This document shows, in pieces, positions 1-20,000 of a stretch of DNA of 20,000 nucleotides. The DNA comes from Reclinomonas americana ATCC 50394 (taxonomy: Eukaryota), in NCBI GenBank assembly GCA_048213135.1, contig PS015550.1, positions 51,755 through 71,754 on the forward strand, written 5' to 3'. Numbering within the stretch: the stretch's first letter is position 1; the number at the start of each line of letters is the position of its first letter. The translations under genes were made by a program, and so were the position numbers. The notes beneath the pieces were generated by a model. It saw only the letters and a list, made by a program, of their open reading frames with translations, ran no database searches and was not told the DNA's origin.

Positions 1-788
1 CGGCGTAGACGGGTCCATGGCCACCATGCCCATCACCGCCGAGCGGAAATCAATCGGACGACCGCGAGAGAGCGCTTGGTAGAACTGCGCACAGGCGTGA
101 GCGACGTGAGCATCTACGCGCTGCGTCACAGCTGTGTCGCACGGACTGCACCTGGCGCTTGAACGAGCTCGCCGGCACGCCCATGGCGTCAATCAGACGA
201 CCGACACCGTCCTCGTCGAGCAGGTGCTTGCCGTCCTTGGGCAGGCCAGCGCAGTGGACGAACAGCTCGGCGGCCTGCACGGATAGAGACGATAAGTTAG
301 GGAGGAGGAGGGGAATGAGAGGGGAAGGAGAGGGGAAGGAGAGGGAGAGAGAGAGATAGAGAGCGAGGGAGGGAGGGGGAAGGAGAGAGGGGAGAGGGAG
401 GGGAGAGAGAGAATGACAAGAGAGACAGAGAAGAGTGGAGGTCGACAGAGGTGCATATGCAGCGGAAGATATGCGTGCCTCGACAGGCGAAAGATGGTGA
501 GCATGACGAAAGCACGACGATCTGCATGCTCAGATTGCATGCAATGCGAAAGAGGAAGAATCGCATGATGATCGCTCTCTCTTCCTTCTCCTCTCATTCT
601 CTCTCTCTCTCACTCACTCACTCACACACACACACACACACACACACACTCTCACTCTGCTCTCCCTCCTTCCTCACCTTATCCATCTTCTTGCTGTCAA
701 ACTTGACCGTCTCAAACAGCGACAGCTCATCCTCCGTGAACTGCGGCTGCTCCGTCGACAAGAGCTGCGAAAACGTCGGCGATGCCAT
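1..788 (-). CDS. 5' part of a spliced gene running off the window; EF-hand-like N-terminus, possibly of an EF-hand Ser/Thr phosphatase
   Basis: Exons 788-678, 274-152 and 84-1 join through GT-AG introns (CTAAC branch point at 296-300) to give MASPTFSQLL...KMDK|AAELFVHCAG...SSFKRQ|FYQALSRGRPIDFRSAVMGMVAMDPSTP. IDFRSAV resembles an EF-hand exit. A 5'UTR intron is likely at 945-791. Confidence 0.55.
590..660. repeat. Compound (CT)n/(CA)n microsatellite, representative of many intronic and intergenic SSRs
   Basis: Seen directly; similar tracts at 950-969, 6036-6052, 6175-6195, 9248-9276, 10080-10145 and 19820-19862. Confidence 0.95.
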
Positions 789-1022
789 TCCTACAAAGAG
801 AGTGACACGCGTGAGTGTGCGTGCAAGGACATTTTCGTTCTCAAACACACGCGCACACACACAAGCGCTCTGCTCTCTCACACTGCAAGACATGCACGTG
901 CTCTGCGTGGCGACTGACGTGAGTGTGAGTCTGTGTGTGCTCACCTGCACGTGTGTGTGTGTGTGTGTGAACGAATCTGCTGCAATCAATCGACTGCGTA
1001 CGTAATCACTCCTCACTCAACG

Positions 1023-2843
1023 ATGGCAAACGAGCCTGCGGTGTATGGCCTCAAGTACCAGGTGCGCCCCTGTCTGTCTCTCTGTCTCTCACACACAGTG
1101 AAACAATGGCTCACAACTGGTTGCAGGCGCGCGCACTGTGCAATGTGCCCGCGGACTCGGATGCACACACGTTCTTTGTGGCGACGCAGGTACACACACT
1201 TGCACACACACAGAGGCACAAACAGCTGTGCTCACTCCTTCCCACTCTCTTATCTCTCACATCACACAGGCTCTGCTGTACGACAACGAGTTCTACGTGT
1301 TGGTGTACAACGAAGACGACAGGCGCATGTTTGTGCAGGTTGGTGGTGTGCATTCTCTGCGTTCATGACTTGTCATCGATCTGACTCTTGCCCGCAGAGC
1401 ATTTACACCCACAAACCCGAAGTCTGGGCACTGGCCTCGGCTCCCTGGCGCAAGTCCGTCTTCTGCTCGGCCTACAACCTCGGCTCCAGCGGCTTCCACG
1501 CCTCTCTCTGGCGTCTCCCTTGCGTTTCGTGGCTTTCCCGCGTGTGCTTCTGTTCGTCGCTGTGGCGCGCTCACCGTCGCCACAGATGGAGGACGATGCG
1601 TCGGCCGGTAGCACCATGAAGGAACTGACGCGTCTTGGTGGCGATCCGGGTGAGACGGCATCGATTCACGAGGGCTCCATCAAGTCGCTGCTGTTTGGCC
1701 CGGTGGGTTATCGGGACTCGCTGGTGACGGTGGACGACACCACAGTGCATCTGTGGACGGTGGAGGACGCTGGCGCGCATGCCATTGAGAAGCAGCATTT
1801 CCAGCTTGGCATGCAGCGGTTAGTGATGGCCGCGTGGGATACGCAGCACACGGATCGCATTGTGGTCGGCAGCGAGAAGGCTGTGGATCTGCTGGACATT
1901 CGCACCGGCAAGTTGCGTTTGTTTGCGCGTGTGTATGCTGCCTCATCTGCCTCATGTTTGTGCACGAGCTGACGCACACAACACGCTCAGGTCGATGTTG
2001 AGCTTCCAACCGCACACGTTGCCACTGAGGTGTCTCGACTGCAACCCGAATGTGCCCGAGCAGATTTGCACGGCGGGCGAGGATCAGGTTTTGTTGTGCC
2101 CGGGGTGTGTGTGAGCGGCCTTGCGTGTGGAAAATTGACTCGTTGGTGCCGTCGCAGCGCATCAGCATATGGGATGTGAGGAATACGGATAAGCCGATTG
2201 TTTCCAAGATCAGTCACAGCCACTGGTGCGCGTTGTGGCTGAGGAGGGGGCGTTCTTGCCTCGCCACTGACAACGATTTGTGTTGCGCAGGATCACAAGT
2301 GTCACCTACAACCCCTTTTACGGTGTGTGCGCTGTCGGTCATTGCGCTGCGATCGCGTTGAACTTATTGTCGTACTCGTGGCCTGCAGATCAATTGTTGC
2401 TCACCGCGTCCACCGACACGCTGGTGCAACTGTGGGGAGTTGAGTGGCGGCGTCATGCATCACCCTGTCTACATCATGATTGACTGTATATACGACCTGC
2501 AGATCGAAACAATCAGCTCTGCCGCTCGCCCTGAATCGTTACATGCACAACGCGAGTGCATGTCAGCAGAGCACCATATCTCACGCGTTCTGTTTCTCAT
2601 GCAGAACACCACAACCACCGACGCTGGTGGCACGAGTGGACAAGCACGAGGATAGTGTCACTGCTGCGTGCTGGTCAGCCGCGGGCCCGTGGGTGTTTGC
2701 AAGCTTGTCGTATGATGGTGCGCATGTGGACTTTGTTTTCCCATCTCCCGTCGATCTCGATACTCATCTCTCTCGCCGCAGGTCGCGTGCTGCTTCACAA
2801 CGTCCCACAAGGCGAAAAGTACAAGATCCTGCTGGTTGAGTGA
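1023..2843 (+). CDS. EIPR1: EARP/GARP-interacting WD40 protein (TSSC1/EIPR1), 12 exons
   Basis: Spliced product begins MANEPAVYGLKYQARAL...FFVATQALLYDN and ends [42 protein letters not shown], matching the remembered EIPR1 motifs YGLEFQARAL and [13 protein letters not shown]...KYHILL. Introns: 1062-1126, 1190-1269, 1339-1397, 1524-1585, 1912-1990, 2088-2157, 2226-2290, 2323-2388, 2439-2502, (2538 or 2556)-2604, 2718-2781. Confidence 0.93.
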
Positions 2844-2955
2844 TCAGCATTTGACCCTTGACTCCACTCACAGTGAATCCACGCTGCTACTTTCGTGTAC
2901 TTGCTGTTGATTTCTTTTTCACTCGGAGCGGTTGGCGTTCGAGAGGGACGAATAC

Positions 2956-5900
2956 TTAAATCTCACGACCCTCGTCGTCCAAGTTGCGCGTTGCGAATCT
3001 AAAGAGGGAGCCCGCATTGGTGGTTGTCGAGCTGGGTGGACTCTGCGTCGTCCGCGGACTCTGCGTCGTGCGCGGACTCTGCGTCGCGGGTGGACTCTGC
3101 GTCGGCGGTGCCGCGGCAGTGGCAGGGGCCGAGCCGAAGCGTTCCACTGGCGGTGTTGGTGAAGGTGTTGGTGACGGCGATGACGCCTCACTGGCGGCGA
3201 GAATGCTGGACGCCTTGCGCAGATCCACCGATTGCACCGCGCGTCGCGACGACGGCGCGGCAGTGAGGTCGCCGAACGGATTGGAGCTGCGGGCACTGCT
3301 GTGGCTGCTCGGTGGCGTCACCTGCATGCTGGCGTGGTGCGCGCGCATACCGAGTCGCTGAGACGACGTTTCTGACGGCACCAAGAGTGGCGGAGGGGCG
3401 CGCGTGGTTGGGGGTGACCGTGGCATGCTGCCCGTGGCAGAGAGGCGTGAGCTGTGTCGCGTGTGCACCAGTGGTGGCGGGGTCGCCGGTGGCATCTGGC
3501 CGGGACTGTCGGATCGTGCCTACCAGACAGAACGTGAGTGTGGAGGGAGATCAGCTCGAGCAGCAGAGAGCACCCACGCACCCATCCACCACCAAGCAGT
3601 GCGCCCTCTTCGTCGTCTTGCGAGTTGGTCGACATGCGTCGGTCGCCGAGACCAGTCGTCGTCGAAGACGGTGGCGGGCACACGACTGGGTCGGTGGAGG
3701 CCGAGATGCTGGAGGCGCCGTGGGCAGCCATCTGCGAGCACGTGTCAGTCACCGTACGTGCGTGTGTTCGTGATCGATGACAACGAGTGAACGAACAGCT
3801 TCCGCCACGTAGGATGCTGGCAGCTGCACTTGCACGACGAGGTTCGTCGGGGTCTTTGCCGCCGTGCCAACGTCCGCAGTGCCGGCACCCGCGACCACGC
3901 CAGTGGCCCCCGGTGCGGCGCTGGAGAGGTCGTCGAGGGTGATGGACTGCATCAGCATCGCAGAGTGAGGGGACGTAACCGTCAAAGATGCCATGTGCAG
4001 AACGCAACCGATGGGAGACCACCGTGGTGGTCGTCGATGCTGCTGATGCGCGTGGCCTTGCCCTCGCTGTCCACCACTGACCAGGTGAGCTTGGCGCGGC
4101 GCTTCTGACGCTTCTGGACCTGTGGCGATGAACGGAAGAGAGGATGAGCTCGTAAAAGAGAGTGACAGAAAGGTGCAAGTGCACACACCAGGCGGATGAG
4201 GAACTGTACAGCGACTAGACCGCCGATACACAAGAGCAGTAGTGGAGCGACAACGGTCTGTGAAGGAAACAAAAGTCAGAAAAAAACTGGCGACAGCGGA
4301 GGATCGAATACGAGAGTCGCACAAGTGGGATCCTGAGTCTGCGATGAGAGGAGACCGGAGTGAGAGCAGCGGAGCGAGATCAGCAACAAGACTTGACGCA
4401 AAGAAACGAAACAGTCTGTGCACAGAACGAGGGCACGTGAGTAGCCGGGGATGAGAGCCAAGAGAGAGAGAGACAAAGAGTAGGATTCACCCGTATGGAA
4501 TCGGTGCAATGAACCACACCATCCATTCGGCACGGCGCTGCAGCTTGTCGACCAGCTCCGATTGTTGTTTCTGCGAAGAGGCGGAGAGAAGTGAGTCATG
4601 TCGCCCTGAAAAGAAATCAAAAGAACGTGGCGAACCATCATCAGTGTGGAAACCAAAATGTACCACACCAGCCTGCGCCAGAACAATCAGTACCACTTTC
4701 CAAGCTTGATTCTCTCCACTGCCAACACACGCAACGTGGTCAACGTGATAAAGTACGAGATGAGCATGAAGCGATCGGCAAATGTCTGCGCAAACGCAGC
4801 TCGCAGGTGAGCAAAGTGCATGCGACATGAACTCATGCGAGGCGCTCACCATGGTGCCCGATGGCACGCCCAAGTTGTCTGCCGGTAGAGGGGATGGGGT
4901 GAGAGAGTGTAGATAAAAACTCGTTGACGAACATTCACGAAACAATGATACATGACGAGGGCCTGCGAAGAGGCGGAGAAGTGAGCATGAAGTGCATGTG
5001 ACACGCGATGGCGTTAACGACAGCACGCAACGACAAAGGAGTTGGTGACGAGACCAAACGACGTGGACAGGTAGTCCTTGTACGAAAGCGAGAACGACGA
5101 CAACACAATCAACTGTCGTGCGCACATGCAGTGAGCAGCATAGCAGCGACACTGGGAAGGATGAAGGGAGAAACGCACAACAATGAATATCGGCGGCAGC
5201 AGAGTCTGTGGAAGCGAGAGTTAGTTGTGGAGGAGAGGATTTGTACACGCACGCCATCCACTTGCCTTGGAGAAGCACTTGAAGTCTGCGACAGCGAGTG
5301 AGTGAGTGAGTGGCTATCTTCGAAAAGAGCAACATGAGAATGGCGACGACTCACATGGTCTGTTGATGGGCATAATGTACTCGAGCATGGGCGTGGTGGC
5401 CAGACCGCGCTTGTACATGGTCATGCCTTTGAACTGGACCAGCGGGTCGTCAAACTCCCAACCAGGAATGACTGAAAAGATCCGTGAGCACTCTGACGAA
5501 AGCGATCTCTCTCTCTCTCATCGCCTCACGCAACTGATATCATCAGCGTATCCACTGGCCTCGGGTATGAACTCCATATGCGTGACGCCATTCACCCAAA
5601 AGCGAATGTTGAGTCGCTCCACCTGCGTCACACGCAAGCAAAATCAGGCACTGGCATCAGTCACAGTCACCGCAGTGCCGCAGCGCCGCAACATCAAACG
5701 GAAAGTCTTGCGCTTCCAGCGGCCAGTTCAGCGTCGTGCGACAGATGGTGTAGCAGTCGGAGGGAAAGTACGTGCCTTTATGGACGATCATGAGCCGCTG
5801 CAAAGACAACTGCAAGTGCTGCTGCAGTGGAGACGCAACATCGCACCCACAAGCCCGCATTGTCGACCCACGGGTCCTGTGATCCATCCGCGGCCGGCAT

Positions 5901-6171
5901 CCAGCAGGCGTTCTCCGGTTGCGGAGTGCGAAAGGTGAAGACGAGAGTGGCGTCAAAGGCGCCCGTGTCGACCACCACATTCGCAATCTTCAAGAGAACG
6001 AGAGAGTGAGACAACAAGAGAGAGCAGCAAGTGTCGTGTGTGTGTGTGTGTGCTCGTAACTTTGGAGACAAAGAGGCCCACGCGGAGAGACGAGGGAGGT
6101 GATGCGGCGTGAGTGGCGCAGGCAGTGAGCAGCAGAAGGAGGAGGAGGAGAAGGGGACGAGAAGCGTGCAT
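2956..6171 (-). CDS. Cys-less (Pro-loop) pentameric ligand-gated ion channel subunit 1, about 20 exons, with an extra TM helix and a long S/T/P-rich tail
   Basis: Signal peptide MHASRPLLLLLLLLLTAC; beta1-2 VGLFVSKIANVVVDTGAFDATLVFTF; Pro-loop QDFPFD; IPGWEF; pre-M1/M1 INRPYFKCFSKTLLPPIFIV; M2-M3 YHYNLGVPSGTMTFADRF. All 19 introns (about 60-75 nt) keep the frame to the TAA at 2956. Confidence 0.82.
3036..3106 (-). repeat. Coding 18-bp tandem repeat (4 copies) encoding TQSPxx
   Basis: The core ggactctgcgtcg recurs every 18 nt and translates on the minus strand as TQSPPA TQSPRT TQSPRT TQSPPS. Confidence 0.9.
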
Positions 6172-6927
6172 GTTGTGTGTGTGTGTGTGTGTGTGCAAAG
6201 AGTGTGTGGAGTGCAGCCACCCGCTCACTCCAAGGTGGAGGAGAAGATCGATGGCCAACTGACTGACTGAGTGTTTTTTCGCAACAAGGGCGCAGCGAAT
6301 GCTTTTCGGAGTTGCATCTGAGGCATGACAGCAGCTGCATTCGTGCTTGCATCGGCCACGACACGTACAGCAGAATCGCAGCACGTCGCGCCTGCTGAAT
6401 CTTTCTGCTGCTCAACCCCGACACCACCTCTGTCACGCGCGTGTGTGTACGTGTGCACGCTTTCCTCACCTCAAGAACACCTCCTGACATGCATTCCAGC
6501 TTTGCTCGACTGGCGGTAGGCCTGTCATTGTTCTTGCTTCCCTCAGTCAGTCATTCACTCAGTTGTCGACAGATCCCGTGTCGATCGCTGGTGACGGCCG
6601 CCGTTGGTCGCATTCTACGCGTTGTCGGTCACACCCCGACTGCGCCGAGCATTCTTCCGCAGTCAACGTTCGCCACGCGGTTGCGTTTCCTGCTTGCTGG
6701 CTGCGGCACTCTTTTTGTTATTTTCCTTTCCTTTCCGTCCCTCCTCCTGACCTGTCGCGAAGAGAATTCTCGGTTTCGAGGAATCGATTCGCGTGGTGGT
6801 GCTCACACGCGGAAGCAGGTCGTCGTATTCCTTCCCGTTGTTTATTGCCGCTTCTACGAGAGCATTTGCCACCACCTCGAAGGCTCAACAGTCTGTCACC
6901 AGCAGCAGCACCACCGCCACCAACAAG

Positions 6928-7500
6928 ATGTCGATGCAGGCCTCGCAGCAACCCGACGTGGTCGACTTTATCATCACCGACCACCAGGTGATGAAGGACA
7001 AGCTGTCGGAGCTGAAGAATGCGGCCAGGGAGCAGCGCCAGTTGCTGCTGGAGCAAGCGGGCGCCATGCTGCGCGCGCATCAGCGAGCCGAGGAGCAGCA
7101 CGTGTACCCGGGCCTGGCCAATCAGGGCTCGGAGGAGAAGGGCCTGATCCAGCACGCTTTCGACGAGCACCGCGAGGCCGAGGCACTGCTGATGCAGCTC
7201 GAGGCATGTTCGATCGACTCGGCCGAGTTCGACAAGGTGCTGGGCGAGCTCGAAAAGGGCGTGCTGCACCACATGAACGAGGAGGAGACGAAGGTGCTGC
7301 CGACGATGCGACGCGAGCTGGAGCGCCAGCGGCTGCTGGACATGGGTGTCAAGTTTGAGCGCCAACGCTTGGCCGAGGTGGCCGCGGAGGCGCCGTCGGC
7401 CTCCAAGTTGTCGGCCGCCTCCACCGCCACCGCAGCGCTCGGCGGAACAGCAACAACGACCACATCATCGACCACGACCTCCTCTCGCGGAACCGCCTAG
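6928..7500 (+). CDS. Hemerythrin-like (HHE cation-binding) protein, intronless
   Basis: The metal-ligand pattern DH...HQRAEEQHVYP...EH...HHMNEEETKVLP (H, HxxxE, H, HxxxE) is typical of HHE hemerythrin-like four-helix bundles. Confidence 0.9.
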   Translation: MSMQASQQPDVVDFIITDHQVMKDKLSELKNAAREQRQLLLEQAGAMLRAHQRAEEQHVYPGLANQGSEEKGLIQHAFDEHREAEALLMQLEACSIDSAEFDKVLGELEKGVLHHMNEEETKVLPTMRRELERQRLLDMGVKFERQRLAEVAAEAPSASKLSAASTATAALGGTATTTTSSTTTSSRGTA

Positions 7501-7925
7501 TGAGAGAGCACAGCTGTAGGAAAAATAGAAAGACCTTGTTAGAGGGCAGGGCAGTCGGAATGTATCCGCCGGAAGTTGTCCCACTCGTTCTTCTTCGTGC
7601 TCGAGTGGAGACGGGGATGCGTCCGTCCAGCGTGAAGGCCGTGAATGCGACACTTGCCGTTGTGCGAGCCAAGCAGGGTGAGCTGCTCTCATCCTTTGTC
7701 TGTGGCCGACTCACGCACTGAGGAAGAGACCGCGACACACAGCTGTGAGTCGGAAGACGCGATGGATGTACATTGTGTTTCACACGATCGTGTTTCTCGC
7801 CGCCAGTGCCGTGCTCATCTGCACGGTCTACGATGACGCAGAGAATGCAGAGATGCGGTGCGTCTCTCTCTCATGATCACACTCACATCAAATCACTCTT
7901 CATTCTTACACTCATCAGGGGACTC

Positions 7926-8834
7926 ATGGAGCGCGCACGACAGTCGTTCAAGCAGGCCACATCGCTGCTGATGCAGCCGCATGTGGCCTTGTTTGTCATT
8001 GCAGCAGTTGCGGGCGGAGCGACAAGAGTTGTCTTTCATCATCATTGTCGCAGAGTCACTGACTCGATCCGCACCCTGCAGTACGCACTGTGGATTGTCT
8101 CTGCCGCCACCAAGCAGTTTGTGCTGTCACAGGTGGGCGCTACTCGCGTTGTTCTATGTCATGGCGGGCACTTCTCACTGTGTTTATCCTTGTAGCCGTG
8201 GAAGAGCGTCCTCGGCAAGTCACCCAAGGTCTGCTCCTCCGACATCTTCCACTGTCACTTGTTCGCTCACTCCCTCCTTGCCGGAAACCAACAGTCGGAA
8301 GTGGAGCGCGTGGCGCACGGCATCTCGCTCTTCGTGTACGCCATCGGCCTCATCTTTGTGCTCAGCAACTTCGGTCTCGACACCACCGTGTTGACCTCCT
8401 CGATGGGCATCACCGCCGTGGCCGCGGGCTTTGCGTTGCGCGAGTTTGCCATGAATGTGATTTGCGGACTCTTCCTGTTGGCGTACGACCAGTACCTGCC
8501 GTTGCGTCCACCACGCTGTTTATTGTGCGTTCTCCATGTGCTCACGGTGTGCACGTGTGTGGGGCAGAGGCGATCGCATCAAAGTCAAGGATTTCGAGGG
8601 CATCGTGTCGAAAGTGGTGCGTGACAGCAGTCCATCGCCCCCTTCACAACGCTGACTCCCGTCGTGCAGCATCTGCGCTACACAGTGGTGCAAGGCGTCG
8701 ACGCCAAGGACGGCCAGCTCTTCTACATCCCCAATCGCGACATGACCGAGTCCATCGTGACCCTCATCAGCCGCGCTCCCGACGCCGAGCCAGCGCCCTC
8801 TCCCTCCAGTGACGAAGGCAGCCCATCACAGTAA
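7926..8834 (+). CDS. Short MscS-family mechanosensitive channel (start uncertain, upstream exons likely)
   Basis: TM2-TM3 FVLSNFGLDTTVLTSSMGITAVAAGFALREFAMNVICGLFLL, then spliced YLP|GDRIKVKDFEGIVSKV|HLRYTVV...FYIPN, which is the MscS beta-domain signature (GDxI...G.V..I.LRxT...IPN). TAA at 8832-8834. Confidence 0.88.
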
Positions 8835-8846
8835 ACAAAAAAAGAC

Positions 8847-9398
8847 TCACAGCTTGGTACGCGTCAACAGCGGTGGATCCAGTGCCATCAGCAACGCCGA
8901 CGAGAACACCGCCGACGCCGCTCCCACATCGCCCCACCGCAGAATCGCCTCACACACCGCCTCCGCCTCCTCCACCACCGTCAAGTCACACACAAAACGT
9001 CGCACAATGCTGCAGTCCTCGCCCTCTGACGGCAACGCCAGCAGGTCGCTGCTCTCATCGCCCGCTCGTCGATGCGTAAACACCACTGCCTGCACGCGCG
9101 ACGACGAGCGGCACTCGCGCAGCATTGCCTCCACATCTACGCTCTTGGCGGCAGACACGGGCACCAGAAGCACCAGTGCATCGCAGGCAACCAGATCATC
9201 CGCGACACTCTCACGCGTGTGACTGGCAGCAACGCGCAGTGAGTCACACAGAGAGAGAGAGAGTGTGTGTGTGTGCAAGTGACAACGCAACAGCACCAGT
9301 GGCAATGGGGGTCGGAACCTGCTCACTGCCACACTCGCACATCGCTCACAGAACGTGCGCTTGCCGCTGCCGGGTGCACCACACACGACAACGCGCAT
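8847..9398 (-). CDS. Degenerate small GTPase-like P-loop protein
   Basis: MRVVVCGAPGSGKRT (G1-like), ACDALVLLV and AVVFTH strands. G3 and G4 are not canonical. Probable intron 9318-9223 containing CA/CT repeats. Confidence 0.6.
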   Translation of the reverse strand: MRVVVCGAPGSGKRTFCERCASVAVSRFRPPLPLVLLRCHLHTHTLSLSLCDSLRVAASHTRESVADDLVACDALVLLVPVSAAKSVDVEAMLRECRSSSRVQAVVFTHRRAGDESSDLLALPSEGEDCSIVRRFVCDLTVVEEAEAVCEAILRWGDVGAASAVFSSALLMALDPPLLTRTKL

Positions 9399-9408
9399 TG
9401 TGAGAGCA

Positions 9409-9446
9409 GGGTTACCTTTGGCGGGGAAAGTGCCGCGCGGTAACCC
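9409..9446. promoter_or_regulatory. Inverted GGGTTACC/GGTAACCC pair in a 103-bp divergent intergenic region
   Basis: gggttacc at 9409-9416 and ggtaaccc at 9439-9446 lie between head-to-head ATGs at 9398 and 9502. Regulatory function is inferred only. Confidence 0.35.
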
Positions 9447-9501
9447 CCATTCACTTTCTTTTGCGCCACTTGTTTTGTGTGCTATCCTCGCTTCCGTTAT
9501 C

Positions 9502-10988
9502 ATGTCGTTCGGCATCAAGGGTTGCGTTGCGGGTAGAGGAGAAGAGGGGGAGGAGCGATAGAGGAGTGCAATGCAGTTTGTTTGTTTGGTGTGAAATGGC
9601 GCTCTCTCTCTCTCACAACTTTGTGCCTGTGTCTGTGTGTGCATTAGTTCTGGGCACTCGCGGTGCGGTGCAGGCCGAGTCTGCGCAGTTCACAGTCGGC
9701 TCTGCGCGTCAGAAGGCCTTCTGGGGTCAAGTGGTGACGCTGTTGCGTGAGGAGTGCCATGCTCATGACGCACACACCTCTGTCTCCCTCTCTCTCTCTT
9801 TCTCGCACCCAACTGACACACACACGCACGCACACACGTTGCATGTCTTTGCTGCTGTCTCTCTCTCACACACTGTATGTGCAGGCCAATGGGTGACGGT
9901 GCACTGCTGGTGCAGTTGTTTGACGATGACGATCAGGAGGCTGGTGAGTGTGTGTGTGTCTCTCTCTCTCTCTTGTGTACATCAGTGTCAGAGCAAGTGA
10001 GGGATAAGAAAGGAGAGAGAGAAGAGAGAGTTATGTTGCATGGTGATCGTATTTGAAGTGCATTGCATCGCGTGTTGTATGTGTGTGTCGTGTCTTTGTG
10101 TGCGTGCGCGTGTGTGTGTATGTGTGTGCGTGTGCGTGTGTCTGTGCATCGCATACTCAGCCTTCTTCCTCTTCTTCTTTCTCGTTCTTTTGTCGCAGCT
10201 CGCGTGACCATTGACCTGCACACTGTGGCTCCCAACTCGAGCGACTGGTTCGACCTGAGCAACGGCTCTGGCGCTGTGCAGCTGAACTTTGAGGCCGTCG
10301 GCGGTTGCGTCCTCTGTCTCTTCGTGATGATGATGATGATCGCGCACCTCTCATGACTCGTCTGGCTAATGTAACAGGTGCCGTGGCCATGGACGACGAT
10401 CCGTTTGGCGCACCGGCGGCCTCGGGCTCTGGCTTCCAGCAGGTCGACTCCGAGGAGGAGGAGGAAGAGGAGGAGAGCGAGGAGGAGGAGGAGGAGCACC
10501 ACAGCTCGGAGCCAACGCCGCTCATGTTGTGGCAGGAGAAGCACAATGCGGAGCTCATTGAGCGCGCCACCGCCGCGCGTGCCAAGCGCGACGAGCGCAA
10601 GACCGGCGCCCGCGACTGGTTGAAGAAGTTCTACGAGGATCGCGACGGCAAGCTGTCTGCCAAGCAGAAGCTCAACCGGTGCGCTTTACATTTTTGGTAA
10701 CCATTCATCCCTCCCTTGCCGCCCTTCTCAACCCCGCCCCGCATGTGCAGCCAACAAAACCAGGCTCTGGTGGAGAAGATCAATGCCAACCTCGGCGTTG
10801 GTCAGATCTGGGAGCGTGTCAGCAACCTCATCAACATGGGCGCCAACTCGGCCGGTCGCAAGGACGTGGCTCGCATGCGCTCTGTGCTGCTGCAGGTGAA
10901 GAACTCGACTCCGGCTCACTTGGCGCGTCACGACGCCGTCGCCGCTGGCGGCCGTGGCGGTGCTTCGGGCTCGGCCGATCTGTTCTAA
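9502..10988 (+). CDS. Clathrin light chain with an N-terminal C2-like domain, 6 exons
   Basis: The C-terminal part has an acidic region, then PLMLWQEKHNAELIERA...ARDWLKKFYEDR and IWERVSNLI...KDVARMRSVLLQVK (clathrin light chain signature). Exons 9502-9520, 9648-9741, 9885-9943, 10199-10303, 10378-10678 and 10751-10988 are all in phase. Confidence 0.88.
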
Positions 10989-11176
10989 GCTCTTTCTCTC
11001 TCCCTCTCTGTGTGTTTTTTTGTGGCAAATATGGTCTTTTTTAAGCGCTGTCTCGTCGTGTGCGTGTCTTCCTCCTCCTCCTCTTGTTCTTCTTTCATTT
11101 TTACGTGAGTACACTTGTGCACAACAGACTGTGGTTACCTCCTCCTTTCTCCTCCCTCTACTGTGTCAATTTGTCT

Positions 11177-12840
11177 TTACTTTATCTTTGAGTATCGCGC
11201 CAGGTCGTCGAGACTTCCGTAGCGCCGCTTGACCAGATTGCGATGCGCGGACTCCAAGAAGCGCGCCTTGCGGTCAAAGTCGAGCGATGTGCGGCTGCGT
11301 GGCAGGCCGTCGTGCATGCCTGGCGAACTGCGGCCACTACTGTTGCCGCCGGTCTCGGTCTGTGAGCCGGCGCGCGCACTTGTCTCCGACGGCGGATCAG
11401 CTGGCTCTGGCGTCTCGGCGCGCTCCTGCTCCGGTGTCGGTCGGGGCACGAAGAAGAGCTGCAGACGACCGCGGGCACTCTGTCCACGCGGCAGACTCCA
11501 CAGCAGGTGGCCGAAAACCAGCGACACCAGAATGACGCACACTGAGACGACGGCGGCGCGCCACGGCAGCGAGAGGATCGCCACCAGAATCGGCACGCAC
11601 ACCCACACGGCACCGGAGGAGATGCGCTGGAGGCGACGAGCCAGCGGTGCGCGATTGACCTTGGTCAGTGAGCCCACGTAGCGGTACCACGCAAAGCTGG
11701 TGTGACAAAAGAAGTGAGCAGCCGCACCGAGTAGGGGAGAGAAAAAGGGAAGCAGTGCACGCACCACAGCGCAATGAGCAGGTACACGCCGAGCACGAAG
11801 CGATCAATGTAGGAGATGTTGCTCGACGGCACGTCGAGGTTCCAGTGGAACAAGATGAGACCCCTGCCGCAAGAGAACCAGGCGGTCAGCATGCTGCAAG
11901 AAGCCGGCCGACAATCGTCATGTGCGCGCGTGTGTGTGTACGCAACAACAGCGAGGCACTGCACACCGAACTGCCGACGCGCACGTAGCTCTCCGGCGGC
12001 AACGTGAACGGCGCCGTGACGATAATGACCAGTGCGATCGGTGGCAGGAAGAACTTGATCATGGCCTTGAACAGCGGTCGGGTCACCGGCACGGCAAAGG
12101 TGATGGCCGAGATGGTGTCGGCGCCCCGATACAGGCCACTCGGCCCGCTGATCGACACCGCGTCTCGATCAATGTCAAAGGTCGGCAGATACACCTGTGG
12201 CAAGCCAAGAAGATGAGTTCAGACGCCACGGAATGGGTGGAAACGCACGGCCAGCTACTGTACCTCGTCGGCGACGCCAGAGGCCTCCGGGAACGGAAGC
12301 AGGCGAACATTGGGCATCGGCAGCGAGAAGGTCACGGCAATGCTCTCGTCGTTGAAGGGGAAGGAGCCCGAGGACAGCACCGGCCAGAACTGCATGACTG
12401 TGCAATCAGTACCTCCCTCTCTCTTTCTGTGAGTGTGTACTCTCCACTCGCTTGCGCACCACTGTCGTCTTGCACTCAATGAAGCACAACGTGGGCTGCT
12501 CGAATCGCTGGCAGATGGCTCTCGGATGTGCATTGTCGATCCACGGAAGCACATCGGGAGGAGGCAACCAGCATTCATCTCCTCCACCATCTGCTGCCTC
12601 GCGACGAAACGAAAACACAATGGTCACATCCGCTCGCGCAGTCTCCAACTTGACATCAGCAATCTGCGCGCTTTTCGCTGCTCAGCTGCGATTCACTCAT
12701 TCACGAGACAGAGACTGACTGACCCTGCTGATCCACACGCCGGCCTTCACGTCGATCACATCGCTACTCTGCGCCTCTGCCACAATCACCGCGACCGTGC
12801 AGAGAAGAAGCACGAGGCACGCTATTCTCCGCAGTGTCAT
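11177..12840 (-). CDS. Cys-less pentameric ligand-gated ion channel subunit 2 (paralog of 2956-6171), 6 exons
   Basis: Signal peptide; AGVWISR|IADVKLETARADVTIVFSF; SFPFND; VTRPLFKAMIKFFLPPIAL; FHWNLDVPSSNISYIDRF; two further hydrophobic helices. It aligns colinearly with subunit 1. Confidence 0.82.
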
Positions 12841-12927
12841 TCGGGAGTTGTCAACTNNNNNNNNNNNNNNNNNNNNNNNNNNNNNNNNNNNNNNNNNNNN
12901 NNNNNNNNNNNNNNNNNNNNNNNNNNN

Positions 12928-14546
12928 CGGTCCTGCCGCACACCACACGACGTCGTCGATCTTGAGCAGCGTGGCGACGGTTTCCACGGCAAACGACAGC
13001 ATGCTGGTCTTGACGGCGGCGGGCTCCAGCACGCCGAGCTCGCGCATGTTGGCCACGGAGCCGCGGATGAGATCGAGGCCGCAGTGAGCGGCGCCCGCCA
13101 CGTCGGTGGCAATGGTGTGACTGAGAGCGGTGATCAGCTCGAACTCGTTGTGACCGGCGTTGGCCGCCAGTGCCTGTGGGAGGGCGAGAAGGGAGCGCGC
13201 CAGTGCGCGGGCGACGGACCGCTCGACGGCGCNNNNNNNNNNNNNNNNNNNNTTGCAGGAGGGCGGACGTGCTCGAGCCAGTGTGCGAGGTGCGCCTCCA
13301 CGGAGCCACCGCCGGCCACCAGCTGCCGCGCTCCCAGAACAGTTTGCACGGCCCGCTGCGCATCGTGCAGGGCACGTTCGGCCTCGGCGAGTATGGTCTC
13401 GGAGGCGCCCTGCAGCACAACACTGCACATGCTGGTCGGCGTCGATATTTCATGCAAACGCAATTGCGACACGGTGCCGCCGTCCAGCAACTCCAGCGAC
13501 TCGGCCTCCACCACCATGGAGGAAGCAGAGGTAGACGCACCGTCGTCACCCACAGCACACAAATCGTCCGGCGACAGCAACGGCACACCCGTGTACTCGG
13601 CCACTCGTCGCAACACATCGCTCGGCACCTGCGCCACCACTAGCACACCTGCCTCCTCGAACGCATGCAACACCCTGTCTTCCACCTTGCCACCACACAG
13701 CAGCACATTGCATCGAGTGCGTGCCACCCACGCCTCGACCATCACTGCAACACGCGCCGGCAGCGCAAAGGCCACCAGCGTGGCGCGCACCGATGTCACC
13801 AGTCGCGACATCAATCGCGAAGGAATGGCCCCCATGTTGCGCCACACAGCACCCGGTTTCACCAAGTACGAGTCTGTCAACTGCCTGCCCGCTCTTCGCT
13901 GTACCACCGACAACGGTGCCGCGCCTGCAGTCACCACCGAGTCCACCGCCAGCTGCGCAATGTGCGATCGTGCACTGGCCACAGCGCACTTGGAGGCCAG
14001 CACAGTGTTGGCCATGGCACTCATCAGCAACGCAGCACTAGCTCCCTCTTCAGCATCCACAGAGAACGCCAGATGTTGCTGCACATGATCCACGGCCTCA
14101 TCACGCAGGCGAAACAGTGCTCCGAGAATGTCGGTGTTCGCCACGCCCTCAGTGTGCACCAGCCGCAGCACAGACGACACGATCTCCACGGCCAGCACCA
14201 CTGCACTGGTCGTTCCGTCACCCACACGCGACTGCGCGAGCGGTGTGAGTGACAACAGAGAAGAGAAATAAGAGGTGAGAGCGCGCAACATCCTGCGAGG
14301 TGGCCAAGTCTGCGAGGATGCGACACACGGGGTTCTTGAGTCGAAAGTGTCGCAGAATGGTGGCACCATCGTTGCTCAGCACCACGTGCCCGCTCTCATC
14401 GACCAGACACTTGTCGCGACCCTGCATGCAACACTCACGTGAGTTGTCTCTGTGGAGAGCAAAGAAGGAGCGGCAGAGGCCGAAACTAGTGGGCCGAGGG
14501 ACGTGCGCAGAATGTCACGCAAAAGATAACAGGCGTCAAAGCTCAT
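12928..14546 (-). CDS. Divergent group II chaperonin, CCT1/TCP-1 alpha-like paralog (stop codon probably in the N gap)
   Basis: Motifs TSLGPL|GRDKCLVD...SNDGATIL, QD|SRVGDGTTSAVV, ERALHDA, VAGGGSVEA and GVLEPAAVKTSMLSFAVETVATLLKIDD. Introns at 14486-14422 and 14289-14232. Confidence 0.88.
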
Positions 14547-14643
14547 GAGGCAACGAAGACAAGAGGATGAGACGGACGAGGACAGCTTGGTTGGTTTCGC
14601 TCATTTACGAATAATTTTTCCTTCTTCTGCCACACTTGTCTCC

Positions 14644-16976
14644 TCATTCGGGCTGCGTTGGTGTCGGTGCGGTGGCGGGTACAGGTGTGGGAGTAGTGGG
14701 CGTGGTGGGCGTCGGAGCTGTCGACGTGGGGGCAGTGGTGGTGGTGGTGGTGGTGGGAGCTGGTGCGGCAGCAGCGGCGGCAGTGGGGGGCTTGATGGCC
14801 TCGTGAACGGCGACCTTTTGCCAGGAACCGTCGCGCATGTTCATCTGGAAGAGCACTTTCTCGCGGTAGGCTTGGTTGGTGCTCTCGACCACCTTTTCCG
14901 ACATGGACAGCGTCACGGTCATCATGCCGTCGCTGTTCGGATCCACAGCACCTAGAGAGGGAGGAATGTGTCAAACGACGACGCACGACGCAGGCAACGC
15001 GGCTCACTGCACGCAACTGCGCTGGCCGGAGAGGAAGGCGTAAATGTAGTTGCGAATCTCGGTGGTGACCATGTTGCAGTCGGCGGTGAGTTTGTTGATG
15101 GTTGCCAGGATTTGCTGTTGCTGCAGGGCCAACTGCAGTTGCTGCTGCTGGTGTGGCGTCAGCTGTTGCATCTGCTGCGCCGCCTGCATCTGCTGGTGTT
15201 GTGCGGTGTGCTGATCGGCATTCTGTGCAGCCGCCGGCAGAGTTGCCGAGGGCACGCCAAATGGCGGTCGATACTGCTGCTGCAAAAACGGATTCTGCCC
15301 GCCGGCAGCCGCAGCAGCAGCCGCGGCGGCGGCGGCGGCTGCAGTGGGCGCCTGAGCGGGTGTGGTCAGCTGGAACGGAGTCGGCGTCGGTCGCTGCATG
15401 AGCGAGCCGAACGGTGATGGTGTGGCTGAAGCGCCGGGTACGGCACCAAGCACAGCTGCGGCCGCGGCTGCGGCCGTCGCAGTGGCTGCCAGTGACGGAG
15501 CAAATGGAGACGCGCCGAGACCCTGAATGGCACACGGTCAGCGTGATGTGAGGGGGTGAGTGTGAGATGGGCGCAAAAGCACTCACAGCTGCGGCGGCCG
15601 TCTCTGTGCGCGCGCGCGTGTGAGCAACGAGAGACTGTGCGAAGCAGCAGCAATATCGTGGCACGCAACTCTTCTTCTCCTCGCGTCGCTTTTCCTTGTC
15701 CTCTCGTTCCTTTTCTTTCCTCCTTTGCTTGGCCTCACGAGTGCGATCGGCCTGCTCCTCCTTTTCTCGCTTCCGTCGTTCCTTCAAGTCCTCGCGGGCG
15801 CGTTTCACTGCGAGCATGTGAGCAACGAGCAAAGGAGGGAGAGAAAGAGAGCAGCTCACCGTCTTCCTTTTCCTTCTTCGCCATTTCTTCACGACGACGG
15901 TGAAGCGAGTCGGCCTCCTCGGCCGCCAGCAGCACCACACTGCCCTCTTGACCGGCCGTGAGCGGTGGTGAAGCCGCCCGTGCTACGCTGGCCTTGAGCA
16001 TGCGATCAAACACCTCCTCGTCGCGTCGCGTCAGGAATGCCGAACCACCGCCGAGCGAGCTGCCGCTGGTCGTTGTCCGCGAGGCCGCCGTACGCTGTGC
16101 GGCGGCACGCAGAGCATCAAACCCGGACAGCCGTGGCGCGCCTGCCGTCGTCGTGAGACGCAGCGAGAATGTGGAGAATGTGGCAACGGACATTACCTGG
16201 TCGCACTCCGCCACCACCACCAGCACTACTGCCAGCGCCACCCAGCTGCGAGGATCCACTGGCCGACGATGGTGCATCCGTGTCCATGGCACTGCTGCCG
16301 TCCTCGCCTCCAAAGGATTTTGCGTGCACCAGACTGCGGGGTTTTAACCGGAATGGCACTGAAGGGGAAGAGGTGAGGTGTGCGTGTGGGAGAGAGACGA
16401 GAGTGCGTCAAAAGACGCAACGATGCGGCTCACGAATGGCCACCAGCTCGGCTCCATATTGCTCCTGCAACACGTCCTGGTCGATGTAGGCCCACACACG
16501 CGGAGGCACTGCAATGTAGCCGAAATTGTCTTGCCACACGGGCGCCAGCCGGTCGAGGGCGTCGTCGACCTCACGCAGTGAGGAGTTTGCCGACATGGTC
16601 ATGAGGTCGTCAGCCGAGCCGTCGTCGGAGGATGCCGATGGCGTGGCTGGCGGTGGTCCGTGCACGTCGATGCGCGGCACTCCAGACGACGGCACGTCGC
16701 GCAGGATGCGCCCCATGACCTGTGTCCACTTGTCGTCGTCGTACTCGGCCACCTGTTGTTCGGGGGGTGAGTAGCTTACTCACGCACACGCATGGGCTGC
16801 ACACCCACACACACGCAACTCGAATGATTTCCGTCATCTCCTCGCGCACGTCGTTGACAGCGGCCTTCTTGAGCGTGAGGAAGCCGAGCAGTACACGAAT
16901 ACGGACCGAGGCCTCCAGGCTCGAGAAGTTGGTCGCAATGCGGCGCAGGTCACTCTTCGAGATGATGGAGGATAGT
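14644..16976 (-). CDS. NELFA: Negative elongation factor A homolog (first exons upstream, across the gap)
   Basis: FSSLEASVRIRVLLGFL...EMTEIIR|VAEYDDDKWTQVMGRILRDVP matches the remembered NELF-A FHGLSSAVKLKLLLG...EIIQLASLDSDPWV. CNMVTTEIRNYIYAFLSGQR...VLFQMNMRDGSWQK matches NKVTRPEKALILGFMAGSR...VFEMNYATGQW. Seven resolved introns. Confidence 0.85.
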
Positions 16977-17180
16977 CTGGAAGGGGTGAGGGGGTGAGAA
17001 GGGGAGAGAGCGCAAACAAGACAAGTGCGACGAGAGTGCAGAAGAGAACAATAAACGGAGCGCAAGTCGAGGCGAGCGAGAGTATGAGAGGAGAACGGGG
17101 CGCGCAGGAAACGAGATAAGCAAGATAATGCGAGAAAAGACACTGAGCACAGCGAGGACAACAGGAGGAGAGAGACACAG

Positions 17181-17413
17181 GAGACAAGACAAGAACGCAT
17201 GCAATGCAAGCCGCAGCGAGAGGGAGACAAGTGGCAGGAGAGGATGAGACAAAACAAGCGGGAATGATCAAGACGCAGCGCACAGCAAGGATGAGAGAGG
17301 CGGAGGAGACAAGACAAGAATGCATGAAATGAGGAGCACAGAGAGGAAGACAAGTGGCGGGAGAGAATGAGACAAGACAAGCGAGAATGGTCAAGACGCA
17401 GAGCACAGCAAGG
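17181..17413. repeat. Degenerate direct repeat with period about 125 bp (2 copies) inside a long NELF-A intron
   Basis: gagacaagacaagaa...gacaagtggc.ggagag.atgagacaa.acaagcg.gaatg.tcaagacgcag.gcacagcaagg starts at 17181 and again at 17306. Confidence 0.85.
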
Positions 17414-17461
17414 TCAACAGGACGAGAGAGAGAGAGAGAGAGGAGGAGTAGGAGACGAGAA

Positions 17462-17989
17462 NNNNNNNNNNNNNNNNNNNNNNNNNNNNNNNNNNNNNNN
17501 NNNNNNNNNNNNNNNNNNNNNNNNNNNNNNNNNNNNNNNNNNNNNNNNNNNNNNNNNNNNNNNNNNNNNNNNNNNNNNNNNNNNNNNNNNNNNNNNNNNN
17601 NNNNNNNNNNNNNNNNNNNNNNNNNNNNNNNNNNNNNNNNNNNNNNNNNNNNNNNNNNNNNNNNNNNNNNNNNNNNNNNNNNNNNNNNNNNNNNNNNNNN
17701 NNNNNNNNNNNNNNNNNNNNNNNNNNNNNNNNNNNNNNNNNNNNNNNNNNNNNNNNNNNNNNNNNNNNNNNNNNNNNNNNNNNNNNNNNNNNNNNNNNNN
17801 NNNNNNNNNNNNNNNNNNNNNNNNNNNNNNNNNNNNNNNNNNNNNNNNNNNNNNNNNNNNNNNNNNNNNNNNNNNNNNNNNNNNNNNNNNNNNNNNNNNN
17901 NNNNNNNNNNNNNNNNNNNNNNNNNNNNNNNNNNNNNNNNNNNNNNNNNNNNNNNNNNNNNNNNNNNNNNNNNNNNNNNNNNNNNNNNN
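17462..17989. other. Assembly gap (smaller gaps at 12857-12927 and 13233-13252)
   Basis: Runs of N. Confidence 1.
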
Positions 17990-18410
17990 CTGCCACACCA
18001 CTGCTCGCCGCCGCCATCGACGACGACGACGTGCGCGCAGAAGGCGACATAACCATGGGCGCCGAGTATCGCGGAGGAGACCTTCCCTGCTCCTCCTCCT
18101 CATCTTCATCTTCTTCCTCCTCCGCCTGCTGTTGATCGCGCATTCCCACATCCCCATCATCATCTGCATCTGCATCATCATCATCGTCGTACTGCTGATG
18201 TTGCTGCTCATAATGCGGATAGTGTGACGCGTACTGGTCGCCTTCCTCTCCCTCTGCATGTCGCTTGTCTTGGTGGTGGTGATCATCGTCGTCGTCGTAT
18301 GCAGGCGCGTACTCGGGAACGTATTGAGACTGGTCGTGTGAGACACCGTACTGCGGTTGTGAGGCCGCGGTGGGCGATGTGGCGTGTGCGTGCTCGTCGT
18401 CCACGTCCAT
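17990..18410 (-). CDS. Acidic D/E/Q/H/Y-rich exon, probably the 5' end of NELFA
   Basis: ATG at 18410 opens a frame that runs into the N gap on the same strand as NELF-A, whose N-terminus is otherwise missing. The connection cannot be seen. Confidence 0.55.
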
Positions 18411-18542
18411 TGTGATGTGAGTGACTTGTCCTGCGAAGGCGGGGTTTGCATATGACCCTCTTCCTGGATCCCTACGGAGCTCACAGAGATTGCCAATACC
18501 CCCGAGAAAGCGGGCTGGTCGACGTTCTTTCTCTCGTGGTTT

Positions 18543-19787
18543 TTATTCATAATCAGAATCCGACACCTCGAGCTCTGGCGAAGTCGCGGTCGGCCATGCC
18601 GGCAACGGCAACGCAGCGCGATGAGCAATCAATCGAGCGTCTTCGGCGATGAAACAGCGCAGCACGATCTCCACCAGACACCACACTGAATCATCGTCAT
18701 CGTCTTCTGACACTGGTAGCTGCATTTCCCGCACAGCCTGCACCGCTGCTTGCGCGCACGCATACTCCAGTCGCGCACAACCACACAACGTAGAATCTAC
18801 ATGAGCTGTCCAACACGAACCCGACGAAACAAGGTGTTGACCGTCGGGGGACACACAGACAGTACCGTGGTCGGCATCATCCCAGCGGCCAACATCAATG
18901 GAATAATGATCTACGCCGCTCGGTAACGAGCACACTCGCACGTGACTAAAATATCTGCAAACGGCCCACTTGCTGTCGGGCGTCGTGGTTATTGCCGTCA
19001 AACAGTACCCTCCGATTGAATATGGAGCGCTGCGAAGCCTCACGCCGCTTGCAAACTCCCACACACCGAAATTCAGACCGTCCACTCCCACAACGTACTC
19101 GTTGTTGGATGTCACCAACACGGCGAACACCTTGCAACTGAGCCCCTCGAGTCGTCGGACTCGTTTCCCAGTCGCAAGATTCAGCACGATAACGCAGCCG
19201 CGACGAGAACCCACCACAATGTGCGTCCCTTGTGGACACAGCGCCATCGCAGACGCTTTCTCGCCATCATGATCACGAAATAGTCGCACTACAGCGCCAG
19301 TTGCAATCGACCACACTCGCACAACCCCGTCAGAGCAGAGAGCAACAACTTCTCGACTGTCGGGAGTCACGATCAATGCGTCTGCTGTGAACGACTCTTC
19401 CCACTGAATCACTCGCCCTCGTTCACCAGTGCACAGGGACCACAGTCGAATCGTCTCATCGCGGCTGCTTGACAGAATGAACTGCCCATCGGGAGTCACC
19501 GCAACCGATATGACTACACCCATGTGTCCGTGGAGACAGTGAAGCTGCTTGCCAGTCACGATCGACAAAACGCACACGATGCGGCCTGTTCCAGACACAA
19601 TGCGCAGTCCATCGGGAGCAAAACACGTCACGTCATGGAAACTGTCATAATCCGTACGATAGCGGAACTCTGGTGCGCGCTCCTCCCCAGGCTGAGGCGC
19701 GTAGCTGAACCCCTTGACCACAGGGAAACGAATGTCTTCACTGATGAACTGCACGTCTGCATCCTTCTCGTCTGCTCGTGTGTTCAT
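18543..19787 (-). CDS. Intronless WD40 beta-propeller protein
   Basis: Repeats such as LHGHMGVVISVAVTPDGQFILSSSRDETIRLWSL and VTPDSREVVALCSDGVVRVWSI in an uninterrupted frame of about 414 codons from the ATG at 19787. Confidence 0.9.
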   Translation of the reverse strand: MNTRADEKDADVQFISEDIRFPVVKGFSYAPQPGEERAPEFRYRTDYDSFHDVTCFAPDGLRIVSGTGRIVCVLSIVTGKQLHCLHGHMGVVISVAVTPDGQFILSSSRDETIRLWSLCTGERGRVIQWEESFTADALIVTPDSREVVALCSDGVVRVWSIATGAVVRLFRDHDGEKASAMALCPQGTHIVVGSRRGCVIVLNLATGKRVRRLEGLSCKVFAVLVTSNNEYVVGVDGLNFGVWEFASGVRLRSAPYSIGGYCLTAITTTPDSKWAVCRYFSHVRVCSLPSGVDHYSIDVGRWDDADHGTVCVSPDGQHLVSSGSCWTAHVDSTLCGCARLEYACAQAAVQAVREMQLPVSEDDDDDSVWCLVEIVLRCFIAEDARLIAHRAALPLPAWPTATSPELEVSDSDYE

Positions 19788-19829
19788 GCAGTCAGCTCGC
19801 ACATCTCAAGCGCAGAAGACAGAGAGAGA

Positions 19830-19868
<39 letters not shown>

Positions 19869-20000
19869 AGCGACGGAGGGAGAGCTAGTCGACAACGAAA
19901 ACGACCAAACCAACCAACACCAACCAACCAACCAAACCAAAACCCAAACAACGAACGGTAACCCTTCCCCTTCCCCTTCCCCCTACCCGACCCGACCCGG

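Follow-up and report, generated by a model that had tools for sequence, protein, structure and literature searches.

The window, the whole 20-kb stretch of DNA that was analysed, is GC-rich and extremely intron-dense, reaching 11 introns in 1.1 kb of coding sequence, and it includes genes for EIPR1, a chaperonin, an MscS-like protein, clathrin light chain and NELF-A, a hemerythrin open reading frame, gene E, and two paralogs that we call genes B and G. Gene models were built from frame displays and coded by coordinates, which gave 9 genes with 58 introns and no internal stops. About half of the introns have ordinary donors resembling G/GTGCGT (the slash marks the exon-intron boundary), and the grammar of this class consists of a GTGCGY or GTGAGY donor, a C/T-T-C/G-A-C/T branch motif lying ~15 nt from the acceptor, and a length of ~65 nt. 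Another ~40% have donors resembling N/GTTGCGT. In our models, 28/58 introns start with GTT, and 24/58 (41%) show a shifted pattern, with no G at +5 and a G at +6, followed by T at +7 in 18 of these 24 donors. Within this one window, shifted donors were present in 8 of the 9 modelled genes, and the earlier idea of a main splicing code in this lineage draws on the same 20 kb. An earlier note on this DNA had estimated that about 25 of about 57 introns start with GTTnnG, which our recount bears out, and every hexamer it listed is present where it had been placed, strand included.

Gapless protein alignments fix the predicted positions of 10 of the 28 GTT donors, with 25 archaeal chaperonins, a transcript-derived EIPR1 ortholog and the in-window paralog serving as rulers. 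The EIPR1 ortholog, P0101, derives from contigs of 1,246 and 2,068 nt, of which at least the shorter (1,246 nt) must, we infer, be intron-free. The spliced EIPR1 model aligned to P0101 (378 aa, score 917) without gaps at donors 1339, 1524, 2088 and 2439, and all seven alternatives at these donors scored lower, by 8 to 40 units.

1339..1397, plus strand: EIPR1 intron 3, donor GTTGGT (T at +3, ordinary register); gapless against P0101, alternative 1348 scoring -13.
1524..1585, plus strand: EIPR1 intron 4, shifted donor GTTTCG; gapless against P0101, alternative 1542 scoring -16.
1912..1990, plus strand: EIPR1 intron 5, donor GTTGCGT, phase 2; the join aligns, with a 1-residue gap 5 residues downstream.
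2088..2157, plus strand: EIPR1 intron 6, donor GTTTTG; gapless against P0101, three alternatives scoring -8, -20 and -40.
2439..2502, plus strand: EIPR1 intron 9, donor GTTGAGT (GTGAGT plus one T); gapless at the join against P0101, alternatives scoring -14 and -20.

The chaperonin gene was aligned with archaeal thermosomes, and the join at 14289 that the earlier note had considered pinned was confirmed against 25 of them.

14422..14486, minus strand: chaperonin intron 1, donor GTTTCG, phase 0; no gaps against 25 thermosomes within a conserved block, whereas the alternatives average -9.9 and -21.7 over 42 thermosomes.
14232..14289, minus strand: chaperonin intron 2, donor GTTGCG, phase 0; gapless against 25 thermosomes in a nucleotide-binding motif, the only GT within reach.

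Paralogs B and G align without gaps over ~165 residues spanning nine introns of B and three of G, so that each gene could be read against the other.

5988..6060, minus strand: gene B intron 1, donor GTTACG; position and phase as in the gene G intron at 12738, alternative 6069 scoring +5; uncertain.
5623..5692, minus strand: gene B intron 3, donor GTTGCG, phase 0; the only in-phase GT, with gaps nearby in the B/G alignment.
5472..5534, minus strand: gene B intron 4, donor GTTGCGTGAGG, phase 1; gapless against G, a GC start at +4 scoring -7; a GTGAGG lies 5 nt further on but does not match the phase.
4963..5031, minus strand: gene B intron 8, donor GTTGCGT, phase 0; gapless against G, a GC start at +4 here alone scoring -10.
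4879..4943, minus strand: gene B intron 9, donor GTTTCGT, phase 1; gapless against a continuous G exon, the sole alternative scoring -19.
4673..4735, minus strand: gene B intron 11, donor GTTGCGT, phase 2; same codon and phase as the G intron 11764-11697, a GC start at +4 scoring -7.
4571..4635, minus strand: gene B intron 12, donor GTTCGC (T at +3, ordinary register); gapless against a continuous G exon, alternative 4626 scoring -7.
4258..4387, minus strand: gene B intron 14, donor GTTGCT; placed by frame only, with a 2-residue gap against G and alternative 4384 scoring +6; low certainty.
3947..4008, minus strand: gene B intron 16, donor GTTGCGT, phase 0; the only in-phase GT within 10 residues, and required because a stop must be passed to reach the C-terminal tail exons.
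3732..3796, minus strand: gene B intron 17, donor GTTCGT (T at +3, ordinary register); frame, length and branch motif typical, alternatives 3784 and 3781; uncertain.
11864..11946, minus strand: gene G intron 4, donor GTTGCGT, phase 2; gapless against B, alternatives scoring -11 each, read with the joint GC caveat for 5031 given below.
11697..11764, minus strand: gene G intron 5, ordinary donor GTGCGT, as a comparator; same codon and phase as the B intron at 4735 (GTTGCGT).

These alignments bear on whether the GTTGCG sites could instead be GC-AG introns that start 3 nt downstream (GTT/GCGT), or tandem donors 3 nt apart, a version that keeps the frame and adds one residue. At donor 1912, the GC start at 1915 does align better with P0101 (+7), and when donors 5031 and 11946 are changed to GC together the score moves by +1, which makes GT and GC indistinguishable for this pair. 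Elsewhere, this version lowers the score, namely at 14289 (-10.9, mean over 42 thermosomes), 5534 (-7), 4735 (-7) and 5692 (-11 against G, with gaps nearby), the last being another join that had been described as pinned and that the comparison with G supports. It is also impossible at the pinned donors 1524, 14486, 4943, 2088, 1339 and 4635, all of which lack GC at +4, and it would leave exons with the same invariant GTT in each of the three codon phases, for which coding offers no rationale. We therefore consider it very unlikely.

The remaining GTT donors lie in genes where rulers cover one side of a join or where frame, phase and motifs guided the model.

8007..8081, plus strand: 75-nt candidate intron of the MscS-like gene with donor GTTGCG; it keeps the frame, contains no stop and has donor, branch and acceptor motifs.
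8501..8567, plus strand: MscS-like intron, donor GTTGCGT, phase 2; upstream exon gapless against solved MscS chains to its last residues.
9223..9318, minus strand: gene E intron, donor GTTCCG at 9318 (96 nt) or GTTGCGT at 9291 (69 nt), in frame and stop-free.
9521..9647, plus strand: clathrin light chain intron 1, donor GTTGCGT; plausible only, as it depends on the choice of start codon.
9742..9884, plus strand: clathrin light chain intron 2, donor GTTGCGTGAGG, phase 2; with the GTGAGG 5 nt further on, the following exon runs into a stop, and the other alternatives have GC starts or altered length.
10304..10377, plus strand: clathrin light chain intron 4, donor GTTGCGT, phase 1; the only phase-1 GT, with one AG within reach.
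16753..16819, minus strand: NELF-A intron, donor GTTGCGT, phase 0; upstream exon aligns with residues 31-79 of human NELF-A.
16359..16421, minus strand: NELF-A intron, donor GTTGCGT at 16421 or GTGAGC at 16433, both phase 1 and 4 residues apart.
15604..15669, minus strand: candidate NELF-A intron, donor GTTGCGT, 66 nt, in frame, with intron-like motifs; probable.
14952..15017, minus strand: last NELF-A intron, donor GTTGCGT, phase 1, which keeps the frame of the last exon; alternative 15007 (GTGAGC) to 14933, 3 residues shorter.

For two joins that had likewise been called pinned, 16819 and 8501, the upstream side held. The NELF-A exon upstream of 16819 corresponds to positions 23-72 of Pfam NELF-A_N, up to its second-to-last residue, and the exon after donor 8501 picks up the Pfam beta-domain profile at its position 21. 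The downstream sides of both joins, and of that at 15017, are presumed from known homologs, and searches for these sides gave no match. PDB searches with both exons flanking intron 14952..15017 yielded no match. If 15604..15669 were retained, its translation would be out of character for the region.

Nine GTT donors are merely plausible (6060, 4387, 3796, 8007, 9318/9291, 9521, 16421, 15669 and 15017). Some of the earlier assignments changed in the course of the modelling. The proposed donor 5839 (minus strand) falls inside an intron, at +8 of the 49-nt intron that runs from a GTGCGA donor at 5846, required by frame, to 5798; the proposed donor 4412 (minus strand) would imply a 3-nt exon, and 4387 was used instead, with low certainty. 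The intron proposed at 9318 is plausible as such, but 9291, in the same phase and giving 69 nt, may be the better donor, and 9326 (GTGAGC) also competes. Our models add GTT donors that had not been listed, namely 1339 (GTTGGT), 4635 (GTTCGC), 3796 (GTTCGT), 8007 (GTTGCG) and 4387.

Since ordinary-looking donors in the same phase adjoin several of these sites (8525 near 8501, 16433 near 16421, 1542 near 1524, 1348 near 1339 and 15007 near 15017), and since a codon-usage gene finder, tried first, yielded poor models, we considered whether the joins were mis-inferred, such that the true donors would be nearby ordinary GTG or GTA sites and the class an artefact of reading frame. At the sites that have a ruler, the ordinary donor close by scores lower (1348 by 13, 1542 by 16). 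The GTGCGT at 8525 would create a 44-nt intron and 8 extra residues, and the in-phase GTGAGT at 16783, the alternative to 16819, a 31-nt intron, compared with a median of 66 nt.

The motif itself also argues against this explanation. On both strands of the window, GTTGCG occurs 31 times compared with 19.3 +/- 4.3 expected from 200 dinucleotide shuffles, of which 1/200 reached 31, and the 7-mer GTTGCGT occurs 17 times compared with 4.55 +/- 2.10 expected (0/200 shuffles reached 17). All 17 copies of GTTGCGT are in the sense orientation relative to the local gene, with none antisense and none intergenic; 14 of them are donors in our models and 3 are other sense-strand sites, one of which precedes the hemerythrin gene.

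6680..6686, plus strand: GTTGCGT upstream of the hemerythrin open reading frame, in sense orientation and with a branch-like motif after it; possibly the start of a 5'UTR intron.

Because the strand bias requires only gene orientation, it provides support that is otherwise independent of the gene models, and we judge that mis-inference is even less probable than GC-AG introns. The alignments show that GTT donors, as read from the sequence, represent real exon-intron boundaries.

Apart from their donors, the GTT introns resemble the others. A branch-like motif was found in 28/28 GTT introns and 26/30 others, C at acceptor position -3 in 25/28 and 28/30, respectively, and median lengths were 66.5 nt and 65.5 nt. 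Branch and acceptor signals are thus common to both groups. The GTT introns could also descend from a mobile family of introner-like elements whose copies each carry the unusual end with them, and the gene B introns at 5031 and 4635 are indeed near-identical over their 3' 28 nt. Across 351 pairs of GTT intron cores, however, the mean local score was 8.1, compared with 7.0 for shuffles and 7.9 for ordinary introns, and the top-scoring pairs were low-complexity CA or CT runs. Moreover, the paralogous introns at B 4735 and G 11764 share their position but differ in sequence. This origin is the least probable of those considered.

We then compared the donors themselves using a profile of the non-GTT donors from +3 to +8, applied to the 28 GTT donors. 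Read in register, the GTT donors scored a mean of -9.3 bits, whereas with +3 skipped the mean was +1.8 bits, close to the 2.2 obtained for ordinary donors by leave-one-out with the same profile; the +3-skipped reading was better for 26/28. GTT donors therefore carry the ordinary consensus one base downstream. The exon side differs as well, with G at -1 in 25/30 ordinary donors but only 5/24 shifted donors (Fisher 5.7e-6), so the shifted donors have no -1 G preference. Both results agree with the earlier description of these donors as the local GTGCGT/GTGAGT signal displaced by one base.

The loss of the -1 G is expected if the whole U1 register moves by one base, but not from a simple bulge. 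If standard U1 kept its usual register and the T at +3 (or +2) were looped out, the consensus would be restored by skipping +3 equally well on the intron side, as seen in 26/28 donors, and the bulge +2/+3 register has been validated in human cells (Tan et al. 2016, PMC4856993). However, the exon would then stay in register and the -1 G should persist or strengthen, in contrast with the 5/24 observed, and the exon flank favours the full shift by 28.8 bits. We regard a bulge as unlikely.

The reading that we favour, with a probability of roughly 0.6, is that the introns belong to the ordinary major type (GT-AG) and that their 5' signal exists in two forms side by side, U1 being register-shifted on the GTT class. 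U1 snRNA would pair with both donor forms through the same bases, but on the GTT class it would sit one base downstream of the cleavage site (a 'shifted register'), with the intron's first G taking the place of the last exon G of the ordinary form; the later spliceosome (U6, U5 and Prp8) would then cut before the nearest GU. Counting against this explanation, shifted pairing with standard U1 would be weak, U6 would need to accept that its pairing begins one base further from the cleavage site, and the near-invariant C at +5 (22/24) is not what pairing with standard U1 would select.

The last point raises the possibility, less likely than the reading above though more credible than a bulge, that the donors have a dedicated partner, namely a second U1 variant (or an altered U1 or U6) with a 5' end complementary to GUUGCGU. 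The earlier note had suggested an altered or second U1/U6 snRNA, or a modified U1C, Luc7, Prp8 or SNRP27, as a possible basis. The shifted class is far more uniform, with 14/24 donors exactly GTTGCGT compared with 16 hexamers among 29 ordinary GT donors, and C at +5 is more frequent than at the equivalent ordinary position (22/24 vs 15/29, p = 0.002), where standard U1, given its established sequence (Tan et al. 2016), would pair better with A. Loss of the -1 G would also fit a partner that pairs with intron bases only. Nevertheless, the ordinary class favours C at +4 too, with no known need for a variant U1, and the small sample (24 vs 29 sites) may overstate the difference. No snRNA genes were found in the 20-kb window. 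A dedicated partner, if true, would mean that the major spliceosome handles two separate 5' splice-site codes in parallel.

In humans, the shifted (+1) register is an oddity of a few dozen atypical sites, whereas it would serve 24/58 introns here. For human U1, both shifted and bulged registers are experimentally established (Tan et al. 2016, PMC4856993), and Table 3 of that paper gives 54 and 36 sites of 201,541 for the bulge +2/+3 and +3 registers, and comparable registers account for well under 0.1% of human sites. As described there, human shifted (+1) sites (Roca and Krainer 2009), like ours, keep GU at +1/+2, lack the ordinary-register match at +5 and regain the consensus when read one base downstream, and the test oligonucleotide for this register likewise had no -1 G. 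The core of the shifted signal is GC-rich GCGT here and AAGT in the human sites. Human bulge +2/+3 and +3 sites also have an extra nucleotide after GU followed by the consensus, as here (Roca et al. 2012; PMC4856993), but unlike the bulge prediction, the exon -1 G preference is lost in our donors.

Cleavage one base upstream of a shifted U1 would resemble U6-defined cleavage, in which U1 marks the region and U6 and the catalytic core set the cut later. The STAT3 tandem donor is an example of such cleavage uncoupled from U1 position (PMC11162779), and older cases are cited in Tan et al. 2016 (PMC4856993). Those cases are single genes or reporters, whereas here uncoupling would be routine for ~40% of introns. 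Our literature searches found no description of such an abundant shifted donor class; about four in ten introns here use a donor type so far recognised only as a rare exception among human splice sites.

The 20-kb window comes from a GC-rich (~58%) eukaryotic genome and includes three assembly gaps, and Pfam and PDB searches of its open frames provided the identities of the following genes:

Gene A, + strand: EIPR1
Gene B, 2956-6171, - strand: membrane protein of no known family, paralogous to gene G
Gene C, single exon: hemerythrin-domain protein
Gene D: MscS-like channel
Gene E: small P-loop protein
Gene F: clathrin light chain
Gene G, 11180-12840, - strand: membrane protein of no known family, paralogous to gene B
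Gene H, 12948-14546, - strand: divergent CCT-alpha-like chaperonin
Gene I: NELF-A
Gene J, single exon: WD40 protein
Gene K, short, at the left edge of the window: no family match

The protein Atlas gave no lead for gene G. Exon frames were read by eye and coded by coordinates; our own codon-usage parser gave poor models and was dropped. The resulting nine gene models contain 58 introns and no internal stops, with 57 introns being GT-AG and one being GC-AG. The introns have a median length of ~66 nt, with a branch-like motif ~15 nt before a CAG acceptor. Intron density is extreme, with EIPR1 carrying 11 introns in 1,098 nt of coding sequence and gene B carrying 18 in 1,977 nt. Twenty-eight introns start with GTT, while the other 30 consist of 29 GT donors (mostly GTGCGY or GTGAGY) and the GC-AG intron. 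Of the 28 GTT donors, 24 carry G at +6 but not at +5, and the sequence is exactly GTTGCGT in 14. In this group of 24, hereafter the shifted class, +6 is G in 24/24 and +7 is T in 18/24.

An earlier note, made from the sequence alone, had claimed register-shifted donors of this kind in ~25 of ~57 introns. All hexamers on its list occur at the positions given, and the motif class stood up in our models, but three individual sites did not fare as well. The donor proposed at 5839 falls inside intron 5846-5798, the one at 4412 would require a 3-nt exon, and the one at 9318 is doubtful, as a rival at 9291 has the same phase and bears the consensus 7-mer. Our models also contain GTT donors that were absent from the list, at 1339, 4635, 3796, 8007, and 4387. 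With these three site corrections, the gene models confirm an abundant class of predicted GTT donors in the window. The hexamer GTTGCG itself is modestly enriched (31 copies versus 19.3 ± 4.3 expected, with 1 of 200 shuffles reaching 31), and enrichment is strong for the 7-mer GTTGCGT (17 versus 4.55 ± 2.10, 0 of 200 shuffles). All 17 copies of GTTGCGT are in the sense orientation relative to the local gene, a result that holds without exact gene models because only gene orientation is needed.

We scored the GTT donors against a profile of ordinary GT donors covering positions +3 to +8. The 28 GTT donors averaged -9.3 bits when read in register and +1.8 bits when position +3 was skipped, with the +3-skipped reading fitting better in 26 of 28. 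For comparison, ordinary donors scored 2.2 ± 2.5 bits in leave-one-out analysis, while the 422 GTT sites found elsewhere in the window scored -3.3 bits with +3 skipped. The remaining two GTT donors, GTTCGT and GTTCGC, belong to the ordinary register and have T as their +3 base.

The exon side of the junction also differed between donor classes. G occupies position -1 in 25 of 30 non-GTT donors, compared with 7 of 28 GTT donors (Fisher's exact test, 1.4e-5) and 5 of 24 donors of the shifted class (5.7e-6), and at -1 the shifted class has a base composition like that of position -2 in ordinary donors. Since in a shifted register the +1 G of the intron takes the role of the exonic -1 G, the latter becomes dispensable. 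This loss of the -1 G is a new exon-side signature. It bears on a rival reading in which the exon and GU stay in register and one intron base is looped out (bulge +2/+3), as across the exon flanks of the 24 shifted sites a full one-base shift beat such a bulge by 28.8 bits. The proposal that these donors are the local consensus displaced by one base is therefore supported both by the intron-side statistics and by the loss of the exonic G. The two classes share the string G-N-T-G-C-G-T, which is cut after the first G when N is G and before it when N is T.

Branch motif, acceptor, and length did not differ between donor classes. A YTVAY branch motif was present in 28/28 GTT introns and 26/30 others, at median distances of 17.5 and 15 nt, respectively, which agrees, as do the GT-AG ends, with major (U2-type) spliceosomal introns. 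U12-type introns are rejected as a source of the GTT class, since the (A/G)TATCCTT donor was found in 0 of 28 GTT donors and their branch motif is the same as that of other introns. Introner-like mobile copies are likewise rejected: the GTT introns are not duplicates of each other, with pairwise scores near those of shuffles and a shared 3' end in only one pair. In gene B, introns 5031-4963 and 4635-4571 have near-identical ends of ~28 nt, from branch motif to acceptor (4963-4992 and 4571-4600, - strand).

We graded the support for the exon join at each GTT donor, which is referred to here by its window coordinate. Ten are pinned by gapless protein alignment, six are partly pinned (1912, 5692, 5031, 11946, 16819, and 8501), three are forced by frame (9742, 10304, and 4008), and nine are only plausible. 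In the genes tested, namely the chaperonin, EIPR1, and the B/G pair, which gave three independent checks of the joins, the products were colinear with homologous proteins after intron removal.

A protein search with a chaperonin exon returned 42 proteins at 21-27% identity, of which 4 are named thermosome and 2 archaeal chaperonin by a source. The two introns of the chaperonin gene sit in two blocks that are among the most conserved in the family, and the spliced product aligned to 25 thermosome sequences with zero gaps through both introns. Displacing either donor lowered the mean score against the 42 thermosomes by 9.9 to 21.7. This chaperonin is remote from every standard CCT subunit, with its best match, CCT alpha, limited to a portion of the query at an E-value of about 1e-20, and it may be a lineage-specific CCT-like paralog.

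For EIPR1, an exhaustive protein search with one exon yielded chiefly multi-WD40 proteins together with a single true ortholog, P0101 (378 aa), whose membership in the EIPR1 family was confirmed by the protein Atlas. We infer that P0101 represents the spliced message of a relative, since its source contigs are 1,246 and 2,068 nt long and at least the shorter cannot hold introns. Our spliced EIPR1 model aligned to P0101 with a score of 917 and was free of gaps at donors 1339, 1524, 2088, and 2439, where seven alternative joins cost 8 to 40 units. At donor 1912, the join aligns to P0101 but is followed by a one-residue gap.

The paralogs B and G, which lie on the same strand, align without gaps over ~165 residues that are interrupted by nine introns in B and only three in G. 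Since the exons of G are long across this alignment, they fix joins 5534, 5031, 4943, 4735, and 4635 of gene B (5031 being partly pinned), while join 11946 of gene G is fixed by its gapless alignment to B and is also partly pinned. B donor 4735 (GTTGCGT) and G donor 11764 (GTGCGT) fall in the same codon and have the same phase, so both donor forms occur at one homologous position and define the same exon boundary. A second exactly shared position is 6060/12738, and there are two near misses, 5031 versus 11946 (offset by 1 nt) and 5534 versus 12263 (offset by 4 nt), which could reflect intron sliding. Gene B also contains a 20-nt microexon (5266-5285, - strand) between introns 5286-5354 (GTGAGT) and 5206-5265 (the GC-AG intron, donor GCAAGT), the join of which is gapless against paralog G.

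Joins 16819 and 8501 have partial support. The exon upstream of 16819 matches residues 31-79 of human NELF-A and Pfam positions 23-72. The exon upstream of 8501 can be matched to solved MscS chains as far as its last residues, and the exon that follows begins at position 21 of the Pfam beta-domain. The downstream sides of joins 16819, 8501, and 15017 are placed tentatively, by resemblance to homologs. PDB searches gave no usable hit for three NELF-A exons (the one following 16819 and the two flanking 15017), the MscS beta-domain exons, or EIPR1, and Pfam searches at E-values up to 10 gave no match for the same NELF-A exons. Protein searches with an EIPR1 exon and an MscS exon found no match and no annotated protein from this genome. 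We considered wholesale mis-inference of the joins and rejected it.

Since GTTGCG carries GC at +4, these introns could instead start 3 nt later as GC-AG introns, which would keep the frame and add one residue. This placement improved the score at donor 1912 by 7 units, and at 5031 and 11946 the changes compensated each other (+1). It lowered the score at 14289 (-10.9), 5534 (-7), 4735 (-7), and 5692 (-11), however, and it is inapplicable to pinned donors 1524, 14486, 4943, 2088, 1339, and 4635, which have no GC at +4. A downstream GC start is thus rejected as a general explanation.

Recognition of the 5' splice site is taught as involving one U1 pairing register with rare exceptions. The most economical reading of the GTT donors is the shifted register, known as a rarity among human sites (Tan et al., 2016, PMC4856993). 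U1 would then pair one base downstream of the cleaved bond, and the cut would be fixed later at the GU; a separability of U1 position and cleavage site is also argued for the STAT3 tandem donor (PMC11162779). In the human curated list, the bulge +2/+3 and +3 registers account for 54 and 36 of 201,541 sites, while the combined share of every non-canonical register is 2.1% (Table 3 of Tan et al., 2016, PMC4856993). In this window, the shifted form is carried by 24 of 58 introns.

A standard U1 would not fit these donors comfortably, judging from the weak pairing predicted in the shifted register and from the high uniformity of the class, in which +5 is C in 22/24 compared with 15/29 at the matching position of ordinary donors (p = 0.002). 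These two points make a dedicated U1 variant or an altered U1/U6, which the earlier note had suggested, a real possibility. In the fullest form of this reading, one major spliceosome would use two 5' splice-site codes, with the GUUGCGU class having its own U1 variant or an altered-register U1/U6 pair, such that a cut placed one base upstream of the U1 register would be a normal, selected mode rather than a tolerated defect. We regard this as tentative and would put its probability at roughly one in four. Rfam searches of the window at E-values up to 1 found no snRNA gene, the nine weak matches all being far below gathering scores, and two metagenome scans found no locus related to the window.

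Searches of an open-access literature library by motif and by concept (U1 registers and unusual protist splice sites) gave, among the papers listed, no account of an abundant GTT or shifted donor class for any organism, and the hits for GTTGCG, GUUGCG, and GTTGCGT were primers and unrelated sequences. We rate the use of a known, rare register as a routine code as what is new here. If true, a genome in which four of ten introns are shifted by one base would be a natural experiment bearing on the uncoupling of U1 binding from the choice of cleaved bond, on the tolerance of U6 for an extra base, and on intron sliding by one base. Splice-site predictors built from ordinary donors would overlook or misplace GTT introns, and, should the two-code reading be true, standard gene finders would mis-annotate ~40% of the introns in this genome.

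Several additional features were observed in the window. At 6680-6770 (+), a GTTGCGT precedes a pyrimidine tract and a branch-like motif; it lies ~250 nt ahead of the start codon of the hemerythrin gene, and this segment is a possible 5'UTR intron. Four candidate introns, 8007-8081 and 8229-8294 (+) and 15604-15669 and 9223-9318 (-), have lengths that are multiples of 3 and are free of stops, so their retention would preserve the reading frame. The clathrin light chain gene (9502-10303, +) has an apparent N-terminal extension of ~95 residues, encoded by four exons and without a family match, with the conserved part beginning after donor 10304. Lastly, a purine-rich 123-bp tandem repeat (17163-17413; 2 copies, 85% match) adjoins an assembly gap of 528 bases and lies upstream of the first visible NELF-A exon.

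Follow-up and report, generated by a model that had tools for sequence, protein, structure and literature searches.

Human introns offer the closest described cases of donors that are read in an unusual register. In the shifted-register 5' splice sites (Roca and Krainer, 2009), the cut at GT is kept and the base pairs with U1 are moved by one position, with the +1 G of the intron pairing where the -1 G of the exon normally does (as set out in PMC4856993). In the bulge +2/+3 register (Roca et al., 2012; Tan et al., 2016), one of the two U that follow the G is looped out; the same source counts 68 such sites (54 after curation) among 201,541 human donors, and 2.1% of these donors for all non-canonical registers together (PMC4856993). 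In addition, variant U1 genes have been described in human (PMC3561869, PMC10870369). The donors reported here begin with GTT followed by the usual core, like the bulge +2/+3 sites, and show an intronic consensus displaced by one base, like the shifted-register sites. Unlike those human shifted sites, which are rare exceptions, the GTT class comprises 27 of the 57 introns that we modelled. In humans, shifted and bulged registers have been documented but are uncommon; a co-dominant class of this kind would be new.

The sample is a single 20-kb window (the whole stretch of DNA analysed) of compact and very intron-dense eukaryotic DNA, in which eight gene models (G0, G1, G2, G4, G6, G7, G8 and G9) with 57 predicted introns were built from sequence alone. 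We anchored 32 of the 57 junctions on an ortholog, a paralog or the coordinates of a Pfam profile, and the other 25 were placed by frame continuity only; the anchored set includes 17 of the 27 GTT donors. In the homology scans the junction was picked on alignment score alone, and the donor motif was not considered. The G1 model shares 182 of 358 identical residues with its ortholog P0058, and for 10 of its 11 junctions no other in-frame GT/GC-AG choice within 48 nt scored as well. Every junction of introns 1 to 13 of G2 and 1 to 5 of G7 was the unique best in a reciprocal paralog comparison, which sets two models of the same analysis against each other. Exon 2 of G8 corresponds end to end to positions 13-56 of the Cpn60_TCP1 profile (E = 8.9e-11). 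Three initial donor placements were rejected: in G2, 5846 for intron 2 and 4928 for intron 9 gave way to 5839 and 4943, the unique best against G7, and in G7, 12440 for intron 2 gave way to 12459, the unique best against G2.

The donors start with GTT in 27 introns (GTTGCG in 17 of them), with GTA, GTC or GTG in 29, which we call conventional, and with GC in one. With a hyphen at the cut, the conventional donor reads G-GTG(C/A)G(C/T) and the other class reads N-GTTGCGT or a looser GTT form. Two co-dominant classes of GT-AG introns thus exist in the window. Below, each donor is given by its interval, which includes the last exon base, followed by the intron and its length. On the plus strand, G1 (EIPR1-like) has conventional donors with -1 G at introns 1 (1061..1068; 1062..1126, 65 nt), 2 (1189..1196; 1190..1269, 80 nt), 7 (2225..2232; 2226..2290, 65 nt), 8 (2322..2329; 2323..2388, 66 nt) and 11 (2717..2724; 2718..2781, 64 nt). 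Its GTT donors follow G at introns 3 (1338..1345; 1339..1397, 59 nt) and 6 (2087..2094; 2088..2157, 70 nt), C at introns 4 (1523..1530; 1524..1585, 62 nt) and 10 (2537..2544; 2538..2604, 67 nt), and A at introns 5 (1911..1918; 1912..1990, 79 nt) and 9 (2438..2445; 2439..2502, 64 nt). All were the unique best against P0058 except intron 5, ranked 3 of 26, where two GC-start alternatives outscore 1912 and a GTT donor at 1921 (-1 T) ties with it. A 2-residue gap in the alignment with P0058 lies 7 residues downstream of the intron 10 junction.

G4 (MscS-like, plus strand), with all junctions placed by frame, has conventional donors with -1 G at introns 1 (7677..7684; 7678..7742, 65 nt), 2 (7857..7864; 7858..7918, 61 nt), 4 (8132..8139; 8133..8195, 63 nt), 5 (8228..8235; 8229..8294, 66 nt) and 7 (8616..8623; 8617..8669, 53 nt), and GTT donors at introns 3 (-1 A; 8006..8013; 8007..8081, 75 nt) and 6 (-1 C; 8500..8507; 8501..8567, 67 nt), the latter preceded by an exon that matches MS_channel_1st. 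In G6 (clathrin light chain, plus strand), GTT donors follow G at introns 1 (9520..9527; 9521..9647, 127 nt) and 4 (10303..10310; 10304..10377, 74 nt) and T at intron 2 (9741..9748; 9742..9884, 143 nt), where a second in-frame GT, at 9754 (-1 A), leaves the choice ambiguous. Its conventional donors, both with -1 G, are those of introns 3 (9943..9950; 9944..10198, 255 nt) and 5 (10678..10685; 10679..10750, 72 nt); the Clathrin_lg_ch profile spans the intron 5 junction (82-154, then 164-218), and the other four were placed by frame. The N-terminal exons of G6 are not conserved.

On the minus strand, G0 has two conventional donors with -1 G, at intron 1 (671..678; 677..275, 403 nt), where the open frame is kept and there is no homology anchor, and intron 2 (145..152; 151..85, 67 nt), placed by frame. 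Among the 13 introns of G2 that were the unique best against G7, GTT donors follow A at introns 1 (6054..6061; 6060..5988, 73 nt) and 4 (5528..5535; 5534..5472, 63 nt), T at introns 2 (5833..5840; 5839..5776, 64 nt), 3 (5686..5693; 5692..5623, 70 nt) and 9 (4937..4944; 4943..4879, 65 nt), C at introns 8 (5025..5032; 5031..4963, 69 nt) and 11 (4729..4736; 4735..4673, 63 nt), and G at intron 12 (4629..4636; 4635..4571, 65 nt). Conventional donors follow T at introns 5 (5348..5355; 5354..5286, 69 nt) and 7 (5172..5179; 5178..5113, 66 nt) and G at introns 10 (4843..4850; 4849..4786, 64 nt) and 13 (4484..4491; 4490..4416, 75 nt), and intron 6 is GC-AG after G (5259..5266; 5265..5206, 60 nt), with no in-frame GT option. 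The remaining five were placed by frame: an uncertain GTT donor after T at intron 14 (4381..4388; 4387..4258, 130 nt; rank 3 of 7 against G7), a conventional one after G at intron 15 (4182..4189; 4188..4120, 69 nt; paralog uninformative, rank 21 of 50), GTT after G at intron 16 (4002..4009; 4008..3947, 62 nt; rank 2 of 6), an uncertain donor after C with G at +3 and an offset-like motif at intron 17 (3802..3809; 3808..3732, 77 nt; tied with 15 alternatives) and a conventional one after G at intron 18 (3575..3582; 3581..3520, 62 nt).

Also on the minus strand, G7 carries conventional donors with -1 G at introns 1 (12717..12724; 12723..12664, 60 nt), 2 (12453..12460; 12459..12390, 70 nt), 3 (12257..12264; 12263..12195, 69 nt) and 5 (11758..11765; 11764..11697, 68 nt) and a GTT donor after T at intron 4 (11940..11947; 11946..11864, 83 nt), each the unique best against G2. 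G8 (chaperonin-like, minus strand) has two GTT donors, after A at intron 1 (14480..14487; 14486..14422, 65 nt), where the next exon begins exactly at Cpn60_TCP1 position 13, and after T at intron 2 (14283..14290; 14289..14232, 58 nt), where the preceding exon stops exactly at position 56. G9 (NELF-A-like, minus strand) was placed by frame throughout. Its GTT donors all follow A, at introns 1 (16813..16820; 16819..16753, 67 nt; the preceding exon matches NELF-A_N 23-72), 5 (15663..15670; 15669..15604, 66 nt) and 7 (15011..15018; 15017..14952, 66 nt). Conventional donors follow C at intron 2 (16427..16434; 16433..16359, 75 nt; a GTT donor in frame at 16421, also after C, makes this placement ambiguous), G at introns 3 (16190..16197; 16196..16142, 55 nt) and 4 (15853..15860; 15859..15808, 52 nt), and T at intron 6 (15580..15587; 15586..15523, 64 nt).

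The two classes differ in the last base of the exon. A G is found at -1 in 6 of the 27 GTT donors versus 25 of the 30 others (the conventional ones and the GC donor; odds ratio 0.057, Fisher p=4.1e-6), which bears out, for the 57 modelled introns of the window, the association between -1 base and donor class proposed in the initial annotation. The six conventional donors with -1 G that it had named (1062, 2226, 2718, 10679, 9944 and, on the minus strand, 12723) are all in our models with that base, and its estimate that about 20 of 25 GTTnnG donors do without -1 G is close to the 19 of 23 counted here (A 9, T 6, C 4, G 4). The contrast is real: it is seen in the 32 anchored junctions (3/17 versus 13/15, p=2.4e-4), in the 25 unanchored ones (3/10 versus 12/15, p=0.034), and after removal of four ambiguous donors (6/24 versus 25/29, p=1.3e-5). 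It also appears in introns of phase 0 (4/14 versus 14/17), phase 1 (2/7 versus 6/8) and phase 2 (0/6 versus 5/5), and it has the same direction in five of the six genes with both classes (G1, G2, G4, G7 and G9), the exception being G6, with -1 G in two of three GTT donors and both of the others. Nevertheless, the description of -1 G as anti-correlated with the GTT class holds only as a contrast between classes. There is no depletion of G before GTT donors relative to unused exonic GTT sites (6/27 versus 13/93, p=0.37); rather, it is enriched before conventional donors relative to exonic decoys (24/29 versus 128/456, p=5e-9). The exon side of GTT donors is without signal, and the preference for -1 G is confined to conventional donors.

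It could be argued that this contrast is an artefact of misplaced GTT boundaries in models made from sequence, combined with an annotator's preference for G before GT at ordinary donors. The models were indeed built without a reference annotation, other in-frame GT or GC sites lie near most introns, and homology displaced the three initial placements mentioned above. However, those three moves went toward the pattern, and the motif-blind scans still yield 17 GTT donors among the 32 anchored junctions with the -1 G contrast intact. Furthermore, GTTGCGT occurs 17 times in the window versus 4.55 +/- 2.10 expected, about fourfold above shuffled sequence, with none of 200 shuffles reaching 17. All 17 matches have the same strand as the gene read closest to them, and 15 are modelled donors; the remaining two, at 6680 and 9291, are outside the eight gene models. 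Within modelled genes, 17 of the 22 sense-strand occurrences of GTTGCG are donors. We consider an artefact of this kind very improbable.

The intronic motif of the GTT class is the conventional motif displaced one base further from the cut. When positions +4 to +9 of the GTT donors were scored under the matrix of conventional positions +3 to +8, they reached +2.25 bits per donor, versus -8.0 bits with no offset and -5.49 bits with a two-base offset; conventional donors reach 1.95 bits on their own matrix (leave-one-out). This supports the proposed alignment of N-GTTGCGT onto G-GTGCGT by one base. Aligned on the core, the +1 G of the GTT intron takes the place of the conventional exon -1 G. The explanation that we put forward as a whole, and to which we give an even chance of being right, is a single recognition frame for both classes with a one-base offset between recognition and cleavage at GTT donors. 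The RNA that first reads the donor would bind both classes in the same frame relative to the G-C-G-T core; a U1-type snRNA, acting through its 5' end, is the likeliest candidate. It is established that the position of cleavage at GT is set by U6, U5 and Prp8. The cut would be placed later by these components, and at GTT donors recognition and cleavage would be one base out of step. The last exon base would then fall outside the strongly paired core and drift to background composition, which could explain the lack of signal at -1. A lean toward A at -1, expected under the shifted frame, is not significant in these donors (9/27 versus 20/93 decoys, p=0.21).

A bulged base would produce an identical displacement. 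Here one surplus T, at +3 (or +2), would bulge from the duplex with U1 and subsequently from that with U6; the exon side would not be shifted, and pairing would be the usual one for the +1 G and one U and that of conventional donors for the G-C-G-T core. For human donors, experiments have established registers of this type with the bulge at +2/+3 or at +3 (PMC4856993). However, exon -1 would still face its usual C and a G should be favoured there; unlike this prediction, the GTT donors show no such preference. Besides, nearly the whole offset class has T at +3 (27 donors; a different base is seen in a single clearly offset-like donor, the unanchored 3808), whereas the human lists in PMC4856993 contain +3 bulges with other bases about as often as U/U (51 versus 68 before curation, 36 versus 54 after it). 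The near-exclusive T is better fitted by pairing with the A that normally faces the +2 U than by a looped-out base. We regard the bulged register as unlikely, also in view of the pairing energies.

For these energies we took the human U1 5' end as given in PMC4856993. With the register left free, conventional donors average -6.5 kcal/mol and stand apart from exonic decoys (AUC 0.88). For GTT donors the mean is -2.4 kcal/mol versus -2.8 for exonic decoy GT sites, and human-type U1 does not separate them from decoys in any register, bulges included (AUC 0.43). In an earlier donor set, shifted pairing with this U1 was the best structure in only 2 of 25 GTT donors. The comparison of registers thus lends the shifted pairing of GTT donors no support as far as human U1 is concerned, and a shifted register on an ordinary U1 does not explain their recognition. 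The human shifted sites, in contrast, have been described against an ordinary U1 5' end, which here gives no stable pairing. We also scanned 1,024 U1 5'-end variants, which amounts to a fit to the donors and not to independent evidence. The best ones for GTT donors reached an AUC of 0.93 and adopt the shifted frame, pairing the intron +1 G with the usual partner of exon -1, a C. No single variant among the 1,024 served both classes (best minimum AUC 0.75). Since the ordinary 5' end misfits the GTT donors, we infer that the lineage may rely on a U1 with an altered 5' end, on a second U1, on a helper factor or on a different reader. The earlier proposal of a one-nucleotide uncoupling of recognition and cleavage thus stands as regards the one-base offset and the restriction of -1 G to the conventional class, but not as regards human-type U1.

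A dependency between -1 G and +5 G is classical at donors. Plain compensation in an unchanged register would be the familiar trade-off between the strength of exon positions -1 and -2 and that of intron positions +3 to +6, a tighter intronic consensus making exonic pairing dispensable in the GTT class. Position dependencies within mammalian splice sites have been reported (PMC4671708). The GTT class is in fact the more uniform, with C at +5 and G at +6 in 23 of 27 donors each, versus C in 13 and A in 11 of the 29 conventional donors at +4, and the three conventional donors with -1 T have the fullest intronic consensus. However, compensation leaves unexplained why the motif is exactly one base inward and why +3 is T, and against ordinary U1 the GTT donors are weak rather than strong. 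We consider it improbable.

The U11/U12 particles form a separate system for minor introns. Like the variant U1 genes, they illustrate an established principle, by which a further donor class is served by a small RNA whose 5' end differs. In contrast, the GTT introns share branch-like motif and acceptor with the conventional introns, and the minor-intron donor consensus, as generally known, is at the start of none of the 57 donors. At the 3' end the two classes carry the same signals: a CTSAY/CTAAY branch-like motif is present in 24 of 27 GTT and 25 of 29 conventional introns, with a median distance to the acceptor of 19 and 16 nt. Sorting the introns of each class by length gives medians of 66 and 65 nt, respectively.

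In the single pair of paralogs available, nothing supports the suggestion that shifted donors ease intron gain: the four G2 positions common or nearly common to G7 all have GTT in G2, versus 5 of the 10 positions found only in G2. Intron 1 of G2 coincides in position and phase with intron 1 of G7, and intron 11 of G2 with intron 5 of G7. At both of these exactly shared positions the G2 copy has a GTT donor with a base other than G at -1, and the G7 copy has a conventional donor with -1 G.

The introns modelled in the window fall into two classes according to the start of the intron. Among the 57 introns, 27 have T at +3 (GTT donors), of which 17 start with GTTGCG and the others are looser; another 29 have A, C or G at that position, chiefly as GTGCGY or GTGAGY (conventional donors), and one is a GC-AG intron. 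All 27 GTT donors have GT at the cleavage site and maintain the reading frame across the junction, which is anchored by homology in 17. The window has 17 copies of the heptamer GTTGCGT, whereas 200 shuffles that preserve dinucleotides gave 4.55 +/- 2.10 and never as many as 17. Of the 22 sense-strand occurrences of GTTGCG inside the modelled genes, 17 are donors. Further inside the intron the classes are alike, with median lengths (from sorted lists) of 66 nt for GTT and 65 nt for conventional GT introns, a CTSAY/CTAAY branch-like motif in 24/27 and 25/29, respectively, and a median distance from this motif to the acceptor of 19 and 16 nt. The 3' ends of both classes look like those of ordinary U2-type introns. 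Introns of the U12 type carry an extended conserved donor and a branch-site consensus; the minor donor consensus fits none of the 57 donors, and the CTSAY/CTAAY motif is common to both classes here. As for the acceptors, those other than CAG are AAG (twice) and TAG (four times), at 5776, 5988, 14952 and 3520 on the minus strand and at 8195 and 9647 on the plus strand.

All gene structures were inferred: each gene was modelled by hand as a single open frame, and the junctions were then checked by homology. Hand models were adopted because an exon chainer, working with a codon model and without a donor model, merged genes, skipped exons and was too noisy. Since frame-compatible GT/GC-AG pairs are too permissive, and a fixed acceptor still left alternatives at most introns, homology scoring was chosen to place the junctions: in a scan that ignored the donor motif, every in-frame GT/GC-AG alternative up to 48 nt from both ends was considered, and the protein that it yields was scored against a relative. 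In this way 32 of the 57 junctions were anchored, the remaining 25 being placed by frame continuity and typical signals. The EIPR1-like WD40 gene G1 (1023-2843, plus strand) was compared with P0058, the only usable ortholog in a representative protein search that returned mainly generic WD40 proteins; 182 of 358 aligned positions are identical and the modelled junction is the unique best in 10 of 11 introns. Intron 5 ranks third of 26, below two GC-start alternatives and tied with a GTT donor 9 nt downstream. Word-index searches for longer proteins matching the single exons 1586-1911 and 8295-8498 found none.

The paralogous membrane protein genes G2 (2954-6171) and G7 served as references for each other, with 105 of 325 positions identical. 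After corrected calls, introns 1-13 of G2 and 1-5 of G7 are all unique best in the paralog scan; introns 14-18 of G2 lie outside the informative part of the G7 alignment. The donors ruled out by this scoring, at 5846 (G2 intron 2), 4928 (G2 intron 9) and 12440 (G7 intron 2), were three first-pass calls that erred as a gene finder tuned to conventional donors would. In the chaperonin-like gene G8, exon 2 (44 residues) matches positions 13-56 of the Cpn60_TCP1 profile from end to end (E 8.9e-11), which fixes both flanking introns, and in the clathrin light chain gene G6 the profile continues over the junction of the last two exons. All counts exclude a small minus-strand gene at about 9400-8850, where two or three candidate donors are undecidable, and a candidate 5'-UTR intron starting at 6680. 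An extra sense-strand GTTGCGT is found at this last position (plus strand), upstream of the hemerythrin-domain ORF, and another, also left out of the counts, lies at 9291 (minus strand), inside a small P-loop-like gene, the donor of which is undecided. In three places a conventional-looking GT and a GTTGCGT are 7-12 nt apart: 16433/16421 (minus), 9742/9754 (plus) and 5846/5839 (minus). Two of these pairs are mutually in frame and indistinguishable from sequence, and may thus be alternative donors; for the third pair, paralog scoring selects GTTGCGT.

The last base of the exon distinguishes the two classes. A G at -1 precedes 6 of the 27 GTT donors and 25 of the 30 others (odds ratio 0.057, Fisher p=4.1e-6), and this association, measured on 57 modelled introns of one window, is real within the window and beyond chance. 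It is found among the 32 anchored junctions (3/17 against 13/15, p 2.4e-4) as well as among the 25 unanchored ones (3/10 against 12/15, p 0.034), and after removal of four ambiguous donors (6/24 against 25/29, p 1.3e-5). Separated by phase, the values for GTT and other donors are 4/14 and 14/17 in phase 0, 2/7 and 6/8 in phase 1, and 0/6 and 5/5 in phase 2. The direction is the same in five of the six genes holding both classes, G6 giving 2/3 against 2/2. The initial annotation had described about 20 of 25 GTTnnG donors as lacking the exonic G, and the models come near this figure, with 19 of 23; the six conventional donors that it listed are all present in them. Its proposal of an anti-correlation with -1 G stands as a contrast, and not as a depletion. 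Before GTT donors the frequency of G is at background (6/27 against 13/93 at unused exonic GTT sites, p=0.37), whereas before conventional donors G is strongly enriched (24/29 against 128/456 at unused GT of the same exons, p=5e-9). Since the enrichment is present solely before conventional donors, the anti-correlation corresponds to an enrichment that is missing from the GTT class.

A one-base displacement of the donor motif had also been proposed, with N|GTTGCGT aligning onto G|GTGCGT, and this alignment is well supported. When the position matrix of the conventional donors (+3 to +8) was applied one base further in (+4 to +9), the GTT donors scored +2.25 bits per donor, against -8.0 bits without offset and -5.49 bits with an offset of two bases; the conventional donors scored 1.95 under their own matrix in a leave-one-out calculation. 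Therefore, the intronic motif of the GTT class is the conventional motif moved exactly one base, out to +8/+9, and when both classes are aligned on it the +1 G of the GTT intron coincides with the exonic -1 G of conventional donors. T at +3 is nearly always present in the offset class: 27 donors have it, and a single clear offset-like donor, at 3808 and unanchored, has G.

This arrangement could be read by U1 in two ways, either by moving the whole pairing by one base (shifted register) or by looping out a T at +2/+3 (bulge register). Both are established for human donors (PMC4856993; PMC9311317), and in the figures taken from the first of these sources all non-canonical registers together make up 2.1% of 201,541 donors, the +2/+3 bulge contributing 68 donors, or 54 after curation (PMC4856993). 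The bulge agrees with the GTT donors in having one extra nucleotide between GT and the core; however, a looped-out T predicts that the -1 G be retained, and G is found before 6/27 GTT donors against 24/29 conventional donors and 13/93 decoys. On the exon side, the GTT donors are uninformative in both frames. This silence is what the shifted frame predicts, since -2 and -3 also carry little information in conventional donors; the enrichment of A at -1 and C at -2, predicted by the same frame, is not significant with n=27. As in known shifted-register sites, the GTT donors keep GT and have the consensus moved exactly one base. The shifted register is thus the best of the candidate readings, yet it requires a non-standard reader.

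The requirement comes from the pairing energies, calculated as free-register duplexes with the human U1 5' end (PMC4856993, Table 2), from which the U1 of the host may differ, and compared with 150 exonic GT sites as decoys. Conventional donors had a mean of -6.5 kcal/mol against -2.8 for the decoys (AUC 0.88), and in an earlier version of the set 27 of 31 paired the +1 G with its usual partner. The mean for GTT donors was -2.4 kcal/mol, with an AUC of 0.43 against decoys, and only 2 of 25, in an earlier version of the set, preferred the shifted pairing with human-type U1. The idea that recognition and cleavage are uncoupled by 1 nt therefore keeps the support of the motif offset and does not receive that of the human-type energies. 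A scan of 1,024 U1 5' ends, varied at positions 1, 2, 5, 6 and 8, gives a fit to the donors and not evidence for any RNA; within it, the ordinary 5' end is nearly optimal for conventional donors (AUC 0.88 against 0.895 for the best variant), and the best variants for GTT donors reach 0.93 with G at position 5 and A at position 8. The latter pair the +1 G with the C that usually faces exon -1, as in the shifted frame. None of the 1,024 variants served both classes, the best minimum AUC being 0.75. The scan, as a fit, says that an ordinary U1 is probably present and takes care of the conventional donors, and that the GTT class needs more than this, be it an altered or an additional U1 5' end, a helper or a different reader. 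An Rfam scan of the window gave no match and hence no snRNA gene inside it.

A tentative model, which we consider rather unlikely as a whole, is that two systems operate in parallel. G|GTG and G|GTA donors would be served by the ordinary U1, and a second U1-type RNA, with a 5' end complementary to GTTGCGT, would bind one base "early" and so leave cleavage site and recognition frame one nucleotide apart in nearly half of the introns. A single intron might then change system across evolution, the terminal G of the exon being retained or lost with it. Pending RNA-seq and U1 genes, the GTT class is best filed as an extension of the known register variants; compared with the human non-canonical registers, its share (27/57) and its misfit with ordinary U1 are unusual. 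No prior description of the GTTGCGT motif or of such a donor class was found in the literature searched, whose coverage was limited, and a paper on the host genome may already describe it. Rare human sites or engineered mutants are the usual material for studying how U1 recognition relates to the cut that is finally chosen. A genome with the motif displaced by one base in roughly half of its introns would offer a natural test bed on a large scale, permitting a direct reading of the U1 genes, the comparison of thousands of matched introns, and the tracking of class switches at orthologous introns alongside the disappearance or appearance of G at the exon end. In practice, a gene finder that has learned to expect a purine at +3 and G at -1 would place wrongly, or overlook, nearly half of the donors.

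Class switches are suggested by the paralogous pair. G2 has 18 introns and G7 five, and two positions are exactly shared in alignment column and phase (G2 6060 / G7 12723 and G2 4735 / G7 11764). The donor class differs in each: G2 has a GTT donor preceded by A or C, and G7 a conventional donor preceded by G. Judging from these sequences, an intron can change its donor class. Two further pairs of introns are 1 and 4 nt apart. Donors of the GTT class are present in all four G2 introns at shared or near-shared positions and in 5 of 10 at G2-only positions within the aligned part, and therefore, for this one pair of paralogs, they are not enriched at copy-specific positions. The suggestion that freedom from the exonic G might ease intron gain consequently found no support, the sample being far too small to settle the matter. 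An all-against-all blastn of the 57 introns showed no match longer than 27 nt, this one due to simple repeats, and with a low-complexity filter the longest was 19 nt; the extended similarity of introner-type introns is absent, so there is no hint of a transposon-like intron family within the window. The GTT introns G2 5031..4963 and G7 11946..11864 are one nucleotide apart in a gapless protein alignment, in phases 0 and 2, respectively, which could be a one-base intron sliding or an effect of the alignment. The same G2 intron and another GTT intron of that gene, 4635..4571, have identical terminal 17 nt up to the acceptor and are alike by eye over about 30 nt; a copied intron 3' end could account for it. 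Also in G2, the GC-AG intron (5265..5206, minus strand) has G at -1 and a strong consensus beyond GC; no in-frame GT fits there, and any junction other than the GC-AG one opens a gap in the paralog alignment.

With regard to the gene content, about 11 genes were read in the 20 kb, densely filling both strands, with very short introns and a GC content of about 55-65% (gaps excluded). Gene names come from Pfam searches of individual exons and fragments of ORFs, which also identified an MscS-like channel (G4), a Cpn60/TCP-1-type chaperonin (G8), a NELF-A-like gene (G9), an intronless hemerythrin-domain gene (6928-7500, plus strand) and an intronless WD40 gene of 415 residues (19787-18543, minus strand). 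Per-exon Pfam scans of G2 and G7 gave no family, and the Cys-loop-type channel identity of our first impression was backed by no tool. Intron density is extreme: the coding sequence of G2, about 1.95 kb long, is interrupted by 18 introns and that of G1, 1.08 kb long, by 11, and both intronless genes sit among neighbours with an intron density of about 10 per kb. Intron length is confined to 52-83 nt in 51 of the 57. The assembly has three gaps of N in this region (12857-12927, 13233-13252 and 17462-17989), one within the chaperonin-like gene, and long GA- or CA-rich simple repeats are present in intergenic and intronic DNA at 300-420, 590-650 and 17000-17460.
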